A stretch of DNA of 64,000 nt from Pseudomonadota bacterium (lineage in GTDB: Bacteria > Desulfobacterota > Desulfobacteria > Desulfobacterales > JBDRRP01), in assembly GCA_043825735.1 (NCBI GenBank), contig JBDRRP010000139.1, positions 1 to 64,000 on the forward strand, written 5' to 3'. A program made the translations under genes and the position numbers. Under the pieces are notes generated by a model. The model saw nothing but the letters and a program-made list of their open reading frames with translations, did no database searches and was not told the DNA's origin. This document shows positions 1 through 64,000 of this stretch, one piece after another (position 1 is the stretch's first letter; each line of letters begins with the position of its first letter).

Positions 1-2955
1 CCCGACGCCCTGCTGCCGAACCTTGGCGGCCAGTCCGGCCTGAACCTGTCATCCGGGCTGGCAAAATACGGCGTCCTGGAAAAATACGGCGTAAAGGTGA
101 TCGGGGTGAACGTCGATGCCATCGAGCGAGGAGAAGATCGAACCGCCTTTAAGGAGACCATGACGCGGCTTGGGATCGACATGCCCAAAAGCCGGGCGGT
201 AAACAGCGTGGACGATGCGGAAAAAGTCGCCGAGGAACTGGGGTATCCGGTAGTGATTCGTCCGGCCTACACCATGGGAGGAACAGGAGGCGGACTGGTT
301 TACAACATTGAGGAACTTCGAACCATCGCGGCCCGGGGACTTTCGGCAAGCATTGTAAATCAAATCCTGGTAGAGGAATCGGTGCTGGGCTGGGAAGAGC
401 TGGAGCTGGAAGTCGTGCGCGACGCCAAGAACCAGATGATCACCGTCTGTTTCATCGAAAATGTGGACGCCATGGGGGTGCACACCGGCGACAGCTACTG
501 CACGGCCCCCATGCTCACCATCGCCCCGGATTTGCAGGAGCGCCTGCAGCAGTATTCCTACGCCATCGTCGAGGCCATCGAGGTGATCGGCGGCACCAAT
601 GTCCAGTTTGCCCACGATCCCAAGAGCGGGCGTGTGGTCGTTATCGAGATCAATCCCCGCACATCCCGGTCTTCGGCCCTGGCATCCAAGGCCACCGGTT
701 TTCCCATTGCACGGGTTTCGGCACTGCTGGCGGGCGGTCTGACGCTGGATGAAATCCCCTACTGGCGCGACGGTACGCTGGAAAAATACACGCCCTCGGG
801 AGAGTATGTGGTGGTGAAGTTTGCCCGGTGGGCATTTGAGAAATTCAAGGGAGTCAAGGATGAACTGGGCACCCAGATGCGCGCTGTGGGCGAGGTGATG
901 AGTCTGGGGCGCAATTACAAAGAAGCTTTACAGAAGGCCATCCGGAGCCTTGAGATCGGCCGCTACGGTCTCGGGTTTGCCGCCGACCACCATGCGCAGC
1001 CCCTCGAGCTGCTCATGCAGCGCGTTGGGACGCCGAGCAGCGAGCGGCAGTTCCAGATGTACGAAGCGCTCCGCAAAGGGGCCACCGTGGCCGCCCTCAG
1101 CGCGGTCACGCATATCAAGGCGTGGTTTATCGAGCAGATGAAAGAGCTGGTGGCACTGGAAGAGGAAATCCTGGTCTTCAAGGGCGCCGCCTTGCCAGAC
1201 GACCTGCTGGCCCGCGCCAAACGCGACGGTTTTTCCGATCGGTATCTGGCAGAGCTTCTGGGGGGCGAGGAGGCGGCTGTCCGCAACCAGCGCATCCGGA
1301 TGGGGGTGGTGGAGCAATGGGAGCCGGTGCCGGTGAGCGGGGTAAAGGACGCGGCATACTATTACTCCACATACAACGCACCGGATCGGGTGCCGGTGAG
1401 CGACCGGAAAAAAATCATGGTTCTGGGCGGCGGCCCCAACCGCATCGGGCAGGGCATCGAGTTCGATTACTGCTGCGTTCATGCGGCGCTTGCCATTCGC
1501 GCGGCGGGCTACGAATCGATCATGGTCAACTGCAACCCAGAAACCGTGTCGACCGACTACGACACCTCCGACAAGCTTTACTTCGAGCCGTTGACCCTGG
1601 AGGACGTTCTCAGCATCTATGAAAAGGAAAAACCGGAAGGGGTGGTCGTGCAGTTCGGCGGCCAGACTCCGTTGAACATCGCCTCCGAGTTGGCCGCGGC
1701 CGGGGTGCCGATCCTGGGCACTTCGCCCGACACCATCGATCTGGCTGAGGACAGGGACCGCTTTCGCATGATCATGCGGGAGCTGGGCATTCCCCAGCCG
1801 GCCTCGGGCATGGCCAGCAATCTGGAGCAGGCCCGCGCGATTGCAGCCGATATCGGCTATCCGCTGATGGTCCGTCCTTCCTACGTTCTCGGCGGTCGCG
1901 GCATGGAAGTGGTGCCCGATGAAGAGATGCTGGAGCAATACGTCCGGGCGGCCGTGGCGCTGTCCCCCAAGCGGCCCATCCTCATCGACAAGTTTCTCGA
2001 CAACGCCGTGGAAGCCGAAGCGGACGCCATTGCCGACGGCACCGATGCGTTTGTGCCGGCCGTTATGGAACACATCGAGCTCGCCGGCATCCACTCGGGG
2101 GATTCGGCTTGCGTTATCCCGCCGGTGAGCATCGCACCCAAACATATCGAAACCATCAGCGAATACACCCGCAAGATCGCCGTGGCCCTCAACGTGGTGG
2201 GGCTCATGAACGTCCAGTATGCCATTTTTGAAAACACCGTTTATGTTTTGGAAGCCAACCCCAGGGCCTCCAGAACCGTTCCCCTCGTATCCAAGGTGTG
2301 CAATGTCGCCATGGCGACGCTGGCCACCGAGGTGATGCTCGGACGGCGCTTGGCCGACATGGGGTTGACCCACCGCAGGGTGCCCCACTATGGGGTGAAG
2401 GAGGCGGTGTTCCCATTCAATATGTTTCCGGAAGTGGACCCGGTGCTTGGACCTGAAATGCGCTCAACCGGCGAGGTACTCGGCATTTCGGATTCTTACG
2501 GAAGGGCTTTTTTCAAGGCTCAGGAGGCCACCCAGACGGCCCTGCCGTTGGAGGGGACGGTGCTGTTTACGATCGCCGACCGGGACAAGACCGCCGCGCT
2601 CGAGCCGGTGCGGCTTTTCAGGGAACTGGGATTCCAGATTATGACCACTGAGGGCACCCACCGCTTTCTCATGGACCACGGTGTGGAAACCGTCGCCGTG
2701 CGCAAACTTGGTTTCGGGCGGCCCAATCTGGTGGATGCCATCAAAAGCGGCGCAGTGCAGCTGTTGATCAACACCCCCAGTGGCCGCCGCGGCGCAGAGG
2801 ACAATTCAGAGGTGCGAAAGGCAGCCATTAAGTACAAGGTGCCGTATATCACCACAACGGCTGCGGCGATTGCGGCGGCTAAGGGCATCGGCGCCCGAAA
2901 GGAAGGGGCGCCGCGGGTGAAATCGCTTCAAGCGTATCACGAAGGCATTGGATGA
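1..2955 (+). CDS. carB: carbamoyl-phosphate synthase large subunit, 5'-truncated by the window edge
   Basis: Frame 1 is open from nt 1. Two ATP-grasp regions and the C-terminal MGS-like domain are recognisable (GYPVVIRPAYTMGG, EINPRTSRSSA, GYPLMVRPSYVLGGRGM, NVQYAI, FTIADRDK...LGFQIMTTEGT). Confidence 0.95.
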   Translation, partial: PDALLPNLGGQSGLNLSSGLAKYGVLEKYGVKVIGVNVDAIERGEDRTAFKETMTRLGIDMPKSRAVNSVDDAEKVAEELGYPVVIRPAYTMGGTGGGLVYNIEELRTIAARGLSASIVNQILVEESVLGWEELELEVVRDAKNQMITVCFIENVDAMGVHTGDSYCTAPMLTIAPDLQERLQQYSYAIVEAIEVIGGTNVQFAHDPKSGRVVVIEINPRTSRSSALASKATGFPIARVSALLAGGLTLDEIPYWRDGTLEKYTPSGEYVVVKFARWAFEKFKGVKDELGTQMRAVGEVMSLGRNYKEALQKAIRSLEIGRYGLGFAADHHAQPLELLMQRVGTPSSERQFQMYEALRKGATVAALSAVTHIKAWFIEQMKELVALEEEILVFKGAALPDDLLARAKRDGFSDRYLAELLGGEEAAVRNQRIRMGVVEQWEPVPVSGVKDAAYYYSTYNAPDRVPVSDRKKIMVLGGGPNRIGQGIEFDYCCVHAALAIRAAGYESIMVNCNPETVSTDYDTSDKLYFEPLTLEDVLSIYEKEKPEGVVVQFGGQTPLNIASELAAAGVPILGTSPDTIDLAEDRDRFRMIMRELGIPQPASGMASNLEQARAIAADIGYPLMVRPSYVLGGRGMEVVPDEEMLEQYVRAAVALSPKRPILIDKFLDNAVEAEADAIADGTDAFVPAVMEHIELAGIHSGDSACVIPPVSIAPKHIETISEYTRKIAVALNVVGLMNVQYAIFENTVYVLEANPRASRTVPLVSKVCNVAMATLATEVMLGRRLADMGLTHRRVPHYGVKEAVFPFNMFPEVDPVLGPEMRSTGEVLGISDSYGRAFFKAQEATQTALPLEGTVLFTIADRDKTAALEPVRLFRELGFQIMTTEGTHRFLMDHGVETVAVRKLGFGRPNLVDAIKSGAVQLLINTPSGRRGAEDNSEVRKAAIKYKVPYITTTAAAIAAAKGIGARKEGAPRVKSLQAYHEGIG

Positions 2956-2966
2956 TGCCCCACCCG

Positions 2967-2998
2967 CCCTGCGCGCCACGTATGGCAGGCGCGCAGGG
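2967..2998 (+). terminator. GC-rich stem-loop immediately after the carB stop
   Basis: 11-bp perfect inverted repeat ccctgcgcgcc / ggcgcgcaggg with a 10-nt loop. There is no clear U-tract. Confidence 0.4.
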
Positions 2999-3376
2999 GG
3001 GGGCGACGGGTGACGACGCAGTGTGGATGTATATCACCACTTTTTAATCTCCAATATTTGCATTTTTTCCCTGCCGAAATTCAAAGCAGGCTGCAAATTT
3101 TGGGGGACGCATATGTCCGGCCGCAGGCACAGAAATCATAACATAGCATATTCGTTGAATATTCAATCTTTTTGCCGATGCTCGAAAGCTTGGCATAATA
3201 CTTGTATAAATTTGAAAGGTCCTATAGTTGTAATTCCATACCCATAGCGTATTGCTTACAGCTATTTCCTTTCGTGCATCGGAAGCGTTTTCTCCCTCTT
3301 GTCTGTTCGACCTCTCTCGCGATCCGGTGCCCTGAAATATTAGTTCATTTCCGCCTTGATGTGAAAGGATGCGATA

Positions 3377-5305
3377 ATGGATCTTAAGAAAATGGTTGAC
3401 TGTCTATTGCCGCGGTTTGGCCATCGCGGAGATGTTCAGGATCACGGTCAACTCATTCTGGGGGCGCGGCTGGAACACGCTCGGCGTACCGTCACGGTAC
3501 GGCTCACCGGGAAGGCGGGCAGCGTTCCCATGATCGGGCAGATTCTCAGCGATATGGGTTCGGTAAACGAAAACCAGCTGCAGATGGCGCTGGCGCGGCA
3601 GCGCGAGCTGGTGACCCGGTATTGCGAACTGGAAAAGCCGGCGGAGGAGTCGCTGTGGGACTTGATCGGTTCGGTGACCGGTACCCTTGATTTGGAACAG
3701 GTACTCACGCTGGCCATGGAAAACGCGGCCAAGGTGACCGGTGCCCGGGCCAGCACACTATTCCTCCACGATGAAAATACCGGAGAGCTGGTGTTCAGTG
3801 TGCCTACCGGACCGGCTGCAGACAAGCTAAAGGCTGTCCGCCTGCCCCACGGGCAAGGGATTGCCGGCTGGGTCGCCGCTCACAAAACGGCGCTCATTGT
3901 TCCGGATGTGCAAAAGGACTCGCGGTTTTACCACGCCATCGATGAAACCACGGGGTTCGTCACCCGATCGGTGCTGGCGGTGCCGTTGATGCATGGGGGC
4001 GAACTGCTGGGTGTCCTGGAGACGATTAACAAAGAAAAAGGGGCATCTTTTACCGAAGAAGACGCCCTGCTGCTAACCGTTTTTGCCGATCAAGCGGCTA
4101 TTGCGGTCGTCAACGCCCGCGTGCATGCAGCTCTGAAAGCGCAGCTAAAGGAGATACATCATTCCCGGGAGCTACTGGTGGAGGCTGAAAAGCAGCGGGC
4201 GTTGCAAACGCTGGCCACGGGATTGTCGCACGATTTTAAAAACCTGCTAAACGCGGTTATCGGGTTCTCGGAGCTGGTGTCTCTGGATGTCACGGACGAA
4301 GCGATTAAAAAGGATGTCGATCAGATCTCCAACGCCGGTCGGCGCGCCTTGGAACTGGTGGATCAGATTCAGGGGATTGGCGGCCAGCATAAGCGGGAAA
4401 ATGTGAGCGTGGAAGGCAACAGCCTGGTCTCACGCGTGATCAAGCATTTTCGCCGGGCTTTGGCGGAGAACGTTCAGATACGGCTCACGCTGGCAACGGG
4501 TGCTTTCAGGATTTCCTGCGATCCGCTGCTCATGCAATCGGCGCTGGAAAAGGTATTGATCAACGCCATGGAGGCCATCGGAGATGCTCCCGGCCTTATT
4601 AAAATCGATGCCAGTATATTGACCGTATCGACAAAGAACGCGGACAAATATCCGCAGGTCGCACCCGGGCAGTATTACCAGGTCACAGTTGTCGATGACG
4701 GTGAAGGCATTGCGGAAGATGCTCAGCGAATGGTGTTCGAACCCTATTTCACAACGAAAAAGGGGGGAATGGGAAAAGGGTTGGGGCTCTCCACGGCGCG
4801 CGGCATCATTAAGAGTCACGGCGGTGCCATCACTCTGGCGAGCATCCAGGGGGAGGGCACGGCCGTTCAGATACTGCTGCCGGTCAGTGTTGCCGAAGTA
4901 AAATCCCTGGTTCCCAATGTGGACAGGCTGCCTCGGGGCCATGAGCATGTGCTCATTGTTGACGATGAGTCTTTTATTTCCATCACACTGGAAAAAATGC
5001 TGACTTTTCTGGGTTACCAGGTGTCACGGGTGGACCGCTCCCAGAAGGCGCTGGACCGCTATCACGACGAAAAAACGCGCCCGGACCTGGTGATCACTGA
5101 CTGGGCCCTGCCGGATATCCCCGGAGACGCTTTGGCCGAAAAACTGGTTTCGAAATACCCGGGGGCCCGGGTGATTCTCCTCTCGGCGTTCAGCAAGGAT
5201 TTTGATGAGGCGGCGCTGCGTGCGCGCGGCATCAGGGAATCCTTGCCCAAGCCCGTGGACATCCAGATCCTGGCAACGGCACTACGGCGGGTTCTCGACA
5301 GCTGA
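3377..5305 (+). CDS. hybrid sensor histidine kinase: GAF domain, HisKA, HATPase_c and a C-terminal receiver domain
   Basis: GAF-like block (GIAGWVAAH...LAVPLMHGGELLGVLE). H-box LSHDFKNLLNAVIGFSEL. G-boxes DDGEGI and GGMGKGLGLS. REC block VLIVDDE...ITDWALPDI. AAAGGA RBS 7 nt before the ATG, and an AT-rich upstream region at 3000-3370. Confidence 0.85.
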   Translation: MDLKKMVDCLLPRFGHRGDVQDHGQLILGARLEHARRTVTVRLTGKAGSVPMIGQILSDMGSVNENQLQMALARQRELVTRYCELEKPAEESLWDLIGSVTGTLDLEQVLTLAMENAAKVTGARASTLFLHDENTGELVFSVPTGPAADKLKAVRLPHGQGIAGWVAAHKTALIVPDVQKDSRFYHAIDETTGFVTRSVLAVPLMHGGELLGVLETINKEKGASFTEEDALLLTVFADQAAIAVVNARVHAALKAQLKEIHHSRELLVEAEKQRALQTLATGLSHDFKNLLNAVIGFSELVSLDVTDEAIKKDVDQISNAGRRALELVDQIQGIGGQHKRENVSVEGNSLVSRVIKHFRRALAENVQIRLTLATGAFRISCDPLLMQSALEKVLINAMEAIGDAPGLIKIDASILTVSTKNADKYPQVAPGQYYQVTVVDDGEGIAEDAQRMVFEPYFTTKKGGMGKGLGLSTARGIIKSHGGAITLASIQGEGTAVQILLPVSVAEVKSLVPNVDRLPRGHEHVLIVDDESFISITLEKMLTFLGYQVSRVDRSQKALDRYHDEKTRPDLVITDWALPDIPGDALAEKLVSKYPGARVILLSAFSKDFDEAALRARGIRESLPKPVDIQILATALRRVLDS

Positions 5306-5349
5306 CGCGTTGCTGTTCAGCGTTTCTACCCGCCGTGGTGCGCCGGAGA

Positions 5350-5841
5350 TCAGCAGCAGCCAGAGGAGCAGTCGCATCCACTGCCGCACCCGGATGGCGC
5401 CTGGGTCGCCGTGTCGCTGATGCCCACCACTTCAATGTCGAAGGTGAGGCTTTCCCCGGCCAGTGGGTGGTTCATGTCGATGGTGATTTTTTCATCGTCT
5501 ACCTGGGTGATGGTGGCCGGTATCTGATGTCCGTCGGGGGTGGTCATCCCGATGCGCTGGCCCGTCTGAGGGTTCATTTCAGGGGGCACGTCTGCCCGGG
5601 GAAATTCACGGGTCAGACTATCGTCATAAGCGCCATAAGCTTCTTCCGGCGCTAGGGTGATGGTCTTTTTTTCGTTCAGTGACATTCCAGCCACAGCGGC
5701 GTCGAATCCGGGAATCATCTGCCCGGCCCCCACCTTGAATTCCAGTGGACGCCGGCCCCGGCTGCTGTCGAAGACCTCACCGTTTTGGAGGGTTCCCGTG
5801 TAGTCTACCCTGACAAACAGACCGTTTTCAACTGTCTCCAT
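5350..5841 (-). CDS. slyD: FKBP-type peptidyl-prolyl cis-trans isomerase SlyD with a Cys/His-rich metal-binding tail
   Basis: VRVDYTGTL..GEVFDSS, an IF-domain insert, and the C-terminal tail SGCGSGCDCSSGCC. Confidence 0.85.
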   Translation of the reverse strand: METVENGLFVRVDYTGTLQNGEVFDSSRGRRPLEFKVGAGQMIPGFDAAVAGMSLNEKKTITLAPEEAYGAYDDSLTREFPRADVPPEMNPQTGQRIGMTTPDGHQIPATITQVDDEKITIDMNHPLAGESLTFDIEVVGISDTATQAPSGCGSGCDCSSGCC

Positions 5842-5912
5842 GCGACCTCCTCAGTTTGATGTTTGATTTCCGATCACGTTAAGAATCAATCCTGCCAAGT
5901 CAACCACGATGC

Positions 5913-7490
5913 TTGCCTATTGCGTCTGCAGCAGATGCGGCGGAATCGTCTTGCAAACGCAGGGCAATGGGCCTAAATGTGCGCCAGATGAAAATGATCC
6001 AGCCGGAAGCCGGGATGGCATCAGGGTATCGGCCCGATGGGCCACAGGGCGGGAGCGCTTTTGGAGAAGGTGCGGCGATGACGGTCTCGTTTTTTGAAAA
6101 GGAACGGCAACGGGAGCGGATTGCCGAAAATCTGGTCGAATTCGGTGAGCGCGGTGCTGACCTTAACTGGGTGAGCGGTGTCCGGGCGCAGACGGCGGAA
6201 GCCGAGCGGGCGCGCCTGCTGGGGGTCGTGGGTGATGCGGTCACGATGACCCATCGCCAGAGCAAACCGCACCTGGGGCCCTTGTCGCCGGGCTGCCGTA
6301 TTTGTGGTGAGGGGGCGTGGTCCTGCCTGTTTATCAATGGCAGCTGCAACTGCCGGTGCTTCTACTGCCCGACCGCCCAGGACGACATTTCGGTGCCGAC
6401 AACGAACCGGATCCCTTTCGACGAGGCCTCCGATTACGCCGATTATGTCAGGCATTTCGGCTTTACCGGCGCGAGCATCAGCGGCGGGGAGCCGCTGATG
6501 ACCCTTGGGCGGTCCCTCCGCTATATTCGGACCCTGCGTCATCGCCTGGGGCCCGGCCTGCACATCTGGCTATACACCAATGGTACCCTGCTGACGGCCG
6601 AAACCGTATCACGGCTCAAGGACGCCGGCCTGGATGAGATCCGATTCGACATCAGTGCGGCCGCTTACAGCCTGAAGCCGATCGGGCTTGCTGCCGGTCG
6701 AATTCCGGTCGTGACGGTGGAAATTCCGGCCATACCAGAAGACAGCGAATCACTTATAAAACTACTGCCGGCGTTGCGCGATGCCGGTGTCGATCATCTC
6801 AACCTTCATCAATTGCGGATTACACCGCACAACAGCGCCAACCTGGCAGCGCGCCCCTACACATTTCTCCACGGTGAGCGCGTGACCGTGCTGGAATCCG
6901 AACTGACCGCGCTGAAGCTCTTGGCCGCTGCCGCGGTCCAGAACATCGGCCCGCCCATCAATTATTGTTCATTTGTGTACAAGTACCGCTGCCAGCGGGC
7001 AGCGGTGCGGGGCCGCACGGCAGCGCTGATTTGCAAAGGCCATGAAGGAATCACTGAAAACGGGTACATCCGGCAGCTTGCCCTGTGCGGGCCGGCTGAC
7101 CAGATACGCCGTCAGGTAGATCGGCTGGTTACCCACGGCGTCGATCCTGCCCTGTGGTCGGCATCCGGAAAGGTGGATCGCCTCGCGTTTCACGAAACCC
7201 AGTGGCCGATGGTCGAGGATGCCGGCTGCACGGTGACCGTGAGCTATTCTCAGGCCGTTTTGCAGGCGCATGTGTCCTATCGGTGTGCGTTTACGGAGGT
7301 GCGGGTAGGCAGTGGCATGAAGCTTTTCATTGAAAAACAGCCGGTGTGCATGGCCCGCGTGCTCGGTGCCGAGGCCCAGCGATTGCTCAAAGGGTTGATT
7401 CGGGGATGCCCGGAGGAAAGCGGCTGGGCTGAAAACGAGACCATTGCCGGCTACGAGTGTATTTACCCGGGGCTTCAGGATTACTATTAA
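5913..7490 (+). CDS. radical SAM domain protein, activase-like, with an extra upstream Cys pair and a long C-terminal extension
   Basis: CNCRCFYC matches the CxxxCxxC motif. It is preceded by CRICGEGAWSC and followed by SISGGEPLM (SAM-binding GGE). The true start may be an internal Met (for example MTVSFF or MTHRQ). Confidence 0.7.
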   Translation: MPIASAADAAESSCKRRAMGLNVRQMKMIQPEAGMASGYRPDGPQGGSAFGEGAAMTVSFFEKERQRERIAENLVEFGERGADLNWVSGVRAQTAEAERARLLGVVGDAVTMTHRQSKPHLGPLSPGCRICGEGAWSCLFINGSCNCRCFYCPTAQDDISVPTTNRIPFDEASDYADYVRHFGFTGASISGGEPLMTLGRSLRYIRTLRHRLGPGLHIWLYTNGTLLTAETVSRLKDAGLDEIRFDISAAAYSLKPIGLAAGRIPVVTVEIPAIPEDSESLIKLLPALRDAGVDHLNLHQLRITPHNSANLAARPYTFLHGERVTVLESELTALKLLAAAAVQNIGPPINYCSFVYKYRCQRAAVRGRTAALICKGHEGITENGYIRQLALCGPADQIRRQVDRLVTHGVDPALWSASGKVDRLAFHETQWPMVEDAGCTVTVSYSQAVLQAHVSYRCAFTEVRVGSGMKLFIEKQPVCMARVLGAEAQRLLKGLIRGCPEESGWAENETIAGYECIYPGLQDYY

Positions 7491-7567
7491 ACGGCGGCCG
7501 CCGACGAAGGCATGCCAAGGCATGTCTCATCGGTAATCGGCCACCGTTTGTCCCATCATATGGCGTC

Positions 7568-7909
7568 TTAGGCTTTACGCAGAGAAATCCCGGATTTGGT
7601 TTTTCTGATGGCGAAAGCATCGCCTTCCACAAAGCCCATTTCCTCGACAAGGATTTTGGTGATGACCAGACTGCCGCGTTTGTTTACGGTCGCTACTTTG
7701 CTCACGGCTGCCTTTGCCGGCGTCTTTCGACCCTTTTTGATTTCCGGAACGGTGCCGGCTGCCATCAGTGCGTTCGCATAGGCCACTTTCAGCTGCGTGG
7801 GCGTTTTAAGCCCGAGTTTTTCCATGATTGCTTTTTGGGCTACGCCATCTTGAACCATGGCCAAAAGCGCTTTCTCATCAATGCTCTTTTTCTTCGGCAT
7901 GATCATCAA
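7568..7909 (-). CDS. small AbrB/MazE/SpoVT-type (swapped-hairpin) DNA-binding protein
   Basis: C-terminal KRGSLVITKILVEEMGFVEGDAFAIRKTKSGISL resembles the AbrB-N looped-hinge motif. Confidence 0.5.
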   Translation of the reverse strand: MMIMPKKKSIDEKALLAMVQDGVAQKAIMEKLGLKTPTQLKVAYANALMAAGTVPEIKKGRKTPAKAAVSKVATVNKRGSLVITKILVEEMGFVEGDAFAIRKTKSGISLRKA

Positions 7910-8456
7910 CTCCTCTCATAAATCGCGTTATAGGGAAATACATGGTGCGATGTCGTTATTGACAATTTTAATTGCAATTTTCGACTACAGGATCAAATAA
8001 TCCAAACGTGTTATGAGGTCAATTAAAAATTTAACTTTTCGTGTATGGTGCGAAAAAATGATTTTGAAAAATGCTATTTCCTTTTTGATACGGATTGGTT
8101 TCGCTCGAATATTTGCTAAATAAAAATGTGATATGGTATCGATGGCAGATCAAATGAAAGATCGATATTGAGCATGAAAACAGCGAAGGCGTGCATATTT
8201 GAATCCATTGTATGCGTTGTTGGAAATCTGTAGAAAGATGATTTTACAACCGGAATCTTTGTCGGATAAATTGTGAAAATTATGGCAATAAGGGATATGA
8301 CTTTTCTTTTTCAGTGCCAAAACGAGTGCATATTGCGTTGCGATTGACGCCCTCAAATAGCGCCCTGTGTGCCTTGGCCCGCAAGGGGTTTTCAAAAATG
8401 GCGGATGCGGGGCCAACCGGCGCAGCGTCAATAATCAGATTGTGTGCGTTTAAAAA

Positions 8457-9083
8457 GTGTGGTCGGCGATGATGAATATGAAGGAAAAAGAAGAAAGACT
8501 GAAAGGGATATATGCCGCATACGATGCGGTGGCGGCAGCATTCAAGACGGTTGCTGCCTGCTTCAAAGGCTGCGCATTTTGTTGTACCGATGCCGGCAGC
8601 ATCGACATTACAACGCTTGAGGGGGTGGTCATCCAAAACGCTCTTTCGCGCCGGCCTCGCGGCAGACAGACGGGGCTTAAGAAAACGCTGGCGGTTGACA
8701 TGAAACGGCGGCTGGCCGGAAAAACATCGGTCTGCCCGTTTCTTATGAAAAACCGAGTCTGTGAGATATACCCGGTCCGCCCTTTTTCGTGCCGGCGGAT
8801 CTATTCCCTGCACATGTGCACTCACGATGCCCCGCCCGTGGTCAGCCGACAGGCGATGGCTGCTGCTGCTGTGACCATTGGCGAGCTGCAGCGGCTCGAC
8901 GACACGGGCTATTCCGGTCATCTTTCCAGTATTCTTTTCATGCTCGATCAGCCCAGGTTTCTGGCCACTTATCAGTCCGGCGCTTTTCGTCCTGAAGAAA
9001 TCGTTGCGTTCGGAAAAACGCACAGGATTGTCATCAACCGAATGGCCGCCGGCGCACCGCCTCGATCGGAGCCGGCATCATGA
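8457..9083 (+). CDS. YkgJ/UPF0153-like putative Fe-S or zinc-chelating domain protein
   Basis: Cys clusters CFKGCAFCC and CPF...C..IY...PFSC resemble the CxxCxxCC family. Confidence 0.5.
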   Translation: MWSAMMNMKEKEERLKGIYAAYDAVAAAFKTVAACFKGCAFCCTDAGSIDITTLEGVVIQNALSRRPRGRQTGLKKTLAVDMKRRLAGKTSVCPFLMKNRVCEIYPVRPFSCRRIYSLHMCTHDAPPVVSRQAMAAAAVTIGELQRLDDTGYSGHLSSILFMLDQPRFLATYQSGAFRPEEIVAFGKTHRIVINRMAAGAPPRSEPAS

Positions 9084-9310
9084 GCGAGTATACAAGCACC
9101 GTTTTTGCCGGTTCATCATCTCTATGGGCTGTTTCTAAATTAGGATTTTGGTTCAAGGTCAAGGCGGCCGTGAGGTTTCAACCGGAGGATGTGGTGTATT
9201 TGCCTCGGTAACCAGGTGCTACGCACCGGGTTCCAGACGAACAGCACGAGGATTGAAACCGATCGCCCAACGCAGAGATTGGGCCAACAGACAATTTAGA
9301 AAAACAGCCC

Positions 9311-9955
9311 CTAGTAAAAGCTTGTAATTTTTGAGTCCGGCCAGCGGCTTCGATTATCCTGTGGGGGCGGCGACGGGATAGGCAGAATGGGGACATCGCA
9401 AAGCGGGGCGCCCACAAGGTACCTAATTAGGCGCGTGCTCTCGATCCAGCAGTGGACATCCGTTTCAAGATCAATGGTCCAACCTGCCAGACCGAACTGG
9501 TGGCAGATGACACGGCTCCCGGGTTTGAGACGTTTGAGGCGTTCCTGGAGCTTTTCGATGATCTCTGGCATCAGGTAGAGAAACACCACATCGGCTTCGG
9601 AGATATCCACGCTCAGGAGGTTTTTTCGGATCAGCCGAACCGGTGTCCGCCACAAGCGGCACCGAAGCCATGCCAGCGCCAGCAGGGCGCTGGAGAGATC
9701 GATGCCCGTGGCGATGGCCCTGAATTTTTGAACCGCGGGGATAAGGAGGCGTCCATCACCGCAGCCGAGATCATAGACTTTTTCGCCGGGCTGGATGGCC
9801 GCCATGGTCAGCATGGCCCTGACGACAGCGCGGGGGCTGCCGAGATAGAGAACCCCACCGCGGATGAGGCAGATGGTGGAGAAAACCAGGAGCAGTGCGG
9901 CCAAGCTGAAGACGACCGTTATAATGGCGACGAAGAGATCAGGGCCCATGGCCAC
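9311..9955 (-). CDS. class I SAM-dependent methyltransferase with an N-terminal transmembrane segment
   Basis: Motif I VYDLGCGDGRLL and a hydrophobic N-terminus. The C-terminal 40 aa are low-complexity and may be read-through. Confidence 0.6.
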   Translation of the reverse strand: MAMGPDLFVAIITVVFSLAALLLVFSTICLIRGGVLYLGSPRAVVRAMLTMAAIQPGEKVYDLGCGDGRLLIPAVQKFRAIATGIDLSSALLALAWLRCRLWRTPVRLIRKNLLSVDISEADVVFLYLMPEIIEKLQERLKRLKPGSRVICHQFGLAGWTIDLETDVHCWIESTRLIRYLVGAPLCDVPILPIPSPPPQDNRSRWPDSKITSFY

Positions 9956-10224
9956 CTCCGAAAGAAACCAGATATTCCGGTTTACACGCTATAACGCTTT
10001 CGGCGCCGTTGCAGAAATGTGCGGGCAACGGCAGGCGGCGCCTGGCCCAGCAGGACCCGTAGCTATGTTTTTATCGATCCTACCCCGAATCGACAGGCAT
10101 CCACAATCGCAAAGTGTCCGGGGCCCCAAAAAACGTCATCCGCGCGCGGCCAAATATTTTACGATTGTCTATTGGGCCTTTAACCCAAAAGGGTTATGAC
10201 TGGCCTTTCGAAAGGAACGATATC

Positions 10225-10986
10225 ATGCTCAAAGCGGTGCTGCTGGATTTGGACAACACCTTGATTCTTTTTGATGAGCCGGGATTCTATCAGCGGTTTT
10301 TCGACAAGATGGCGACCGCCTTCCATGACCTCATGCCGGCCGATCAGCTGGCCCGAAAGACCGTCGCGGCGACCGTGGCCCTTAAGGAAAACGACGGCCG
10401 GATGGTGAACCGGGACTGGTTCAACCAGGCCTTCACTGCGGATCAGGACCTGCCCATGCATCGCTTTTGGGACCGCTGGCTGTCGTTCTACCGGGACACC
10501 TACGGCCCATTCGGCATACCGGTGACGGTGCCCCCCGGGCAGGCCGACACCATTGACCGCCTGGCACAAAGCGGGTTGACGCTTGCGATCGCGTCCAATC
10601 CCATTTTCCCCCGAATTGCGCTGGAACGGCGAATGGCCTGGGGCGGTCTTGATCCCGCACCTTTCGCCCTGCTGACTCATATGGACAACATGTCGTTCGT
10701 CAAGCCCCGAGAGGGGTACTACCGGAGCATCAGTGAAATGCTCGATGTGGCGCCGGAAACATGCCTCATGGTGGGAAACGACCCGGTCAATGACATGGCG
10801 GCTGCGGTGGCCGGCATGTCGACCTATTTGACCACTGACGGCAGAGAAAGCGACTTCACCAGCCTAACGGCCGGCGCCGGGGCGGCAGCTCCTTATATTC
10901 CCGATTTCAGCGGGCCGTTGTCAGGAGTGCTGGATGTGGTGGCGCGTTTGCAGAACGGACACGGGCCCGGTGCCGAAGGGGCGTAA
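10225..10986 (+). CDS. HAD-superfamily hydrolase
   Basis: LLDLDNTL (DxDxT) at the N-terminus, a later VGNDPVNDM motif, and an AAAGGAA RBS. Confidence 0.75.
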   Translation: MLKAVLLDLDNTLILFDEPGFYQRFFDKMATAFHDLMPADQLARKTVAATVALKENDGRMVNRDWFNQAFTADQDLPMHRFWDRWLSFYRDTYGPFGIPVTVPPGQADTIDRLAQSGLTLAIASNPIFPRIALERRMAWGGLDPAPFALLTHMDNMSFVKPREGYYRSISEMLDVAPETCLMVGNDPVNDMAAAVAGMSTYLTTDGRESDFTSLTAGAGAAAPYIPDFSGPLSGVLDVVARLQNGHGPGAEGA

Positions 10987-11023
10987 CGCGCTGGGGATGG
11001 GTGCGGGGCTGGCGGTCGCCAGA

Positions 11024-11602
11024 TCAGCGCATTTTGGGAGAGGTCTTCGCCTGGATGTCTTCCAAAAGCTGTTGGAATTCCCTGTTGCCTGGGTCGGCAT
11101 CCAGGGCCTGCTGTCCCCAGTAGGCGGCCTGGCCCCAGTCTTCCATCCGGCGGAAGTTTTCCGCCATGACGTAAAGAAGCAGTTTGCGGGGCACTTTGCG
11201 CCGGTTGTCGGGCAATTGCAGCAGGCGATTGAGATCGTTGACGGCCTCTCTGTGGCGACCGCTCACGGTGTAGCAGCTGGCCCGGCCGATCATGCTTTCT
11301 TCGTCGTGGCGGTTGATGGCCAGGGCCCGGCTGTAGTGCACGATGGCCTCGGCCAGGCGGCCTTCCACCTCGTAAATCTTGCCCAGGTAAAAATACGGGG
11401 TGTCTCCGTCGCTGTGGCAGTAGCGCGGATCCTGGTCGATGACCCGCTTGAAAGCGGTGATGGCCGTGACACCATCGGGTTTGTGAAAACACACCCGACC
11501 CCATTCGAACCACTCAGAGATGGTGCGCGGCGAGACGTCTTTGCGCATGGGACGTCCTTTCATGGATGGACCAAAAGACAATTTAGATACAGTTCCTAAC
11601 AT
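11024..11602 (-). CDS. tetratricopeptide repeat protein
   Basis: Repeated W/LG/Y/A/F/A/P TPR-like spacing (AIVHYSRALAI, EAVNDLNRLL, AAYWGQQALDADP). Confidence 0.6.
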   Translation of the reverse strand: MLGTVSKLSFGPSMKGRPMRKDVSPRTISEWFEWGRVCFHKPDGVTAITAFKRVIDQDPRYCHSDGDTPYFYLGKIYEVEGRLAEAIVHYSRALAINRHDEESMIGRASCYTVSGRHREAVNDLNRLLQLPDNRRKVPRKLLLYVMAENFRRMEDWGQAAYWGQQALDADPGNREFQQLLEDIQAKTSPKMR

Positions 11603-11652
11603 GCATAACGGGTTATGGCCACAACCAAAAAAATCCTCCCGGCGGCGGGCAT

Positions 11653-12330
11653 ATGATCCTTTGGGGCACAGTACTAATCCTGGCGGTGGTTTTTGGTCCG
11701 CACCTGTGGGCGAAGCGGGTTCTCGGCCGCTACGATAGCGTGGAGTACTTTTCCGGAAATGGCATGACGCTGGCGCGACTGCTCCTCGATCGACTGGGGC
11801 TCGGCGCTGTGAGGGTCGAGGCGGCCGCCGGGGGTGACCACTACGATCCGGCGCTCAAAGTGGTTCGCTTGTCGCCGCAGCGATGCTCACGGCGATCGCT
11901 TACGGCGGTGGTGGTGGCCGCCCACGAGGTGGGTCATGCCCTTCAGGACAATCTCCATTATCCCCCGCTGGCAGTCCGCAACCGAATGGTCGCGGCGGCT
12001 GCGCGCATGGAGCGGTTCGGGGCGGCTATCATTTTGGTCATGCCCCTGGTGGCCGCGCTCACGAGGATTCCCGCTGCTGGTCTGCTGCTGGCGGCCGCCG
12101 GTTTTGCAACCCTGTGCCTGCCCGTGGCGGTGCATCTGCTCACCCTGCCAACGGAGTTTGACGCCAGTTTCAACCGCGCCCTTCCGATGCTCACCGCCGG
12201 TGGATACATTCCGCCTGAAGACATTCCAGCAGCGCGCAAGATTCTTCTGGCCTGCGCATTGACGTATGTGGCCACCGCTCTCATGAGTCTGCTCAACGTG
12301 TGGCGGTGGATTCGGATACTGAAACGATAG
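11653..12330 (+). CDS. membrane zinc metallopeptidase, YugP/Zn_peptidase_2-like
   Basis: HEVGH zinc motif plus N- and C-terminal hydrophobic segments. Confidence 0.65.
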   Translation: MILWGTVLILAVVFGPHLWAKRVLGRYDSVEYFSGNGMTLARLLLDRLGLGAVRVEAAAGGDHYDPALKVVRLSPQRCSRRSLTAVVVAAHEVGHALQDNLHYPPLAVRNRMVAAAARMERFGAAIILVMPLVAALTRIPAAGLLLAAAGFATLCLPVAVHLLTLPTEFDASFNRALPMLTAGGYIPPEDIPAARKILLACALTYVATALMSLLNVWRWIRILKR

Positions 12331-12341
12331 CCCGGCCGGAT

Positions 12342-12677
12342 TCACTGAAACTGCCGGATAAGACTGTCTTCGGGGTGATAGGGGGTGGCGGGCAGCGCGA
12401 TTTCACTGGCCACGGAACCGGGAACGGCGATGCCCGAGCCGTATTGGGCGTAGTTGACAAAGGTGCGCCCATCGATGAGGACCTTCATTCCGGCCACCGG
12501 TGTCTTTACGGGGACTACCGCCTCCGTGCCGCGAAGCCTCTGGCCGAGTTCCGGATACCCCATCCGCTCCGCCTCACGGCCGAGATCAATCTCGAGGATG
12601 TACTGGGATCCGGGGAGGAGATCGTCACTGTATGACGCTTCCAGATGGTTGATGATGTCGGTCAATTGCGTGTTCAT
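12342..12677 (-). CDS. hypothetical protein
   Basis: ORF with codon bias typical of the window. The likely start is the internal Met MNTQLTD. No recognisable motif. Confidence 0.4.
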   Translation of the reverse strand: MNTQLTDIINHLEASYSDDLLPGSQYILEIDLGREAERMGYPELGQRLRGTEAVVPVKTPVAGMKVLIDGRTFVNYAQYGSGIAVPGSVASEIALPATPYHPEDSLIRQFQ

Positions 12678-12931
12678 GGATAGATCCTTTCGGTTGTCGG
12701 TGCCGGCGCCAAGTTGGCCCGATGCAAGGGCGTGCTTGAGTATTTTCGCGGGCATTGCGAGACACACCTTTACGAGGCGCTGAGCACGCCGGTACATCCC
12801 GTCCGTCGGGTACCGGTAAAGGAATACCGATTGTGAGGCGCCCGTTTTGACTGCTATAACAATTAGGATGACGCGGCGACATTACAATGAGGGTTTGATT
12901 GCGTTAAAATAAGGGGTTTAAACCCTTACTA

Positions 12932-13438
12932 TTGGCTGCGGGGAAAGGGACTATGAACGATACGGAACTGAGCCGGACCAAACTGAAAAAGGCGGACCGG
13001 GATCTTCGAGAACTTGGCGATGCGCTCACCGGGTTGTCCCAGGAGCAACTCGCCCGCATGGATCTTCCCCAGGCATTGTTGTCGGCGATTGAGTTTTACC
13101 AGCAGATCCGAAATCTCGGTGCACGGCGGCGACAGTGGAAAACCATCGGCGCTGTCTTGAGAAACATGGACACGGCGCCCATTCGGGCCGCACTGGAGAA
13201 CATTCTGGACGGGGATCGGGCCCAGGCCCGCCGACACCACCGGATTGAGCGCTGGCGTGACGAGATGAAGGCGGGAAACCTGGCGTTAATCGATGAGGTC
13301 CTCTCGGCCTGTCCTGGCGCCGATCGGCAGCATCTTGGCCAGTTGGTGCGCAATGCCATAAAAGAAGCCACCGCAGGGACCGGGGTCAAAGCCTCAAGGG
13401 CACTGTTTCGATATCTCAGCGATGTCGATGCGCAATAG
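12932..13438 (+). CDS. yjgA: ribosome-associated protein YjgA/DarP (DUF615)
   Basis: N-terminal SRTKLKKADRDLRELG with the size and charge pattern of DUF615. Confidence 0.7.
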   Translation: MAAGKGTMNDTELSRTKLKKADRDLRELGDALTGLSQEQLARMDLPQALLSAIEFYQQIRNLGARRRQWKTIGAVLRNMDTAPIRAALENILDGDRAQARRHHRIERWRDEMKAGNLALIDEVLSACPGADRQHLGQLVRNAIKEATAGTGVKASRALFRYLSDVDAQ

Positions 13439-13509
13439 GCATATTCGCTTTTCTATGAAGCTCCAGTTTAGCGTCAAAGACCACTGTATCCGATGACATT
13501 GTAATCACC

Positions 13510-13580
13510 AGTCACGGAGGGCACGGAGAAAACCAAAAATGATTGTTTTTGTTTATAAAATCTCCGTGTCCTCCGTGGTT
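13510..13580. repeat. heptamer-repeat hairpin element, CACGGAG type
   Basis: Left arm cacggagggcacggag, an A/T-rich loop, then ctccgtgtcctccgtg. Confidence 0.7.
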
Positions 13581-13644
13581 CAACATCCCTTTGGGAAAAG
13601 ACCAACTGGAGCTTTCTGCATAAGCGTATTTTATAATTCATATC

Positions 13645-13722
13645 TCCCGCAGAGGCGCAGGGAAAAGCACTCGCGCAATTCAATTTCCCGGGAGTTCTCT
13701 GCGTCTCCGCGCCTCTGCGCGA
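13645..13722. repeat. heptamer-repeat hairpin element, CGCAGAG type
   Basis: Left arm ccgcagaggcgcaggg, a loop, then ctctgcgtctccgcgcctctgcgcgag. Confidence 0.7.
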
Positions 13723-13819
13723 GAACATCTTTTTCCGATTGTAATGGCATTCGGTTGTGGCTTGAGCTTCCTGGATAAACGAAAAAGTCTTTTTGCCCCA
13801 TATCGACGTTTTCTGCGGT

Positions 13820-13850
13820 CGATCCCGATAGCGATTTCGATTTCGAAATG
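13820..13850. repeat. CGAAATCG-type repeat arm
   Basis: cgatcccgatagcgatttcgatttcgaaatg is the reverse complement of the 32222 element arm. Confidence 0.5.
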
Positions 13851-13913
13851 TTCACACGGCGTTGTTATCCAAACGGAACGTATTTATGACAGTGGCTATA
13901 ACTGATCTGGCGG

Positions 13914-15077
13914 TCAGCTTTCCTGGCGATGGGCGTCGAAGAATTCCAAGAGCGAGGTCATGGCGGATACCTCATCACGCTGGGACAGCCATCGGCGGGC
14001 ATCCGCCACTTCCTTGTATTCCGATTCACTCAGCAGCAGGTGTTCTTTGCGGGTGCCCGAATCGTTGATGTTGATGGCGGGCCACACCCGCTGCTCCGCG
14101 CACTTGCGGCTCAGCATCAAATCCATGTTGCCCGTTCCCTTGAACTCCTGAAAGATGATGTCGTCCATGCGGCTGCCGGTTTCCACCAGGATGGTGGCGA
14201 TTACGGTGAGCGATCCGCCGTCTTCGATATTGCGGGCGGCGCCGAAGATGCGTCGGGGGATCTCCAGGGCGCCCGCGGCAAGGCCGCCGCTCATGGTTCG
14301 CCCATGGCTGCGGGTGTCGGCGTTGAAGGCGCGGGCCATGCGGGTCAGCGAATCGATGAATACCACGGCGTCCTGACCGACTTCGGCGTAGCGAATGGCG
14401 ATGTTCATGGTAAAGCGCGTTATACGCATGTGCTGGATGAGGTCTTGGTCCGCCGAAGAATGCAGCACTCTTGCGTTTTCCAGGGACCGCTTGAAATCGG
14501 TGACTTCCTCGGGGCGTTCGTCCACCAGGAGTACGAACACCTGTGTATCGGGGTAATGCGTCAGAATGGACGAAGCCATGTGTTTTAAAATCGTCGTCTT
14601 GCCGGTCTTTGGCGGAGAGACCACCAGTCCGCGCTGCCCCCGCCCGATCGGGACAATCCAGTCCAGGGCCCGCCCCATGAGATCGTCAGGTCCCTGGCTC
14701 ATGCGCAGCTGGGATGAGGGATCGATGCTGATCTGTTCCTGGAGCGAGCGCACCTCGCGGTGGCGTTCCAGGGACAGCCCGTTGACCGTCTCTATGGTCG
14801 CAAGCTTGAGATTCCGGTTCTTGCCGGTGCCTTTGGCGCCGGCGCCGTGGATGAGCGCCCCTTCGGCCATGTTCCATTTATTTATGAGCTGGGCCGGTAC
14901 AAAAGGGTCCTCGGGCGAGGGCCGCAGGTTGTCGTCGATGCTTCGAAGAAACCCGTAGCCTTTGTCGAAAAGTTCAAGATATCCGTTTACAGGTATCACT
15001 GCAGAGCTCCAGGTGACGGGTTGCGGTAAATATGGGCTTCGGCCTTCGCCGGGACCGTACATCGACCACCCCGGCAA
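13914..15077 (-). CDS. rho: transcription termination factor Rho
   Basis: Cold-shock-like GYGFLR block, Walker A GKTT, VLLVDERPEEVTDF, and Q and R loops. The N-terminal region before the OB domain is short. Confidence 0.9.
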   Translation of the reverse strand: MPGWSMYGPGEGRSPYLPQPVTWSSAVIPVNGYLELFDKGYGFLRSIDDNLRPSPEDPFVPAQLINKWNMAEGALIHGAGAKGTGKNRNLKLATIETVNGLSLERHREVRSLQEQISIDPSSQLRMSQGPDDLMGRALDWIVPIGRGQRGLVVSPPKTGKTTILKHMASSILTHYPDTQVFVLLVDERPEEVTDFKRSLENARVLHSSADQDLIQHMRITRFTMNIAIRYAEVGQDAVVFIDSLTRMARAFNADTRSHGRTMSGGLAAGALEIPRRIFGAARNIEDGGSLTVIATILVETGSRMDDIIFQEFKGTGNMDLMLSRKCAEQRVWPAININDSGTRKEHLLLSESEYKEVADARRWLSQRDEVSAMTSLLEFFDAHRQES

Positions 15078-15143
15078 CCCAGTGGTCGTCGTGAGCGGTG
15101 TCGAAAATTGTAAAGCGTTCGAGGCCGGTCGTGCGCGGTCGGT

Positions 15144-15626
15144 CTAACCGTGCAGGACCTGGTGGACGGCCTTGCCGATGATCTCGAGGGTGTAGGGTTT
15201 TCCCACGGTGACGCCGGCACCCAGGTGCCGGGCTTCTTTCATCCGTTCGGTCTCCGCGTAGCCGGAGGCAATGACCGCTTTCTGATCGGGATGGATGTGG
15301 ATGATGCGGCGATAGGTTTCCTGTCCGTCGATACCCGGATCCATTATCATATCCAGCAGCAGCCCGTCCACTGTCAGTTTTTGGACGCAAGCAACGGCCG
15401 CTTCGCCGCTAGGGACGCTATCTGCTGTGTATCCGAGTTTTCCAATCATGACAACCGCCAGCTCACGCTGCGCGGCCATGTCATCCACTACCAGTATGCC
15501 CCCGTCTGACAGCCCGCTGCCGCTGCCGCAACCAGGAAGATACCGATGCATCCCATGCGAGATAATGTTTTCGCCGGCAATCGGGATTGTCCTTTCCGCG
15601 CGGGGAGCATGTTTCAGCCCATGCAA
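15144..15626 (-). CDS. single-domain response regulator (CheY-like receiver)
   Basis: ILVVDD, LLLDMIMDPGIDGQE, VIASGYAE and KPY. The start may be the internal Met MHRYLPG. Confidence 0.7.
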   Translation of the reverse strand: MHGLKHAPRAERTIPIAGENIISHGMHRYLPGCGSGSGLSDGGILVVDDMAAQRELAVVMIGKLGYTADSVPSGEAAVACVQKLTVDGLLLDMIMDPGIDGQETYRRIIHIHPDQKAVIASGYAETERMKEARHLGAGVTVGKPYTLEIIGKAVHQVLHG

Positions 15627-15836
15627 TCATGTCGCCGGTAAAAAGTAAACGGCCGCCGATGGGGGATCTGTCGGTGAAATCATCGGGAGCGGCGCTCCGG
15701 CCGGTTCATGGACGGGACCCGGCGGATATGCTAACGGTTTCTCCCAGGTGCCCTCAAAAAACACAGTCAGGGGGCATTCGCCGCTGAATCGGCCCGCACG
15801 GCGCGGGCCGCACTCCAGAAAGGAGACGCGCGTCCA

Positions 15837-17159
15837 ATGAACCGGTCATCCCAACCGCCGATGGTCATGCTTAGACGTTGTGACCACTACGATCATGAAA
15901 CCCTGTGCGCCATTATCCGCGATGGCATTTTCGCCATGGGGGCGCGACCCCGGGGGCGTATTCTTATCAAACCCAACATCGTCACGGCCAACCGGGACTA
16001 CATCCACCACAGTTACACCGAGCCGCGGATGTTGGGCGCGATGGTCCAGGTGCTGCGCGAGCACGGCGATTGCGGCGCGATAACCGTCGGGGAATCGGGG
16101 GGCATCGGGATGCCCTCACGGCTGTTCTTCGCCGAATCGGGCATCCGCGCGCTCTGCCGGTCGCTGGGGGTTCCGCTGGTGGACTTCAACGAGGAGCAGA
16201 CGCGGGAAGTGGCGCTCCATCGGGCCAAGTGGCACCATACCGTTGCGTTGGCAAAATCCATTTTGGAAGCCGACTACCGTGTCTGGATGCCCAAGCTCAA
16301 GTTTCACATCGTAACCGGCATCACCAACGCGCTCAAGCTCAACATGGGGATTCTCACGCACCGGGAGCGGTTTATCTATCACGACGACCGGCTCCATGAG
16401 AAGATTGTAGACCTCCTGGAGCCGGGCTATCCGGATCTTATCGTTACCGATGCCGTCACCATCGGGCGGGGGTTCGAGTCGAGTCCCTATCCGGTCCATT
16501 TGGGGGCCGTGCTCATCGCCAACGACCCGCTGGCCGCCGATATGGTGGCCGCCCGCATCCTCGGATACCGCCCGCAGGACATCCGCCACCTCGCCGAGGC
16601 TGCGCATCGGGGATACGGCAGCCTGGACATGGCCCGCATCACCATCACCGGCGACGTTTCCATCGAAGCGCTGGCGCACCAGATCAAGGACGTGGACTCG
16701 CCTTTTCAGGATCTTCAGAAGCTGGACACGCCGCTGCGGTTTTACGAAGGCATCAACCGGCAATCGGGCAACATCTGCGACGGGGGCTGCATCTGTTCCA
16801 TCAAGGGGGTGCTGGGGACAGCGGAAAAACGGTTTCCCGGCAATCTGAAAGGGGCCCGGCCGGGAGCGATCGTGATGGGATATTACCGGGGGGAAGTCAT
16901 TCATCCCGGGCAACCGGTGGCGCTGATCGGCGCCTGTGCCGGTGTGGATGGCCGACTGGTGGCTGGCAAGGTCATTCGCATGCGGGGCTGTCCGGTGCGG
17001 GTGAAGGACATGATGCTGTTTTTGCTCCACCGCTTCGGGCTGCGGAGCCCGGCATTCGATCCGCGCAATCTGCGCCTGCTCCTTTACCACAGCCTCATCA
17101 ACGGCCTCATGCGCCTGAGTATTCCGCTGCGTCCCGGTGCTCGCCTGGATTCCCGGTGA
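15837..17159 (+). CDS. DUF362 domain-containing protein
   Basis: Length and motifs (IKPNIV, GGIGMP) are consistent with DUF362. Confidence 0.55.
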   Translation: MNRSSQPPMVMLRRCDHYDHETLCAIIRDGIFAMGARPRGRILIKPNIVTANRDYIHHSYTEPRMLGAMVQVLREHGDCGAITVGESGGIGMPSRLFFAESGIRALCRSLGVPLVDFNEEQTREVALHRAKWHHTVALAKSILEADYRVWMPKLKFHIVTGITNALKLNMGILTHRERFIYHDDRLHEKIVDLLEPGYPDLIVTDAVTIGRGFESSPYPVHLGAVLIANDPLAADMVAARILGYRPQDIRHLAEAAHRGYGSLDMARITITGDVSIEALAHQIKDVDSPFQDLQKLDTPLRFYEGINRQSGNICDGGCICSIKGVLGTAEKRFPGNLKGARPGAIVMGYYRGEVIHPGQPVALIGACAGVDGRLVAGKVIRMRGCPVRVKDMMLFLLHRFGLRSPAFDPRNLRLLLYHSLINGLMRLSIPLRPGARLDSR

Positions 17160-17691
17160 TCGCGGCCATCGCCTCATGGAAACGGCATTGGGAAATGCCG
17201 TAACGGTTGAGGCGATTGAGGAACTGCCGTCCGTTGGCGTAACCGATGCCGAGGATGCTGCCGAGGGCGTTTCGTTTGCGGGCGGCGCCGCCCGCACCCA
17301 CCAGGCCGCAGGCCAGGAGCATCTGCTGGGTGAAGCGGCCGCTGGAATGGTCGACCGCGCAGCGGGCGTCCATCAGGGCGGCGACGATGTCTTCGGGGCC
17401 GGCGTGTTCGATACCGATGTTGCCGTCGCGACGGGCGCGCTCACGGGTCAGGAATGCGTTTTTACAGCCCTGGATACGATCATTGATGCGCCGGCGGATC
17501 TGTTCGCCGGCATGGTCCGGATCCGTGAAGACGATGACGCCAGTCAGGCGATGGGCGGCGGCGATCCGGCTGAATGTCTCCTCCGTGAGTCCAAAACCCC
17601 GGGTGATGATGACTTCCGCATCGACGGACTGTTTCACGGCCCGCGCGTCGTCGCGTCCTTCCACAACGATGATGTCCCTGATCTTGACCAC
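17107..17691 (-). CDS. rnmV: Toprim-domain ribonuclease M5-like protein
   Basis: IIVVEGRDDARAVK, then VIVFTDPDHAGEQIR (DxD), typical of RnmV/Toprim. Confidence 0.55.
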   Translation of the reverse strand: MVKIRDIIVVEGRDDARAVKQSVDAEVIITRGFGLTEETFSRIAAAHRLTGVIVFTDPDHAGEQIRRRINDRIQGCKNAFLTRERARRDGNIGIEHAGPEDIVAALMDARCAVDHSSGRFTQQMLLACGLVGAGGAARKRNALGSILGIGYANGRQFLNRLNRYGISQCRFHEAMAAITGNPGEHRDAAEYSGA

Positions 17692-17936
17692 CGGTGCTCC
17701 TTTGGTTGGGTCTTGATTTCTGGATCATCTCCCAAAGAGTTGGGCGATGAATAGGGTTCAAGGGGCCGAGGGTTGCGCCCAATGCCGTGACTTGAACCCT
17801 TGGCCCCTTCTCTTCAATTAAATGGGAGAAGACCCAAAAAGTGGGTGCATACCACAGGCTTTGGCGTTGGGCAACGGGCGGGCGTAGCGCCCTGCCGGCA
17901 ATTTAGCGCAGGGGGCGCGCACCGGTGGGGCGACGA

Positions 17937-18266
17937 TCAGTCCGCCGCGCGCTGCTGGCCGGGAATGATTCCGCCGACGAGGGGTTCGTAGAGGCGGTAT
18001 TCGGTGGCTTCGCCGAGAATGGCGTCGATCTGTTTCTGGAGAGACTGCCGCTCGGGGCTTGCCAGCCATTGCTGCCAGTCTTCCAGCCGGTGCCAGGAGC
18101 TGATGACCAGATATTCACCCGAACAGTCCAGACATTGGAAGGTGCGGCCGGTGATGTATCCGGGTTGGATGGTGGCCTGGGACCGCAACTTGACGATGAG
18201 CGGGGCCAACCGCGTGGCCTTGTCCGAGTCGGTGAACGTGCGCCGGATAATGACGGAGACTGCCAT
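17937..18266 (-). CDS. antibiotic biosynthesis monooxygenase (ABM) family protein
   Basis: About 100 aa with the ferredoxin-like ABM pattern (YLVISSWHRLEDWQQWLASPE). Confidence 0.55.
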   Translation of the reverse strand: MAVSVIIRRTFTDSDKATRLAPLIVKLRSQATIQPGYITGRTFQCLDCSGEYLVISSWHRLEDWQQWLASPERQSLQKQIDAILGEATEYRLYEPLVGGIIPGQQRAAD

Positions 18267-18360
18267 GTGGTCCTCCCATGGGCCATTGGCCCTGTTTCGG
18301 TAGACATGGCCGGCGGCACCGAACCGCTTGGTGCCGCCGCGTTCCTGAGGCGCAGCGGCG

Positions 18361-19260
18361 TCAGCCTTTGCGCTTGAGTGCGATCATCATGCTGAGTCGC
18401 AAGCGGTTCAGTGTATGCTGGAGTTCGCCGATTTCGTCTTCACGGGTAACGACGATCTCATCTTGCAGGTTCTTTCCGTTGGCCAGTTCGGTGGCGATGG
18501 CCGTCATGCGCCGCAGCGGCGTCATCGACCGGTTCACGATGATGAAGGTGAGCAGCAGCGACAAGGCCAGGATCGACGACATGATGATGACCAGGGTGAT
18601 CATGAGCTGCTTTTTGGCGGCGTTGATGACATCCAGCGAGATGCCGATGCGGAATCCGCCCCAGTGCTTTCCCTTGACGTAGATGGGCGAAGAGACGTCC
18701 CACATGATTTCACCGGTATCGCGGTAGTAGGTCTGCAAAAGCCCTTTTTCCTCGTTCTGGGCGGCCTTGAGGCCCACCGGATCGTTGAAGACGCGCTTGG
18801 TGCGGTTGCCGACCTTGTCTTTTGCGGGGTCACCGGTGATGGGGTTCTGATACCGGGTGTTATGGGTGGGCAGGTATCCGTTGCGGTCGACGGTTACGGC
18901 AAAGATGATACTTTCGTCAAGGAGAAATTCGTCCTGGAGGGCGAGAATCGCCTTGTCCATATAAAAGTCGTATTTGGTGTGGAACTTGGGCGGGTCGAAG
19001 TTGCCGATCATTTCATAGTCGGTATCAAAGGCGTCGGTTACCGAAAAGACGCCGTTGTCGATGGCCTCTTCGATAGTCTGGCCGATCATCTTGGCCCCCA
19101 CGATAGACTGGATTTTTCCGCGGCTGAGGAGCTCGGCCTCCAGGCTCCGGCTTTGCTGGGCCACCAGAAAATAGGTGCCGACCAACATGACCACCAGAAT
19201 AAAAGCATTGACGGTCAAGGAGACTTTTACGCCGATCTTTCGCGTGATAAATGGTAGCAT
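18361..19260 (-). CDS. membrane sensor protein: N-terminal TM, periplasmic sensor domain, second TM and a HAMP domain, with no output domain
   Basis: Two hydrophobic segments, and the HAMP-like AIATELANGKNLQDEIVVTREDEIGELQHTLNRL. The ORF ends about 15 aa after the HAMP. Confidence 0.65.
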   Translation of the reverse strand: MLPFITRKIGVKVSLTVNAFILVVMLVGTYFLVAQQSRSLEAELLSRGKIQSIVGAKMIGQTIEEAIDNGVFSVTDAFDTDYEMIGNFDPPKFHTKYDFYMDKAILALQDEFLLDESIIFAVTVDRNGYLPTHNTRYQNPITGDPAKDKVGNRTKRVFNDPVGLKAAQNEEKGLLQTYYRDTGEIMWDVSSPIYVKGKHWGGFRIGISLDVINAAKKQLMITLVIIMSSILALSLLLTFIIVNRSMTPLRRMTAIATELANGKNLQDEIVVTREDEIGELQHTLNRLRLSMMIALKRKG

Positions 19261-19309
19261 GGTCTGTGTTCCCCTCTTCTATCTATATAGGTCTGTGCGT
19301 GTCGCGTCT

Positions 19310-19915
19310 CTACCGTTTATACCCGATGCGGATGGCACCCCAGTGCTTGCCCTGGACGAAAATCGGCACGGACAGGTCTGAGAGCGTCTCCCCGGTATCT
19401 CTTTTATATGTCTGCAGCAGATACGGCTGCGTGTTGCGTGCGGCGGCCAGTCCGGTCCGGTCGTTGAATATCCGCTTGGTGCGATTGTTTTTCGTATTGT
19501 AGTCTTCGTCTTCGGTGAGCGGCCGGGAGTAGCGCGTGTTGTGGGTGGGTAGATACCCGTTTTTGTCCACGGCTACAACGAACAGATACCGCGGCTCCTG
19601 GTCCAGATACTTATCGAGAATGATGCGCAGGACATCGTCGGCCTTCCGATCGTACTGGGTGTGGAATTTCTGGGGGTTGGTATTGGGTATCGGAATATAG
19701 AAGGTGTCGAAGAGCTGGGCCAGCGAAAGGGTGTTTGACGCGACGAGTTTTTCAAATTCAGCCGCGACCTCGTCTCTGCAGTTCGATGCGGCCTGTTTGG
19801 CCGTCAGGTCAAAACCGGTGAGGGGTTCCTCGGCCCCGGCGACTGCCGCGCCGATGACAAAAACAAGGAAGAAAAATCCCGCGATGGCTGAAAGCCGGAC
19901 AGTGCTGGTGTGCAA
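19310..19915 (-). CDS. secreted periplasmic sensor-domain protein, paralogous to the sensor domain of the downstream HAMP protein
   Basis: Signal peptide. A long colinear identity block with 18361-19260 (KFHT.YD...AV.VDRNGYLPTHNTRY...NRTKR.FND...LLQTY.RDTGE...S.PI.V.GKHWG..RIG). Confidence 0.6.
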   Translation of the reverse strand: MHTSTVRLSAIAGFFFLVFVIGAAVAGAEEPLTGFDLTAKQAASNCRDEVAAEFEKLVASNTLSLAQLFDTFYIPIPNTNPQKFHTQYDRKADDVLRIILDKYLDQEPRYLFVVAVDKNGYLPTHNTRYSRPLTEDEDYNTKNNRTKRIFNDRTGLAAARNTQPYLLQTYKRDTGETLSDLSVPIFVQGKHWGAIRIGYKR

Positions 19916-20000
19916 TGTTTTTCTCCTTTTTCAAAAGGCCGGTTGGATGTATGCCAGCGCACCCACCCTTTAGGAGCGATGCGCAGATGGCAGAAACCGA

Positions 20001-20486
20001 CTATCGCTCCAGGTTTTTCATCTCTTCCAGCATCACCTTTCTGAACGTGTTCTGCTCCTTTTCGCCGGGGATGCTCTGGGTGATGCGGTAAATCAGATCG
20101 GCCACATCTGTCTTAGGGATTCTGTCCAACTGCAGATTCTGGTCCGCTGCCGCATCTTCGATGAGCACCTCACCAAGTGGTCCGGCCAGTTCGACCAGTG
20201 TGGCCTTAATCCGGTCGATGAAGGCGGCGTCCACGAAAGCCGTCTTGTCCTCGGATTCTTCGATCAGCTTGAGTTTAACCAGCTTCGTAAAACTTTGCTT
20301 GAAGACTTCCGGCTTTAGACTGACCTCGGCCGCAATTTGACGCAACGTTTTTCGCTCGTCCACCGCCATGAGCAGTTTGAGCATGTCCGGGTCAAAGGTG
20401 ATCTCGTTGGCCGTATTGGTGTTGGTTCTTCTGAAATGGGAATCAAGTAAGTTGGCCATGGCAGCCCCCAGCTGGTGCGGAAACAT
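20001..20486 (-). CDS. hypothetical protein
   Basis: ORF with consistent codon usage and no diagnostic motif. Confidence 0.4.
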   Translation of the reverse strand: MFPHQLGAAMANLLDSHFRRTNTNTANEITFDPDMLKLLMAVDERKTLRQIAAEVSLKPEVFKQSFTKLVKLKLIEESEDKTAFVDAAFIDRIKATLVELAGPLGEVLIEDAAADQNLQLDRIPKTDVADLIYRITQSIPGEKEQNTFRKVMLEEMKNLER

Positions 20487-20795
20487 GAAAAGCGATGGTT
20501 GCCTTCTCAGGCGAGAATGCCGGAAAATATTAATCTGTCAGCAGGATCTTTATATCAGTTAAGTTTGTTTGGTGTCAACAATGCAATGAACAACGTTCAT
20601 TAAATGGGGGCCTGTGAATAGCCCTCGAAACGCCTACCGGCATGTCTCGGTTGCAATTTATATCAACTCACTTTAACCTGAATCAACAATTGTTTGGTCT
20701 TTTTTCAATGGGCGGACGTTTATCATTGCGGGCCGGGGGCAGTGCACTCAGGTTCGGTCCGGGAAAACTACCCATTTCACACCGGGGGAGATGGC

Positions 20796-21257
20796 ATGCT
20801 GGAAAGTTTGAAACGATTTTTCGAGAAACGGACCGGAGCCGACCCGGGGCAATCGCAACAGCGACCCGATGATGATATTCTTGTGGCGATCTGCGCACTT
20901 TTGGTCGAAATGGCGCGCATCGACGAACAGTTCACCACAGCGGAAATGGATGCCATTCTTGGGGTGCTCGTCGAGCGCTACGGCCTTTCCCCTGCGCATG
21001 CCCAGGACATCGTTGCCGAGGCGGATCGGGCGCTTGAAGACAGTCTTGACCTCTGGCAGTTCGCCCGGCGCATCAACGAGCACTATACCATCGCAGAAAA
21101 GCTCGAGGTCGTGGATACCCTTTGGCGGATTGTCTATCTGGACGGCAATATGGACGCCCACGAGCATTACCTCATGGGCAAACTCAAGAATCTGCTTCGT
21201 CTGGATCACGATCAATTGATTGCTTCAAAACTCAAGATAAAGGCGGAAGGAAGATAG
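20796..21257 (+). CDS. TerB-like (tellurite resistance TerB / DjlA N-terminal domain family) protein
   Basis: ILVAICALLVEMARIDEQFTTAEMDAILGVL...YLDGNMDAHEHYLMGKL matches the TerB two-repeat pattern. GGGGGAG RBS. Confidence 0.6.
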   Translation: MLESLKRFFEKRTGADPGQSQQRPDDDILVAICALLVEMARIDEQFTTAEMDAILGVLVERYGLSPAHAQDIVAEADRALEDSLDLWQFARRINEHYTIAEKLEVVDTLWRIVYLDGNMDAHEHYLMGKLKNLLRLDHDQLIASKLKIKAEGR

Positions 21258-21259
21258 AC

Positions 21260-21472
21260 ATGACCGAAAAAACCATAAAGAAGGTATGCTCCTGCACGAA
21301 CTGCGGAAATGAGGCGGAAATGGCGGTGACCTGTACGTTGGAATCCGTGGCGAAAAAGGCTCCTGCTGCTGCGGCCGCCTCGGGTACCAAAATCAAAGGC
21401 CACGGTGTCTGCACCAGCTGCGGCAGCGAGGCAGACATGTGGCTCGATCTGGAGGAGGTCACCGGCGTCTGA
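21260..21472 (+). CDS. small zinc-ribbon protein (two CxxC pairs)
   Basis: 70 aa with CSCTNC...CTSC. Starts 3 nt after the terB-like stop with an RBS. Confidence 0.45.
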   Translation: MTEKTIKKVCSCTNCGNEAEMAVTCTLESVAKKAPAAAAASGTKIKGHGVCTSCGSEADMWLDLEEVTGV

Positions 21473-21530
21473 TCTCCCCGTTTTAAGATCGGCGCTACTC
21501 GAATACCATACTTTTTTTCGGAGAACGACC

Positions 21531-22454
21531 ATGTGCAATCCGTTTTCAAACGGGGCCTCTGATGGAACAGTCACCAACCGGTTCATCGATTTGTGTCCCG
21601 ACGGCGTTATCGGTGTGGACGCCGCCGGTATCATCCGCATTTTCAACCAGAAGGCTGTTTCCATGACTCAGCGGGCGGCCGATACGGTGCTTGGCAAACT
21701 GCATATCCGGGAAATCTATGGTTCCCTTGATCATGCCAAAGCGGTGAAGGCGGCCATTTATGCCGAATCCCACGGCGGCAACGGTTCCCTTGAGGGGTAT
21801 GAGACCGAGATCTTGGATGTGAACGGCAGCGCCATCCCCATTCGCCTGTCTGCGATTCTCATCATGAAAAATACCGAAGAAATCGGAAGCATCGGGTTTT
21901 TCCACGACATGTCTCAGCAGAAGGCACTCGAGGCCAAACTGCGATTACTGTCCATCACCGATGGGCTCACAGGGCTGTTTAACCAGCGCCATTTTTATAC
22001 GCGTCTGGCCGATGAGCTGGCGCGCACGGCGCGCTATGGACGACCGTTGAGTATGGTGACAATGGACTTGGATCGGTTCAAGGAATGCAACGACCGGTTT
22101 GGTCACCTGGAAGGTGACAATGTGCTGCGGCTTGTGGGCGATCTGATGAGAGCCGTAACACGCAGATCGGATCAGTCGTTTCGATACGGCGGTGACGAGT
22201 TTTTTGTGATTCTGCCGGAAACGGATCTTCAGCAGGCGGTTGTCATGGCAGAGAAAATCCGCACCACCTTCAACGCGCGTTGGCCCTACGATGCCGCCGA
22301 CAGCAACGCGCCGCGGGTGACGCTCAGCATCGGCGTGGCCCAGAGCGCCGGCGAGGCGGAGCCAGAGGCCTTCATCCGGCGGGCCGACATGGCGATGTAT
22401 GCCGCCAAGCAAGCTGGCGGCGACCGCATTTCAGTGGATGATACCACCCCGTAG
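21531..22454 (+). CDS. PAS-domain diguanylate cyclase (GGDEF)
   Basis: PAS-like N-terminus, then DGLTGLFNQRHF...RYGGDEF (degenerate GGDEF, G changed to R) and the I-site-like RRSD. Confidence 0.8.
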   Translation: MCNPFSNGASDGTVTNRFIDLCPDGVIGVDAAGIIRIFNQKAVSMTQRAADTVLGKLHIREIYGSLDHAKAVKAAIYAESHGGNGSLEGYETEILDVNGSAIPIRLSAILIMKNTEEIGSIGFFHDMSQQKALEAKLRLLSITDGLTGLFNQRHFYTRLADELARTARYGRPLSMVTMDLDRFKECNDRFGHLEGDNVLRLVGDLMRAVTRRSDQSFRYGGDEFFVILPETDLQQAVVMAEKIRTTFNARWPYDAADSNAPRVTLSIGVAQSAGEAEPEAFIRRADMAMYAAKQAGGDRISVDDTTP

Positions 22455-22494
22455 GCGGGATGGCCGTACTGCGGTTCACTTCCGCGTTTTGATC

Positions 22495-22578
22495 ACCACG
22501 AAGTTCACGAAGAACACGAAGGTAATAAAATCCTAAAGGTTTTTAAGGTTTTCTCCGTGCACTTCGTGTCCTTCGTGG
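22495..22578. repeat. heptamer-repeat hairpin element, CACGAAG type
   Basis: Left arm caccacgaagttcacgaagaacacgaagg, an A/T-rich loop, then cgtgcacttcgtgtccttcgtgg. Lies between convergent genes. Confidence 0.7.
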
Positions 22579-23084
22579 TTTGGACTCAACGCAGTTGTTT
22601 GTGCGGCGTGTTTTTCAAGTGCACGGCGCACATCGTCCTCGTGGAGCCGGGCATGTTCATAGGCCCACCGGATGAACCGTTCCAATTTCCCGTGGCCGTG
22701 AAAGGGGTGTCTGCCCTCCCGGTCCAGATCCGATTCCGCCATCGCGGCCACCATCGCCACCGTCTTGGCGCGCACGTTTCGAAAGTTTTCCAAAAGCGCG
22801 TCCATTGACAGCCCGTCGAGTTTCTGAGGCTGGGTCCGGTTGAAGCGGTCCACGTCGAAGTCTTCGGGCGCGCCCGGTCCACCGGCAAGGATGTTTTCGA
22901 AGAGGTTTTGCATGGAGCGCTCGATGGTAATGAAATGGGCCAGTACCCGGCGCACCGACCACTGGACGGTTTCGGTGTATACGGGCACTTCGAGCGCAGT
23001 GGCCGGCAGTGCGGCGAAAAACGCTTCCGATTCGGCCCCGCCGGCTTTCAAGGCGGCAATGATCTCTGATTTACGGGACGCCAT
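22533..23084 (-). CDS. DinB/YfiT-like (DinB_2) four-helix-bundle metalloprotein
   Basis: Conserved His pattern typical of the DinB family. The C-terminal HEGHEVHGENL is encoded by the repeat element. Confidence 0.5.
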   Translation of the reverse strand: MASRKSEIIAALKAGGAESEAFFAALPATALEVPVYTETVQWSVRRVLAHFITIERSMQNLFENILAGGPGAPEDFDVDRFNRTQPQKLDGLSMDALLENFRNVRAKTVAMVAAMAESDLDREGRHPFHGHGKLERFIRWAYEHARLHEDDVRRALEKHAAQTTALSPNHEGHEVHGENLKNL

Positions 23085-23105
23085 ACGGTCTTCTCCGATG
23101 CGATA

Positions 23106-24854
23106 TCACTCGCCGCCGGCAACCGCTGCCGGCACCGGCCGCTCTATGGACCGGATTGGCGTGGGGGCAGGGTGACGTGGGGCCGCCTCAAGCGCCTTGG
23201 CGGCAGCGTTTTTTTCATAGCTGACTGCCGGTTCATAGGACCAGCCGTCCGCCAGACGTTTTTCCTCCCGCTGCAGCATGGCATACGCATAGATTCCCGT
23301 CACGACAGCCGCCACCCGCGTGCGCCATCCGAATTCGGCGATGATGTCGGTGAGCAGGCGGTGCATTTTTTCATGCATGGCAGGCGCGTGCCGGTAGTAC
23401 CGGCGCATGGCCCAGATGGCGCCGGCATAGGTGGTGCGCAGCGGCTGGGCTTCCCAGCGGTAGCGTTCGCGGATGCGCGGATCGGGGTGATGCTTGTAGT
23501 GCTGCCAACCGGTGAGCATCGTGCGGATCAGGCGGGCCAGGCTGGGGCCGTTCCGCGTGAAATCCGCTTTGAAGGCATCAAGCAAATAGTGCTCCTCCTG
23601 GCCGGCGGTGATGTGGGCGTGCCGATAGTTGAACCGGTACTGCCCGTGCACGTCTGCCGGGGGCATCTCCGAAGCATCCAGCAGCGTTCCGGCGGTTCGG
23701 TGCGTTTCATAGAGCGGGGTTCCGGGCACCGGCGTGTAGAGCATGAACTGGTGAAAATCGGTGGCGTGGCTGACGGCGTGGTCGATGACCGCCGCCATGG
23801 TGTCCGGCGTGTGGTCCTCCAGACCGATGATGGATGAGCCCAGCACCCGGATACCGTGGGATTGGAGCCGGCGGACCAGCGCATGGGTGTCCACGTCTTC
23901 CAGTTTGCGGTAGCGGCTGCCATCGCCTTCGATGCCCATCCATACCCATCCGACGCCCAGTCCCACGATCTGCTCCATAGTGTAGGCGCGAAGCACCCGC
24001 GCAGAGCTGAACACGTTGAGCATCCAGCTTTTATCGTGCTGCTGCATCAGCTCCAGCAGACGCAGCGCGCGGCGCCGGTGAAGCAGAAAGTTTTCATCGA
24101 GGATGAAAAATGAGCGGGTCTTGAGTTCCTTTTCCATGCGGCACATGACATGGAACAGCTCGTCGCCGGTCTCGAAGAAATTGACGAAATGACCCTTGCC
24201 GCCAAAAAGCGCCGATGTGGCGCAAAAGTTACACCCCACCGGGCAGCCGACCGAAGGGATGAGAATGGCCGCGGTGTCGCCCGGCCCATCGGAGAGCGGT
24301 ATGCCCAATATGCGGGTGCCGAAGGCAGACAGGGCCATGGGGTGCTCAATGGGCGCGGCAGGGTCCTCGCCGAGAAACTGCCTGAACCAGCGGATCCCCT
24401 CGCCTTTGACGATGTGGTCGGCGTCGATGTCGCAGGCCACGGCCGCCACCGCTCCGGCGATGTGACCGCCCACCACGATGGTGGCCCGGGGCTGAAGGCG
24501 GCGGATCAGTGCGCACATGATTTTCAGCTTTTCCACATTGGGAAGAATGGCGCTGATGCCGATGATGTCGTATGCTGTGGTTTCCAGTTCCCGGGTAAAG
24601 CGCTCCAGAGTGGGAAAATCGAGCAGCGTGCAAGGCGCTGTCATGTTGGCCTGGAGCATCATCAGGCCGAATGAGCGGTGAAACATCCTCAGCGAGAACG
24701 CGCCCTGGACCCGGGTGACCTGGTTCTGATAGAGTTCCATGGGGTTGACGGCGCGGCTGCCGGTGTCATCGTCGCGGGCGTAAGGACCAAATACGCTCGA
24801 TAGCAGCACTCTGGCCCGGGAGCCTTTGGGGTGGACGGGGGGGGGCGATGTCAT
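23106..24854 (-). CDS. B12-binding domain radical SAM protein
   Basis: N-terminal cobalamin-binding-like region, then CPVGCNFC (CxxxCxxC). AGGAGA RBS before MTSPPP. Confidence 0.75.
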   Translation of the reverse strand: MTSPPPVHPKGSRARVLLSSVFGPYARDDDTGSRAVNPMELYQNQVTRVQGAFSLRMFHRSFGLMMLQANMTAPCTLLDFPTLERFTRELETTAYDIIGISAILPNVEKLKIMCALIRRLQPRATIVVGGHIAGAVAAVACDIDADHIVKGEGIRWFRQFLGEDPAAPIEHPMALSAFGTRILGIPLSDGPGDTAAILIPSVGCPVGCNFCATSALFGGKGHFVNFFETGDELFHVMCRMEKELKTRSFFILDENFLLHRRRALRLLELMQQHDKSWMLNVFSSARVLRAYTMEQIVGLGVGWVWMGIEGDGSRYRKLEDVDTHALVRRLQSHGIRVLGSSIIGLEDHTPDTMAAVIDHAVSHATDFHQFMLYTPVPGTPLYETHRTAGTLLDASEMPPADVHGQYRFNYRHAHITAGQEEHYLLDAFKADFTRNGPSLARLIRTMLTGWQHYKHHPDPRIRERYRWEAQPLRTTYAGAIWAMRRYYRHAPAMHEKMHRLLTDIIAEFGWRTRVAAVVTGIYAYAMLQREEKRLADGWSYEPAVSYEKNAAAKALEAAPRHPAPTPIRSIERPVPAAVAGGE

Positions 24855-24989
24855 TTTCTTCTCCTGGCTGAAGTTTATACTGTTGAAGATATCGGCATCC
24901 AGCGAAGAAGAAAAGCGCACGGTGGCCGTTTTACAAAAGAATTACACACAGGGCGGCGCTCTGCGGTAGGCCGCCGGAATGGAAAGATC

Positions 24990-26201
24990 ATGTTTGAATA
25001 TCAGCAGTCCGGCCGTTATTTTGCGCAGGTGGCAGAAGGATTTGAGGAGATCGCCGGCACGGAGCTGACGCAGCTCGGCGCCAGTGATGTGGCACCGGCA
25101 GTCCGGGGGTTTCATTTTTCAGCCGACCCATCGGTCCTGTATGCCATCACTTACCAGGCCCGCCTGGTGATGCGGGTTCTGGCGCCCCTGGTGTCCTTTT
25201 ACTGCCGCGATCGCGAGGAGCTCTACAAGGAAGGGCGGGCCGTTGACTGGGCTGCACTGTTTTCCGTGGACCAGACCTTTGGCATCGTTTCCAACGTTTC
25301 GGGCAACGACCGTCTGCGGCACTCTCAGTTTGCGGCCATGTGTCTGAAGGATGCCATCGCCGATGCGTTCCGGGAGCGCTGCGGCGCCCGGCCGTCCGTC
25401 GACCGGAGTGCGCCTGATGTGTGGCTAAACCTCCACATCCAGGGCAACCACGCCACTGTCAGCCTGGACGCCTCCGGAGGCGCGCTTCACCGGCGCGGCT
25501 ACCGTCAGCAGACCGTGACCGCCCCCATGCAAGAGACCCTGGCGGCGGCCATGGTGGTCCTTTCCGAATGGCAGGGAGAGCGCCCGCTCTACGACCCCAT
25601 GTGCGGTTCCGGGACCCTGCTCTGTGAGGCCCTCATGGCCTACTGCCGCATTCCCGCCGGCTACTTGAGAAGCCAATCGGGGTGCCGGCGGCTTCCCGAT
25701 TTCGACGAAGGCCTTTGGCGGCAGATGACCTCGGCAGCCGATGCGGCCATCCGCCCGCTGCCCGAAGGGCTGATCGCCGGCAGCGATTCGGATCCTGCCG
25801 CCGTCAGCGCGGCCGCCGCCAACTGCCGGATGCTCCCCGGTGGGGAGAACATCCGACTGGATCGCCGGGACTGCCTGTCCCTGGAAGGGCTTGCCGACAG
25901 GGTCATTTTGAGCAATCCGCCTTACGGCGTCCGGCTGGGCAAGGGCGATGACCTGGGCCTGTTATACGGGCGCCTGGGTGATTTTCTCAAGCAGCGCTGT
26001 GCCGGATCCAGCGCCGTACTTTTTTTCGGGGACCGCGGCATGATCAAGCGGATCGGGCTCAAGCCGTCATGGAAAAAATCCCTGAAAAATGCGGCCCTGG
26101 ACGGCCGCGTGGTCCGATTTGACATGTTCAAGGGGTTCTACAATTCGCAGAAGGCTTCGACGGCAGGTGCCCGAAACGAGCAGGGTTCACCACGGGGTTG
26201 A
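24990..26201 (+). CDS. THUMP-domain class I SAM-dependent RNA methyltransferase (RlmL/RlmK-like)
   Basis: THUMP-like N-terminus. [10 protein letters not shown] (motif I) and LSNPPYG (N6/N2-MTase motif IV). Confidence 0.75.
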
Positions 26202-26301
26202 CAACCTCGGGGATATCCGGGTATTCGACCCGCTTTGGCAACCCTGTCGGGAGACCGGCGACAACTCAAACGGGCTTTGCCCTCAGGAAAGGAGAAACCC
26301 C

Positions 26302-26805
26302 ATGGTCAAACTGGAAACCAGCATGGGCGACATCGTGATCGAACTCAATGAAGAAAAGGCGCCCCAGTCGGTGGCCAATTTTCTGTCCTACGTCAACAGC
26401 GGCCATTATGACGGCACCATTTTTCACCGGGTCATCGACGGATTCATGATCCAGGGCGGCGGTATGACCGCGGACATGAAGGAAAAGGCCACCGGGGGGT
26501 CCATCGAAAACGAGGCGGACAACGGGCTCACCAACGACCCCTACACCGTGGCCATGGCCCGCACCATGGATCCCCACAGTGCATCGGCCCAGTTTTTCAT
26601 CAACGTCAAGAAAAACGACTTTCTCAACCACACGGGGAAAAATCCCCAGGGGTGGGGTTATGCGGTCTTTGGCAAGGTGGTCAAGGGTCACGGTGTGGTC
26701 AACAAGATCAAGGGGGTTGCCACCGGCCGCACGGGCATGCATGACGACGTGCCCAAGCAGCCCGTGGTGATCGAAAAGGCCACCGAGGTCGCCTCGGTCG
26801 AGTAG
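26302..26805 (+). CDS. ppiB: cyclophilin-type peptidyl-prolyl cis-trans isomerase
   Basis: [14 protein letters not shown]...YTVAMAR....[22 protein letters not shown]. Confidence 0.9.
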
Positions 26806-26890
26806 TGGTTGCCTGAGCTTGTCTTGAATGCATTCCTCCGCGGCGGATCGCACCGGTCGAAGCTTGATGGCCTCGTTAAAAGTCTGAAAT

Positions 26891-26940
26891 CACCGCAGAG
26901 GTCGCAGAGGTAACCAGAATAATTAAATGAATCCTCTGCG
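26891..26940. repeat. heptamer-repeat hairpin element, CGCAGAG type
   Basis: Left arm caccgcagaggtcgcagagg, an A/T loop, then cctctgcg. Confidence 0.6.
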
Positions 26941-27030
26941 TTTCATTGCGAACGCTGTGGTTCAAAATCGCTTTTTCCGGTTTTATCAAACTTCGGAGGC
27001 TCGCCTTTTGGGCGGGATCAGACCATTGTG

Positions 27031-27064
27031 AACCGGCCCCCCCCCCCCCGATGGGGGGCCGGTT
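27031..27064. repeat. C13 homopolymer tract inside a 12-bp G/C hairpin
   Basis: aaccggcccccc...ggggggccggtt with 13 consecutive C. Sits 16 nt upstream of the transporter start. Confidence 0.8.
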
Positions 27065-27079
27065 CCATCGTTTTTCGGG

Positions 27080-27952
27080 GTGCCCATGGCTCACCGCTCC
27101 GACATGGCCACCGGCGTCTGGCTCATTTTGCTGGCCACCCTTGGCATCGTGCTCATGAACACCTGCGCGAAGATGAGCAGCGCCGTCCACAGCCCTGTGG
27201 AAATGGTGTTCTATCGCGGGGTGGTCGCCCTGGCCTTTATTGTCCCGTATATGCTCTCGACCCGTTCGAAGGCCGTATTCAAAACCCGCCGCATCAAGGC
27301 GCACCTGTACCGGGCCCTGGTCGGCAACGTGGGCGTGGGCTTTGTCTTCTGGGCCTACACCCTGCTGCCCATGGCCGATGCCACGGCCTTGCTGTTTGCC
27401 GCGCCGCTATTTGTGGCGGCGCTGTCTCCGCTGCTTCTGAAGGAACGGGTGGGCCGGTTTCGGTGGTTCGCAGTGGGGATCGGATTTGTGGGGATTCTTC
27501 TCATAGTCCGGCCCTCGGGGGGCATTCTCTCCAATCCGGCGGCCCTGGTGGGGCTGGCCGCGGCACTGAGCAACGCCCTGGTGGACATGGCTCTTCGGAA
27601 CCTTGGGCGCACCGATGAGGCCCTGACCACGGTGTTTTACTTTCTTCTCATCGGCGTGCTGGCTTCGGCGCCCTACACCCTCTTTTTCGGAACGCTGCCC
27701 AGTGGGGAGATGCTCCCCTGGATCATCGGCATCGGCATCTTTGCCGCCATCCAGCAGGTGGCCAAGACCACGGCCTACCGCTTTGCCGAGGCCTCGCTGC
27801 TGGCGCCCTATACCTATTCGGCCATCCTCTGGGCGGCCTGGATCGGCTGGCTGCTGTGGCGGGAGGTCCCGGATGTATCGGTGGTGGCGGGCACGGTGGT
27901 GGTCATCGCCTGCAACCTTGTGATCTTCACCAAGGAACGTCGCCGTCGCTGA
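27080..27952 (+). CDS. DMT-superfamily (EamA-like) permease
   Basis: Ten predicted TM helices and two EamA-like halves. Confidence 0.7.
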   Translation: MPMAHRSDMATGVWLILLATLGIVLMNTCAKMSSAVHSPVEMVFYRGVVALAFIVPYMLSTRSKAVFKTRRIKAHLYRALVGNVGVGFVFWAYTLLPMADATALLFAAPLFVAALSPLLLKERVGRFRWFAVGIGFVGILLIVRPSGGILSNPAALVGLAAALSNALVDMALRNLGRTDEALTTVFYFLLIGVLASAPYTLFFGTLPSGEMLPWIIGIGIFAAIQQVAKTTAYRFAEASLLAPYTYSAILWAAWIGWLLWREVPDVSVVAGTVVVIACNLVIFTKERRRR

Positions 27953-28448
27953 TGTGTCCGGAACGCCGCTTTCTGCGGGGAAAATCATTTGAAGGGTGTG
28001 ACATGATCTGCGATCCGTGGGCGGTCACCCGATTCGTTCGCGCAGATCACCGCCCAAAAGAGTCCGGTCGTGGCGCCACCGGCAGATTTCCCATATTGAC
28101 AGGGCGCTTTAAAATTTGGATAGTGGACCGATCCATCGGGGCGACCACTCTTGGGGCATCAGCGATATCCGGGCACAATTTGCGCGGCGAGGTAAACGGC
28201 ATGCTCAAAAGCATGTTCTTATCTCTTCTCTGAAAGACAAATTTTTCATAGCTTTGGCAACCCCGTTCATGCCGGCCATCGTTGCCAAAGATGCCGTTTA
28301 TGGCTGGGCTCGATCTCCCAAGGGTCGGACCATGAATCACGGCGGCCATTAAGATTCCGGTGGATCGTGCTTTTCAATGTTCGCCGCCGGCAATGCCTGT
28401 AAGTCGTTCCGAATGCAATCTGTAACCGGCAGTTCGAAACATAAGGAG

Positions 28449-29234
28449 ATGGTCATGGGGATGTTCAGTGATGTTTTGCGAAAGATGGCGGACTTTCTTT
28501 CGGACACGGAGAATAAAGCGGCGTCAAAAACAAAGCCAGGCATCCAGGATCTGGCCACCAAACGGCTCCTGGCCTTGCAAGGCCGGATGGAGATGGTCGA
28601 AGCCCAGGTACGATTGGCTGCCCAGAGCCGGCGCGATTTGCAGCGCCTGGTGGCTGAGGCCAAAGCCGTGGAAGCCATCGGCAAGCAGGCGATGAGCGCC
28701 GGCAATACGCCCAAGGCGGAATCGGCCATGGCGCGGTACGCCATCATGCAACAGACGATTCAACAAATGATGAGCCAAGCCAAAACAGCCGACGAACAGG
28801 CTAAGGCGGCGCTGGAAAGTTTCAGGGCCGAAGCCATGGCCGCACAGCGCGCCGCCTCCGAAGCCAAAGCCCTGGCGCAGCTGGAGAGCGTTATCGAGCT
28901 GCAAAAAAAGCATCAGGCCCTGGCTATGACACAATCCACAGCCGCCGACGAGTTCGAAGACGCCCGGGAGGAGCTGCTCTTATCGGCATCGGTTCAGGCG
29001 GCCACCTTGAGCATTCAGAGCGGGCAGGACGCGCTGGGCGCCGAGATTGCCGCGGCCAGCAAAAACGCCGAGGTGACGGCCATTGGCCGGCGTTGGCAAA
29101 AAGAGCTCGCTCAAGCCGGTAACAAAGAGATCGCGGAGGCCGAGATTGTCGACGACCCCGCTGAAAGCGCCATCAAATTTCTGGAGAAACCGCCCTTGGG
29201 TGGCCTCATCGACATCGGCCCTCGGTCGAAGTGA
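28449..29234 (+). CDS. pspA: PspA/IM30 (phage-shock protein A / Vipp1) family protein
   Basis: N-terminal MGMFSDVLRKMADFLSD, and the ESCRT-III-like coiled-coil composition throughout. AAGGAG RBS. Confidence 0.7.
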   Translation: MVMGMFSDVLRKMADFLSDTENKAASKTKPGIQDLATKRLLALQGRMEMVEAQVRLAAQSRRDLQRLVAEAKAVEAIGKQAMSAGNTPKAESAMARYAIMQQTIQQMMSQAKTADEQAKAALESFRAEAMAAQRAASEAKALAQLESVIELQKKHQALAMTQSTAADEFEDAREELLLSASVQAATLSIQSGQDALGAEIAAASKNAEVTAIGRRWQKELAQAGNKEIAEAEIVDDPAESAIKFLEKPPLGGLIDIGPRSK

Positions 29235-29283
29235 CACCGTGCGTGCAACCGGCTGAAACAGCCCTGACTGAACCGTAAAGGAA

Positions 29284-30000
29284 GTGGATATGGCGGAGTT
29301 GCTGCAGTGGTGGAACCTAATTTTTATCCTGCCCTTTATCGGCGCCCTTTTTTATATTCTCCTGCTCTGTACCGGTACCGTGGCCGCCGACCACGACGCG
29401 GATTTCAACGTGGACATGGATCAGGATGCCGATTTAAGCGCGGACATGGACCACAGCACGGGTATCGAACACCTGCATGACGTCGATCCGGGGATGCTGG
29501 CCCGCGCGCTAAGTTTTTTGGGCATCGGCCGGGTTCCCTTGTCGATTATTCTCATTTCAGTCTGTTTTTTGTGGGGGTTCACCGGGTTCGCGAGCAACAC
29601 CCTGCTCAAACCAGTCCTGCCGGCGTTTCTGTTTGTGTGGGTCTCCATCGCCATGGCCTTGATGGTATCTGTCTTTTGCACCCGATTGTTAGCTGCTTTG
29701 CTATCCCGCATCATGCCTGCCACGGAAACATACGCTGTTTCCATAGAACAATTGACGGGCAAATGGGCCGAGGCCATAACAACCATCGATGAAACCTTCG
29801 GCCAGGCCCTTGTCCACGACGATGCCGGCGCGTTGCACACCGTCCAGTGTTTGGTGCATGCCGGCGAAAGCAATATCTCTCGCGGCACACAGGTGATTCT
29901 GTTGTTTTTCGACAAGAACCGCAGGGCCTTTTTTGTGGGCACGGAAACGCCGGTTGTCAACCGGAGCGAAGACGATTCAGACATGAAAGCGCAATACTGA
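29284..30000 (+). CDS. YqiJ/NfeD-like inner-membrane protein (DUF1449-like)
   Basis: Acidic DHDADFNVDMDQDADLSADMDH repeats near the N-terminus, TM helices, and a C-terminal beta-rich soluble domain. Sits immediately upstream of the flotillin gene, as in yqiJK. Confidence 0.5.
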   Translation: MDMAELLQWWNLIFILPFIGALFYILLLCTGTVAADHDADFNVDMDQDADLSADMDHSTGIEHLHDVDPGMLARALSFLGIGRVPLSIILISVCFLWGFTGFASNTLLKPVLPAFLFVWVSIAMALMVSVFCTRLLAALLSRIMPATETYAVSIEQLTGKWAEAITTIDETFGQALVHDDAGALHTVQCLVHAGESNISRGTQVILLFFDKNRRAFFVGTETPVVNRSEDDSDMKAQY

Positions 30001-30121
30001 TCCGCCTTCAGCGCAGAAAGGATAGGTTCGAATGCTGCGTGCGAAAATACCCAACCCTGCTTCTGCAAGACGGAATGCTTCTGTTCAGGCCCCAATTAAT
30101 CACTCCAGGAAAGGATTGCCG

Positions 30122-32131
30122 ATGTCTGAAATAAGAGCCAAAAGCGGATCCGGTGCCGGTTTCGGCATCATGATGATTTTGTTTGCCGTGGCATTTATTG
30201 TGATACCGTTCATGTTTGAAGAGGTGGCTGGTGTGAGCCGCCTGATCCTGGTCGGTTTCGGCGTGGTGATGCTGCTGCTCGGATCCATTGTCATCATCAT
30301 CACACGGCTCTATGTGCGCACTGCCGCAGACGAGGCCTTTGTACGCACCGGCATGGGCGGACAGAAAGTGATTATCGACGGCGGCGCCATTGTCATTCCG
30401 GTGGTGCACAAAGTGGTGCCGGTCTCTCTGGCCACCATGCGCCTGGATGTGGAGCGCAAAGACCAGGATGCCCTGATCACCGGCGATAAATTGCGCGCTG
30501 ACATCAAGGCAGAGTTTTATATCAAGGTACAAAAGGATCGGGAGGCAGTGGTCAACGCGGCCACCTCCCTGGGCGAGCGATCGATCAATGCGTCCACGGT
30601 CAAAGAACTGGTCAATGAAAAGCTCATCTCGGCCCTGCGCACGGTGGCGGCCACCAGGTCCCTGGAGGATTTGAATGCCAAGCGCGACGAGTTCGCCGAC
30701 GCGGTCCAAAAAATCGTCTCCAGCGACTTGCGGCACAACGGTTTGACCCTGGAAAGCGTTACCGTATCCCAGCTCGACCAGACCCCGCCGGATAAAATGA
30801 AGGCCGAGTCCAACATCTTCGATGCCCAGGGCACGCGCCAGATTGCAGAGATCACCCAGCAGATGCGTGCTGAAACCAACGCCCTGGAGCGCGAGGCCGA
30901 CAAGTCCATCAAGAAGCAGGATGTGGAAAAAGACCAGTTCGTCTACGAGCAGGAGATCGCCCGGGCCTCGGCCGAAGCCCGGCAGAACAGCGAGATCGAG
31001 AAGGCCCAGGCCGAAGCGCAACAAAAGGCAGCCACCTTTACCGCCGAGCAGGACGAACTGGCCCGAGTGCGGGAAGTGAAACGCGATGAGGCGGTTTCAG
31101 TGGCCAATGTGGTGCGCGAGCAGCGCGTTCAAGTGGCCAACGTGGAGCGCGAACGCGCCCAGCAGGTGGCTGACATGGAGCGCCAGAAAGCCATTGCCAA
31201 GACCGCCGAAGAGCGCGCCAAGGCCGAAGCGGCTCAGAAACTGGCCGAGGCCGAGCGTGAAGCCGCCGATCAGCAGGTCAAGACCGTGGCCGTAACCGAG
31301 GAGGCCAAGCGCACGGCGGAAAAAGCGTACATCGACAAAGCGCGTCAGATCGATCAGGAAGCCTACCAGACCGAACGTCAGGCCGAAGCCTTGCGCAAAG
31401 CCGCGGAAAAGGAAGCGGAAGCCCGCAAGCTCAAGGCGGCCGCCGAGATGGACGCGCTGATCGCCGAAGCGGCCGGCGAGCAGGCCAAGCAGATGGTGCC
31501 GGTCAGTGTCGAAAAAGAAAAGGTGGCTGTCGAACAGAAACGGATCAACGATGTGTTGCAGCCCGAACTGAAGGCCAAAGCCGAGTTCAAGGAGATTTCG
31601 GTGCAGCTCGAGGTGAAGCTCAAGGAGATCGAAGTGAACGGCGATGTGCAGAAGGCTTTTGCCACGGCCATGGGACAATCCCTGGCCAGCGCCAAGATGA
31701 ATATCTTCGGCGATCCCGGCACCATGAGCAGGATGATGAACATGTTCAACCGGGGCCAGAGTGTCTCGACCCTGGTGGAAGGCTTCGGCGAAACCATGGA
31801 TCCCAATGCCCTGAAGAAGGCCGGCGACATGGTCACCGATATCGGCGAGAGCCTAGGCGGGATTCTACACGGCCTTTTCGGCAAGCGCCTGCCCGCCGAC
31901 AGTGTCGATGCCGTTGCCGCGCAACTGAAAAAGCATCCGGAGACCATCGCCCATATGCGAACGCTGCTGGCCCAAGGCGCCAGCGATCTAAAACTGGCGG
32001 CGCTTCTGGTTAAGGTATTCGGGGACGATTTTGATCTCAAAACCACCGCCGCATTTATCGAAGCCTTGCGCAAAGATCCGGCCATTCTGGACAAAATCGG
32101 TGATATCGTGGACAAGTTCAATGCCGAATAG
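30122..32131 (+). CDS. flotillin/SPFH (band 7) family protein, YqiK-like
   Basis: N-terminal TM, an SPFH block, a long E/A/K/Q-rich coiled coil and a C-terminal flotillin-like tail. AGGAAAGGA RBS. Confidence 0.8.
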   Translation: MSEIRAKSGSGAGFGIMMILFAVAFIVIPFMFEEVAGVSRLILVGFGVVMLLLGSIVIIITRLYVRTAADEAFVRTGMGGQKVIIDGGAIVIPVVHKVVPVSLATMRLDVERKDQDALITGDKLRADIKAEFYIKVQKDREAVVNAATSLGERSINASTVKELVNEKLISALRTVAATRSLEDLNAKRDEFADAVQKIVSSDLRHNGLTLESVTVSQLDQTPPDKMKAESNIFDAQGTRQIAEITQQMRAETNALEREADKSIKKQDVEKDQFVYEQEIARASAEARQNSEIEKAQAEAQQKAATFTAEQDELARVREVKRDEAVSVANVVREQRVQVANVERERAQQVADMERQKAIAKTAEERAKAEAAQKLAEAEREAADQQVKTVAVTEEAKRTAEKAYIDKARQIDQEAYQTERQAEALRKAAEKEAEARKLKAAAEMDALIAEAAGEQAKQMVPVSVEKEKVAVEQKRINDVLQPELKAKAEFKEISVQLEVKLKEIEVNGDVQKAFATAMGQSLASAKMNIFGDPGTMSRMMNMFNRGQSVSTLVEGFGETMDPNALKKAGDMVTDIGESLGGILHGLFGKRLPADSVDAVAAQLKKHPETIAHMRTLLAQGASDLKLAALLVKVFGDDFDLKTTAAFIEALRKDPAILDKIGDIVDKFNAE

Positions 32132-32221
32132 CCTCGGAAGGTGCCAGTTTGCCGGTTAGGCCGTCCGGGCCGCTTAAGCCGGGAAGAAATACGTTCCGTT
32201 TGCACAACAACCCCTGGTGAA

Positions 32222-32295
32222 CATCGAAATCGAAATCGGTATCGCTATCGGCCTTAAAAAACGTCGATTCCGATACCGATCCCGACCCCGATAGG
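32222..32295. repeat. hairpin element built from (C)GAAATCG/TATCGG-type short repeats
   Basis: Left arm catcgaaatcgaaatcggtatcgctatcgg, loop ccttaaaaaacgt, then cgattccgataccgatcccgaccccgatagg. Confidence 0.7.
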
Positions 32296-32446
32296 ATCTT
32301 GGGGACGAATCGGAACATTATTCTGACAAGTACTTTAACCGGCCAAACCGGTGGACGGGCCACCCCGCATCGGTGAAGATTCGCAGCCCGGTGTTCCCTT
32401 ATCCCCAATCGGGGGCGCCAATGGTGCACTGGTCAAAGGAGGCGCG

Positions 32447-33082
32447 ATGGAACTCCGGTATAAACACGACGAATTTGCCACGCACCAGCCGGTGCTGGTG
32501 GAACTGCTGAAGCGCACGAGCGGCGATATCATTGAACTGGGCTGCGGACTGGGGAGCACGGCGTTGATCAAGGAGCTCACCGGAGACCGCCGGCGTCTGG
32601 TGAGTGTGGAGTCCGACTATCAGTGGTATTCCAAGTTCAAACACTTGGAGACCGCGCATCATCAACTGTACTACCTCAATGCCGGCAATGAGGACTGCGC
32701 CAAAACCGGCGAAAAGTGGGCTGCGTTTCTGGAAGGGATCCTGTTCGGTGAATCGGGGTTTGAGGTCGCGCTCATCGACCAGTCCCCGTGGACGGCCAGA
32801 ACCCACTGTCTCAATCTTTTAAAAAACAGGGTTCCCTACATTATCGTCCATGATGTGGATTATTTTCCGAACGCGGGCGCCTGGGGCACGATACGGTCAT
32901 CGACACGGCAGGGCGCGCTGATCAGACATGACATGGATTTTTCCGATATCGTCACCGCCTACCAGGTGTACTATCCACCGTTCAGATTCTTTAGATGCCC
33001 CACAGGGCCGCCAACGCTGCTGTGCAGTAATTTTGTTTCGACCGAGGCACTGCAGCTTCACGTCGAAGATTACTACCGCTGA
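32447..33082 (+). CDS. hypothetical protein, possible class I methyltransferase fold
   Basis: IIELGCGLGST resembles motif I. AAAGGAGG RBS. Confidence 0.4.
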   Translation: MELRYKHDEFATHQPVLVELLKRTSGDIIELGCGLGSTALIKELTGDRRRLVSVESDYQWYSKFKHLETAHHQLYYLNAGNEDCAKTGEKWAAFLEGILFGESGFEVALIDQSPWTARTHCLNLLKNRVPYIIVHDVDYFPNAGAWGTIRSSTRQGALIRHDMDFSDIVTAYQVYYPPFRFFRCPTGPPTLLCSNFVSTEALQLHVEDYYR

Positions 33083-33259
33083 GCCGTGGCGGCCGAAATG
33101 CCGACAGCCGCCTTGGATCATGCTGCAGGTCAGGGCCTTGTTCCGCATAGCGCCGGGTATTGGCTTCCACCGAAACCACTTGTCATCGTCGCCGTCGATC
33201 TGCGAGCGCTTCAAAAACCGTGGTGATGGTGCCGGTTGTCCAAAAATATCTGGCAACGG

Positions 33260-34000
33260 TTACATGAAGGTCACTTTGCCCGTATGCACGTCGTACATCG
33301 CGCCTGTCAGTCCGATTTGCCCTTTATCGGCCATATCCCTCAAAATCGGGCTGCGCTCGCGAATACGCGCAACGGTGAGCATCACGTTTTTATCGGCCAC
33401 CGCTTGCACAAATTTATCGTTTTTCGAAGTTCGGTCTGCATCATATCCGGCGACGGCCGCCACAGCAGCTTTGATGTTGACCAGCGTCTGGGTGAGGTTG
33501 CCCATGACGACATCGTCACAGGCCCCTTTGACGGCACCGCATTCCGTGTGTCCCAGCACAACAATCAACTTGGCACCGGCTGCGGCACAGGCAAACTCCA
33601 GGCTGCCGAGAATATCGTCGTTGACAAAGTTACCCGCAACGCGTGCGCTGAAGATATCGCCGATGCCTTGGTCGAAGATCAATTCATTGGACGCCCGCGA
33701 GTCCATGCAGCCCACGATGGTTGCAAACGGAAACTGACCGTTGCCGGTCATCTTGACCTGCTGCATCAAGTCACGCTCAATCATGTTTCCCCCGACAAAT
33801 CGGGTGTTGCCTTCTTTGAGCAGTTGCAGCGCTTTTTGCGGCGTCGTCGCATCTTGGGTCTTTCGGGTCTGGGTCTCGGCCATTTGGGCGGCATGCGCCG
33901 TTATCGCCGACAGGGTCAAACCTGAGCCGGCTGCGGCTGCCAACAGGGTGCCGCCGGCACGCTTAAGAAAGTTCCTGCGATCAGTCACTATGGAATTCAT
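33260..34000 (-). CDS. beta-class carbonic anhydrase, Tat-exported
   Basis: Twin-arginine signal RRNFLKRAGG. CMDSR...HTECGA zinc ligands of the beta-class carbonic anhydrases. Confidence 0.85.
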   Translation of the reverse strand: MNSIVTDRRNFLKRAGGTLLAAAAGSGLTLSAITAHAAQMAETQTRKTQDATTPQKALQLLKEGNTRFVGGNMIERDLMQQVKMTGNGQFPFATIVGCMDSRASNELIFDQGIGDIFSARVAGNFVNDDILGSLEFACAAAGAKLIVVLGHTECGAVKGACDDVVMGNLTQTLVNIKAAVAAVAGYDADRTSKNDKFVQAVADKNVMLTVARIRERSPILRDMADKGQIGLTGAMYDVHTGKVTFM

Positions 34001-34489
34001 GGGCGTTCCCTTTCGTCTTTTCTATTCGTATCGTTAAGTCTCGAGTGAGGTTTTGCTGAACATCCGGTGTCGGGGTAAACCGCCAACGGCCGTCAACGCG
34101 ATCCAGGTCTTCGGCGATTTTTCCGGAACCTCACCTTCATGGCGTCATTATTTTGACCGACTTCGTACCCGAGAACATTGGGCCTTCTTCGATGGTGTCA
34201 ATCATATCCGATGTTTTTTTTAGCAATTGTGTCAGTGAACCGCAGGGTATGCAGGCTGGATGAGATCGGTAAAAGCGAGATGCAAATTGTCGGCAAGCTG
34301 ACTTAGAATAAGCCGGTCAAAACGGGCTGGGACAAGGTTGTCTGCTTGCCAAGTTCCGATATAGGGGAGTAATCTGTGAGACTGTTGTACTGAAACGCAA
34401 ATAAATATCTCCCATCTTTTCGCGCGATCGACAGCAGTAGCGCCAGAGCGTTTGTTCAGAGGGCAATTTCAACCCTGCCGGCAATTATA

Positions 34490-34885
34490 ATGAGGGGGGC
34501 AATGGGCTTTTCAATCGAAACCGAGGACGGCATCATGGTCGTGCGCCTTGCGCCCGGAACCACCTTGACCTACGAACTTGCCGCCAAGGTGCTGCGCCAG
34601 CAGCGCGGCCGACCGGAGAACCTCACCGTCAACGATATCTGGGATACCCGTGGGTGTGTCGCCTCGGCCGACTTCAAAAGCGACCAGGTCATGTGGATCG
34701 TCGAGGACATCAGGCGTCTGCATACCGGCGGCCGGTATCATGAAAAGTCGGCCATGATCGTCGACAGCGAAGAATCCTTTGGTATTTCGCGGATGTTTCA
34801 GATTCTTGTTGAAGCGCTCCCCTATGAGTTTCGAATTTTTCGGGACATGCCGAGCGCCAAAGCTTGGATCAAGACCAAGGGGTAA
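34490..34885 (+). CDS. hypothetical protein
   Basis: ORF of 131 aa with no diagnostic motif. Confidence 0.35.
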   Translation: MRGAMGFSIETEDGIMVVRLAPGTTLTYELAAKVLRQQRGRPENLTVNDIWDTRGCVASADFKSDQVMWIVEDIRRLHTGGRYHEKSAMIVDSEESFGISRMFQILVEALPYEFRIFRDMPSAKAWIKTKG

Positions 34886-34911
34886 AGCACAGCGATGACG
34901 GATCGGGGATA

Positions 34912-35703
34912 CTATCGGAGGGTCCCTGTCTTCCCATTATTTATTTGAGCCGTCAGGACAAAAAGATACAACGCCCGAGGACCGTGGGCGCCTTGCACCA
35001 GCGTGGCTTCGATATCCGCCGTTTTACTGGGGCCGGTGATGAGGGTCAGGCAATCGGTAAGGCCCTCGGACCGCTCTTTCGGGTCCCACTTGAGCAGTGC
35101 ATAGAATTCCTTCAGGTCGGTCAGAATCTGGTCCAGTCGAACCACTGCAATATGAATTGAGGGCAACAATGAGGCGCAGCGGGGTTGGCCGGTGCGGACC
35201 TTCAAGGCCAGGGTCGCGCTTTCTGCGATGCAATAATCGGCCGCTGTGACGCCGATCAGGGCATTTTCGGCATGGGCGCGAAATGCTGTCCGCCCGTGGG
35301 GGCCTGACGCGCCGTCCGGGAAATAGACCGGCATATTCAACGCCTCGAGGGCGGCGGGCAGCGCCAGCGCGTTCACCAGGGGGTGGTCCCAGGCGATGAT
35401 GGTCTTGCGCTCGCCCCATTCGGCGCGGCTGTCGGCGGCTATGGCCGCAATGGCCGCTGCGATTTCGGCCGGGTTCTTTTCGGCGCGGACGGTGATGTTC
35501 AGTGAATTTCCAACGGCAGTGATTCGTTCCAGCAGGATCCGGCGCTGTTCGGCGTCACGGTTTCGTATCGTTTCCAGAAGCCGGATGTCATCCGCGTCCG
35601 GGGAGGTCGTAATGATATCGCGCAGGCAGGGCGCGGCTGATGCCCGGCGATTTAATGCTTTTTGGATGTTTCCGAAAAATTCGGCCTGGCTGAATTCAGT
35701 CAT
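34912..35703 (-). CDS. lutC: LUD-domain protein LutC/YkgG-like
   Basis: Position and size in the lutA-lutB-lutC order, and LUD-like motifs. Confidence 0.6.
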   Translation of the reverse strand: MTEFSQAEFFGNIQKALNRRASAAPCLRDIITTSPDADDIRLLETIRNRDAEQRRILLERITAVGNSLNITVRAEKNPAEIAAAIAAIAADSRAEWGERKTIIAWDHPLVNALALPAALEALNMPVYFPDGASGPHGRTAFRAHAENALIGVTAADYCIAESATLALKVRTGQPRCASLLPSIHIAVVRLDQILTDLKEFYALLKWDPKERSEGLTDCLTLITGPSKTADIEATLVQGAHGPRALYLFVLTAQINNGKTGTLR

Positions 35704-37132
35704 TTCGCTTGCCCGCAGTGCTGCTTTTGAATCGGTCGATGAAGCTGCGCCCTGAAACCGGTTTCAGATCGCGGCTCCGGGTCCACCCCTCGCCGGCCAA
35801 GGGGAGCCGTCTGATCATCTGGTGGTCATGGGGCAAAAATTTCTGGGCGAACTGCGCGGTTTTCAGAAAAAGGTCGTAAAGGCGCCGGTCACGGATCAGG
35901 ACTGACCACAGGGTAAATGCGGACCGCTCGGCCGGGTTTTTTACGGTGACGTTCCAGTGCGCGTCGCCTTCGGCGAGTTTGGCACGCAGCAGCAGCAGCA
36001 TCCGGGGGATGTCGATGTTGACCGGGCAGGCGTCCATGCAGGCCCCGCACAGGGTTTCGCCCTGACACAGGTCACTGGCGCGATTGATACCCGCAAGCAG
36101 GGGCGTGACCACGGCCCCGACCGGTCCCGAATACGCGGTGCCGTACGAATGCCCGCCGATCCTGCCGTAAACCGGGCAGACGTTGAGGCAGGCGCCGCAC
36201 CGAATGCAGCAGAGCATTTCCCTGAAATCCGGATCAGCCAGAATCCGACTCCGGCCGTTATCGATGATAATCAGGTGCAGTTCTTCAGGGCCGTCTGTTT
36301 TTCCACTGCGGCCGGGCCCCCCGATATAGCTGACGTAGCCGGCCATTTTCTGAACCGCTGCGCCCAGTGCCAGCAGCCTGAAAAGAATTTCGTGATCTTT
36401 GAGGTCGGCAACGACCCTTTCCATGCCCATGAACGCGACGTGGACCTTCGGCAGCGTGGTGGCCATGCGGATGTTGCCTTCATTGGAAACGGTGGTGATA
36501 TGGCCGGTTTCCGCGCAGGCCAGGTTGCATCCCGAGATGCCCATGTCCGCCTGCAGGAATTTCTCGCGCAAGGCTTTTCGCGCGGCCAGGGTCAGGGTGG
36601 GCGGATCCTCCGTATAGGGGATGCCCAGTTTTTCAGTGAAAAGCCGGCCGACCTGCTGCCGGGTTTTATGAATCGCCGGGGCGATGATGTGGGACGGCGA
36701 TTCCCCGGCGAGCTGGATGATGTATTCTCCCAGATCCGTTTCCACGATCTCGATACCCGCATCGCCCAGTGCCCGGTTGAGTCCGATCTCTTCGGTGAGC
36801 ATCGATTTGCCCTTGACCGCCAGCTTCACGTCGTGCTTTCGGGCGATGTCAAGGCATTGCTTCACGGCGGCAGCGGCATCGGGGGCGAAATGAACGAAGC
36901 CGCCGTTTTGCCGGATTTTATCGGCAAGGGCGTTCAATAGAACGTCAAGATTCTCAACGGCCCGCATCCGGATATCATGGGCCTTTAACCGGAGCTCCGG
37001 GCCCTCGGTCAGCGCGAGATAGCCCGCAGCGGTACCCCGCCCGAAGCGCTGCTGCAGGTTCGCCAGTGCTTTTCGAAGTACCGGATCGCCGATGGCTTCG
37101 CGCGCGGTGGTTTCATAGTGGTGTGGTTTCAC
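35696..37132 (-). CDS. lutB: lactate utilization Fe-S protein LutB/YkgF (4Fe-4S ferredoxin plus DUF162)
   Basis: CIRCGACLNVCPV and CQGETLCGACMDACPV ferredoxin motifs. Confidence 0.8.
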   Translation of the reverse strand: MKPHHYETTAREAIGDPVLRKALANLQQRFGRGTAAGYLALTEGPELRLKAHDIRMRAVENLDVLLNALADKIRQNGGFVHFAPDAAAAVKQCLDIARKHDVKLAVKGKSMLTEEIGLNRALGDAGIEIVETDLGEYIIQLAGESPSHIIAPAIHKTRQQVGRLFTEKLGIPYTEDPPTLTLAARKALREKFLQADMGISGCNLACAETGHITTVSNEGNIRMATTLPKVHVAFMGMERVVADLKDHEILFRLLALGAAVQKMAGYVSYIGGPGRSGKTDGPEELHLIIIDNGRSRILADPDFREMLCCIRCGACLNVCPVYGRIGGHSYGTAYSGPVGAVVTPLLAGINRASDLCQGETLCGACMDACPVNIDIPRMLLLLRAKLAEGDAHWNVTVKNPAERSAFTLWSVLIRDRRLYDLFLKTAQFAQKFLPHDHQMIRRLPLAGEGWTRSRDLKPVSGRSFIDRFKSSTAGKRND

Positions 37133-37872
37133 GTGAGTCCTCTGGCCAGCAGCTCGGCGATGTGCAGGGTTTTGACCGAAGATCCGATCCGGTGGAGTCT
37201 TCCCTGGATGTTCATCAGGCAGCTGACGTCGCAGCCGGTAACGGTGTCGGCGCCCGTGGCCAGTATGTTGCTGATTTTATCATCGACCATGGCAGTGGAT
37301 ATGTCCGGGTACTTCACGGCAAACGTGCCGCCGAAACCGCAGCAGATGTCGGCGTCTCTCATCTCGACAAGTTCTGCGTCCTGAATATTGCGTATCAGGC
37401 GCCGCGGCTGCTCGGCAACCTTAAGGCCCCTGAGAAGGTGACAGGAATCGTGGTAGGTGATCCGTCCGGCGTAGCGGGCACCCAGGTTTTCGACTTTGAG
37501 CTCGTCCACGAGGTACTGGGTGAGCTCAAACGTTTTCCGGCCGACCCGCAGGGCGCGGTCAAACCAGTTGGAATGAGGTTCAAAAAGGTCGGGATAGTGG
37601 TGTTTGACCATGTATACGCACGAGCCCGAGGGGCAGACAATGGCTTCAGCATCTTCGAAGATTTCGATGAAATGTTTTGCCGCCACGCAGGCGGCGCGGC
37701 GATATCCGGCATTATAAGCGGGCTGGCCGCAGCAGGTCTGCTCCACCGGGCAGTCTACGGAAATCCCGAGCCGGTTGAAAATGGCAATCATGGCGTCGCC
37801 CACCTCCGGGTAGAGGCCATCGACCAGGCATTGCACAAACAGGGTCACGCGTTTTTCGGTGGCCATTTTCAA
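37129..37872 (-). CDS. lutA: (Fe-S)-binding CCG-domain protein LutA/YkgE
   Basis: Two CCG cysteine-rich repeats (CxxCCG-like CPVEQTCCGQP, CHDSCH). Confidence 0.8.
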   Translation of the reverse strand: MKMATEKRVTLFVQCLVDGLYPEVGDAMIAIFNRLGISVDCPVEQTCCGQPAYNAGYRRAACVAAKHFIEIFEDAEAIVCPSGSCVYMVKHHYPDLFEPHSNWFDRALRVGRKTFELTQYLVDELKVENLGARYAGRITYHDSCHLLRGLKVAEQPRRLIRNIQDAELVEMRDADICCGFGGTFAVKYPDISTAMVDDKISNILATGADTVTGCDVSCLMNIQGRLHRIGSSVKTLHIAELLARGLT

Positions 37873-37933
37873 AATCCTGTTTCCGGTTCTCTTTACAGCG
37901 CCAGTGCATCCCCAATGGCTGTTTTCTAACAGT

Positions 37934-37954
37934 CCTTCTTCGTGTCCTTCGTGG
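37934..37954. repeat. single arm of the CACGAAG-type element
   Basis: ccttcttcgtgtccttcgtgg upstream of lutA. Confidence 0.5.
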
Positions 37955-38291
37955 TAGCCATGTGAATTACTCCAGGCGACGCGGTTCTCAAGGCCAAGGT
38001 TTAGCGCTTCTTTTCGAATACCGCAATCCTTTACGGATGTCCGAAATCGTCGACGGTACGAAATATGTAATGGTGATCGGATTCCCGGGCAAAAACGTCA
38101 ACAATCTGGGAATCCAACAGCGTGGATGTGCCAATCATTTTGCAAACACAACAGACGTGAGATATATGGAGGAATGAAGCGACGCCAGTGACGCCTTAAC
38201 AGCAAAACACCCTTGACCCGTTGATCAAAAAATACAGCACCGCCGACACCCAGTGGATCGGCACGAAACAGGTCGGTAAAGGGATTGAACT

Positions 38292-39656
38292 ATGAAATCC
38301 GCCATCATGCGTCTTCCCCTTATCACCATGCTCCTATGCACACTTTTCCCGTCGTCGATCTGCGGGGCTACCGAACGCCGGACTGCATTGGTCATCGGAA
38401 ATAGTCACTACAGCGACGGACTTTTGAAAAACCCTGTCAATGATGCCACAGATATCGCCGCAGCCCTAAAGGGCCTTGGATTCACTGTTACCTTGAGGTT
38501 AGACGCAGATTTGCGCGTTATGAAAGATGAAATTGATAATTTCGGTGAAACCCTCAAAAAGGGTGGCGTTGGTCTATTCTTCTACGCTGGTCATGGTATC
38601 CAAGTCGGCGGCGTCAATTATCTGATTCCAGTTCGTGCCAAGATTAGTAACGAGAGGATGGTAGAGTACGAAGCGCTTGACGTCAACCGCCTATTGTCTT
38701 CATTGGATTACGCCGGGAACAGTCTCAATATTGTCATGTTGGATGCTTGCCGGGACAATCCCCTCGCCAGAAGTTTCCGTAGTGCAGGTAGAGGGTTGGC
38801 GATCATTTCCAGGACACCGCAAAGTACGATTATTTCTTTTTCAACAGGCGCCAATCAGGTTGCAGCTGACGGTGATGGCCGCAACAGCCCTTATACTGCT
38901 GCATTCCTGCAAAGCATTAAGACCCCGGGCCTACCGGTAGAGCAAGTATTTAAAAGCGTGCGTAACAAGCTCGTGGAAGACACTCAAGGCCGGCAGGAAC
39001 CTGCCGAGTATACTACATTAAGGGGAGATTTCTACTTCGTTCCACACCGCGGCGAGACGGAAAACAGTCCTGATACCGCTTCCACCCTGCCGAAATCATC
39101 ACCCGAACCGGCACCTGATGATTTGTCCCGGCAGCAGGCGCTCGATGGCGGGGGTGAGACGCTATCTGCAGAACGCCGCAAAACGGAAGCCGAGCGGCAG
39201 GCGCTGGCCATGGGGCAGCGGCTATCGGCCCCGGCAGCCGGCGAGACCGGCAGAGACGGTCATTTCATAGCCTATGACAACGGCACGGTTTTGGATACAA
39301 AGACGAGCCTGATGTGGGCGAGTAAAGATAATGGGAGCAATATCAGCTGGGCCAATGCCAGGTCCTATTGTGAAAATTACCGGGGCGGCGGCTATTCCGA
39401 CTGGCGGATGCCCACTCAGGATGAACTGGCGGGGTTGTATGATGCGGGCAAACCCCGGCCGGCAGCCTGCAGTATATGGTATCCCGTACATGTTGCGACA
39501 GAATTGATTGATATTACGTGTTATGTCGCCTGGGCCTCAGAATCGCGCGGTTCCGAGGCGGCCGTCTTCAATTTCGGCCTTGGCAATCGGTACTGGCTTC
39601 ACCAGTCCGATGATATCAGCGAGTCCCGGGCACTGCCGGTGCGCTCCGGCAGATAG
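38292..39656 (+). CDS. secreted caspase-family (peptidase C14) protein fused to a C-terminal DUF1566 (Lcl-like) domain
   Basis: Signal peptide. Catalytic dyad contexts YAGHGIQ and MLDACRDNP. A P/E/S-rich linker. C-terminal GTVLDTKTSLMWA...WRMPT typical of DUF1566. The N-terminal half is visibly AT-richer than the rest. Confidence 0.7.
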   Translation: MKSAIMRLPLITMLLCTLFPSSICGATERRTALVIGNSHYSDGLLKNPVNDATDIAAALKGLGFTVTLRLDADLRVMKDEIDNFGETLKKGGVGLFFYAGHGIQVGGVNYLIPVRAKISNERMVEYEALDVNRLLSSLDYAGNSLNIVMLDACRDNPLARSFRSAGRGLAIISRTPQSTIISFSTGANQVAADGDGRNSPYTAAFLQSIKTPGLPVEQVFKSVRNKLVEDTQGRQEPAEYTTLRGDFYFVPHRGETENSPDTASTLPKSSPEPAPDDLSRQQALDGGGETLSAERRKTEAERQALAMGQRLSAPAAGETGRDGHFIAYDNGTVLDTKTSLMWASKDNGSNISWANARSYCENYRGGGYSDWRMPTQDELAGLYDAGKPRPAACSIWYPVHVATELIDITCYVAWASESRGSEAAVFNFGLGNRYWLHQSDDISESRALPVRSGR

Positions 39657-39793
39657 ATTAGAAGCCATTTCAAAACCTCCCTTGAGGCCCAATCTCGGTG
39701 TTGGATCTGATTGAAGGTTTTGAAACAGCTTATAGTGTTTCCATTTCAACCCGGGAAAACGGGAGATATCGGCCCTATTTCATCAATTTCGGA

Positions 39794-40174
39794 TCAGGTG
39801 GCCCGCCAGGTAGGTGCCCATGGAAAAACGGTGGCGATGAGTTTTCCCGTATTGTCGGAAAACCGGTCCATCAGCGGCCCCGCCCCGGCAAATTCCCGGA
39901 AGGAGACCAGCCGCTGCGGCGCTCCGCTATCCACCAGCGCTGCGTCCAGGAGATAGGCCGCGATGATTTCGGCCACCGCCGGTGGGGGCGGCCGGCCGTC
40001 GGCGTTCAGGACACCGGTGCCGGCATGGACGGTGTATTCGATGCCGAAAAAGGGCACTACGAAACGTTTCTCGGCCATGGACAACCCGAGATGGCGGCAG
40101 CGCGCCGCCAGATCCGCCGTTGTCAGGCGGTCTATCGCATCCGATGATGCTGGGGTGTCGGCCGTATCGGTCAC
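39794..40174 (-). CDS. hypothetical protein
   Basis: ORF overlapping the next gene by 4 nt. Confidence 0.4.
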   Translation of the reverse strand: MTDTADTPASSDAIDRLTTADLAARCRHLGLSMAEKRFVVPFFGIEYTVHAGTGVLNADGRPPPPAVAEIIAAYLLDAALVDSGAPQRLVSFREFAGAGPLMDRFSDNTGKLIATVFPWAPTWRAT

Positions 40175-40392
40175 AGGACCGTTTCCCCCAGCGCTTTGAG
40201 TTTTACCACGATGACTTCTCGCGCTTCTTCCAGGGCGAACAGGGCCTGCATGATGGGCGGTTTCACCGAGTGCGCCGGCATGCGACTCTCGACGTCCGCC
40301 AGTTCCGTGTCGATGCGGGCCAGTTCCTTTTTGAGTTCCTCGATGCTTTTCATGGTGATGCCTTTCTCAATCTTATGGTGAGGCAACGTCAA
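40171..40392 (-). CDS. small hypothetical coiled-coil protein
   Basis: 73-aa ORF. The likely start is MKSIEEL. Confidence 0.35.
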   Translation of the reverse strand: MTLPHHKIEKGITMKSIEELKKELARIDTELADVESRMPAHSVKPPIMQALFALEEAREVIVVKLKALGETVL

Positions 40393-40536
40393 GATAAGGC
40401 ATCACGCCGCCGTGTGCCATGACATAGGTCAATTACCCCCACCTTTTCAACACCATATGACCTGGGACTGGAATCGCTATCGAAATCGGGATCGGGTTCG
40501 GAAAAGGATCGATCGTGATGATTGACGCGGCCGGTA

Positions 40537-40815
40537 TCAGGATGCCCGCGGGCAGTTCTCGGGGACCGGAAGATTGAGGTGGCGGCATAGGCGGATCGTC
40601 AGATCCGGGTCGCAGTGGTCGGCATCCACCAGGGCGTGGACGGCTTCCGGGGTGGCGTTCACGGCGGCAGCCGCTTTCTGCAGCGCACCGGTATCCACGT
40701 CGAGGGCTTCGGCGATGCGCACGGTGCAAGGACACACGTGGCACTCCCGGCGGTAGCAGTCCTCAAAGGCCGGGTCGCTGAGCATGTCCCGGCAAAGCGT
40801 TCTAAGCGTCTGCAT
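40537..40815 (-). CDS. putative antitoxin / small DNA-binding partner of the Gp49-like toxin
   Basis: Overlaps the upstream toxin ORF by 14 nt. 92 aa. Confidence 0.4.
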   Translation of the reverse strand: MQTLRTLCRDMLSDPAFEDCYRRECHVCPCTVRIAEALDVDTGALQKAAAAVNATPEAVHALVDADHCDPDLTIRLCRHLNLPVPENCPRAS

Positions 40816-41218
40816 GGGCCGCTGCCTCCAAACGGTTTTCCGGGGTCATGTCAAGAAACGCACTGCGGTAACGGATGACCTCGTCGATGATCCGCTCAGG
40901 CACCCGGTCGGTGTTTTTGACAAAGGCGTGGTAGAGAATGATGAAGCGCTGGTAACAAAAGAAGTAAAGCAGCCGCACCTGATCACCCGACAGCTTGATC
41001 CGCAGTTCATGGATCCCCTCTCTCAGGATGTCGGCGTAGGGCCGCGGGAGGGTGGGGCCTTGCTGCTCCAGCAGATCCAGAAACCGAAGAATTTTGACCT
41101 GGTGCTTTTGCTGGCGGGTTTCGATAAACTCCGAGACGGGGCAGCCCTGGATCTGCTCGTCGCAAAAAAGGACATGCCAGTGGGGCGTTGATGCGGTTGC
41201 CATGCCGATACGTTTCAC
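40802..41218 (-). CDS. Gp49-like (PF05973) type II toxin, RelE/ParE/HigB superfamily
   Basis: VRLLYFFCYQRFIILYHAFVKNTDRVPERIIDEVIRYR matches the phage Gp49 / HigB-like signature. Confidence 0.6.
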   Translation of the reverse strand: MKRIGMATASTPHWHVLFCDEQIQGCPVSEFIETRQQKHQVKILRFLDLLEQQGPTLPRPYADILREGIHELRIKLSGDQVRLLYFFCYQRFIILYHAFVKNTDRVPERIIDEVIRYRSAFLDMTPENRLEAAAHADA

Positions 41219-41480
41219 TTATCGCAGATGGTTGAATGGTGTCGGTGCTCATCCTCTGTGAACACCCCTGTAGGGGATCGGGCTATTTTACATGTCTTGC
41301 CGATTGCGTCAACCGTTGGTCGCCGCCCTGTGCGGCCGTGCTGCCGGCAACTGTTTACTTATCCCGGCAAACCTTATAAATTTGGCGCGCGAAACCGGTT
41401 GCTCAGATGCCCCATGTCATTGACGACAGGCGACACAAACCAGCCGCGGCGAGCCGCCCTCGGACAGACGGAAACCGACC

Positions 41481-42143
41481 ATGCAGCCACCCATCTATCG
41501 TATTCTCAACTCCCGACCGTTTATTGTGCTTCTCTATCGGGTGATACGACTTTACTGCAGGACGTTTCGACTTGCCGTGGAAAACGAATCTGCGTGGATG
41601 TCGCATCTGAAGGCCGGAGGTACGGTGCTGCTGTGCACCTGGCACCAGCAGTTTTTTTCGGCCATTCGGTATTTTCAGAATTACCGCAGCTTCCGACCCG
41701 GACTCATGATCAGTCGAAGCCGGGACGGGGAGATCATCGCAGGGGTGGCTGCCTGCACCGGATGGCACCCGGTGCGCGGCTCCTCGTCCACCGGTGGAAA
41801 GGAGGCCCTCAATGAGATGGTAACCCATCTTTCCGAAAGACGACTGGCCGGCCATATCCTGGACGGGCCCAAAGGACCTGCCGGCACGGTCAAGGCCGGG
41901 GTGATCCGCCTGGCGCACGCCGCAGGAGCGGTCATTGTGCCATTTACGGTCACGGCCGACAAATGCTGGTATGCCGCCAGCTGGGACCGGTTCATGGTGC
42001 CTAAACCCTTCAGCCGTGTGCGGATCCGCTACGGCGACATGATCCGGTTTCCTACACCTGCCGATCACGCCGGGTTCGAGTCTCAACGCCAGGCGCTCGA
42101 AGATATCATGCTTCCCGCGCTGGTGCTCCCGGATAATACCTGA
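41481..42143 (+). CDS. DUF374 (lysophospholipid acyltransferase-like) protein
   Basis: Size and motifs are consistent with DUF374. Confidence 0.5.
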   Translation: MQPPIYRILNSRPFIVLLYRVIRLYCRTFRLAVENESAWMSHLKAGGTVLLCTWHQQFFSAIRYFQNYRSFRPGLMISRSRDGEIIAGVAACTGWHPVRGSSSTGGKEALNEMVTHLSERRLAGHILDGPKGPAGTVKAGVIRLAHAAGAVIVPFTVTADKCWYAASWDRFMVPKPFSRVRIRYGDMIRFPTPADHAGFESQRQALEDIMLPALVLPDNT

Positions 42144-42233
42144 TCCGGGTCACTCTGAAACCAATGTCCCCGATGACAAATTGATCACCACGAAGTAAAC
42201 TGCATAAACGCCGATACCTTTTTGAGACGGCTA

Positions 42234-42974
42234 TTACTTCGGCGCGTCCACGTGCGCGGCGATTTTTTCGCGCACCATCGCGGCGGTTTCTTCGGCGCTG
42301 AGATCCTGGAACGCTGCGTAGGGGATTTCCTCCAGTACGCTGAGGCGGATGGCGTGGCGGCCCTGGATGACGAGACTGTGCTTGGGCAGGGCCCGATGGG
42401 TTCCGTTGATGGCGATGGCCAGAATCGGGACCTGCATTTTCTTGGCGGTGAGAAACGCCCCGGGTTTGAACGCTTTCAGCACGCCGGTCTTAGAGCGCGT
42501 CCCTTCGGGGAAGAAGTAGACCGAGCTCCCCTTCGCGATGGCGGCCTCGCAGGCGGTCAGCATTTTCGCGATGCTCTCCTTGTCGCCCCTTTTCAGCGGA
42601 ATATACCGGTTGAGAGTCATGTTCCAGCCGATAAAGGGTAGCCGGAAGACTTCGATCTTGGACACCCACTTGAAGGGGAAGAAAAGTCGGAAGGCCACCA
42701 GGATGTCCAGCTGCGACTGGTGGTTTGAGACGATGACGTAGGGCCCCGGGTGCGTGATTTTTTCCCGTCCTTCCAGCCGGACCGACCACGCCGGCATGGT
42801 CCACAGGTAAAGGCAGGCCCAAAACGAGGTGAATTGGTGAAGGATGACCAGCCGTCGGTCAAATGGCCCGGTGATCAGACGGATGACAACCGCCACCAGG
42901 AAAAAGAGGGCACTGGTCGCGGCCATGTAGGCGAGAAAGGCGATGGAGATGAGCCGGTTTGACATGAACGGCAT
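42234..42974 (-). CDS. plsC: 1-acyl-sn-glycerol-3-phosphate acyltransferase
   Basis: NHQSQLD (HX4D) and FPEGTRS motifs. Confidence 0.85.
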   Translation of the reverse strand: MPFMSNRLISIAFLAYMAATSALFFLVAVVIRLITGPFDRRLVILHQFTSFWACLYLWTMPAWSVRLEGREKITHPGPYVIVSNHQSQLDILVAFRLFFPFKWVSKIEVFRLPFIGWNMTLNRYIPLKRGDKESIAKMLTACEAAIAKGSSVYFFPEGTRSKTGVLKAFKPGAFLTAKKMQVPILAIAINGTHRALPKHSLVIQGRHAIRLSVLEEIPYAAFQDLSAEETAAMVREKIAAHVDAPK

Positions 42975-43402
42975 GTTTAGGCCATCGATGGCGTTCTGTC
43001 AATTGGTTGCCTTAGAAACCCGGCGCTTCGCGCAGGGCTCCAGGTGAAAGCCCTCGTTGTTGGCGGGAAGCATTTTGTCGTGGCCCGTGGCTGCAATTCA
43101 AAGCCACCCGTTTTGCCGGTATCGATTTACTCCGGGCGCGCCCCTGCCGATGAATCGGGGGGGCGCAAATACCGTGTCGTAACGATTTGCTTGCTAAAAA
43201 CCCGTTGCTGCCATTATGTCTGGATAAACGGTGCCGGCAGTTTGGCATCAGGTCCTGAACACCTTACACCGCAGCGGGCCTTTGCATGAGCGCCCTCAAG
43301 CCGTCAACGGCCTGCTGCGGTGCGCGGCCGCACGCAAGCGCGGACGAAACTGACGCACGGCAGGCATTGCGGGCCACTTTTTTACTACAAGGGGAGCATA
43401 TC

Positions 43403-44920
43403 ATGGGCGTCACCATCGGAGCACTGGATTTGGGAACAACCAGCAGTCGTTTCATCATTTTCGACACTGCCGGGCGTATCGTGGCCATGGACCAGAAGGA
43501 GCACCGACAGATCCGGCCCAAACCGGGGTGGGTGGAACACGACCCGCTGGAAATCTGGGACAACACTCGCGCGGTGATCACCGGCGCCCTGGCGAAAGCC
43601 GGACTGCGGGGCCGTGACATCGCCGCTGTCGGCGTGACCAACCAACGCGAAACCGTCCTGATCTGGGACAGAGAAACCGGGAAACCTTACTGCCATGCCA
43701 TTGTGTGGCAGTGCACCCGCACCGATGAGATGTGCCGGCACCTGGAAGCGGCCCATGGGGCGGATGTTTTTAGGGAAAAAACCGGTTTGCCCGTGGCCAC
43801 CTATTTTTCAGGGCCCAAGATCCGGTGGATTCTCGACCACGTTCCGGAGGCCGCCGCCGGGGTGACCAGCGGACGCGCCATGGTGGGCACCATGGACAGT
43901 TGGGCCATCTGGTGGCTGACCGGGGGGCCGGCTGGCGGTGTGCACGTCACCGATGTCACCAATGCCAGCCGCACGCTGCTCATGAATATCCGCACGCTTG
44001 CGTGGGATGCCGATCTACTGGAAGTCATGGGTATCTCCGATCACGTGCTGCCGCGCATCGTTCCCTCCATCGCAACCGTACCGTGGGGTCACACCCTGGA
44101 CAGCGGCCCGCTGGGAGCTGCCGTGCCGGTCTGCGGCGCCCTGGGCGATCAGCAGGCGGCCCTGGTGGGGCAAACCTGTTTTTCTCCAGGCGAGGCCAAA
44201 AACACCTACGGCACAGGGTGCTTTCTGCTGCTCAACACCGGCACTGCGCCGATTCCCTCCACTCACGGTATGCTCACCACTGTGGGCTACCAGATGGCCG
44301 GCCAGGCGCCGGTCTACTGCCTCGAGGGCGCTATCGCCGTGGCCGGCGCACTGGTGCAGTGGCTCAGAGACAACATCGGCATGATAACCCATGCCGCCGA
44401 GATCGAAACCCTGGCCCGGTCGGTGACCGACTGCGGCGGGGCCTACATCGTGCCGGCCTTTTCCGGCCTGTTCGCACCCTACTGGCGCTCCGACGCCCGG
44501 GGGGTCATCGCCGGGCTCACCGGATACGTGAACAAGGGGCACATCGCCCGGGCCGTGCTGGAGGCCACTGCCTACCAGACCCACGACATCGTGGCGGCCA
44601 TGAACCGGGATTCCGGGGTGGCGCTCACCAGTCTGAAGGTCGACGGCGGCATGGTGGCCAACGAGTTGCTCATGCAGTTTCAATCGGACATTCTGGACGT
44701 TCCGGTAATCCGGCCCATGGTAACCGAGACCACTGCGCTGGGTGCGGCCTATGCCGCCGGCCTGGGGGTGGGCGTGTGGCCGGACATGGAGACGCTGCGC
44801 CGAAACTGGGCCGTGGACAAGACCTGGGAGCCCAAGATGGCCGCCGCCGACAGGGCGCGGGGGGTAAAGGGATGGCAGAAAGCGGTGAGCCGGACACTGG
44901 ACTGGGAGGAGATAGCGTGA
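43403..44920 (+). CDS. glpK: glycerol kinase
   Basis: AIDQGTTSSR-like [28 protein letters not shown], and full FGGY N- and C-terminal domains. AAGGGGA RBS. Confidence 0.95.
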
Positions 44921-45028
44921 TCCTCAACGTTCAATGCACAATATTGACGAACTCGTAAAAAAGCAATTTCCTCGCAAAGACGCCAAGTGCGCCAAGAAAA
45001 ACATTCATAATATCTGTTGGTTAGCTTT

Positions 45029-45055
45029 GCGATCTCTGCGGCTTTGCGAGAGATC
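45029..45055. repeat. short palindrome containing the CTCTGCG unit
   Basis: gatctctgcggctttgcgagagatc. Confidence 0.4.
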
Positions 45056-45108
45056 CTGAATTTATACAAGACCATCAACATTGCGCCTTACCCAAATCGC
45101 CCCGCCAC

Positions 45109-45927
45109 TCACCCCACATCCACCAGCGCCATCATCCGCTGGAAGGTTCGGTCGGCATAGGCCGCATCGGTGATCGTCATGTCGATGGCGCCGGTGGGGC
45201 ACGCCGCCACGCACCGGCCGCAGCCTCGGCAGGCGGCGGTGTCGATGACGGCGCGGCCGTCCGCCAGGGCGATGGCGTCCACAAAACAGGTGCCTCTGGA
45301 GCAGGTGCCGCACCCCACGCACCGGTCGGAGACCGTTACCCGGACGCCGGGCAGCCGGTGCACTTTTTCGGCAATGTTTGGTGAAATGGCGGGTAGCACA
45401 CGCCACAGGCAGCAGCACTCGCAGCAGTTGCATATCGTGAGCAGCCGGCCCAGCGGTCCCACCCCCAGCCACACCGAATCGAGTTTGTTGCGGCCCACCA
45501 GGTGCACCAGCCCGGCCTCACGACACTGGCGGGCGTGGTCGATGGCCGCATCTGCCGTGACCGGCCGACCGAATTTAGGGTTGATGTCCATGGCCGCCCG
45601 GCCCAGGAAGAGACATCCCAGGTCAATCGGATAGTGGGCGCAGCCGGATGCATCGCGGCAGATGCAGGCATTCATGATCCAGTGGTAGCGTGCCGTGCGG
45701 ATAAGGCGTTCCAGAACCGCAGAGGGCAGCACCAGGTCCTCACGGGGCGATAGCGCGCTGTTGACGGCGATGGTGGTGTCTTTGGGCAGGATCAGCAGAT
45801 CGTCGCCCTCGAACAATAGATGCTCCACCAGCCTTCCCACCACCGGCCGATGGGTGAGCCGGGACAGGGCGAAGCGGCCGGAAAATGTTTTTTTGATGAG
45901 GGTTCTGACAACGGCCGGCGTGGCCAT
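45109..45927 (-). CDS. 4Fe-4S dicluster-containing Fe-S protein of unknown function
   Basis: CVGCGTCSRGTC and CRGCGRCVAACP ferredoxin motifs, plus a CNCCECCC cluster. Confidence 0.6.
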   Translation of the reverse strand: MATPAVVRTLIKKTFSGRFALSRLTHRPVVGRLVEHLLFEGDDLLILPKDTTIAVNSALSPREDLVLPSAVLERLIRTARYHWIMNACICRDASGCAHYPIDLGCLFLGRAAMDINPKFGRPVTADAAIDHARQCREAGLVHLVGRNKLDSVWLGVGPLGRLLTICNCCECCCLWRVLPAISPNIAEKVHRLPGVRVTVSDRCVGCGTCSRGTCFVDAIALADGRAVIDTAACRGCGRCVAACPTGAIDMTITDAAYADRTFQRMMALVDVG

Positions 45928-46149
45928 GGCGTTCTCCTTTCAGGTAGTGCGCACACTACCATGAACGGACGCCGATTGCCATTGCCGGCCGCTTGACTTT
46001 GTGCATCTGCTATGACTATTAAGCCGTTAAAGCACTGTCAGAATCAGTCATCCAGCCCTGAAAACATCTTCTCGTTTGTGGCCCGTGTTCACCCGCTGTC
46101 TTTGAGAGGCAGTGCGCCGTTGGTATATCATCAACGATAGGAGGACTCT

Positions 46150-47652
46150 GTGCCTGTTGACACGGTTTGGATCGATGAATGTCTGAGCAAGAGAGGCGGC
46201 CATCTTTGGATCGAAGAAATCGATACTGTGCACATTGCCGCCGAATACGGCACCCCGGTCTTCGTTATTTCAGAAAACCAGCTTCGCCGAAATGTACGAC
46301 GATTTCAGAAATCCTTTCAGGCCGGCTGGCCCGACGGTCCGGTGAAAGTACTGCCAGCCGCCAAGGCCAACTGGATCACCGCCGTTCAGAAGATTCTGGC
46401 CCAGGAAGGCTGCGGGTGCGACATCTACTCCGAGGGCGAACTGGCCGTTGCTCTTTCCGCCGGGTTCGCCCATGATCTCATCTCGGTCAACGGGGTGCCC
46501 AAGGCGCCCGATCATATCTACCGTGCCATCAAGGAGGGCTGCCGCATTACCATCGACAGTATGGAGGAGGTGGACGTCATAGAGCGGGCCGCTCGCGATC
46601 TTGACACCACCGCCTTCGTGCGGCTGCGTCTTAAACCGGTGCTCTCTGATTTCGTAAAGTCCAGCGATTTCGCCGCCGAAGGCCTGGTGCCCACGGATCT
46701 GGCCGCCATCGTTTACAAAGGCGGACTCATGTTCGAGCATATTCGGGAAATCGCCCCCCGCATCCTTAAGATGAAGAATGTGGAACTGGTTGGTTTTCAC
46801 CAGCACCACGGCCGCCACAACCGCAGTACCGCCTACTGGCGGGCCCAGATGACGGCCTTCGCCCATGAAATCGGCCGGGTGTCAGCGCTCTTGGGCGGCT
46901 ATCAGCCCAGGGAAATCGATATCGGCGGCGGCTTTGCCATCCCAAGGGACCCCTTTAACGCCGCCACCGACTACACCGAACCGGCGCAGTTGGCGGCGCT
47001 GCACACCATCAGCACGGCCCTGAAGGCTTTTGCCCCGGATCTGCGCTACAAGGTGTTGGCGCCGCTGGTCAACACCATTACGATGCGCCCCAACAAACGG
47101 CGCGCGCCCACCATCGAGCAGTATGCCGCAGCGTGCACCGGCACCCTCCGACAAGAACTTCCCAATCATGGTATCGATACAAAAGGCCTCATGCTTCAAC
47201 TGGAGCCGGGCCGGGCCATGCACGGTGACACGGGCATCCACCTGACCCGGGTCATGGCCATCAAGCGCATCAGCTCGCCGGTGCGCTGGAACCAGGTCAT
47301 CGTGGATTCTACCGAATTCTGGTTCACCGGCGGTCGCTACGAGCACCACCTGCACGATTATCTTTTCGCCAACAAGGTAGATGCGGCATTCGAAGACAAA
47401 GCCGACATCAACGGACGGTCCTGCTACGGCGACCGGCTCATGCCGACCGTGCCGATTCCCTCAGACGTGGCGCCCGGCGATCTATTCGCGATGCTCGATA
47501 CCGCCGCCTATCAGGAGGTCTCCATGAGCCAGTTCAACGCTATGCCACGGCCGGGCACGCTATTGGTGACCGGTGACGTTGCATCTGTTATCCGGGAAGC
47601 CGAAAAACAGGAAATCGTGTTCCAAAGAGATCGGTTGCCTGAACATTTGTGA
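46150..47652 (+). CDS. PLP-dependent decarboxylase of the Orn/DAP/Arg decarboxylase (fold III, LysA-like) family
   Basis: GTPVFVISE, an alanine-racemase-like N-terminal barrel, GFHQHHG and IDIGGGF. GTG start after a GGAGGA RBS. Confidence 0.75.
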   Translation: MPVDTVWIDECLSKRGGHLWIEEIDTVHIAAEYGTPVFVISENQLRRNVRRFQKSFQAGWPDGPVKVLPAAKANWITAVQKILAQEGCGCDIYSEGELAVALSAGFAHDLISVNGVPKAPDHIYRAIKEGCRITIDSMEEVDVIERAARDLDTTAFVRLRLKPVLSDFVKSSDFAAEGLVPTDLAAIVYKGGLMFEHIREIAPRILKMKNVELVGFHQHHGRHNRSTAYWRAQMTAFAHEIGRVSALLGGYQPREIDIGGGFAIPRDPFNAATDYTEPAQLAALHTISTALKAFAPDLRYKVLAPLVNTITMRPNKRRAPTIEQYAAACTGTLRQELPNHGIDTKGLMLQLEPGRAMHGDTGIHLTRVMAIKRISSPVRWNQVIVDSTEFWFTGGRYEHHLHDYLFANKVDAAFEDKADINGRSCYGDRLMPTVPIPSDVAPGDLFAMLDTAAYQEVSMSQFNAMPRPGTLLVTGDVASVIREAEKQEIVFQRDRLPEHL

Positions 47653-47782
47653 GCGTAAGATTGAGGATACACTGAATGGTTATGATTAAACCTTGCGAAA
47701 TCACACAAAATGTTGATTTCAATGACTGTTCGTGTTGATATCGATGTCGTAGGTTTCACATTTAAATGGAGACAACCCGACG

Positions 47783-49291
47783 ATGCTTACCCGTCTTAAG
47801 ATTAACGGTTTTAAAAATTTGGTAGATGTGGATGTAAGGTTCGGCCCTTTCACATGCATTGCTGGCGCGAACGGGGTTGGCAAGTCAAACATGTTTGATG
47901 CAATACGATTTCTTGCAGCTCTATCCGACACAACCCTGCTTAACGCAGCTTTCTCAGTACGTGCGGAGGAAGGCAAGTCCCCAGATATCCGTGGGCTATT
48001 TCACCGTGCTGGCAAAAGCCATTCAGAGCGAATGCGATTTGAAGTTGAGATGATTGTCCCTCCAGAAGCGATAGATGATTTCGGGAAGAAAGGGACCGCT
48101 AAAATCACGTCACTTCGATATCTGCTTGAGCTTGCATACCGAAAACAAGAACCGTCTATGATGACAACGTTAGGGGGTGAACTCGAGATAGTTCGTGAGG
48201 AGTTGACTCATATACAGAAAGGCGCGGCAACCAAACATTTTTTGTTCCCGCACACCTTGCAATGGCGTGATTCTGCTATCACAGGGGCCTGTAGGTCACC
48301 GCTTATATCTACTGTTGGAGGAGAAGGCGGGCGAACATTAATCAAACTCCACCAAGATGGTAACAGGGGACGACCATCTCTCCATCCTGCTGACAATTTG
48401 CCTAGGACTGTGTTGTCTTCAGGGAATGCAAGTGAGAGCCCAACGGTATTATGTGCCAGGCGAGAAATGAGTTCTTGGAAGTTTTTACAATTGGAACCCT
48501 CGGCGCTCAGAAAACCGAGCGATTTCATTAGTCCAACACAAATCGGAACAGATGGTTTGAATTTGCCCAGTACCCTTTACCATCTTGCACGTTTAGCCCC
48601 GGAGCTTGGAATTGCAGCTGATGAAGATGCCGCCTATTGTCAAATTGCTAACAGATTGAGTGAATTAATTGGTAGTGTGGGATCAATCAGAGTAGATCGT
48701 GATGAAAAGCGAGAATTGTTTACTCTAATGCTTAAAGAGCTAAATGGGACAGAGTTGCCGGCAAGAGCTCTTTCAGATGGAACGCTTCGGTTTTTAGCTC
48801 TTGCAGTACTTGAAATGGATGGGCGGAGTGGTGAGGTTTTATGCCTTGAAGAGCCAGAAAACGGGATCCATCCAGAGCGAATTCCAGCAATAATCCGACT
48901 TCTTCAGGACATAAGCAGTGATGCAACAGATACGATTGATCCTACAAATCCATTGCGACAAGTAATAGTGAATACACACTCTCCGGCTGTTGTTAGTGAA
49001 GTCCCGGACGATTCACTGTTGGTGGCCGAGCTGGAAGAATCTGTAATTGGTAATGAAAAAATATCTCAGGCTCGTTTTAGCTGCTTGCCTGATACATGGA
49101 GAATGGATGCGATGGGAAAGCCAAATGTTATTGCTAGGGGAAAACTTCTATCCTATCTGAATCCAAACGCAATTAGTTATGATGGGAAAAGAGAGGGCGG
49201 TGCAGCAAGAGAAGGTGCTGTCAAGCGTAGGCGAAAGGTTCGCGAGCGAGATGACCTGCAACTTCTATTGCCGATGGAGTGCGAACAGTGA
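47783..49291 (+). CDS. ABC/AAA_21-type P-loop ATPase (SMC/RecF-like N-terminus), predicted ATPase subunit of a two-gene defence-like module
   Basis: Walker A AGANGVGKSN (MLTRLKINGFKNL start). Signature and Walker B context ALSDGTLRFLALAVL...VLCLEEPENGIHP. H-loop VNTHSP. Markedly lower G+C than the flanks. Confidence 0.75.
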   Translation: MLTRLKINGFKNLVDVDVRFGPFTCIAGANGVGKSNMFDAIRFLAALSDTTLLNAAFSVRAEEGKSPDIRGLFHRAGKSHSERMRFEVEMIVPPEAIDDFGKKGTAKITSLRYLLELAYRKQEPSMMTTLGGELEIVREELTHIQKGAATKHFLFPHTLQWRDSAITGACRSPLISTVGGEGGRTLIKLHQDGNRGRPSLHPADNLPRTVLSSGNASESPTVLCARREMSSWKFLQLEPSALRKPSDFISPTQIGTDGLNLPSTLYHLARLAPELGIAADEDAAYCQIANRLSELIGSVGSIRVDRDEKRELFTLMLKELNGTELPARALSDGTLRFLALAVLEMDGRSGEVLCLEEPENGIHPERIPAIIRLLQDISSDATDTIDPTNPLRQVIVNTHSPAVVSEVPDDSLLVAELEESVIGNEKISQARFSCLPDTWRMDAMGKPNVIARGKLLSYLNPNAISYDGKREGGAAREGAVKRRRKVRERDDLQLLLPMECEQ

Positions 49292-49923
49292 GTAGTTTTA
49301 GGTTTACTCTTGTTGCCGATGGACCATCAGATAGAGCATTGATGCCCATTCTAAAGAAATTGTGTAGCGATAACATTCTATCACCCATCCGTGGGGAATG
49401 GTTTGACCCTCGGCCCTTGGCTCCTCCCCGAATGGGGCTTAAGGATAGACTGGCGAGAGGCGTTCAGCTTTTCCCTTGCGATTTGTTGTTTGTGCATCGA
49501 GATGCTGAAACGAAAACAATTGCACAGAGGCGTGAAGAAATTAAACTGGCGATTGATGACATAGGGGAAGAGGTACATCGGATTCCTTATGTTTGCATAA
49601 TCCCGGTTAGAATGACTGAGGCTTGGCTAATTCTCGATGAGACAGCTATCCGGTTGGCCGCCGGCAATCCAAATGGCACTATGAGCCTTTTTCTGCCGCC
49701 AATAAATCGAGTGGAAAAGACTCCGGATCCCAAAAAAGTCTTGATAGAAGCGCTAAAGACAGCAAGCGGACTGCCCCCGCGACGCCAAAAGAAGTTGGAT
49801 ATTTCCCACCTCCGTGTTCGCGTCGCTGAATTGATAACGAACTACGAATTGTTGCAGCGTCTTTCAGCTTTCCGCGAGGTGGAGCGGAGCGTAAGGCAAT
49901 TTGCAAGTCAATGGAAAGCTTAA
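49279..49923 (+). CDS. small acidic partner protein with Toprim-like motifs (DUF4276/RloB-like), predicted nuclease/effector subunit
   Basis: Overlaps the ATPase gene by 13 nt. Acidic conserved positions TLVADGPSD, FVHRDAET, RMTEAWLILDE. About 214 aa. Confidence 0.55.
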   Translation: MRTVSSFRFTLVADGPSDRALMPILKKLCSDNILSPIRGEWFDPRPLAPPRMGLKDRLARGVQLFPCDLLFVHRDAETKTIAQRREEIKLAIDDIGEEVHRIPYVCIIPVRMTEAWLILDETAIRLAAGNPNGTMSLFLPPINRVEKTPDPKKVLIEALKTASGLPPRRQKKLDISHLRVRVAELITNYELLQRLSAFREVERSVRQFASQWKA

Positions 49924-49963
49924 GTAGAATAGATTCCATACAAAGTAAGAATCGGTAGGCGCA

Positions 49964-51268
49964 TCACCGTATCAGATCGGGCAGAAAGGTCACCACTGCG
50001 GGAAAGGCCATCATGATCAAAAGGCAGATCAGGTAGGCCGGCAGAAACCAGGCCACGCCGCGAAAGACGTCTTCCAGAGGCACGTCCCGGGCCATGCCGC
50101 CCACGACGAAGGTGGTGGCCCCCACCGGAGGGGTGACCGCCCCCAGGGTCGTTACCACCGTGATGGTCACGCCGAACCATATGGGATCGTAGCCCAGTTT
50201 GCTGGCCACCGGAAAGAAGATGGGGATGGTGATCAGCAGCAGGGCCAGGGCGTCCATCACCGCGCCGCCGATGATGAAGATGGTGAAGATGATTGCCATG
50301 ATCACCATCGGCGGGACCGGCAGCCCGACGACCCAGGTGGCAATGTCGTAGGGGATCCGGGTGACGGCCAGAAAGCGGCCGAATATCACGGCGCCGGCGA
50401 CGATCATGATTACCATGCACGAGATCCGCAGGGTCTCTTCCATGGCGGCCACTAGCCCTTTCAGGCTCAGGCGCCGCTGAACCGCGCCGATGAGCACGGC
50501 GAAAAAGGACCCGGCTGCGCCGGCTTCCGCCGGTGTAAAAAATCCCAGCGACAGCCCGAGCATCACCAGACCGAAGAGAAGGATCATTTCCATCGCACCG
50601 GTGAGGGACCGGATCTTATCCCGCAACGAGGCCCGGGGGCCGGCCGGTCCCCAGTCCGGGTGGATGCGGCAGATCACGGCCACCGAGAGCACCATCAGCA
50701 GGGCGAGAAGCCCTCCGGCACCGATGCCGCCGTAGAACAGACGGGCAATGGACTGCTCGGTGGACAGGCCGATGACGATCAGCACCACGCTGGGGGGGAT
50801 CACCACCCCCAGCGTCGATCCGCAGGCGATGGCCCCGGTGCCCAGTTTGGGGTTGTAGCGGTATTTTTTCATCTCCGGCAGGGCCACGGTGGTCATGGTG
50901 GCTGCCGTGGCTGCGTTTGACCCGCAGATGGCGGCAAAAGCGGCGCAGGCCATAACGGTGGCCATGGCCAGACCGCCGCGGATATGGCCCACCCACTGGT
51001 AGGCCGCCCGGTAGAGTTTTTCGTTGACGCCGCTGTGAAAGGCGATCTGACCCATGAGAATGAACAGCGGAATCACCGTGAGGCCGTATTTGGAGAAGGT
51101 TTCCCACAGGGCGGTGCCCAGCATGTTGAGCGCTGCCGGCAGGGAGATGATGTACCAGAAGCCGGCAAAGCCCACCATGGCCATGGCAAAGCCCACCGGT
51201 GTGCCGAGAAAGAACAGGATGAACAGCAGCGCCGCGATGCCGATGCCGCCGATGGCCGCCAGACTCAT
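49964..51268 (-). CDS. dctM: TRAP transporter large permease subunit
   Basis: Start MSLAAIGGIGIAALLFILFF. About 434 aa with multi-TM DctM-like sequence. The ORF-track 5' extension is non-coding-like. Confidence 0.85.
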   Translation of the reverse strand: MSLAAIGGIGIAALLFILFFLGTPVGFAMAMVGFAGFWYIISLPAALNMLGTALWETFSKYGLTVIPLFILMGQIAFHSGVNEKLYRAAYQWVGHIRGGLAMATVMACAAFAAICGSNAATAATMTTVALPEMKKYRYNPKLGTGAIACGSTLGVVIPPSVVLIVIGLSTEQSIARLFYGGIGAGGLLALLMVLSVAVICRIHPDWGPAGPRASLRDKIRSLTGAMEMILLFGLVMLGLSLGFFTPAEAGAAGSFFAVLIGAVQRRLSLKGLVAAMEETLRISCMVIMIVAGAVIFGRFLAVTRIPYDIATWVVGLPVPPMVIMAIIFTIFIIGGAVMDALALLLITIPIFFPVASKLGYDPIWFGVTITVVTTLGAVTPPVGATTFVVGGMARDVPLEDVFRGVAWFLPAYLICLLIMMAFPAVVTFLPDLIR

Positions 51269-51759
51269 TTCGGCGCCTTTCCGGCCCGCGCCCGCAGAAG
51301 ACCGACCAGGTCCGCCGCCATCACCAGGGCCAGAAATGCGCAGCCCATCGCCACGGCGATGGTGAAGGGGTAGTAAATGATTCTCAGTGTTTCGGTAATC
51401 TCGCCGCTGCGCATGAGCACCAGCGCTTTGAGCGTCAGCTGCCATGCGGCCAGGCCGAAAAAGATGGTGCAGGCGCCGTTGTTGATCACCTGCAGCAGGC
51501 GCCGCAGACCGGGTCTGAAGGTGTTGACCAGGACGTCCACGGCGATGTGACCGCGCTGCATCCGGGTGTGGCCGAGGGCGAAGGCCGTTGCCACGGCGCA
51601 AAAAAGACCCATCAATTCATAGGCTCCCGGGATCGGCTTCCATACGGCGCGAAGAAATATGTTGGCGCAGGTGAGCAGGCACATGGCCGCAAGGCAAAGT
51701 CCGGCCAGCACCAGCAGCAGGCGGTTGGTTTTTTCAATGGGTTTCAAATGGTGCTCCAT
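51265..51759 (-). CDS. dctQ: TRAP transporter small permease subunit
   Basis: 164 aa with four TM helices. An ATGA overlap with dctM. Confidence 0.75.
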   Translation of the reverse strand: MEHHLKPIEKTNRLLLVLAGLCLAAMCLLTCANIFLRAVWKPIPGAYELMGLFCAVATAFALGHTRMQRGHIAVDVLVNTFRPGLRRLLQVINNGACTIFFGLAAWQLTLKALVLMRSGEITETLRIIYYPFTIAVAMGCAFLALVMAADLVGLLRARAGKAPK

Positions 51760-51811
51760 GCCGGCGCCGGCCGCCCGTGGGCGGCCGCGGCGCCAGCGAC
51801 GTTTTGGGCGG

Positions 51812-52834
51812 CTATCGGGTATGCTTGGCGATACTGGCTTTGATGTCGGCCAGGATCTGGTCGCCGGCAAGCCCCTTTTCGGTGGCGGTTGTTTTCCACG
51901 CGTCGATCATGGGCGTCAGTTTGGCGTCCCAGCGCGCCTTCTCGGTTTTGTCCAGGGTGATGAATTCCACATGGTGGGTTTTTTTGGACCATTCGATGGC
52001 TTCGGTGACATGGTTGTCCATGTAGGTGCCGGTCCATTCGCTCTGCTCGGCGATGAGCGCGTCCATGACCGCCTTTACATCGGCCGGCAGGCTGTTCCAG
52101 CGCTCCAGGTTCATCACTACGGCAAACGGGTAGATGACCGTGTCGGTCATGGTGGCGAAGGGGCACATTTCCGCAAATTTGAAGTCTTTCATGACTTCGA
52201 GTGAAGACAGCAGCCCCTTGACCACCCCCTTTTGCAGCGCCTCGGGCGTGGCCGGCATGGGCATGCCTACCGGGTTGGCGCCCCAGGCGGAAAGGACCTG
52301 CGCGGCCGGCCCGGAAGCCCGAAGATCAAGCCCTGTCAGGTCTTCGAGCTTGCGAACGGGTACCTTGGACATGATGTTGGCCGGCGCGGTTGTGAACATG
52401 GCCAGCACCTTGACCTTGGCAAAGGCCTCGGGCTGATATTTTTTGTAGATATCGAGCAGCACCAGGCTCCCCACCCGTGAATCGGGGATGCCCACCGGCA
52501 GCCCGGTGGCGTTGGTGAGGACGAACCGGCCCGGCTGGTAGGCCATGGACAGGCAGCCGATGTCGGCCTGCCCGGCAATGACGCCATCGATCATGTCCTT
52601 GGCCCCCAGAAGCGTGCCGCCGGGATAGGTGTTCACCGCCACCGCGCCGCCGGTGCGCTTTTCCACTTCCGTTTTCCAGCGCTCCATCTGAACGCAGGGA
52701 AAGGTCGGTGCCGGCGGGAAATTGGCATAGCTGAGGGTGATGGGGCCGGCCTGGACCGGCGCTGCCGGAACCAGGGCCAGCGCCAGTGTGAGCATCGTTA
52801 TGGCCAGTGGGGCGAACACGGTGCGCAGTTTCAT
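51812..52834 (-). CDS. dctP: TRAP transporter substrate-binding protein
   Basis: Signal peptide and the size and lipophilic pattern of DctP-family solute-binding proteins. Confidence 0.75.
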   Translation of the reverse strand: MKLRTVFAPLAITMLTLALALVPAAPVQAGPITLSYANFPPAPTFPCVQMERWKTEVEKRTGGAVAVNTYPGGTLLGAKDMIDGVIAGQADIGCLSMAYQPGRFVLTNATGLPVGIPDSRVGSLVLLDIYKKYQPEAFAKVKVLAMFTTAPANIMSKVPVRKLEDLTGLDLRASGPAAQVLSAWGANPVGMPMPATPEALQKGVVKGLLSSLEVMKDFKFAEMCPFATMTDTVIYPFAVVMNLERWNSLPADVKAVMDALIAEQSEWTGTYMDNHVTEAIEWSKKTHHVEFITLDKTEKARWDAKLTPMIDAWKTTATEKGLAGDQILADIKASIAKHTR

Positions 52835-52895
52835 GGCTATTCTCCTGTGGCGAAAACGGGTTGCTGTTGTCAGCGGTCGCGGCCTGAAGGCAGTA

Positions 52896-54197
52896 TCAGG
52901 CCCCCGCAGTGTTGCCGTTGCGATGATCGAAGACGCGTTTGCTTTTTCTTTCGGTTCGCGGAAGGCTTCCGGGATCCACGATGGAAACCTGGGCCCGCAC
53001 CAGGACCTTGCGGCGGATGTCGGCGGCTATTTTTTCGGCCAGGGCGCCGTCGTCTTCAGAGCCGGCATCGTTGCCGCGCTCGACGATGACATGCATCGTG
53101 TCCCGGCCGTCGTCCCGGTGCCGCAGATGGATCTGGAATTCGCACCCGACACAGGGCGCGGCGCTCAGGACATGGTCGATCTGGCTCGGGTAGATGTTCA
53201 CCGCCCGGTAGATGAACATGTCGTCGGTGCGGCCCTGGATCCGGTCGTGGCGCGGCAGGGCCAGCCCGCAGTCGCAGGCGCCTGGGATCAGCCGGGTGAT
53301 GTCGTGGGTCCGGTAGCGGATCAGCGGACTGCCTTCTTTGACCAGGGTGGTCACGACCAGCTCTCCCAACTCGCCGGGCGCTACCGGCTTAAGACTTTCC
53401 GGATCGAGGATCTCGAAAATGAACAGATCTGCCCAGTAGTGGATCCCCTGGTGCCGGTGGCAGTCAAGACCGGTGCCTGGGCCGTAGAGTTCGGTGAGTC
53501 CATAGATGTCGAAGATGTGCTCGCAGCCCATCAGTTCGGCAATGCGCTGGCGCATGGCGTCGCTGCAGCGCTCGGCGCCCAGAATGATTTTTTTCACCCG
53601 GATCTGGTCCACCAGATTGCGTTTGTGGATTTCTTCGGCCATCAGCAAGGCCATGGACGCGGTGGAGCAAAACACGGTAGTGCCCATGTCCACCATCATC
53701 TCGCAGTGCATGTCGGCCATGGCCGGGCCCACCGGTACGGCCATGGCGCCGAAGCGCTCACAGCCTGCCTGGAAGCCCGCCCCGGCGGTCCACAGCCCGT
53801 AGCCCACGGCGATCTGGACCCTGTCCTCGGTGCTCAGACCGGCCAACTCGTAGCAGCGGGCGAACATGTCCCGCCAGACGTCGATGTCCTTCTGGGTGTA
53901 GCACAGTACTTTGCGTTTGCCGGTCGTTCCTGACGAGGCATGAATCCGGACGATTTTTTCAAACGGCACCGCCCGCAGGGGAAAGGGGTAGCCGGCCTGG
54001 AGCGCCCCGGTGTCGAGCAGCGGCAGGCGGGTGAGGTCGTCCAGGCTTTGAATGTCGTCGGGGTGGACGCCGGCGGCGTTGAGCGTCTCCCGGTAGTACG
54101 GCGCATTGTCCCAGGCGTGGCGCACGGTCCAGCGCAGCCCGGCCAGTTGGATGTCCCGGATGCGCGCCTCAGTGAGCCCTTCCGGAAAGAAAGACAT
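52896..54197 (-). CDS. paaK: phenylacetate-CoA ligase family protein
   Basis: SSGTTGKRK (AMP-binding P-loop-like), YGLTE and GRTDDMF. AAGGAG RBS before MSFFPEG. Confidence 0.85.
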   Translation of the reverse strand: MSFFPEGLTEARIRDIQLAGLRWTVRHAWDNAPYYRETLNAAGVHPDDIQSLDDLTRLPLLDTGALQAGYPFPLRAVPFEKIVRIHASSGTTGKRKVLCYTQKDIDVWRDMFARCYELAGLSTEDRVQIAVGYGLWTAGAGFQAGCERFGAMAVPVGPAMADMHCEMMVDMGTTVFCSTASMALLMAEEIHKRNLVDQIRVKKIILGAERCSDAMRQRIAELMGCEHIFDIYGLTELYGPGTGLDCHRHQGIHYWADLFIFEILDPESLKPVAPGELGELVVTTLVKEGSPLIRYRTHDITRLIPGACDCGLALPRHDRIQGRTDDMFIYRAVNIYPSQIDHVLSAAPCVGCEFQIHLRHRDDGRDTMHVIVERGNDAGSEDDGALAEKIAADIRRKVLVRAQVSIVDPGSLPRTERKSKRVFDHRNGNTAGA

Positions 54198-54276
54198 AAT
54201 CCGCTCCTTGGTATAATTGGTGAACCCGTTTATCAATGGATCTCAAGTTTGATGGCCATTTAAAAGGCCTGAACTC

Positions 54277-54364
54277 ACCACAGAGGACGCAGAGGACGCA
54301 GAGAACGCAGAGGTAACCCACTATTATTATACACATTATCTGCTATTCTCTGCGCTCTCTGCGG
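54277..54364. repeat. heptamer-repeat hairpin element, CGCAGAG type, inside the paaK-iorB intergenic region
   Basis: Left arm caccacagaggacgcagaggacgcagagaacgcagagg, an A/T-rich loop, then ctctgcgctctctgcgg. Confidence 0.75.
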
Positions 54365-54378
54365 TTCAATATCACTGG

Positions 54379-54951
54379 TCATTGCTTTAGGTCGCCGGTG
54401 GCGGCGTCAAAACCGCAGGCAACGGCGGCCAGGGCGTCGCGCAGCAGTTCAGGCCGTCGGGCCAGATGCCGGTGGATGACTGCGTCGATGTCTTCTTTGC
54501 CGCAAAACAAGCCTGCGTGACCGTCTCCGGCAAAAAGCCCCAGAGCATACCCCAGCACGATCAGGTTCACCGCGCGCAGCTGCCCCAACCCTCTGGCCAG
54601 CGACTCGGCATCGATGCCGGAGCATCCTTTGGCTGTCGCCACAGGCACTGCGCCATGATTGACGACGGTCCAGCCGCCGGGTTTCAGGTAGGCGCCGTGC
54701 TGGGCCAGGGTTTCGGCTTTGAGTGAGAGCAGGCCGTCCGCCTGCCCCGGCCGGATCAGCGGACTATAAAAGGCCCCCACCTTGAGGTGGCTGAGTACGG
54801 TGCCGCCGCGCTGAGCCATGCCATGGGTTTCAGCGGTGAATACCGGCAGGCCCTTATCCATCGCCGCTTCGGCCAGAAGGCGGGTCACGAACAGGACCCC
54901 CTGGCCGCCGAGGCCGCTGATCACAATCTGCTGATGAAGCGATCCGTTCAT
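54379..54951 (-). CDS. iorB: indolepyruvate ferredoxin oxidoreductase subunit beta
   Basis: ISGLGGQGV and a pyruvate/ketoisovalerate oxidoreductase gamma-like domain. Confidence 0.8.
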   Translation of the reverse strand: MNGSLHQQIVISGLGGQGVLFVTRLLAEAAMDKGLPVFTAETHGMAQRGGTVLSHLKVGAFYSPLIRPGQADGLLSLKAETLAQHGAYLKPGGWTVVNHGAVPVATAKGCSGIDAESLARGLGQLRAVNLIVLGYALGLFAGDGHAGLFCGKEDIDAVIHRHLARRPELLRDALAAVACGFDAATGDLKQ

Positions 54952-56786
54952 GACTGGGCCTCCCGGTGATCCGCCGTTTCAAGTGAGTGCTTCGGGCACA
55001 CGGACAGGCAAACCCCGCACCCGATGCACAGCAGCGGATCGATCATTACCCGCTGGGCCATTTTATCGAGCACGAGCGCCGGGCATTCGAAGTGATCGAC
55101 ACAATACCCGCAGCCATCGCAGTTTTCTGAAACGGTGACCGTCACCGGCGCCGGTGTTTCACCGCGCCGCCGGCTGTCGAGAATGCAGGGGTGCCGGGCG
55201 ATGACCACGGCCGGTCCCGAGCGGCAGCTTTCAGACAGCGCTTCCTTCAAAAGGCCGATGAAATCATCGAGATGGTAGGGATCACCGGTGCGGCAGAAAC
55301 GGACCCCGCATCCGGTCACCAGCGATGCAATGTCGACCTGGCCAAGGGATTCGCCGCGGATCCCGACGCCGGAAGACGGGGTCGGCTGGTTGCCGGTCAT
55401 GGCCGTGGTCCGGTTGTCCAGGATGACGAGCACGAACGCGACGTTCTGAACCACGGCGTCGATGAGTGCGGGTACACCAGCGTGGAAGAAGGTCGAATCA
55501 CCGATGGTCGCGACCACGGGCGGCGGTTTTTCCAGGTGCTTGTGGGCATGGTAGAACCCGGCTGCCTGGCTGATGGCGGCGCCCATGCACAACACCGTAT
55601 CCACCGCCCCGAGGTTCAACCCGAGGGTGTAGCATCCGATATCGCTGGTGTAGATTCCTTTTGGCGCGGCTTTTTTGATCGCATAAAAGCTGGCGCGGTG
55701 AGGGCACCCGGCGCACAGTGTGGGCCGTCGGCCGGGCGCGGCGGGCAGCTGCGGGATATCGCACTGAATGCCTGCAAAGTCGGCCACGATGCGTGCGATG
55801 GTCTCCGGCAGCAGTTCTCCCACCCGAGGGACGGTGCCCGTCAACTTGCCCCGGGTCCGGTGGCGGTCGGCAATCTGCATTTCCATGACCCCGGTGGTCT
55901 CTTCGATGACCAGAATCCGCTCGTAGGTGGCGATCAGCCGTTCAACGAATTCGGTGTGCAGGGGAAACGGCTGAAGCACCTGATAAAACGGAATGCGCGT
56001 CCAGACACCCAGGGCGGTCATCACCTCGCGCGCGTGGGCCGCCGCCGCCCCCGATGCGATGACGGCCAGCGGGCCGGTGGCTTCCGGGTTGGCCGCCACA
56101 GGCGCAGTGGCGCCATCAGCGGCGATGGCGGCCAGTTTTTCCTCCAGCTCTCCGTGAAGCTTGAAGCGAAACTTGGGTGTTGCCGCCCATCGCAGCGGGT
56201 CTTTTTCGAACTTCGGTAAGCGGTCGACCTGGGGGATGGTCCCGGGGGTGATGTCCTGACGGCAGTGGCAGACGCGGGTGGTCGGCCGCAGCATCACCGG
56301 GATTTTGTACCGCTCGGACAGGTCAAAAGCGGCCCGTGCCATCTCCCGGGCCTGTTTCGGATCCGCCGGGTCGAGCACCGGGATCTTGGCCATCATGGCC
56401 CACAAGCGGCTGTCCTGTTCGGTCTGGGACGAGTGGGGGCCGGGGTCATCGGCGCTGATGACGACAAACCCGCCGGCCGTGCCCATGTAGGCGGCGCTCA
56501 TCAGCGGGTCGGACGCCACGTTGAGGCCCACCTGCTTCATGCTCACAGCGGCCCGAAGGCCGCTCTGCGCGGCGGCATAGGCGATTTCCAGGGCGACTTT
56601 TTCGTTGACGGCCCATTGGATGTGGATCGGATCTTTCCGCTGCCCGGCAAAACGGGCCACGGCCCCGAGAATTTCGGAGGCCGGCGTTCCCGGGTAGGAC
56701 GTCACCATCTGGCAGCCGCCCTCGATCAAGCCGAGGGCGATGGCTTCGTTTCCCATCATCAATTGTTTTCGCGCGTCATCTGACAC
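54948..56786 (-). CDS. iorA: indolepyruvate ferredoxin oxidoreductase subunit alpha
   Basis: TPP-binding GDS..FHAG region and the C-terminal ferredoxin CDGCGYCVDHFECPA...CIGCGVCLSVCP. Start chosen at a GTG after a GGGGAG RBS. The first ATG of the ORF track (56861) gives an implausible N-terminus. Confidence 0.8.
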   Translation of the reverse strand: MSDDARKQLMMGNEAIALGLIEGGCQMVTSYPGTPASEILGAVARFAGQRKDPIHIQWAVNEKVALEIAYAAAQSGLRAAVSMKQVGLNVASDPLMSAAYMGTAGGFVVISADDPGPHSSQTEQDSRLWAMMAKIPVLDPADPKQAREMARAAFDLSERYKIPVMLRPTTRVCHCRQDITPGTIPQVDRLPKFEKDPLRWAATPKFRFKLHGELEEKLAAIAADGATAPVAANPEATGPLAVIASGAAAAHAREVMTALGVWTRIPFYQVLQPFPLHTEFVERLIATYERILVIEETTGVMEMQIADRHRTRGKLTGTVPRVGELLPETIARIVADFAGIQCDIPQLPAAPGRRPTLCAGCPHRASFYAIKKAAPKGIYTSDIGCYTLGLNLGAVDTVLCMGAAISQAAGFYHAHKHLEKPPPVVATIGDSTFFHAGVPALIDAVVQNVAFVLVILDNRTTAMTGNQPTPSSGVGIRGESLGQVDIASLVTGCGVRFCRTGDPYHLDDFIGLLKEALSESCRSGPAVVIARHPCILDSRRRGETPAPVTVTVSENCDGCGYCVDHFECPALVLDKMAQRVMIDPLLCIGCGVCLSVCPKHSLETADHREAQS

Positions 56787-56968
56787 CGCTGGTCTCCCCG
56801 TATTCCTGAATGCCAAACGGCCGGCGCCTCGGTAGGTCGCCGGCCGCGAACGAGTGCCCATTCACCATTTGTAAACGGACACTAACTGAAAAGGGCGGTA
56901 AGCTGCCCCTGCGGTGTTGCCGGAGCTCCTCACAGCCCTTCAATCGTCGACTGCTCAATTGATTCTCA

Positions 56969-57003
56969 GCGGGTGGTGGCCGCTTAACGCTGCCACCACC
57001 GCC
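56969..57003 (-). terminator. stem-loop downstream of the small ABM-like gene
   Basis: gggtggtggc / gccaccacc inverted repeat. Confidence 0.35.
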
Positions 57004-57161
57004 CCTGTAACTGATTCACGGGCCGCGTCTTTCACCTTATGCGTAAACGCTTTGGCTCATATCTGAAAGGCCCATGCCTGTCAAGACAACCTGACCGAAC
57101 GCATGTCGCCGGACAAGGCGCCGTGAGGCGCGTCCCCGGTGAGTCGGGAAATGGCAGGCGC

Positions 57162-57461
57162 TCAGTGGGGGTACGCGCCCATTTCGTAGATTTCGTACTC
57201 CGTATCCCCATCCAGGTATTCACTGATTTTTTCGTTGACCTCCCGTCGCTCTGGGCTGTTTTTCCAAATATTCCACTCTTTGGCCGAGCGCCAGTTCGAG
57301 GCCACGACCACGCGATAGGGATCCTTGGCATCCCACAGTGTTTCTGCAGAAATGTAGCCCTCCTGATTGATGGCGCCGTACCGGTGTTTTTTGATCATTT
57401 CATTGATCTCATTGAAATATTTTTCTTTGAAGCGCCTTTTGATGAGAACCTTGACTGGCAT
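57162..57461 (-). CDS. small ABM-like (Dabb/antibiotic biosynthesis monooxygenase fold) protein
   Basis: 99 aa. Weak pattern resemblance to ABM. Confidence 0.4.
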   Translation of the reverse strand: MPVKVLIKRRFKEKYFNEINEMIKKHRYGAINQEGYISAETLWDAKDPYRVVVASNWRSAKEWNIWKNSPERREVNEKISEYLDGDTEYEIYEMGAYPH

Positions 57462-58040
57462 GTTGCCCTCCTTTTGTGCGGGGTTGAAAGAAGCCGTTTA
57501 AAAACCTTCCCTGAGGCTCAGCCCGCCAGAGCCGGACAAGTCCCGACGCCGGACGAATGATTCAATACTCGAAATACCCGATCGTCCTGCGTTTGAATCA
57601 CTGGGTCGGACTTGACCTTGAACCTGTTTGAAGGTTTTAAAACCGCTTCTATGATGGTGACACGCACCGGCCGGTCTTTCGGCGAAGTGGTCGATTTTCC
57701 GCCGCCTGGAGAAAGAACAACGGATGAGGCGGTTCTCATGAAGGCTTTTAGAGCAGTCGGTTCCAGAGCACCGCGGGAGATGAGCGGTTCAGGGCGCGCT
57801 GAGGGCGAGAAGCAGGATCAAGGCGTTCGGTATGTAAATCAGCGTAACAATGGGGGCACTACACCACGGTCGCGGTGAGTCGTGACGGTAGTCAGAATAT
57901 AAATTCGGCTTTCGGCGTTGTCAAATAGGCGCATCCCCTGGTGGCGCTCGGGGCGGTATCGCCGCTTTACCTGGCCTTGGTTGTTTGATATGGCAAATAT
58001 TATTTTTTTAAACTTATCATGAAAAATCGGATGGTATCCG

Positions 58041-58469
58041 ATGGCCGCTGATGACCGATTGATCTATCTGATCTCAAAGGCCCAGCATTGTCTGAAGGTG
58101 TATCTGAAAAAGGCGTTTGCGGCCGAGGGGCTGGACCTGACACCGGTTCAGGCGGGGATACTGTTTATGCTCAAGGAGGCGCCCCAGAGCATGACTCAGC
58201 TCTCCCGGCTGCTCGCCATCGACAATTCGGCCATTACCGGGCTGGTGGACCGGCTGGAAAAAGTCGACCTGGCCCAGCGCCGCCCAGACCCCGCGGACCG
58301 GCGGACCTGGCTGATTCATATTACGGACAATGGACGAAAAGAAATCGATCGGGCGCTGGTCATTGTCCGGCGTGTGAACAGCCAAATCAAAGAGGGGTTT
58401 TCGGCAGATGAAATCACTGTTTTCAAGACAGTGCTCACCCGATTTTTTGACAAGTTCAGCAAGGAGTGA
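58041..58469 (+). CDS. MarR family transcriptional regulator
   Basis: Winged-HTH LTPVQAGILFML...MTQLSRLLAIDNSAITGLVDRLEK...RRPDPADRR. Confidence 0.85.
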   Translation: MAADDRLIYLISKAQHCLKVYLKKAFAAEGLDLTPVQAGILFMLKEAPQSMTQLSRLLAIDNSAITGLVDRLEKVDLAQRRPDPADRRTWLIHITDNGRKEIDRALVIVRRVNSQIKEGFSADEITVFKTVLTRFFDKFSKE

Positions 58470-59389
58470 ACGGCATCATGCCTTTTGACACGGTTGAGAC
58501 GACCCGCGCGGCCCTGGAATCGGCCGGTTATATCTGCACCCACGAAACCGCAACGGTGGTGTTTCTGGCAGCCGCCACCCAAAAGCCGATCCTGGTGGAG
58601 GGTCCTGCCGGCGTCGGCAAGACCGAACTGGCCAAAGCCGTGTCCCGGTGCCTTTCGCGGGTGATGATTCGCCTGCAGTGCTACGAGGGGCTCGACGAGG
58701 CCAAGGCGCTTTATGAGTGGGAATACGCCAAGCAGCTTCTCTACACCCAGATCGTCAAGGAAAAGATCGGTGATGTGGTTCGCGGGGCTGCCACCCTGAC
58801 CGAGGCCGTGGATCTGATCGCCGACCAGGACGATGCGTTTTTCTCCGAGCGCTTCATGCTTCCCCGGCCGCTGCTCAAGGCCATTCGTGCGCCGGCGCCG
58901 GTGGTGCTCCTGGTGGACGAGGTGGACAAATCGGATCCCGAGTTCGAGGCCTTCCTGCTGGAAGTGCTCAGCGACTACCAGGTCACCATCCCCGAGCTGG
59001 GCACCATCACGGCGGCCCACATCCCCTTCGTGGTGCTCACCAGCAACAGTTACCGGGACATGAGCGACGCCTTAAAGCGCCGGTGTCTCCATCTTTACAT
59101 CGACTACCCGGATACCGATACCGAGCTGGCCATCGTTCGAAAAAAAGTGCCGGCCATCGCGGACGCCCTGGCCCGGCGGATGGTGGCCGTCATGGCCCGG
59201 ATCCGGACGCTGGACCTGAAAAAGGCCCCCAGCATTTCGGAAACCCTCGATTGGGCCCACGCCCTGATCGCCCTCCAGGTTGAAACGCTGTCCCCCGAGC
59301 TGGTCACCGACACCCTGAACGTCATCTGCAAGCACCGGGAGGATGCCCGCCAGGTCAGGGAGCAGATCAAGAATGTCGCTAATTTTTAA
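58466..59389 (+). CDS. MoxR/CoxD-like AAA+ ATPase
   Basis: Walker A GPAGVGKT, Walker B LLVDEVDK, and sensor motifs. Start overlaps the marR stop (ATGA). Confidence 0.8.
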   Translation: MNGIMPFDTVETTRAALESAGYICTHETATVVFLAAATQKPILVEGPAGVGKTELAKAVSRCLSRVMIRLQCYEGLDEAKALYEWEYAKQLLYTQIVKEKIGDVVRGAATLTEAVDLIADQDDAFFSERFMLPRPLLKAIRAPAPVVLLVDEVDKSDPEFEAFLLEVLSDYQVTIPELGTITAAHIPFVVLTSNSYRDMSDALKRRCLHLYIDYPDTDTELAIVRKKVPAIADALARRMVAVMARIRTLDLKKAPSISETLDWAHALIALQVETLSPELVTDTLNVICKHREDARQVREQIKNVANF

Positions 59390-59478
59390 TTGGTTTCATT
59401 GACCACGAAGAACACGAAGTGCACGAAGAAAAGATGAAACCAATTGGATTTTGGTCCTTCGTGCCCTTCTTGCGTTGC
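59385..59478. repeat. heptamer-repeat hairpin element, CACGAAG type, between moxR and the VWA gene
   Basis: Left arm ccacgaagaacacgaagtgcacgaag, loop with a nested aattggtttcat/atgaaaccaatt pair, then ccttcgtgcccttcttgcg. Confidence 0.7.
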
Positions 59479-59497
59479 GAGGTATCCCGCTTTCATC

Positions 59498-60877
59498 ATG
59501 GTCTCTTTGATACTCAAATTTGCCGCCTGCGCCAGGGCCGCCGACCTTCGCGTGTCCACTGCCGAGGTTTTGGACTGCCTGGGGCACCTGCGACTGGTGG
59601 ACCCCCTCGACGAGTCCCAGTTTGCCGCCGTCCTGCGGGCCAATTTCGCTAAAAGCCGCCGGGATCAGGAGCGCTTCGATCACATCTACCACCTGTTCTT
59701 CCATGAGCTTCAAGAGACCGATGACGGCGCCCAGTCGGTATCGCTGGCCGCGCACGTCGCGGATGTTCGCGACGCCGTGATGGGGGCTGCCGGTGACAAT
59801 CCCGAAATCGCGGCCGTTGCCGATTTTATGGCCGGCGAGCCGGCGGCCTATCTCCAGATGCTGCGAGACATTCAAAGCGAGGGCCAGAGCATGCGCCACG
59901 GGCCCGGCGCCAATCTGGGGGGGCTGGTGCGCCGGTTTCCGGTGCTCCGGGCCCTGGATCGGGCCGCCGAGCAGCTGGCAGCCTACCTGGACGAGCAATG
60001 GAAGGACATCCACTGGGAGACCCGGCGGCAGGTGGCGCGGCACCTGAACAACAGGCTGGCCGCAGCGCGGCGCCTGCTCACCCGGCAGGCGGTGTCGGAG
60101 ACGGCGACGATCCATGCCGCACCAACCGACGACCGATACGGAAAACTCGGCGGCATTGCCTTCAACGCGCTGTCTCCATCCGAAACGCGGCGGATGCGGG
60201 AGGTGATATCCCGGCTGGTGAAAAAGCTCAAAGACACGGTGAGTTTGCGCCAGGCTGCCCGCAGCCGCGGCACGCTGGATGTGAAAAAAACACTGCGACG
60301 GGCGGCCCGCACTCAGGGGATTCCCGTGGAGATCGCCTTTCGCCGAAAACCGCCGCGCAAGGGGCGAATCGTGGTCCTCTGCGATCTTTCCGGTTCGGTT
60401 TGGTCTTCGGCCAGGTTCATGCTCAACATGCTTTACTCCCTTCAGACCTGCTTTGACCGGGTGCGCAGTTTTGTCTTCATCGCCGACATTGCCGAAGTGA
60501 CCGCCTTTTTCGATCACCACGGCGTGGAGCAGGCCATCGCCAAGGTACTTTCCAAGGCCGATATCAATTACTGCGATTCAACGGACTACGGCCTTACCTT
60601 GCGACAGTTCAGGCAGCGTTACATGGATGCGGTGACCAAGAAGACAACGGTCATCGTCATCGGCGACGGGCGCTCCAACTACGCCAACCCCGAGGCGCAG
60701 ATTCTGGAGGAGATCCGTGACCGGAGCCGCCGGCTCATCTGGCTCAACCCGGAAACCGAACAGTTCTGGTACACCGGTGACAGTGAAATGCGCACCTATC
60801 AGGCCATCTGCAACGAGGTGCGCCCGTGCCGCAACCTCAACCAGCTCGCCGCTTTCATCAAGGATCTCGTGCTATGA
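59498..60877 (+). CDS. VWA-domain (CoxE-like) protein, partner of the MoxR ATPase
   Basis: MIDAS DLSGS (VVLCDLSGSV), and the C-terminal VIGDGRSN. Confidence 0.75.
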   Translation: MVSLILKFAACARAADLRVSTAEVLDCLGHLRLVDPLDESQFAAVLRANFAKSRRDQERFDHIYHLFFHELQETDDGAQSVSLAAHVADVRDAVMGAAGDNPEIAAVADFMAGEPAAYLQMLRDIQSEGQSMRHGPGANLGGLVRRFPVLRALDRAAEQLAAYLDEQWKDIHWETRRQVARHLNNRLAAARRLLTRQAVSETATIHAAPTDDRYGKLGGIAFNALSPSETRRMREVISRLVKKLKDTVSLRQAARSRGTLDVKKTLRRAARTQGIPVEIAFRRKPPRKGRIVVLCDLSGSVWSSARFMLNMLYSLQTCFDRVRSFVFIADIAEVTAFFDHHGVEQAIAKVLSKADINYCDSTDYGLTLRQFRQRYMDAVTKKTTVIVIGDGRSNYANPEAQILEEIRDRSRRLIWLNPETEQFWYTGDSEMRTYQAICNEVRPCRNLNQLAAFIKDLVL

Positions 60878-61824
60878 CAACCACCGGTGCAAATGAATTG
60901 CTGGGCGCCATGCTTTCCTGTCCGGCGGATCAGCCTGCCCCGCGCCACAGTGATCTGGCCGGATGGAAAACACAGTGGCGGGATCTGACTGCCCAATGGG
61001 GCGAACCCATCGATCGGTCCGTCTTCGGCGGATTTTTGTCGGACCGTCTGGCCTGGGCGTTTGTCGCCGGCTACCAGGGGGCTATTTCAAGACTGCTTCC
61101 TAATCTGCCGAAAAATGCCTTTGCGGCCATCTGCATCACCGAGGCCGGCGGCGCGCACCCGCGGGCCATCGAAGCGCGGCTCTGCCCGGATGAAATGACG
61201 GGTGGGTGGCGGCTTTCCGGAGAAAAGCGGTTCATCACCGGCGGGGAGGCCGCCGCCGTGCTGGTGGTGGCCGCTTCGACGGGCGTGGTGGACGGGCGCA
61301 ACCAGATCCGAATGGTCACGGTCGATCGCTCCGCCGATGGCATCGCCCTGACGCCCATGCCGCCGTTTGCCTTCGTGCCGGAGATCCCCCACAGCATCGC
61401 ACGATTTGAGGCCGTCAGGATCGATCCGGCGCAGGTGCTGCCCGGCGACGGGTACGCCGCCGTGATCAAGCCGTTTCGGACCATCGAAGACATCCACGTG
61501 GTGGGCGCCGTGCTGGGGTACCTGGTCGGCGTCGGCCGCCGGCACGGGTGGCCGGCGGCGGTTCTGGAGCGGGTGCTGGCAATGGTTGCCGGGCTGCGTG
61601 CGCTGAGTCTGGAAGACCCGCTGGCGCCGGCGGTCCACATCGCCCTGGCCGGTGTGTTTCGCCAACTGGGCCAGCGGCTTTCCGAAATGGACACCCTGTG
61701 GGAATCGGTCGATACCGACGCCACCCAGCGGTGGCGGCGGGACCGGCCCCTGCTGGATGTGGCCAACCGGGCCCGAGGCCTGCGACGCGCTGCGGCCTGG
61801 CAGCATTTCGGCCAATCGATCTAA
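60874..61824 (+). CDS. acyl-CoA dehydrogenase-like domain protein
   Basis: ACAD N/M-domain-like pattern (AICITEAGGAHP..., GEKRFITGG). ATGA overlap with the VWA gene. Confidence 0.5.
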   Translation: MTTTGANELLGAMLSCPADQPAPRHSDLAGWKTQWRDLTAQWGEPIDRSVFGGFLSDRLAWAFVAGYQGAISRLLPNLPKNAFAAICITEAGGAHPRAIEARLCPDEMTGGWRLSGEKRFITGGEAAAVLVVAASTGVVDGRNQIRMVTVDRSADGIALTPMPPFAFVPEIPHSIARFEAVRIDPAQVLPGDGYAAVIKPFRTIEDIHVVGAVLGYLVGVGRRHGWPAAVLERVLAMVAGLRALSLEDPLAPAVHIALAGVFRQLGQRLSEMDTLWESVDTDATQRWRRDRPLLDVANRARGLRRAAAWQHFGQSI

Positions 61825-61841
61825 GCTGTTTTTTGGTTTTT

Positions 61842-62153
61842 CTGCGTCTTGGCGTCTCTGCGCGAGCCGGAGGTGTTCTTTTCTTTGCCTGCCCAGAGAA
61901 ACGAACCAAACGCGTGCACCCGTCGTCCTGGTCGAGACTGTTGCGGGCATCACGGTGATTGCTTGGGCGAACACAAGGTTCGCCCCTACGGAGATATGGC
62001 GGAACCTGATGCCGAGATTCACCGCTGCCGGTTTGGCAGGGTATCGTAGGGGCGAATCTCGTATTCGCCCACATCGGTGACGTATTTTTGCTGCCGCGTT
62101 TACTTGTCCGCCAGCAAAAAGCCATTCTCGCGCAGAGGCGCGGAGTCGCAGAG
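61842..62153. repeat. MITE-like element of about 310 bp bounded by inverted CGCAGAG-type repeat arms, with an internal hairpin-rich core
   Basis: Left end ctgcgtcttggcgtctctgcgcgag, right end ctcgcgcagaggcgcggagtcgcagag (reverse complements). Internal hairpins ggggcgaac..gttcgcccc and gggcgaat..attcgccc. Confidence 0.5.
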
Positions 62154-62390
62154 AAAACCGAGAGAGTTGCCCTTCGGCCGGCTTGTTCGCCATAGCCTTG
62201 GCGAAGGTGGAAGGCCGCCCTTATCCTGTTGATCCTGTAAATCCTGTCAATTATCGCAGTTGCCGTTCGGCCGCAGGCCGCCAATCCCTATCAGCGTTCA
62301 TCAGCGTCCCATTCGGTTTTGCAGTTGCATTTCGGCCGCAGGCCGCTCATCTGTGTAATCTGCGTAATCCGCGTTCCATTCCGCGGTTGA

Positions 62391-63869
62391 TCAGGGTTTT
62401 GCCAGTGCCTCGCTCCGCCGGATTTTCTCCCGCAGCCGCGTGTAGGCGACCATGGCGCTGAAAGCCCGGGCGGCCCGCTCGGGGCTGGCCAGCACCGGCA
62501 CGCCCTTGTCCTGAAGCCCCGCGATAAAGGGATTGTCTCTCGTCAGAAATGAAAACCCCACTACCGGCTTCCCGTGGGTTCCCACCAGTCCGGCCACGGC
62601 CAGGCACTGGTCGTTGATAATCTGCTCGGTATGGGCGGCGATTTCCTCTTCCGGCACGCCCATGGCTTCGAGGGCGCGGCCGACCATCCGGGCCGTGGCC
62701 AGAAAGTAGACGAGCAGACCGTCGGCGCCTTCTTCTTCCAGGAGCACTTTGGGGATCCCGTGGAAGAAATCGAGAGGGTTTTTGGTGAAGGTGAGATCGA
62801 CCGGGTTGCCCACGCTGCCGGTGTGAGGGACAAACGGCGAGAGTTTTTCGAGTGTGGCCGCCGACAGCCGCGGAAGATCGAGTCCGACGCGGCCGCAGGC
62901 GTCGGCCGCCGCCGCGCCGGGCCCTCCCGAGTGGGTCTGGATGATGACCCGGCCTCCCCGGGGCAATGGGGCGGTGCCCAGCGCATAGCAGAAGTCGAAC
63001 ATCTCGGCGATGGAGCGGGCCCGGATGATGCCGCTTTGCCGGAAAACCCCGTCATAGAGGCGGTCGGGGCCGGCGAGGGCGCCGGTGTGCGACAGGCAGG
63101 CCCGCCGCCCGGTTTCGGATCCGCCCGCATAAAAAGCGACGATGGGTTTGATCTTGCTCACGTCGCGGGCCGTGTCGATGAACTTACGGCCTCGGCGGAT
63201 CGATTCCACGTACAGCGCGATGACTTTGGTCTCGGGGCAGGCCCCCAGGTATTCGATGCAGTCGACCATGTCGATGTTGGCTTCGTTTCCCAGGCTGAAG
63301 CCGGTGGAAAAGCCCCGGCCGAACTGGCTGTCGAGGTAGCTGAACATCTGGGTTACGAAACTGCCGCTGTGGGAGGCGATGCCGATGACGCCGGGCCGGC
63401 CCTCAAAGGGCAGGAACGTTGCGTTCAGGCGGCGGTGGGTGTTCACCACGCCGATGCAGTTGGGCCCGGTGAACCGGATGCCGTAGCGCTCGGCCACGGC
63501 GAGCAGTTCTTTTTGGCGCTGGGGGCCGTAGCCGCCCACCTCGTTGAACCCGGCCGAGACGATCACTGCACGGCGGATGCCCTTTTTCCCGCAGGCTTCC
63601 AGGGTTTCGATCACAAGCCGTGTGGGGAGCACGATGTAGGCCAGATCCGGGGTTTCGGGGATGGCGTCCACGCCGGCATAGGCGGGCAGATCCAGTACGG
63701 TCTTTTCGCTCGGATGCACCGGATAGAGTTTCCCCTCGAAACCAAGGGAAAGAACGGCACCCAGGATGCTGGTCCCCATGGCCGAGAAATTGTTGGATGC
63801 GCCGAAAAATGCGATGCTTTTCGGATTGGCGATGATGTGCAGGGGGCTTTGTTCAGGGCGGGTGATCAT
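62391..63869 (-). CDS. acetyl-CoA synthetase (NDP-forming) alpha / CoA-binding domain protein
   Basis: CoA-binding FFGASNN...GPNC and a succinyl-CoA-synthetase-like flavodoxin domain with HTGALAG. Confidence 0.75.
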   Translation of the reverse strand: MITRPEQSPLHIIANPKSIAFFGASNNFSAMGTSILGAVLSLGFEGKLYPVHPSEKTVLDLPAYAGVDAIPETPDLAYIVLPTRLVIETLEACGKKGIRRAVIVSAGFNEVGGYGPQRQKELLAVAERYGIRFTGPNCIGVVNTHRRLNATFLPFEGRPGVIGIASHSGSFVTQMFSYLDSQFGRGFSTGFSLGNEANIDMVDCIEYLGACPETKVIALYVESIRRGRKFIDTARDVSKIKPIVAFYAGGSETGRRACLSHTGALAGPDRLYDGVFRQSGIIRARSIAEMFDFCYALGTAPLPRGGRVIIQTHSGGPGAAAADACGRVGLDLPRLSAATLEKLSPFVPHTGSVGNPVDLTFTKNPLDFFHGIPKVLLEEEGADGLLVYFLATARMVGRALEAMGVPEEEIAAHTEQIINDQCLAVAGLVGTHGKPVVGFSFLTRDNPFIAGLQDKGVPVLASPERAARAFSAMVAYTRLREKIRRSEALAKP

Positions 63870-64000
63870 AGGGAGCCCTTTCCGTCCAATATAATTAGCG
63901 CATCCACGGCCACGACGCGGCCTTCCGGGGTGATGATCAGGGGGTTGATGTCGATTTCGGAGATGGCGGCCTTTTCCAGGCCGATGCGGCCCACGGCGGC
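63866..64000 (-). CDS. 3' end of an ATP-grasp domain acyl-CoA synthetase beta-type subunit, partial (truncated by the window edge)
   Basis: The reverse strand reads ...AAVGRIGLEKAAISEIDINPLIITPEGRVVAVDALIILDGKGSL. Its stop overlaps the downstream start (ATGA). Confidence 0.55.
   Translation of the reverse strand, partial: AAVGRIGLEKAAISEIDINPLIITPEGRVVAVDALIILDGKGSL

What the first reader, a model, noticed from the sequence alone, without database searches (positions are those of the whole stretch)
38292..39656. Secreted caspase (peptidase C14) fused to a DUF1566 domain, with a compositionally foreign protease half
A signal peptide is followed by a caspase-like domain with intact His/Cys dyad contexts (YAGHGIQ, LDACRDNP). 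After a P/E/S-rich linker and a short charged coiled-coil comes a C-terminal DUF1566/Lcl-like module (VLDTKTSLMWA...WRMPT). The first roughly 700 nt, which encode the protease domain, are clearly AT-richer than the 3' half and the flanks. This suggests domain acquisition by horizontal transfer and fusion. Bacterial caspase homologues (orthocaspases) occur in programmed cell death and defence contexts. A periplasmic or secreted form with a lectin-like DUF1566 domain is unusual and has no obvious partner gene here.
Basis: partly seen in the sequence, partly recalled or inferred. Interest (0 to 1): 0.6.

Follow-up and report, generated by a model that had tools for sequence, protein, structure and literature searches.

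The report
Exported caspase-like protease with lectin-like tail
This gene encodes a caspase-type protease that is exported from the cytoplasm and carries a lectin-like binding domain; it is a real but ordinary member of a large, uncharacterised family common in syntrophic sulfate-reducer relatives, and it is a patchwork of two family members, not a fresh fusion.

Summary
The ORF at 38292..39656 (+, 454 aa) is real. It has a Sec-type signal peptide, a Peptidase_C14 caspase domain (Pfam E=3.9e-36; best fold match is the MALT1 paracaspase) and a C-terminal Lcl_C/DUF1566 domain (E=1.2e-16; best fold match is Legionella Lcl-CTD 8q4e). A disordered acidic linker and a short helix lie between the domains. 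The His101/Cys153 dyad and three S1-pocket acids (D51, D151, D193) are invariant in 70 homologues, which predicts cleavage after Arg/Lys.

The fusion is not new or local. All 120 best database hits carry both domains, mostly from Syntrophales/Smithella MAGs and often as several paralogues per genome. NCBI already names this exact protein "caspase family protein".

The composition claim is only partly right. The 5' 700 nt are AT-richer (GC 0.50 vs 0.585), but the whole gene sits below the host's GC3, and the step inside the gene is marginal (p≈0.05).

The two halves do have different histories. The caspase part groups with one clade (200/200 bootstraps). The Lcl_C part is 82% nucleotide-identical to a gene whose caspase part is only 55% identical in protein. 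This is module swapping inside an already fused family. No conserved partner gene, DGR or defence context was found. Function is inferred, not shown.

The parts
37873..38291 (.). 419-bp intergenic region between the divergent lutA-like gene (-) and the caspase gene (+). It belongs to the same AT-richer tract as the 5' part of the gene.
   Evidence: GC is 0.489, and 37873-39119 together are 0.500 against 0.594 for 39120-39656. No sigma-70-like site above background was found upstream of the start, and there is no Rfam match.
38292..39656 (+). Complete ORF of 454 aa plus stop, encoding the exported caspase-Lcl_C protein.
   Evidence: ORF list. It is identical to database protein P0001, 'MAG: caspase family protein [Pseudomonadota bacterium]', and the same gene was called on Logan contig L001.
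38292..38366 (+). Predicted Sec signal peptide, residues 1-25 (MKSAIMRLPLITMLLCTLFPSSICG|ATERR). Signal peptidase I type, with no lipobox.
   Evidence: The hydrophobic core has a Kyte-Doolittle 12-residue maximum of 2.31. All 70 aligned homologues have an h-region followed by an AxA-like site directly before the conserved TERR. AF2 models residues 2-18 as a helix detached from the domain. SignalP was not run.
38376..39035 (+). Peptidase_C14 (caspase/paracaspase-like) catalytic domain, residues 29-248.
   Evidence: Pfam PF00656, E=3.9e-36, full-length profile match. AF2 pLDDT is 84-95. The top Foldseek PDB hits are MALT1 (E=2.5e-14), followed by caspases-11, -7 and -1 and CED-3.
38592..38594 (+). 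Catalytic His101 (in YAGHG).
   Evidence: It aligns with the YAGHG motif of MALT1 in the phmmer, hmmsearch and hhalign alignments. It is invariant in 70/70 homologues.
38748..38750 (+). Catalytic Cys153 (in LDACRD). Asp151 sits two residues upstream.
   Evidence: It aligns with LDMCRK of MALT1. C153 and D151 are invariant in 70/70.
38868..38870 (+). Asp193, the predicted S1-pocket acid. Together with Asp51 (38442-38444) and Asp151 (38742-38744) it suggests specificity for a basic P1 residue.
   Evidence: D193 aligns with the S1 Arg (SWR) of caspase-7 in a BLASTP alignment with E=0.006. D51 aligns with the Asp in PLVDV of MALT1. All three residues are invariant in 70/70.
39042..39161 (+). Disordered acidic P/E/S/T/D-rich linker, residues 251-290.
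   Evidence: pLDDT is 35-43. Net charge is -5 and pI 4.3. This is the most variable region of the family, with mean column entropy 1.90. It is 21 residues shorter than in the closest relative P0005.
39162..39209 (+). Short charged helix, residues 291-306 (LSAERRKTEAERQALA). It is a shortened remnant of the roughly 50-residue E/K/R-rich helix found in most homologues.
   Evidence: It is helical in both AF2 models but with low confidence (pLDDT about 53-64). The family consensus shows a long ExxKLExE...EERxKLEEE segment at this position. Coiled-coil formation was not tested.
39120..39251 (+). Zone of the inferred recombination junction (codons about 277-320). The GC3 change point falls here, and so does the switch of closest relative from the P0005 type to the P0045 type.
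   Evidence: The GC3 change point is at codon 277 (0.516 before, 0.661 after; z=3.04; p=0.047). Third-codon-position identity to L085 rises from 0.25-0.45 in codons 1-300 to 0.70-0.82 in codons 321-454.
39243..39653 (+). Lcl_C (formerly DUF1566) C-type-lectin-like domain, residues 318-454 (Pfam core 331-439).
   Evidence: Pfam PF07603, E=1.2e-16. The AF2 model of residues 285-454 has pLDDT 88.5, and 93-98 over the domain itself. The best Foldseek PDB hit is 8q4e_A, Legionella Lcl C-terminal domain (E=2.9e-4, rmsd 2.7 A over 119 columns). Next come Bd2740-CTD and the FGE, EgtB and TvpA lectin-type folds.
39444..39626 (+). Variable surface patches of the Lcl_C module (residues 385-400, 411-413 and 425-445), flanked by the conserved Cys393 and Cys410.
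   Evidence: Column entropy is 2-3.8 bits here, against 0-1 bit in residues 326-384. This segment, including a shared DISESRALPVR insertion, matches only P0045.

Best explanation
The gene encodes an extracytoplasmic protein with two modules.

1. The Sec pathway exports it, and signal peptidase I removes residues 1-25.
2. The N-terminal module is a clan CD, family C14 caspase-like cysteine endopeptidase. It has a His101/Cys153 dyad and an acidic S1 pocket (Asp51, Asp151, Asp193). It should therefore cleave after Arg or Lys, as paracaspases, metacaspases and orthocaspases do.
3. A flexible acidic linker and a short charged helix connect it to a C-terminal Lcl_C (DUF1566) C-type-lectin-like module.
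4. That module most likely tethers or targets the protease to a ligand in the periplasm, on the cell envelope or in the matrix. By analogy with trimeric Lcl it may also drive oligomerisation.

The protein belongs to a large paralogous family in Syntrophales and related Thermodesulfobacteriota. In this family a conserved protease head is combined with interchangeable, fast-diverging extracytoplasmic binding modules. This copy is itself a mosaic. Its promoter-proximal, AT-richer two thirds (signal peptide, caspase, linker) are of one family type (P0005-like). Its 3' third (Lcl_C) is of another (P0045-like). The two were joined by recombination near codons 277-320.

Shown: the ORF, the domains, the folds, the residue conservation, the family distribution and the mosaic history. 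Inferred: export, P1 specificity, the targeting role, oligomerisation and the biological substrate.
For: - Domains and folds.
- The dyad aligns on the catalytic motifs of MALT1.
- D51, H101, D151, C153 and D193 are invariant in 70/70 homologues, and D193 aligns with the S1 Arg of caspase-7.
- A signal-peptide-like N-terminus occurs in 70/70 homologues.
- Homologues add only extracytoplasmic-type modules: PG_binding_1, PDZ, PEGA, YfiO-like TPR, FGE-sulfatase, extra Lcl_C and cyclophilin.
- The family is abundant, with several paralogues per genome.
- No conserved neighbours were found.
- Mosaic, protein level: the caspase domain sits in a clade with P0005/16/20/39 in 200/200 NJ bootstraps. The Lcl_C domain groups with P0045 in 172/200 and with the P0005 clade in 1/200.
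- Mosaic, sequence detail: the window and P0045 share C-terminal motifs and an indel.
- Mosaic, nucleotide level: the Lcl_C module is 82% nucleotide-identical to L085, while the caspase parts are 55% identical in protein. The change in third-position identity is sharp.
- The GC3 step lies at about the same place as that switch.
- Across the family, Lcl_C identity is uncorrelated with caspase identity.
Against: - No activity, localisation or ligand data exist for any member. Literature searches found nothing on this architecture.
- The Lcl_C module here is acidic (net charge -3, pI 5.3). This is unlike the cationic glycosaminoglycan-binding surface of Lcl (PMC11162425), so the ligand cannot be transferred from Lcl.
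- The signal peptide was judged by rules of thumb, not by SignalP.
- The compositional step on its own is marginal (p=0.047).
- NJ trees on 127 columns can be misled by the long branches of the P0005-clade Lcl_C domains.
- Which lineage is the recombinant (the window's or P0045's) is unresolved.
Confidence: 0.7

Rival explanations
1. One reading: a compositionally foreign caspase domain was acquired recently by horizontal transfer and fused in this genome to a resident DUF1566 gene, creating a new architecture.
For: The 5' 700 nt are AT-richer (GC 0.499 vs 0.585; GC3 0.50 vs 0.64). In 20 of 24 homologues the caspase half is not the AT-richer one, so the pattern is specific to this gene. The two halves have discordant phylogenies.
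Against: All 120 best hits already carry both domains in the same order, and the closest relatives of each half are themselves complete fusions. The Lcl_C half is also below host GC3, at the 5th percentile. Synonymous sites between the caspase half and its nearest relative are near saturation, so no recent donor is visible.
Confidence: 0.05
2. There was no recombination. The gene evolved vertically as a unit. On this view the GC step is sampling noise or a 5' codon-usage effect, and the discordant trees reflect fast, uneven evolution of the Lcl_C surface.
For: The change point has p=0.047, and comparable z scores occur in many other genes of the window. The Lcl_C domains of the P0005 clade are long-branched, at 54-68% identity to each other. 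P0005 also keeps fairly high synonymous identity to the window in the Lcl_C region.
Against: Third-position identity to L085 jumps from 0.25-0.45 to 0.70-0.82 at the domain border. Over the Lcl_C module the two genes are 82% nucleotide-identical and share an indel, yet their caspase parts are only 55% identical in protein. Rate variation cannot produce that pattern.
Confidence: 0.12
3. It is a cytoplasmic orthocaspase acting in programmed cell death or anti-phage defence, with the lectin-like domain serving as a sensor.
For: Bacterial caspase homologues occur in conflict systems. There is a weak PADLOC 'caspase' hit (30 bits) and a sub-threshold match to the EACC1-associated caspase model (46 bits against a cutoff of 140). 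A HigB-like toxin-antitoxin pair and a HEC-01 candidate defence pair lie within 1-10 kb.
Against: The signal peptide is conserved in 70/70 homologues. Partner domains in the family are extracytoplasmic types. There is no NTPase, sensor or effector neighbour, and no conserved neighbourhood in 27 loci. The HEC-01 island is 8 kb away and compositionally distinct.
Confidence: 0.05
4. The Lcl_C module is the variable region of a diversity-generating retroelement (DGR) target, so the mosaic and the variability come from mutagenic retrohoming.
For: DUF1566-type lectin folds are an established class of DGR targets (PMC5758913). Orthocaspase-lectin proteins are DGR targets in cyanobacteria (PMC7517822). 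In this family, variation is concentrated in C-terminal patches of the domain.
Against: No template-repeat-like copy of any part of the gene exists in the 64-kb window. No open frame of 200 aa or more carries a Y[AVIMLC]DD reverse-transcriptase motif. In homologous loci the only internal repeats are tandem Lcl_C domains that match in their conserved 5' halves, not in the variable parts.
Confidence: 0.03

Closest known systems
Bacterial orthocaspases/metacaspases with C-terminal lectin-fold domains (the caspase-FGE-sulfatase architecture surveyed in PMC3501461; orthocaspase-CLec variable proteins in PMC7517822)
   Same: An N-terminal C14 domain with a His/Cys dyad is followed by a C-terminal domain of the C-type-lectin/FGE structural class. 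One homologue (P0044) even carries caspase-PEGA-FGE-sulfatase-Lcl_C. The 2012 survey noted N-terminal hydrophobic helices as likely signal peptides.
   Different: Here the lectin-fold module is Lcl_C/DUF1566, not FGE-sulfatase. No DGR is present. The family is centred on Syntrophales/Thermodesulfobacteriota, not cyanobacteria. No paper found describes this pairing.
MALT1 paracaspase (human; PDB 3uo8, 3v4o, 4i1p)
   Same: It is the best sequence and fold match for the protease domain. The YAGHG and LDxCR catalytic motifs are identical in register, and the acidic residues equivalent to the S1 pocket are kept.
   Different: This protein has no death domain and no Ig domains. It is exported, not cytosolic. 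Identity is about 22% over the fold alignment. The similarity is in the catalytic core only, so it is not a paracaspase by architecture.
Legionella pneumophila collagen-like adhesin Lcl, C-terminal domain (PDB 8q4e; PMC11162425)
   Same: It belongs to the same Pfam family (PF07603) and is the best structural match. In both proteins the domain sits at the C-terminus of an exported protein, preceded by an elongated or helical region.
   Different: Lcl has a collagen-like stalk and no enzyme domain. Lcl-CTD has a cationic surface that binds sulphated glycosaminoglycans, whereas this module is acidic (pI 5.3) and has conserved cysteines that Lcl-CTD lacks. Trimer formation was not tested here.
Stand-alone exported Lcl_C/DUF1566 proteins of Syntrophales and relatives
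   Same: They are 60-74% identical to the window's Lcl_C module. In three of the four closest relatives, a gene encoding a signal peptide plus Lcl_C lies directly downstream of the caspase-Lcl_C gene.
   Different: They have no protease domain, and none is adjacent in this window.

Membership tests
Peptidase family C14 (caspase / paracaspase / metacaspase / orthocaspase), Pfam PF00656 | Profile match above the curated threshold across the whole domain | tested here: met
   125.3 bits against a cutoff of 21.4; profile positions 1-233 of 233; residues 29-248
Peptidase family C14 | Caspase-hemoglobinase fold | tested here: met
   AF2 pLDDT is 84-95 over the domain. Foldseek finds MALT1 at E=2.5e-14, then caspases-11, -7 and -1 and CED-3.
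Peptidase family C14 | Catalytic His and Cys at the positions of the known dyad | tested here: met
   H101 (YAGHG) and C153 (LDACR) align with YAGHG and LDMCR of MALT1. Both are invariant in 70/70 homologues.
Orthocaspase/metacaspase/paracaspase subgroup (specific for a basic P1 residue) | Acidic residues in the S1 pocket in place of the caspase Arg/Gln/Arg | tested here: met
   D51 aligns with the Asp in PLVDV of MALT1, and D151 with the Asp of LDMC. All three are invariant. This is sequence-level evidence only.
Peptidase family C14 | Proteolytic activity that depends on the Cys | not testable with these tools
   Needs the recombinant protein and a C153A mutant.
Paracaspase (MALT1-type architecture) | Death domain and Ig-like domains flanking the caspase domain | tested here: not met
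   Pfam finds only PF00656 and PF07603. The N-terminus is a signal peptide.
EACC1-associated caspase (NCBIfam NF047832) | Score above the curated cutoff | tested here: not met
   46 bits against a cutoff of 140
Lcl_C / DUF1566 (Pfam PF07603) | Profile match above the curated threshold | tested here: met
   61.5 bits against a cutoff of 34.9; residues 331-439
Lcl_C / DUF1566 | Fold of the solved Lcl C-terminal domain (C-type-lectin-like) | tested here: met
   The model has pLDDT 88.5. The top PDB hit is 8q4e_A at E=2.9e-4, rmsd 2.7 A over 119 columns and 24% identity.
Lcl-like glycosaminoglycan adhesin (function of Lcl-CTD) | Strongly cationic outer surface that binds sulphated glycans (PMC11162425) | tested here: not met
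   The domain has net charge -3 and pI 5.27. This is a bulk-charge estimate only; the surface was not mapped.
Lcl-like adhesin | Trimerisation through the C-terminal domain | not testable with these tools
   No multimer prediction or biophysical method was available.
Sec-exported protein (signal peptidase I substrate) | Basic n-region, hydrophobic h-region and a small-residue -3/-1 cleavage site | tested here: met
   K2/R7, an h-region with KD12=2.31, and ICG|A. The same layout is found in 70/70 homologues. This is a heuristic check; SignalP was not available. There is no lipobox.
DGR variable protein (DUF1566 / CLec2 class) | A template repeat matching the variable region, plus a nearby reverse transcriptase | tested here: not met
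   No repeat of the gene occurs in the window. No frame with an RT-motif was found. The rest of the genome was not searched.
Known anti-phage defence systems (PADLOC) | A specific model match together with the system's partner genes | tested here: not met
   There is only a generic 'caspase' hit, at 30.4 bits and covering part of the profile. No partner genes are present.

The most novel reading that the evidence does not exclude
The caspase-Lcl_C proteins may be a family of lectin-guided extracellular 'addressed proteases'. An invariant Arg/Lys-specific caspase head would be delivered to different surface ligands by swappable, hypervariable Lcl_C tips. The tips might oligomerise and so activate the protease by induced proximity. 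Candidate ligands lie on syntrophic partners, competitors, matrix polymers or the cell's own envelope. Repeated module exchange and multiple paralogues per genome would then reflect selection on target recognition, as with phage or Bdellovibrio fibre tips.
Probability: 0.12. Interest if true: 0.6.

Novelty: new member of a known kind. Interest (0 to 1): 0.3.

Why it matters
On its own the finding matters little. It is one more uncharacterised bacterial caspase homologue, already annotated in NCBI and sharing its architecture with hundreds of relatives.

Two points have some value. First, it documents that a sizeable branch of bacterial C14 peptidases is exported and coupled to lectin-fold binding modules. 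This argues against the reflex reading of bacterial 'caspases' as cytoplasmic cell-death or defence effectors. Second, the protease head and the Lcl_C module have uncoupled histories: there is a clear module swap in this gene, and the identities of the two domains are uncorrelated across the family. That suggests the binding module is the part under diversifying pressure. This gives a concrete hypothesis to anyone who wants to characterise these proteins in syntrophic Thermodesulfobacteriota.

Tried and rejected
- **Amino-acid composition or a family-wide trend as the cause of the low GC of the protease half.** Rejected. In 20 of 24 homologues the caspase half has equal or higher GC3 than the Lcl_C half.
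- **A recent donor for either half.** None found. Synonymous sites against the closest caspase relative are near saturation. A search of the 5.8-billion-protein set with the Lcl_C module alone returned only stand-alone Lcl_C proteins at 74% identity or less. It did not re-list P0001 or P0045.
- **DGR.** No template repeat and no RT motif. Internal repeats in homologous loci are tandem Lcl_C domains.
- **A conserved partner gene.** Clustering the neighbours in 27 loci gave nothing shared beyond occasional extra Lcl_C genes.
- **Synteny test for a recent insertion.** Eighty metagenome loci with LutA relatives (76% identity or less) lack the caspase gene. They also lack the genes on its other side, so they are too distant to date an insertion.
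- **Profile and BLAST alignment of the p10-like region to MALT1.** This failed: hhalign stops at residue 155 and BLASTP finds no hit. Only the caspase-7 alignment worked.
- **Sequence search of the PDB for the Lcl_C half.** No hit. The relationship to 8q4e appeared only in the fold search.
- **Promoter, terminator and Rfam scans.** Nothing above background around the gene.
- **Host taxonomy from GlpK.** This resolved only to Thermodesulfobacteriota, with named hits mostly Desulfobacterales at 70-74% identity.
Full report
**Observation**

All quoted motifs are present at residues 98-104 (YAGHGIQ), 150-157 (LDACRDNP), 333-343 and 371-375. Pfam finds Peptidase_C14 over the whole profile (residues 29-248, E=3.9e-36, 125 bits against a cutoff of 21.4). 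It also finds Lcl_C, formerly DUF1566 (residues 331-439, E=1.2e-16, 61.5 bits against 34.9). NCBIfam adds only a sub-threshold match to the EACC1-associated caspase model (46 bits against 140).

**Protease module**

- Sequence searches of the PDB, with the single protein and with a 70-sequence profile, put the human MALT1 paracaspase first (E=1e-12 and 3e-20). YAGHG aligns on YAGHG and LDACRD on LDMCRK, which are the catalytic His and Cys motifs.
- An AlphaFold2 model built on 70 homologues has pLDDT 84-95 over this domain. Foldseek against the PDB returns MALT1 (E=2.5e-14), followed by caspases-11, -7 and -1 and CED-3.
- H101, C153, D51, D151 and D193 are invariant in the 70 aligned homologues.
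- D51 and D151 align with the Asp residues of MALT1 in PLVDV and LDMC.
- D193 aligns with the Arg of the caspase-7 SWR motif, which lines the S1 pocket.
- From established knowledge of clan CD enzymes, three acids in these positions indicate specificity for a basic P1 residue, as in paracaspases, metacaspases and orthocaspases. This is an inference.

**Export**

- The N-terminus (MKSAIMRLPLITMLLCTLFPSSICG|ATERR) has a basic n-region, a hydrophobic core and a small-residue -3/-1 site immediately before the start of the domain. It has no lipobox.
- All 70 homologues share this layout, with sites such as LQA|A, SHA|A and SPA|A before a conserved TERR.
- Longer family members add only modules typical of the cell envelope: PG_binding_1, PDZ, PEGA, YfiO-like TPR, FGE-sulfatase, cyclophilin and up to three Lcl_C repeats.
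- SignalP was not available, so export is well supported but not formally predicted.

**Linker and lectin-like module**

- Residues 251-290 are P/E/S/T/D-rich, acidic (net charge -5) and modelled as disordered.
- Residues 291-306 form a short charged helix of low confidence. Most homologues have a roughly 50-residue E/K/R-rich helix here, and this copy lacks 21 residues relative to its closest relative. 'Coiled-coil' is therefore unverified.
- A separate model of residues 285-454 has pLDDT 88.5. Its best PDB match is the crystal structure of the Legionella Lcl C-terminal domain (8q4e_A, E=2.9e-4, rmsd 2.7 A over 119 columns). The next matches are the Bdellovibrio fibre-tip domain Bd2740-CTD and the FGE, EgtB and TvpA lectin-type folds.
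- The Lcl paper describes that domain as a C-type-lectin-like trimer whose cationic surface binds sulphated glycosaminoglycans (PMC11162425).
- The module here is acidic (net charge -3, pI 5.3) and has conserved cysteines (C360, C393, C410). The fold transfers from Lcl, but the ligand does not.

**How common is the fusion?**

- The exact protein is already in NCBI as 'MAG: caspase family protein [Pseudomonadota bacterium]'. All 120 best hits in the 5.8-billion-protein collection carry PF00656 plus PF07603, at 45-68% identity over the full length. They come mostly from Syntrophales, Smithella, Syntrophus and 'Deltaproteobacteria' MAGs.
- A scan of one genome per GTDB species found 206 related stretches. 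About 24-27 of the best 80 cover both domains, and several MAGs carry two to four copies.
- A further population of small stand-alone exported Lcl_C proteins is 60-74% identical to this module.
- The host is a Thermodesulfobacteriota-type anaerobe, judged from GlpK and from the gene content of the window.
- The 2012 survey of prokaryotic caspase homologues already listed N-terminal hydrophobic helices as probable signal peptides, and FGE-sulfatase (another lectin-class fold) as the fifth commonest partner domain (PMC3501461).
- I found no paper on the caspase-DUF1566 pairing itself.

**Context**

- The gene stands alone. It is divergent from a lutABC-like operon and convergent with a DUF3786 gene. 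A Gp49/HigB-like toxin-antitoxin pair follows.
- Neighbours differ in every relative examined. Clustering all neighbours in 27 loci gave no shared family, apart from occasional extra Lcl_C genes.
- Three of the four closest relatives have a gene of about 240 aa, encoding a signal peptide plus Lcl_C, directly downstream. This window does not.
- PADLOC gives only a weak generic caspase hit. Rfam finds nothing in the window.

**Composition**

- The first 700 nt have GC 0.499, against 0.585 for the rest and 0.587 for the window. GC3 is 0.50 for the caspase part and 0.64 for the linker and Lcl_C.
- This is not a family trait. In 20 of 24 homologues the caspase half has the higher GC3.
- Two qualifications apply. 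First, the other long genes of the window have GC3 of about 0.77 (224-codon windows: sd 0.054, minimum 0.634). The Lcl_C half (0.636, 5th percentile) is therefore also atypical, and the whole gene, with its 419-bp upstream spacer (GC 0.49), stands out. Second, the best internal change point (codon 277) has z=3.04 and permutation p=0.047, and similar values occur in many other genes of the window. On composition alone the claim of a 'foreign half' is weak.

**History of the two halves**

- The caspase domain is 81-88% identical to P0005, P0016, P0020 and P0039, and 55-62% identical to everything else. It joins those four in 200/200 NJ bootstraps.
- The Lcl_C domain is 57-69% identical to those same four but 78% identical to P0045. 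It joins P0045 in 172/200 bootstraps and the P0005 clade in 1/200.
- The window and P0045 share the variable C-terminal motifs and a one-residue insertion (…FNFGLGNxYWxHQSxDISESRALPVR) that the other sequences lack.
- At the DNA level, third-codon-position identity between the window gene and the P0045 gene (L085) is 0.25-0.45 in codons 1-300 and 0.70-0.82 in codons 321-454. Over the Lcl_C module the two genes are 82% nucleotide-identical.
- The switch lies between about codons 300 and 320, next to the GC3 change point at codon 277.
- Rate variation cannot produce this pattern. At least one exchange of modules between two members of the family occurred.
- Which lineage is the recombinant cannot be decided. 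The L085 gene also has a GC3-richer Lcl_C end (0.58 against 0.46).
- The phenomenon is general across the family. Pairs with 90-100% caspase identity average only 66% Lcl_C identity (minimum 42%), the same as pairs with 50-60% caspase identity. Some of this reflects comparison of different repeats in proteins with several Lcl_C domains.
- Variation is concentrated in residues 385-400, 411-413 and 425-445, while residues 326-384 are nearly invariant.

**DGR check**

DUF1566-type lectin folds are a recognised class of DGR targets (PMC5758913), and orthocaspase-lectin proteins are DGR targets in cyanobacteria (PMC7517822). I therefore looked for a DGR. No part of the gene is repeated in the window. 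No long frame carries a reverse-transcriptase YxDD motif. Repeats in homologous loci are tandem Lcl_C domains that match in their conserved halves. There is no evidence for a DGR here.

**Interpretation**

The best-supported reading is an exported, probably Arg/Lys-specific, caspase-like endopeptidase that is tethered or addressed by a C-type-lectin-like Lcl_C module. It is one member of a large, modular, paralogous family in syntrophic Thermodesulfobacteriota. This copy was assembled by recombination between two family types. Export, specificity, the targeting role and possible oligomerisation are inferences. The substrate and ligand are unknown.

**Verdict**

This is a new member of a known kind and of modest interest (0.3). 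The most novel reading not excluded is a family of 'addressed' extracellular proteases with swappable, diversifying recognition tips. I put its probability at about 0.12.

Noticed in passing
window 47783-49923 (+): Two overlapping ORFs form the lowest-GC3 island of the window (GC3 0.38 and 0.45, against about 0.77 elsewhere). One is a 502-aa AAA_21/AbiEii-like ATPase and the other a 214-aa partner. They match the PADLOC candidate defence pair HEC-01A (E=1.6e-98) and HEC-01B (E=2.7e-23), which suggests a horizontally acquired defence module.
   Followed up: partly
window 40537-41218 (-): A Gp49/HigB-like toxin gene (40802-41218, PF05973) overlaps a 92-aa upstream partner (40537-40815). This is a probable toxin-antitoxin pair about 1 kb downstream of the caspase gene, at a point where synteny with LutABC-carrying relatives is lost.
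   Followed up: partly
window about 7450-9023: A second AT-rich patch, with GC down to 0.40 around 7800. Its ORFs at 7457-7921 (+) and 8280-9023 (-) have GC3 of 0.52-0.55. It was not annotated.
   Followed up: no
L083 3556-4278; L084 6520-7245; contig of P0016: In three of the four closest relatives, the caspase-Lcl_C gene is followed directly by a gene of about 240-256 aa. It encodes a signal peptide, a conserved FWDSVKDS...FPNG..A.LAKARL motif and a single Lcl_C domain. This may be a lineage-specific partner, and it is absent from the window.
   Followed up: partly
L084 3835-4845: A DUF4384 (PF14326) gene lies directly upstream of the caspase-Lcl_C gene in one close relative. This was seen once only.
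   Followed up: no
window 38292-39656, residues 155-178: The loop after the catalytic Cys (DNPLARSFRSAGRGLAIISRTPQS) is modelled with lower confidence (pLDDT about 64-66). It contains Arg163 and Arg167, both invariant in 70 homologues. They could be autoprocessing sites for an Arg-specific protease, analogous to the caspase intersubunit linker.
   Followed up: no
window 49964-51601 (-) and other long ORFs: Several mechanically called long ORFs show strong GC3 steps near the 5' end (for example z=8.5 at codon 102 of 49964-51601). These most likely arise because the longest-ORF start lies upstream of the true start. It is a caveat for any composition scan within single genes in this window.
   Followed up: no

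Follow-up and report, generated by a model that had tools for sequence, protein, structure and literature searches.

A free-standing HEC-01-type gene pair encoding an OLD-like ATPase and a Toprim-signature protein: a candidate defense cassette in an uncultured sulfate-reducer-like lineage

Introduction

HEC-01 (Hma-embedded candidate 01 in PADLOC-DB v2) was described in 2024 as a candidate system composed of an ABC ATPase together with a TOPRIM protein, the metal site of which was aligned to that of Bp OLD, and it was found embedded in helicase-methylase-ATPase (Hma) systems (10.1101/2024.01.29.577857). The representative tested by its discoverers did not protect against any of the phages tried (10.1101/2024.01.29.577857), whereas E. 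coli B was protected by another representative from one or more of T4, T5, and T7 (10.1101/2024.09.26.614923).

A similar combination, in which a DUF4276 protein accompanies an AAA_15/21 ATPase, is provided by Mad3 and Mad4 of the MADS system. Both proteins are accessory parts of MADS, the model of which has MAD6, MAD7, and MAD8 as mandatory components, and deletion of mad3 or mad4 lowers defense (10.1101/2023.03.30.534895). "MADS3-4" has been placed among the ABC ATPase plus TOPRIM systems (PMC11464382). DUF4276 has itself been assigned to the Toprim superfamily, and some NsnC proteins use it as their effector domain (PMC12065111). In PARIS, the ATPase AriA and the DUF4435 Toprim tRNase AriB also form a split pair, and in AbiL (AbiLi/AbiLii) and Menshen, an AAA_15/21 ATPase is joined by a partner from the Toprim superfamily. 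OLD proteins of classes 1 and 2, P2 Old, and GajA carry both parts on one polypeptide. P2 Old is a tRNase that is activated when its tetramer is destabilized (10.64898/2026.07.10.737580).

Here, we report the analysis of an AT-rich insert in a contig from a metagenome-assembled genome (MAG), of which a stretch of 64,000 nucleotides was analyzed (referred to below as the window). The original prediction, made from the sequence, proposed that the insert is a two-gene antiphage module; this interpretation was supported overall, with several corrections reported below.

Results

The low-G+C insert (positions 47653 to 49963, about 2.3 kb) consists of two co-oriented overlapping genes, A and then B, and is flanked by a decarboxylase gene and dctM, both of which are intact and have their 3′ ends converging on the insert. 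An open reading frame check recovered both predicted genes, A at 47783 to 49291 and B ending at 49923. The features of the locus are as follows.

47653 to 47782, plus strand: AT-rich leader of 130 nt, upstream of A and part of the low-G+C insert
47655 to 47662, plus strand: left copy of GTAAGAWT, 8 nt, 3 nt past the decarboxylase stop
47783 to 49291, plus strand: gene A, predicted ABC ATPase of the HEC-01A type, 502 residues (Pfam, PADLOC, and motifs)
49288 to 49923, plus strand: gene B from its most likely start, divergent DUF4276 and Toprim-like putative nuclease of the HEC-01B type, 211 residues
49924 to 49963, no strand: spacer of 40 nt from the B stop to the stop of the convergent dctM
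49945 to 49952, plus strand: right copy of GTAAGAWT, 8 nt, 22 nt past the B stop

The G+C content of positions 47653 to 49963 was 0.463, in comparison to a mean of 0.589 (standard deviation, 0.031; minimum, 0.507) for other 2,311-bp windows, making the insert the lowest stretch of the 64 kb (z = -4.1). G+C at third codon positions was 0.378 for A and 0.453 for B versus 0.72 to 0.84 for seven neighboring genes, and the tetranucleotide distance of the insert was 0.51 versus a mean of 0.21 and a maximum of 0.32. The insert is thus AT-rich with a distinct codon usage, as originally described; the flanks, put then at roughly two-thirds G+C, were actually at about 0.59 to 0.65.

The neighbors within 10 kb on either side encode Fer4, the decarboxylase, DctMQP, an AMP-binding ligase, POR, ABM, and MarR products, and no further defense genes were seen near the cassette among the genes checked. 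A second low-G+C stretch (7301 to 9611) and its surroundings encode non-defense proteins (a radical SAM protein, a CxxCxxCC protein, a methyltransferase, and a HAD hydrolase), and a defense island was therefore rejected. Of the context initially proposed, the foreign composition and the position between housekeeping genes stood. We infer that the cassette was acquired horizontally and stands free among housekeeping genes.

The leader contains an imperfect 14-nt direct repeat (47711 to 47724 and 47733 to 47746) and a GGAG motif (47768 to 47771) located 11 nt ahead of the ATG of gene A. It has no match to the sigma-70 consensus, and counts from the promoter scan were below the shuffle mean. At the other end, a weak terminator-like hairpin on the minus strand (49969 to 49953), the tail of which overlies the right-hand GTAAGAAT, probably belongs to dctM; the count of the terminator scan was not above that of the shuffles. 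The GTAAGAWT string reported on both flanks was indeed present at 47655 and 49945. Three matches occurred in the window versus 1.13 expected, a number reached in 12 of 100 shuffles, so that the pair is real but weak and at most suggestive of a target-site duplication. No direct or inverted repeats of 10 nt or more bracketed the insert. Scanning of the entire window for Rfam families and tRNA genes gave no matches and hence no tRNA integration site.

Profile matches and motif content place A among the ABC ATPases of the AAA_15/21 (OLD-like) clade. Pfam AAA_21 matched at 3.4e-30 (106.6 bits; cut-off, 27) and AAA_15 at 1.9e-17 (64.4 bits; cut-off, 32.1). The ATPase motifs were found where they had been predicted, namely, Walker A (GANGVGKSN at residue 28, G28 to S35), the ABC signature (LSDGTLRFLAL at residue 330, L330 to F337), Walker B (the LCLEEPENGIHP stretch, residues 353 to 364), and the H-loop (NTHSP at residue 397, N397 to P401), and their key residues were invariant in 120 homologues. 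The EPExxLHP...THS motifs are also present in P2 Old, Thermus OLD, and GajA; comparison of the profile of the A alignment with P2 Old matched the Walker A head alone. The AlphaFold2 (AF2) model of A had a pLDDT of 88.7, and the C-terminal tail (residues 466 to 502) is predicted to be disordered, yet it contains conserved residues.

The N terminus of A also matched the heads of SMC_N, RecF, RecN, and UvrA, and these matches were confined to the Walker A head (residues 1 to 50). A RecF or RecN identity was rejected on scores of 32.4 bits (cut-off, 172) and 17.4 bits (cut-off, 408), respectively, and an ABC transporter identity on scores of 22 bits or less for transporter ATPases. The Pfam and NCBIfam searches thus agree with the original prediction in placing A in the AAA_15/21 group rather than with transporters or RecF/RecN.

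The two genes overlap and are coupled, as had been noted, but by 4 nt (GTGA) rather than 13 nt. The start of B is most likely the GTG at 49288, preceded by GGAG 8 nt upstream, because homologues start 3 to 4 residues ahead of the R[YF]TL strand and a protein of 211 residues was also obtained by an independent gene call; with the alternative GTG at 49279, B would have 214 residues. The public annotation of B (163 residues) drops the N-terminal catalytic motif. Residue numbers below refer to the 214-residue form (subtract 3 for the 211-residue form).

In the AF2 model of B (pLDDT, 92.9), a β1-α1-β2-α2-β3-α3-β4 arrangement is followed by a helical domain. The conserved acids are D14 and D18 after β1, D68, D75, and E77 after β3, and E114 after β4. 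Among 120 sequences, position 14 was Asp in 115, D18 was conserved in 118, D75 in 120, E77 in 119, and E114 in 120; H73, R74, R84, and R125 were invariant. D14 follows β1 (residues 7 to 12) and the D75-A-E77 motif follows β3 (residues 69 to 73), with 96 to 100% conservation. Relatives of B at 28 to 29% identity carry GEGTSD...HRDAD and TEGPTD...HTDAD in the same columns as D14 and D75-A-E77, and both are located downstream of an AAA_21 ATPase. The sequences and the model thus suggest that B carries a Toprim-type metal-binding signature (an acid after β1, D-x-D/E after β3, and Glu after β4). The conservation and Toprim-like placement of the acidic positions had been predicted correctly; as regards the fold, the acids fall after β1 and β3, as expected, but automated fold searches with B did not single out Toprim. 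Comparison of the B alignment with a single P2 Old sequence by hhalign gave an uninformative probability of 0.3%, and the only match of the B profile to PDB sequences was to a designed repeat and was rejected as spurious.

Among 268 relatives, motif I was of the DG.SD form in 217 and of the EG.SD or EG.TD form in 20, and motif II was HRDAE in 224 and HRDxD in 20 (HRDAD in 15, HRDSD in 3, HRDED in 1, and HRDTD in 1).

Pfam DUF4276 (PF14103) matched B with 16.8 bits (E = 0.0084), below the gathering threshold of 30.2, and an NCBIfam search with B gave no match. Since 83 of 120 close relatives match DUF4276 (E ≤ 1e-3), B belongs to a divergent branch of DUF4276. The predicted DUF4276-type partner therefore holds at the level of the family but not for the score of B itself, and the additional RloB-like label was not borne out, B having no RloB match.

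It had been stated that no named system could be assigned; in fact, PADLOC models name the pair. HEC-01A (PDLC04184) matched A at 1.6e-98 (328.8 bits; residues 1 to 410, positions 1 to 397 of 464 in the model) and HEC-01B (PDLC04210) matched B at 2.7e-23 (residues 9 to 207, positions 6 to 207 of 217), with three more HEC-01B models matching B at 1e-9 to 1e-12. These scores are far above those of every other PADLOC system model for the pair, and A and B lie side by side on one strand, as HEC-01 demands. On these profile scores, the pair is of the HEC-01 type, an already catalogued candidate system, with which it shares the layout of an ABC ATPase gene followed by a gene for a small TOPRIM-like protein.

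The pair differs from core HEC-01 in several respects. Core HEC-01 has the canonical Glu in motif I and D-A-D in motif II, whereas B has Asp and D-A-E. A has a C-terminal extension of its own of about 90 residues beyond the HEC-01A match. Finally, HEC-01 was described as Hma embedded, whereas the pair here is free-standing and flanked by metabolic and transport genes. One related pair (locus L114) scores as core HEC-01, its B matching PDLC04212 at 2.5e-61. By these comparisons, the pair represents a divergent branch of HEC-01.

Other named systems scored lower. The best NCBIfam match of A was MAD3 (6.4e-41; PADLOC mad3, 6.4e-28), and the pair has the same ATPase and DUF4276 combination as Mad3/Mad4. 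MADS was rejected, since the MAD3 score of 140.9 bits compares to an equivalog cut-off of 420 and no other mad genes, including the mandatory ones, occurred among the neighbors within 10 kb. PARIS has a split pair with an ATPase of the same broad clade, but it was rejected because B had no DUF4435/AriB match (Pfam and PADLOC, E ≤ 1). The PADLOC "AriA" matches to A appear, by their lengths (304 and 373), to come from generic AAA_21/AAA_15-type profiles. Unlike PARIS, which is often carried by phages and satellites, the family studied here is nearly absent from viral collections. In OLD and GajA, the similarity to the pair is restricted to motifs, and the two functions, on one polypeptide there, are encoded here by two open reading frames. 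Gabija was rejected because no GajB-like helicase is encoded nearby and GajA matches were only partial (1e-13). AbiL and Menshen were rejected on matches far weaker than those of HEC-01 (AbiLi, 5.5e-18; NsnB, 1.8e-13) and, for Menshen, on the lack of an RloB match for B and the absence of NsnA and NsnC genes.

The order A then B was conserved in every other homologous locus that carries B (about six or seven; L103, L105 to L108, L113, and L114), and pairs whose genes overlap by 4 nt or lie close together were present in Desulfosarcina ovata and Nostoc, on a Burkholderia megaplasmid, and on metagenome contigs. The neighbors of the pair differed in every genome examined, the contexts being unrelated and mostly housekeeping, and free-standing pairs were the rule in the genomes sampled. 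The D. ovata copy has a lower G+C content than its own flanks. One close relative of A (L104) occurs without B, and L103 has an additional truncated copy of A. The B family comprises 2,331 clusters at 50% identity. It was found in 2 of 72,556 plasmid records, both megaplasmids, and, for viruses and phages, in one distant viral contig and one unverified "phage" scaffold carrying ruvB. Carriage by mobile elements was rejected as the usual lifestyle on the basis of this near-absence from viral, plasmid, and phage collections, which therefore provide no guilt-by-association support.

Discussion

The cassette is a real, correctly read, and fairly ordinary example of HEC-01. We think it probable that this acquired HEC-01-type cassette, in which the OLD-like ATPase A is translationally coupled to the Toprim-signature protein B, acts as an ATPase-sensor/nuclease defense module. 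Both this function and the following mechanism are proposed by analogy with PARIS, P2 Old, Gabija, and Mad3/Mad4 of MADS. An oligomer of A would keep the nuclease B inactive. A would sense a phage or foreign-DNA cue, and its ATP-dependent rearrangement would release or activate B. The freed B would then cleave nucleic acid (tRNA or DNA) and arrest the infected cell, leading to an abortive type of immunity. PARIS, in which a sensor scaffold frees a nuclease, offers the best mechanistic analogy. The disordered but conserved C-terminal tail of A may, speculatively, be a docking site for B.

A selfish addiction module of the toxin-antitoxin kind, in which A would neutralize a toxic nuclease, B, in an ATP-dependent manner and upkeep of the cassette rather than immunity would be the trait under selection, would be compatible with the isolated position of the cassette among housekeeping genes and with the lack of protection reported by Payne et al. 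for their HEC-01 representative (10.1101/2024.01.29.577857). In MADS, deletion of mad5 was possible only when mad2 or mad3 was removed as well, a hint of toxicity linked to the Mad3-type ATPase, but phage resistance also falls upon deletion of mad3 and mad4 (10.1101/2023.03.30.534895). The protection conferred by a different HEC-01 representative (10.1101/2024.09.26.614923) and the rarity of the family on plasmids, the usual home of addiction modules, also make a purely selfish role unlikely, and an abortive-infection system may at the same time be an addiction module.

The cassette would alternatively be an inert or decaying passenger, or the remnant of a larger Hma- or MADS-type system, and be inactive in its host. 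The discovery of HEC-01 inside Hma systems, the accessory status of Mad3 and Mad4, the relative of A lacking B and the truncated extra copy, and the leader scan, in which no recognizable promoter was found, all point in this direction. Against it, both open reading frames are intact and contain all residues that are invariant in the family, the GGAG motif and GTGA overlap that signal coupling are preserved, and most sampled pairs are free-standing. We therefore regard inactivity as quite unlikely.

The head matches of A could also be read as those of a native housekeeping module for DNA repair or recombination, composed of a RecF/RecN/SbcC-like ATPase and a Toprim nuclease. This is very unlikely: the matches are limited to the Walker A head and fall far short of the family cut-offs, defense-system models match best over the full length, and the composition of the insert is strongly foreign. 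In addition, a search for empty sites and synteny by means of the decarboxylase covered 45 genome and 56 metagenome loci, in none of which the A/B pair, dctM, or Fer4 was found nearby; the closest decarboxylase relative in these 101 loci was only 82% identical. The pair is therefore not linked to the decarboxylase, and its own neighbors vary from one genome to the next.

That the junctions result from a chimeric assembly is barely credible, even though the contig is from a MAG and searches for exact copies of the decarboxylase and DctM proteins gave matches from the same sample only. An independent Logan assembly of run SRR26275510 (same sample) agreed with the contig at 100% identity across 13,718 bp that take in both junctions, and the boundaries of the insert coincide with the intergenic gap of two convergent intact genes.

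With the defense cassette proposed here, HEC-01 gains a clean example from an uncultured sulfate-reducer-like lineage, one that is free-standing and was acquired recently. No new category is opened, because a routine PADLOC run would flag the pair. The analysis also documents a large environmental branch of HEC-01 with a variant signature, in which Asp replaces Glu in motif I and D-x-E replaces D-x-D in motif II. In metagenomes from the environment, HEC-01 is common, and one of its two tests was negative. We know of no HEC-01 member with a solved structure or an established trigger or target. Because the tests are mixed and neither a mechanism nor a structure is available for HEC-01, minimal cassettes with clear limits, such as this one, are reasonable candidates for biochemistry.

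It is conceivable, if rather doubtful, that the branch with Asp and D-x-E works differently from PARIS, OLD, and Gabija. The ATPase tail may occlude the Toprim site until the trigger is sensed, or the substrate may be a specific tRNA or a nucleotide rather than bulk DNA. If true, such a mechanism would be the first for the widespread HEC-01 family. The features that stand out in this respect are the invariant H73-R74 beside the catalytic Asp, the likewise invariant R84 and R125, and the disordered yet conserved C-terminal tail of about 90 residues that is proper to A.

The A/B cassette and its genomic setting

The segment at positions 47653 to 49963 of the window has a G+C content of 0.463, the lowest of the 64 kb (z = -4.1; all other 2311-bp windows had a mean of 0.589, a standard deviation of 0.031, and a minimum of 0.507). 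It carries two genes, designated A and B, which fill the interval separating two convergent 3' ends:

46150-47652, + strand: Orn/Arg-decarboxylase-type gene (500 aa), left neighbor of A and B
47783-49291, + strand: gene A, ABC ATPase (502 aa)
ending at 49923, + strand: gene B, DUF4276/Toprim-like partner
49964-51268 (as called), - strand: dctM, convergent right neighbor

The G+C content at third codon positions was 0.378 in A and 0.453 in B, versus 0.72 to 0.84 in seven neighboring genes, and the tetranucleotide distance between the segment and the rest of the window was 0.51 (equal-sized windows: mean, 0.21; maximum, 0.32). The ORF list and these three measures of composition bear out the original prediction of a low-G+C insert containing two genes. 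Run SRR26275510, assembled independently by Logan, gave an identical sequence over 13,718 bp covering both junctions, indicating that a chimeric assembly is an unlikely source of the segment. The parts of the window that were examined held no other defense-like genes, and no tRNA genes or Rfam matches were found in the window. The second-lowest G+C stretch (7301-9611; 0.507) holds an ORF with a CxxCxxCC domain and ORFs without Pfam matches, is adjoined by a methyltransferase gene, and showed no defense signature.

Gene A encodes an OLD-like ABC ATPase

The product of A matched AAA_21 (3.4e-30), AAA_15 (1.9e-17), and, on the N-terminal head, SMC_N in Pfam. The predicted canonical ABC motifs were all present, namely, Walker A (G28-x-N30-x-x-G33-K34-S35), the ABC signature (L330-S331-x-G333), the Walker B stretch (L353-C-L-E356-E357-P-E359-N-G-I-H363-P364), and the H-loop (N397-T-H399), and their residues were invariant or nearly so in 120 homologues (56 to 74% identity). 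P2 Old (IDEPELYLHP...STHS), Thermus OLD, and GajA (IEEPEISLHR...STHS) share the EPExxLHP and THS motifs. Thus, A is an intact OLD-like ABC ATPase. Assignment to RecF, RecN, SMC, UvrA, or transporter ATPases was rejected, since the corresponding NCBIfam models matched the Walker A head only, at ≤35 bits. The best NCBIfam match was MAD3 of MADS (6.4e-41; 140.9 bits), far below the equivalog cutoff of 420. Comparison with PDB sequences returned motif-level matches only, to UvrA, Thermus OLD, and the OLD protein of retron Eco8.

The AlphaFold model of A was confident (pLDDT, 88.7), except for a tail (residues 466 to 502; window positions 49178 to 49288) predicted to be disordered (pLDDT below 50). 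In the 120 homologues, R489, D491, L492, Q493, and P497 of this tail were conserved at ≥90%. Disordered tails with conserved residues are typical of short motifs that fold on a partner, and the tail is possibly a partner-binding peptide.

Gene B encodes a protein with a Toprim signature

The 13-nt overlap of A and B originally proposed assumes that B starts at GTG 49279. The evidence favors the in-frame GTG 49288, which overlaps the TGA stop codon of A (GTGA) and is preceded, 8 nt upstream, by GGAG (49276-49279). The Logan gene call also places the start at 49288, and B homologues start 3 to 4 residues ahead of a conserved R[YF]TL strand, consistent with this position. Homologues and this independent gene call therefore support a predicted product of 211 aa, translationally coupled to A. 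The NCBI entry for the source MAG ("Pseudomonadota bacterium") annotates B (ABIL58_26580) as a protein of only 163 aa beginning ~50 codons late, with loss of the conserved N-terminal β1/acidic catalytic motif (FTLVADGPSD).

In the 214-aa numbering used below for B, F71, H73, R74, D75, R84, P109, M112, E114, W116, R125, and P140 were invariant in the alignment, and D14, G15, S17, D18, D68, E77, and E121 were ≥94% conserved. The AlphaFold model (pLDDT, 92.9) displays the order β1 (7-12), α1, β2 (37-42), α2, β3 (69-73), α3, β4 (104-108), and a helical domain (112-213). Based on the strand positions in this model, D14 and D18 follow β1, D75-A-E77 follows β3, and E114 follows β4. These acidic residues sit where Toprim proteins carry their Glu and DxD (placement according to PMC12065111). 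Among 268 relatives, 217 have DG.SD as motif I and 20 have EG.SD or EG.TD; as motif II, 224 have HRDAE and 20 have an HRDxD form (HRDAD in 15, HRDSD in 3, HRDED in 1, and HRDTD in 1). Two relatives with 28 to 29% identity, from a Burkholderia megaplasmid (FVLSGEGTSD...HRDAD) and scaffold MT836135 (GLITEGPTD...HTDAD), have the canonical E...DxD. Motif I of GajA is LLIEGPSE, versus TLVADGPSD in B.

DUF4276 was sub-threshold for B itself (16.8 bits versus a cutoff of 30.2) and was matched at E≤1e-3 by 83 of 120 relatives (43 to 54% identity). Foldseek searches of the model against PDB and BFVD gave no match at E≤1e-3, and an hhalign comparison with P2 Old, based on one target sequence only, was uninformative. 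Thus, the acidic signature of the original prediction stands, conserved in B and canonical in the two relatives with 28 to 29% identity, and automated fold searches were not decisive for the fold. B is an intact protein carrying a Toprim signature, an assignment resting partly on published structural assignments (10.1101/2024.01.29.577857, PMC12065111).

The window pair, a divergent HEC-01 branch

The proposed ATPase plus Toprim-like defense module was given a name by PADLOC-DB: A matched HEC-01A (PDLC04184; 1.6e-98; residues 1 to 410) and B matched HEC-01B (PDLC04210; 2.7e-23; residues 9 to 207). Every other system model was far behind, including an AriA-labeled generic AAA_21 (7e-30), mad3 (6e-28), AbiLi (5.5e-18), GajA (1e-13), and NsnB (1.8e-13). 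The module therefore belongs to an already catalogued candidate type, and the original reading of the segment holds overall, with small corrections. The core-type pair of MT836135.1 scored 7.3e-136 and 2.5e-61 on the HEC-01 models, and the window pair and its Nostoc relative ~1e-98 and 1e-23 to 1e-26. The core type has the Glu/DxD signature, whereas B of the window has Asp in motif I and HRDAE in motif II. The window pair represents a divergent HEC-01 branch.

HEC-01, "Hma-embedded candidate 01," was described as pairing an ABC ATPase with a TOPRIM protein whose metal site aligned to Bp OLD, and its representative gave no protection against any coliphage tested (Payne et al., 10.1101/2024.01.29.577857). 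In a cold-seep study, a different HEC-01 representative reportedly made E. coli B resistant to at least one of the phages T4, T5, and T7 (10.1101/2024.09.26.614923). "MADS3-4" and AbiL have been counted among ABC ATPase plus TOPRIM systems (PMC11464382); deletion of mad3 or mad4 lowers resistance in MADS, of which MAD3/4 are accessory components "not reliably detected in all systems" (10.1101/2023.03.30.534895). The cassette is of modest interest, mainly as a clean and minimal representative of a common type.

By analogy with Gabija, PARIS, in which the AriA scaffold releases the AriB tRNase (PMC11464382), and P2 Old, a tRNase opened by tetramer destabilization (10.64898/2026.07.10.737580), A would oligomerize and keep B inactive. 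Release or activation of B would follow from a phage or foreign-DNA cue combined with the ATPase cycle, and B would then cut tRNA or DNA and stop growth. The defense role, trigger, and substrate of this branch are putative.

Distribution and transfer

B had 2,389 matches among 90%-identity clusters, and a profile search retrieved 2,331 clusters (50% identity) at E≤1e-3, 867 of them at E≤1e-30; A had at least 7,990 matches. The best non-self identities were 74% for A and 55% for B, and by this measure no close relative is known. Named hosts include Desulfosarcina ovata, Nostoc, Scytonema, Lentisphaeria, Armatimonadota, Kiritimatiellota, and Thermodesulfobacteriota. The pairing is conserved down to 28% identity, and the A-then-B order was kept in loci L103, L105, L106, L107/L108, L113, and L114, among unrelated neighbors (transposases, a diversity-generating retroelement, RND efflux and Dsr genes, or cyanobacterial housekeeping genes). 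In the complete genome of D. ovata (AP021879.1; L106, 8001-10153), the pair has a G+C content of 0.47 versus 0.58 in the flanks. This low G+C content, as in the window, hints that the pair was transferred recently and more than once from donors of lower G+C content.

IMG/VR (one relative, 33%), phage records (1 of 50,697, a scaffold with ruvB), and plasmids (2 of 72,556, both large replicons) contain almost no members of the family. In MT836135.1 (L114; deposited as "UNVERIFIED: Bacteriophage sp."), the core pair lies directly upstream of a full-length ruvB; this record may derive from a bacterium and not from a phage.

In L103, the closest relative (A, 74% identical), the pair adjoins several transposase genes and is followed by a truncated second copy of the C-terminal part of the ATPase (10203-10778; residues 311 to 502, 65% identity). 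L104, at the same genomic site, encodes a 74%-identical ATPase (8001-9494) followed by a 453-aa minus-strand ORF without Pfam matches; no B gene or remnant was found beside this ATPase. The nuclease partner was either lost or replaced by insertion.

Insertion site and leader

GTAAGAWT lies on both sides of the cassette, at 47655 and 49945, as a possible target duplication; the window contains 3 matches versus 1.13 expected. The right-hand copy falls within the tail of a weak, terminator-like dctM hairpin; longer repeats flanking the cassette were not found. Among 101 decarboxylase-homologue loci, none was sufficiently close for an empty-site comparison (best decarboxylase identity, 82%), and exact-protein look-ups returned the same sample only. 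Homologues 60 to 82% identical to the decarboxylase occur in MAGs labeled Desulfobacterales, Anaerolineae, Gemmatimonadota, Acidobacteriota, and others (L002-L102). None of the 101 loci was syntenic with the window, and the decarboxylase gene therefore also seems mobile, or its surroundings very fluid.

A consensus sigma-70 promoter was not found in the leader 5' of A. This leader contains a 14-nt imperfect direct repeat at 47711-47746, TGTTGATTTCAATG and TGTTGATATCGATG, spaced 22 nt start to start, which could be an operator or promoter element.

Follow-up and report, generated by a model that had tools for sequence, protein, structure and literature searches.

Dispersed palindromic repeats in a 566-bp spacer between convergent genes of a Desulfobacterales metagenome-assembled genome

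Introduction

Pile-ups of short repeats in the intergenic space of bacteria are already known, among them BIMEs, REPINs and mosaic intergenic regions. REP families are normally lineage-specific, and for the BIMEs of E. coli the binding of IHF, gyrase and Pol I has been shown. Bacterial MITEs such as Correia/NEMIS, Nezha and Chunjie are noncoding elements of about 300 bp with terminal inverted repeats and strong secondary structure. Elhai et al., in 2008, reportedly found very small repeats inserted in other repeats in Nostoc, including tandem short-period arrays.

GTAG-tagged REPs, of which 24 families have been published (Di Nocera, De Gregorio and Rocco 2013, PMC3733652), are palindromes of 20-40 bp with a stem of 6-13 bp and an unpaired GTAG at one end. 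They form tail-to-tail dimers, often heterodimers, in which GTAG lies inside and the spacer measures 20-100 bp; such dimers lie for the most part between ORFs that are convergent or unidirectional, in some cases within other palindromes, and Neisseria mosaic intergenic regions are mentioned in the same paper (PMC3733652). REPIN-RAYT systems were treated by Bertels and Rainey 2011 (PMC3116915) and the biochemistry of TnpAREP by Corneloup et al. 2021 (PMC8266576). A preprint describes REPINs as lineage-specific and vertically inherited (bioRxiv 10.1101/2022.05.22.493013).

Here, we analysed a stretch of 64,000 nt from a metagenome-assembled genome (MAG) of the Desulfobacterales, called the window below. 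An earlier note on the same DNA had read positions 61842-62153 as a single MITE-like element of about 310 bp or a structured non-coding RNA, followed by a separate short-repeat tract.

Results

The repeats fill a spacer of 566 bp (61825-62390) between two convergent metabolic genes, an acyl-CoA dehydrogenase-like gene and an ADP-forming acyl-CoA synthetase alpha-type gene (Table 1). The stop codon of the former lies 12 nt upstream of the left arm of the repeat region, and its product is identical to P0001, 'MAG: acyl-CoA dehydrogenase family protein [Pseudomonadota bacterium]'. The Logan assembly of run SRR26275510 reproduces window positions 59403-62217 and 62224-64000 with zero mismatches; since this assembly is independent, the region did not arise as an artefact in assembling the MAG. 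The closest homologues of the dehydrogenase-like protein share no more than 59% identity with it. On their contigs the upstream AAA-VWA(CoxE) synteny is preserved and the downstream genes are different, and an empty-site comparison found no orthologous spacer among them. All sequence features described in the earlier note were recovered, their positions agreeing with those of the note exactly or to a few bases, and each module could be delimited and assigned to its family.

Table 1. Features of the repeat-bearing spacer, its flanking genes and a related copy elsewhere in the window
Feature	Coordinates	Strand	Description and basis
Third octamer-array member in the window	13695..13723	+	1 mismatch vs right arm
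Acyl-CoA dehydrogenase-like gene, 316 aa	60874..61824	+	Pfam Acyl-CoA_dh_M; gene call on L027
Left arm TTTTTCTGCGTCTTGGCGTCTCTGCGCGAG	61837..61866	+	Inverted repeat; pyrimidine-type octamer array, end CTCTGCGCGAG, CGAG end toward interior
Local hairpin GTTCTTTTCTTTG-CCTGCC-CAGAGAAACGAAC	61875..61906		Minimum-free-energy structure; within unique 61867-61963
REP unit 1	61964..61990	-	Minus strand GTAG + GGGCGAAC-CTTGT-GTTCGCCC; 8-bp stem, 5-nt loop
REP dimer spacer, 54 nt	61991..62044		Hairpin CTGCC-GGTTT-GGCAG at 62025-62039; unique sequence
REP unit 2	62045..62071	+	GTAG + GGGCGAAT-CTCGT-ATTCGCCC; 8-bp stem, 5-nt loop
Hairpin TTTTTGCTGCCG-N12-CGCCAGCAAAAA	62085..62120		Inverted repeat; within unique 62072-62123
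Right arm CTCGCGCAGAGGCGCGGAGTCGCAGAGAAA	62127..62156	-	Inverted repeat; minus-strand octamer array TTTCTCTGCGACTCCGCGCCTCTGCGCGAG, CGAG end toward interior
Tract unit U0	62163..62255	+	AGTTGC..TTCGGCCG, 30-nt insertion, AGGCCGCC, then ATCCTGT x3 (9-nt period); alignment, TRF
Tract unit U1	62256..62320	+	GCAGTTGCCGTTCGGCCGCAGGCCGCC, then ATCAGCGTYC x2; direct repeats, alignment
Tract unit U2	62321..62392	+	GCAGTTGCATTTCGGCCGCAGGCCGCT, then ATCTGYGTA/ATCCGCG x3, end GGTTGATCA; direct repeats, TRF, alignment
ADP-forming acyl-CoA synthetase alpha-type gene, 492 aa	62391..63869	-	Pfam CoA_binding_2, Succ_CoA_lig, Ligase_CoA_2; gene call on L001

At the centre of the arm-bounded stretch we found two palindromes with the hallmarks of GTAG-tagged REPs. 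Their inner hairpins, GGGCGAAC-ACAAG-GTTCGCCC at 61965-61985 and GGGCGAAT-CTCGT-ATTCGCCC at 62050-62070, are the only matches to their pattern in the window, against 0.00 expected. With the terminal GTAG they span 61965-61989 (minus) and 62046-62070 (plus), both extragenic between the convergent genes, and they stand tail to tail with GTAG inside, forming a heterodimer that is 89% complementary over 27 nt and whose stems are set apart by a compensatory change (C-G to T-A). The spacer of 54 nt falls within the published range. As in a REPIN, the two inverted units and their spacer are predicted to fold as one hairpin: in the minimum-free-energy structure of either strand, 61964-61990 pairs with 62045-62071. 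The small perfect hairpins listed in the earlier note are present, the first of them with a stem of 8 bp instead of 9.

Identical 25-29-mers of REP unit 1 occur in viral and metagenome contigs, and on some other contigs (e.g., L017, L254) the unit is repeated several times; the whole 64-kb window has two REP copies and three octamer arms. In at least 120 metagenome loci we found tail-to-tail dimers with the head TTCGCCCCTAC-N40-70-GTAGGGGCGAA, together 124 dimers; the window's exact stem-loop format is found in 16 of them, five of which are, as in the window, C/T heterodimers. The window's dimer spacer has no match among these 124 dimers, and the tail-to-tail pattern has none in IMG/VR. In other organisms this type of REP is associated with REP-associated tyrosine transposases (RAYT): RAYT-like ORFs adjoin the same-head dimer in 10 of the 120 metagenome loci. 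Two of these ORFs (L170, 150.9 bits; L216, 104 bits) score above the NCBIfam NF047646 cut-off of 80 and also match Pfam Y1_Tnp, and the one at L246, which has the window's exact REP subtype, reaches 66.8 bits (E = 1.8e-18; cut-off 80). In the 64-kb window, no RAYT-like ORF was detected by phmmer with E. coli RayT or by an HMM built from eight hits.

The REP dimer is enclosed by inverted arms of 30 nt, which match at 25 of 30 positions (83% complementary) and leave 260 nt between them, in agreement with the heptamer-type arms around about 260 nt that had been noted before. Their assignment to a dispersed family also holds. The family pattern, an octamer array of the form (CTCTGCGY)3CGAG, is present in at least 117 loci in other genomes from many phyla and in 23 IMG/VR contigs, cultured Cyanobacteria, Bacteroidota and Chromatiales have the motif as well, and the third copy in the window (13695-13723) belongs, as right arm, to a hairpin element at about 13640-13726. 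The left arm is identical over 26 of 26 nt to arms in two Planctomycetota MAG loci (L057 and L110), and the right arm over 30 of 30 nt to a Verrucomicrobiales MAG locus (L085). Each window arm has a relative in another phylum that agrees at 27-28 of 28 positions, 22 of which are fixed by construction, as the comparison loci were fetched by arm and REP patterns.

Searching for a protein partner, we clustered the 601 ORFs located at most 300 nt from arms at the 117 loci. No recurrent transposase was found; the only recurrent arm neighbours were GxxExxY proteins, at four loci. Solo arms had no orientation bias relative to neighbouring ORFs in a crude ORF-based test. For the octamer-arm family we found neither an Rfam model nor an associated enzyme; Rfam gave 0 matches over arms in 18 other arm-carrying loci, and searches of the literature with the exact strings of arms, nonamers and the GGCC hairpin returned primer coincidences or nothing. 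We also considered CGTC-tagged REPs, which are defined by an 8-9-bp stem starting from AT pairs, a 4-5-nt loop, a terminal CGTC and a CCA tail. The arms contain CGTC strings, but they are not individually palindromic and have neither the A/T-first stem nor the CCA tail, and their membership in this group was rejected.

The tract to the right of the arm pair (62163-62392) is, as had been proposed, an entity of its own. Its repeats were all recovered, namely ATCCTGT three times at 62223-62251, TTCGGCCGCAGGCCGC twice at 62266-62281 and 62331-62346, ATCAGCGTTCATCAGCGTCC at 62290-62309 and TAATCTGCGTAATCCGCG at 62357-62374. Alignment resolves the tract into three tandem units of 65-93 nt, each composed of a GGCCG-loop-CGGCC hairpin and a subsequent tandem array with a period of 9-10 nt, and the end of the last unit overlaps the TGA stop codon of the synthetase gene (62391-62393, minus strand). 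Unit U0 equals the U1/U2 unit plus a 30-nt insertion placed exactly in the hairpin loop, and this insertion has a TTCGCC/GGCGAA hairpin of its own; U0 compared with U1 and U2 is therefore a loop insertion within the window. Parts of the tract were also found elsewhere. The ATCCTGT array of U0 matches hairpin arms of a Kiritimatiellia MAG locus (L060) with 96% identity over 28 nt, the combination of a GGCC hairpin with TATCAGCGTTCATCAGCGGTT, as in U1, exists in a Planctomycetota MAG locus (L068), and, for U2, TAATCTGCG/ATCAGCG arrays exist in a Desulfobacteraceae MAG locus (L045). As a structured RNA the tract was rejected (z = -0.5 and -1.0), being no more structured than shuffled sequence.

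How far these parts belong together was judged from the limits of similarity. With 61825-62395 as query, we ran BLAST against the window plus 142 fetched loci (a set that left out two Logan contigs copying the window) and against 120 metagenome loci. The matches were confined to 61841-61866, 61963-61992, 62043-62072, 62124-62157, 62223-62250 and 62289-62306, with none for 61867-61962, 61993-62042 and 62073-62123. The resemblance to other genomes breaks off abruptly where each of four short modules ends and is limited to 61841-61866 at the left arm, although the pattern-based fetching of the loci makes such module-limited similarity easier to detect. About 200 nt of the interior are unique sequence and the REP dimer covers 110 of its 260 nt; neither the hairpin at 61875-61906 nor that at 62085-62120 has a match in the fetched loci. 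Elsewhere, a GTAG REP dimer lies inside a 253-nt arm pair in Natronospira (L115), nonamer hairpins lie inside arm pairs at L056, L135 and L140, and L057 and L110 have the same module mix side by side. Nested palindromes thus recur, and their recurrence in unrelated genomes suggests that other small elements land preferentially in hairpin loops.

Taken together, the 566-bp spacer is probably a REP/BIME-like mosaic of at least four unrelated, dispersed and self-complementary repeat families, which are partly nested. As far as sequence comparison can tell, the 310-bp stretch is not demonstrable as one transposon, and its modules appear to be dispersed each on its own.

Discussion

What the analysis offers for this locus is chiefly clarity, as the apparent 310-bp transposon comes out as a pile-up of REP-type repeats in a permissive spacer between convergent genes. 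Most likely the modules arrived separately, selfish REP-type repeats having accumulated, some of them by insertion into earlier hairpins; we infer both their mobility in the source genome and the order of these events. The core at 61964-62071 is a REPIN-like doublet, the type of substrate that RAYT/TnpAREP HUH enzymes cut and rejoin as folded single-stranded DNA. Two local hairpins in unique sequence surround this core, and the inverted octamer-array arms follow outside. Because the arms are inverted, the whole 320 nt can fold as one nested hairpin, in single-stranded DNA or RNA and from either strand. Part of the nesting is best explained if a small element inserted into a hairpin loop that was already there. 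Nesting is clearly exemplified at this locus, where an arm pair encloses a REP dimer and a hairpin loop contains a 30-nt insert. The region may be transcribed and have a role at 3' ends; the effect on the host is most probably passive: both transcripts would run into very stable 3' structures, which can hinder exonucleases and read-through.

A farther-reaching reading, which we regard as possible but doubtful, assigns the outer arms, together with the tract's 9-nt arrays, to an undescribed superfamily of miniature hairpins that crosses phyla. Its members would be mobilised by a non-RAYT system of their own and insert into each other's loops, they could bracket small cargo, and the 320-bp stretch would be a cargo member. 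The units of this putative superfamily are tandem repeats of 8-9 nt (CTCTGCG, CTTCGTG, CTCCGTG, ATCCTGT, ATCAGCG and others), and its conserved termini are CTCGCG/CGCGAG or TTGAAC/GGTTCAA. The cargo under this reading would be the REP dimer in the window and small ORFs at L095 and L284.

Alternatively, the repeats could have been kept by host selection as a bidirectional 3'-end element, a terminator or RNA stabiliser serving both genes. The region lies directly after both stop codons and for either strand of the whole stretch a very stable fold is predicted (-162.5 and -153.8 kcal/mol; z = -8.2 and -7.9 vs shuffled). A transcript from either side first meets a pyrimidine-type arm, behind which T residues are frequent (after 61866, CTTTTCTTT; after 62127 on the minus strand, CTTTTTG). 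In other genomes such a T-run follows 27% of the paired arms vs a background of 5.5%, yet the majority of arms there have none, and solo arms are unbiased with respect to genes. The terminator scan returned a weak plus-strand site at 61851-61877 and another at 62065-62080, that is, two sites vs 1.1 expected, whereas the minus strand gave no site. The scan did not list the terminator-like hairpin at 62085-62120, which has no U-run after its stem on either strand. Relatives of the dehydrogenase-like gene get by with spacers of 46-400 nt and other neighbours, and the tract is not structured above the shuffled level. On this evidence we consider a selected 3'-end element unlikely.

The reading as a single MITE of about 320 bp, with the octamer arrays as terminal inverted repeats, the REP dimer as cargo and mobilisation in trans by an arm-recognising transposase, has the arms in its favour. 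Their 25 matches are far beyond chance, the best 30-nt inverted repeat in 200 dinucleotide-preserving shuffles of the spacer reaching 18.4 +/- 0.9 (maximum 22), and they come from a dispersed family. Size and missing coding capacity fit as well, and inward-facing arm pairs flank small cargo in two other genomes, a GxxExxY gene at L095 and a 73-aa ORF at L284 (Y-arm...R-arm). The window's arms, however, are not a matched pair. They agree at 23 of 28 positions, and as the family pattern sets 22 of the 28, they differ at five of the six variable ones, whereas the arms of true hairpin pairs elsewhere co-vary. They are also inside-out: their CGAG ends face inward, opposite to the family norm of CTCGCG/CGCGAG ends facing outward (52 pairs vs 7 inward, among the matches listed). 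A check for target-site duplications, which the earlier note had named as a sign of such an element, found no direct repeat between the flanks GCTGTTTTTT (61825-61834) and GAGAGAGTTG (62160-62169). Its other sign, further copies, was not borne out either: the window and 261 fetched loci gave matches to modules only, PLSDB plasmids gave no match in blastn's distant mode, and none of them contained a second copy of the 260-nt interior. The Logan assembly is unbroken over 61825-62217 and broken at the repeated nonamer arrays, which argues by inference against long exact repeats elsewhere in the sample, and no transposase recurs beside the arms at 117 loci. The mobile-element reading is supported in that the interior holds a repeat type mobilised by RAYT; for 61842-62153 as one MITE-like unit we found no support, and we judge a single MITE to be quite unlikely.

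The earlier note's other suggestion, which we extend to a structured non-coding RNA gene or riboswitch-like element, is highly improbable, since the predicted folding (z about -8) is of near-equal energy on both strands, the signature of a DNA palindrome, while Rfam gave 0 matches at gathering score in the whole window and only noise at E > 2 in 61700-62500, no promoter-like site was found and, outside the dispersed modules, nothing is conserved in other sequences. Just as little speaks for a decayed cassette whose arms once flanked a small gene that has since eroded: the Y-arm...R-arm arrangement does bracket small ORFs at L095 and L284, but translation of the interior in six frames gave stop codons in every one and nothing that Pfam matches at E <= 1, and the REP dimer already explains 110 of the 260 nt, which leaves this origin scarcely probable.

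The mosaic reading thus accounts best for the locus, and the most promising lead of the analysis is the octamer-array arms. They match over 26-30 nt between the window MAG and MAGs of Planctomycetota and Verrucomicrobiota, a cross-phylum identity for which we have no explanation. If the arm family is really undescribed, it would pose a tractable question, namely how 30-nt repeats spread or persist across phyla.

Compared with GTAG-tagged REPs (PMC3733652), the window has the same short perfect palindromes with terminal GTAG, in a tail-to-tail heterodimer with a structured 54-nt spacer, located between convergent genes and inside a larger palindrome. The differences are a loop of 5 nt, where published loops mostly have 2-3 nt, and the presence of two copies in 64 kb. 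With REPIN-RAYT systems it shares two inverted REPs and a spacer, predicted to form one long hairpin, and its GTAG head recurs in dimers next to RAYT-like genes of other organisms; in contrast to those systems, the window has no RAYT and its spacer is unique. The window's REP head is also spread over many metagenomes, which differs from the lineage-specific REPINs as described in the preprint. Like bacterial MITEs, the stretch measures about 300 bp and has terminal inverted repeats, no coding capacity and strong secondary structure; unlike them, it lacks a target-site duplication and a matched pair of arms, and neither another copy of the unit in the sequences compared nor, beside arms at 117 loci, a recurrent transposase as candidate for a related autonomous IS was found. 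The nested repeats reported from Nostoc resemble it in that small units lie inside other repeats, with different sequences and hosts. To E. coli BIMEs and Neisseria mosaics, finally, it corresponds in its mixed palindromic units of alternating orientation with interleaved motifs in 3' intergenic space, built here from other module families.

Repeats in a spacer between convergent genes

The inverted arms (83% complementary, 260 nt apart), the small perfect hairpins, the further hairpin and the short repeats, tandem and direct, at 62215-62400 that an earlier note had described for the spacer were all recovered, as were the dispersed elements to which it refers (see table). The arms match at 25 of 30 nt, compared with 18.4 ± 0.9 (maximum 22) for the best 30-nt inverted repeat in each of 200 dinucleotide-preserving shuffles of the spacer. 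The pattern of the two inner hairpins occurs just at these two sites in the window (0.00 expected). Arms of the seven dispersed elements consist of 2-4 tandem 9-nt (or 8-nt) units of the CACGGAG, CGCAGAG and CACGAAG types; their termini resemble TTGAYCAC.../...GTGGTTCAA, and their loops are A/T-rich.

Features of the spacer, its flanking genes and further repeats of the window
Feature	Position	Strand	Description
Acyl-CoA dehydrogenase-like gene	60874-61824	+	left flank of spacer
Intergenic spacer	61825-62390		566 nt, between convergent genes
Left arm	61837-61866	+	30-nt octamer array
REP unit 1	61964-61990	-	27 nt
Inner hairpin 1	61965-61985		GGGCGAAC-ACAAG-GTTCGCCC, perfect 8-bp stem
REP unit 2	62045-62071	+	27 nt
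Inner hairpin 2	62050-62070		GGGCGAAT-CTCGT-ATTCGCCC, perfect 8-bp stem
Further hairpin	62085-62120
Right arm	62127-62156	-	30-nt octamer array
Tract unit U0	62163-62255	+	93 nt
Tract unit U1	62256-62320	+	65 nt
Tract unit U2	62321-62392	+	72 nt
ADP-forming acyl-CoA synthetase gene	62391-63869	-	right flank of spacer
Seven further hairpin elements	13503-13592, 13640-13726, 22488-22585, 26882-26968, 37938-37954, 54270-54372, 59395-59470		intergenic
Tandem repeat	31099-31183		33-nt period, 2.6 copies, 77% matches (TRF score 84)

Two Logan contigs (run SRR26275510) reproduce window positions 59403-62217 and 62224-64000 with zero mismatches, so an artefact confined to a single assembly can be dismissed. 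The contig ends fall exactly within 9-nt tandem arrays (CACGAAG at 59403, ATCCTGT at 62217/62224, where 6 nt are absent between the contigs), which suggests repeated k-mers or variation of array copy number in the population. The dehydrogenase-like protein shares 100% identity with an NCBI protein labelled "MAG: Pseudomonadota bacterium"; its next relatives, at 59% identity or less, include named ones from Desulfosarcina, Desulfobacterales and Deltaproteobacteria MAGs, on whose contigs the upstream AAA-VWA(CoxE) genes are shared, whereas the downstream gene is not. The order of AAA (MoxR-like) ATPase, VWA CoxE-like protein and short acyl-CoA dehydrogenase-like protein (middle domain only; window ~58466-61824) is kept in Desulfosarcina alkanivorans and in Logan contigs (L147 2707-5936), with a varying downstream neighbour.

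The centre is a GTAG REP dimer

GTAG stands directly beside the stem of each inner hairpin; on the plus strand, CTAC follows the first hairpin and GTAG precedes the second. Such a tag is the hallmark of the GTAG-tagged REP superfamily, which has stems of 6-13 bp and often forms dimers with 20-100-bp spacers, many of them heterodimers, mainly between convergent or unidirectional ORFs; GTAG ends lie outside in HH and inside in TT dimers (PMC3733652). The window pair is a TT heterodimer with a 54-nt spacer, its stems differing by one compensatory change (C-G to T-A) and its two units, 89% complementary, pairing with each other in the minimum-free-energy folds.

GGGCGAAY-N5-RTTCGCCCCTAC was found in 25 IMG/VR contigs, where HH dimers prevail, and at least 120 metagenome loci carry TT dimers that share this head and have 40-70-nt spacers. 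Among the matches listed, 16 TT dimers have the exact stem-loop format of the window (5 of the 16 being C/T heterodimers like the window's), and spacers are conserved within lineages only; no spacer of the metagenome TT dimers listed resembles the window's. RAYT-like ORFs adjoin the dimer in 10 of 120 metagenome loci, again among the matches listed. Against the NCBIfam REP-associated tyrosine transposase cut-off of 80, those at L170 and L216 scored 150.9 and 104 bits, both matching Pfam Y1_Tnp as well, and that at L246, which carries the exact REP subtype of the window, 66.8 bits. TnpAREP enzymes act on REPs folded as single strands, with the GTAG motif contributing to recognition and to the choice of the cleavage site (PMC8266576). 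No RAYT-like ORF was detected within the 64-kb window. The centre of the spacer is a further member of this already known GTAG REP or REPIN-like dimer type.

Outer arms shared across phyla

Scanned over the species-representative genome collection, the degenerate 26-nt arm pattern TCTGCGNCTNNGCGNCTCTGCGCGAG matched at least 117 genome loci (L028-L144) in at least 10 phyla, the hosts including Planctomycetota, Verrucomicrobiota, Kiritimatiellia, Cyanobacteria, Desulfobacterota, Acidobacteriota, Gammaproteobacteria, Sphingomonas, Bacteroidota, Thermotogae, Bacillota and Actinomycetota. They include cultured isolates (Adhaeretor mobilis, Lewinella cohaerens, Nostoc sp. ATCC 43529, Atlanticothrix silvestris, Lamprobacter modestohalophilus, Thiococcus pfennigii, Natronospira elongata), and 23 IMG/VR contigs predicted to be viral (L269-L291) carry the pattern too.

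The usual architecture is 5'-CTCGCGCAGAG(RCGCAGAG)n - loop - (CTCTGCGY)nCTCTGCGCGAG-3', with the CTCGCG/CGCGAG ends outside. Among the matches listed, 52 pairs of 56-542 nt total length have this orientation, and their variable octamers co-vary between the arms (CGCTGAG/CTCAGCG in L136, CGCAAAG/CTTTGCG in L075, CGCGAAG/CTTCGCG in L059). The window pair is reversed, with its CGAG ends toward the interior, an arrangement seen in only 7 pairs among the matches listed (gaps of 9, 12, 25, 165, 260, 310 and 395 nt), or 8 with the viral loci. Between the two window arms, 23 of 28 positions agree; the family pattern fixes 22 of these 28, so the arms differ at 5 of the 6 variable positions. Random arm pairs from unrelated genomes match at 21.2 positions on average, and 55% of them at 23 or more. 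In another phylum, each window arm has a relative at 27-28 of 28, the left one agreeing at 26/26 with L057 and L110 and the right one at 30/30 with L085; the right arm on the minus strand (TTCTCTGCGACTCCGCGCCTCTGCGCGAG) is one base off window 13695-13723. At the stringency applied, about half of the arms sampled were unpaired, so a permissive spacer that holds two solo arms is not far-fetched.

Assignment of the arms and 9-nt arrays to GTAG or CGTC REPs was rejected. Neither matches Rfam or, by sequence, the limited literature searched, and a description may exist elsewhere. The arms and arrays are near-identical across phyla. No transposase recurs among the ORFs near arms at the loci listed; GxxExxY proteins (TIGR04256) stand beside inward-facing pairs or single arms at four loci (L095, L086, L032, L137). 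That octamer and nonamer hairpin elements form one cross-phylum superfamily, nesting in one another and carrying cargo, is a speculative and rather doubtful extension.

Downstream tract and nested modules

The tract at 62163-62392 consists of three tandem units built as (A/G)(G/C)AGTTGC-NN-TTCGGCCG-loop-AGGCCGC, followed by 2-3 copies of a 9-10-nt unit (ATCCTGT, ATCAGCG or ATCTGYG/ATCCGCG). Hairpins in a Kiritimatiellia MAG (L060) have the ATCCTGT array as their pyrimidine-type arm, and the GGCC hairpin is joined to an ATCAGCG array in a Planctomycetota MAG (L068) and to other 9-mers in L048 and L110. Folding of the tract is not more stable than that of shuffled sequence (z = -0.5 and -1.0). 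The last motif of U2, GGTTGATCA (62385-62393), overlaps the TGA stop codon of the synthetase; therefore, the repeat either adjoins the end of that reading frame or provides it.

U0 has the build of U1 and U2 except for 30 nt inserted precisely into the CGGCCG/CGGCC hairpin loop. Insertion of REP dimers into other palindromes has been described (PMC3733652), and long-loop arm pairs in other genomes enclose other hairpin modules: a 253-nt pair in Natronospira (L115) another GTAG REP (GTAGGAGCGGCTTTAGCCGCGAT) as an HH dimer, and those of L056, L135 and L140 hairpins built of 9-nt arrays. In the Planctomycetota loci L057 and L110, a GTAG REP, the arm identical to the left window arm, a GGTTGCGGCCGCAGGCC hairpin and nonamer arrays lie side by side. 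The module types of the window's spacer are densely packed in these MAG spacers (L057 150-1150; L110 1300-2000, minus strand), which form a richer mosaic of octamer arms, GTAG REPs, several kinds of nonamer array, GGCC hairpins and CTCGCAATGACAT motifs.

Origin and possible role of the spacer

BLAST searches with 61825-62395 covered the rest of the window, 142 pattern-fetched loci (leaving out the two Logan contigs that copy the window) and 120 metagenome loci. Similarity was confined to 61841-61866, 61963-61992, 62043-62072, 62124-62157, 62223-62250 and 62289-62306; 61867-61962, 61993-62042 and 62073-62123 had no match in any of these sets. Matches to the modules were expected, because the loci were retrieved with arm and REP patterns; the informative outcome is that similarity stops at the module edges, not one base further.

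Most probably, small REP-type elements entered the spacer independently, some of them into the loops of earlier hairpins, and were tolerated between the convergent genes. The proposal of the earlier note that 61842-62153 is a single MITE-like unit of about 310 bp draws on the strength of the inverted repeat and on inward-facing pairs that bracket small ORFs elsewhere (a GxxExxY protein of 134.6 bits in L095, 866-1303; an unannotated 73-aa ORF in the viral contig L284, ~1783-2004), but it is quite unlikely: no second copy of the interior was found in the window, the fetched loci or plasmids, no direct repeat flanks the arm pair as a target-site duplication, the arms are not a matched pair and their orientation opposes the family norm. 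Moreover, a Logan contig runs unbroken through 61825-62217, though assembly breaks at the 9-nt arrays (59403, 62217/62224), breaks that presumably reflect repeat content.

The same note had considered a structured ncRNA. The region 61830-62165 has predicted folds of -162.5 kcal/mol (z = -8.2) on the plus and -153.8 kcal/mol (z = -7.9) on the minus strand, the near-equal stability that a DNA palindrome would give. No Rfam family matches it, no sigma-70-like promoter was detected, and 2 weak terminator-like sites compare with 1.1 expected. In other genomes, T-runs follow 27% of paired and 13% of solo arms (background 5.5%), and solo arms show no orientation bias toward neighbouring ORFs. With these signals weak or absent, a role of the repeats as a 3'-end barrier is no more than plausible.

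Under independent entry, the GTAG REP dimer would have arrived by RAYT-type single-strand cleavage and joining, as shown for its family and relatives, and the octamer arms and hairpin-nonamer units as separate arrivals. Landing in the loop of an earlier hairpin, as seen in U0, may also account for the arm pair. Tolerance of such elements in the 3' space between convergent genes would explain why they persist, and as RNA they may lend stability to the 3' ends of both messages. The dimer, its two REP arms pairing together, fits the definition of a REPIN (PMC3116915), and the whole spacer works like a BIME or mosaic intergenic region.
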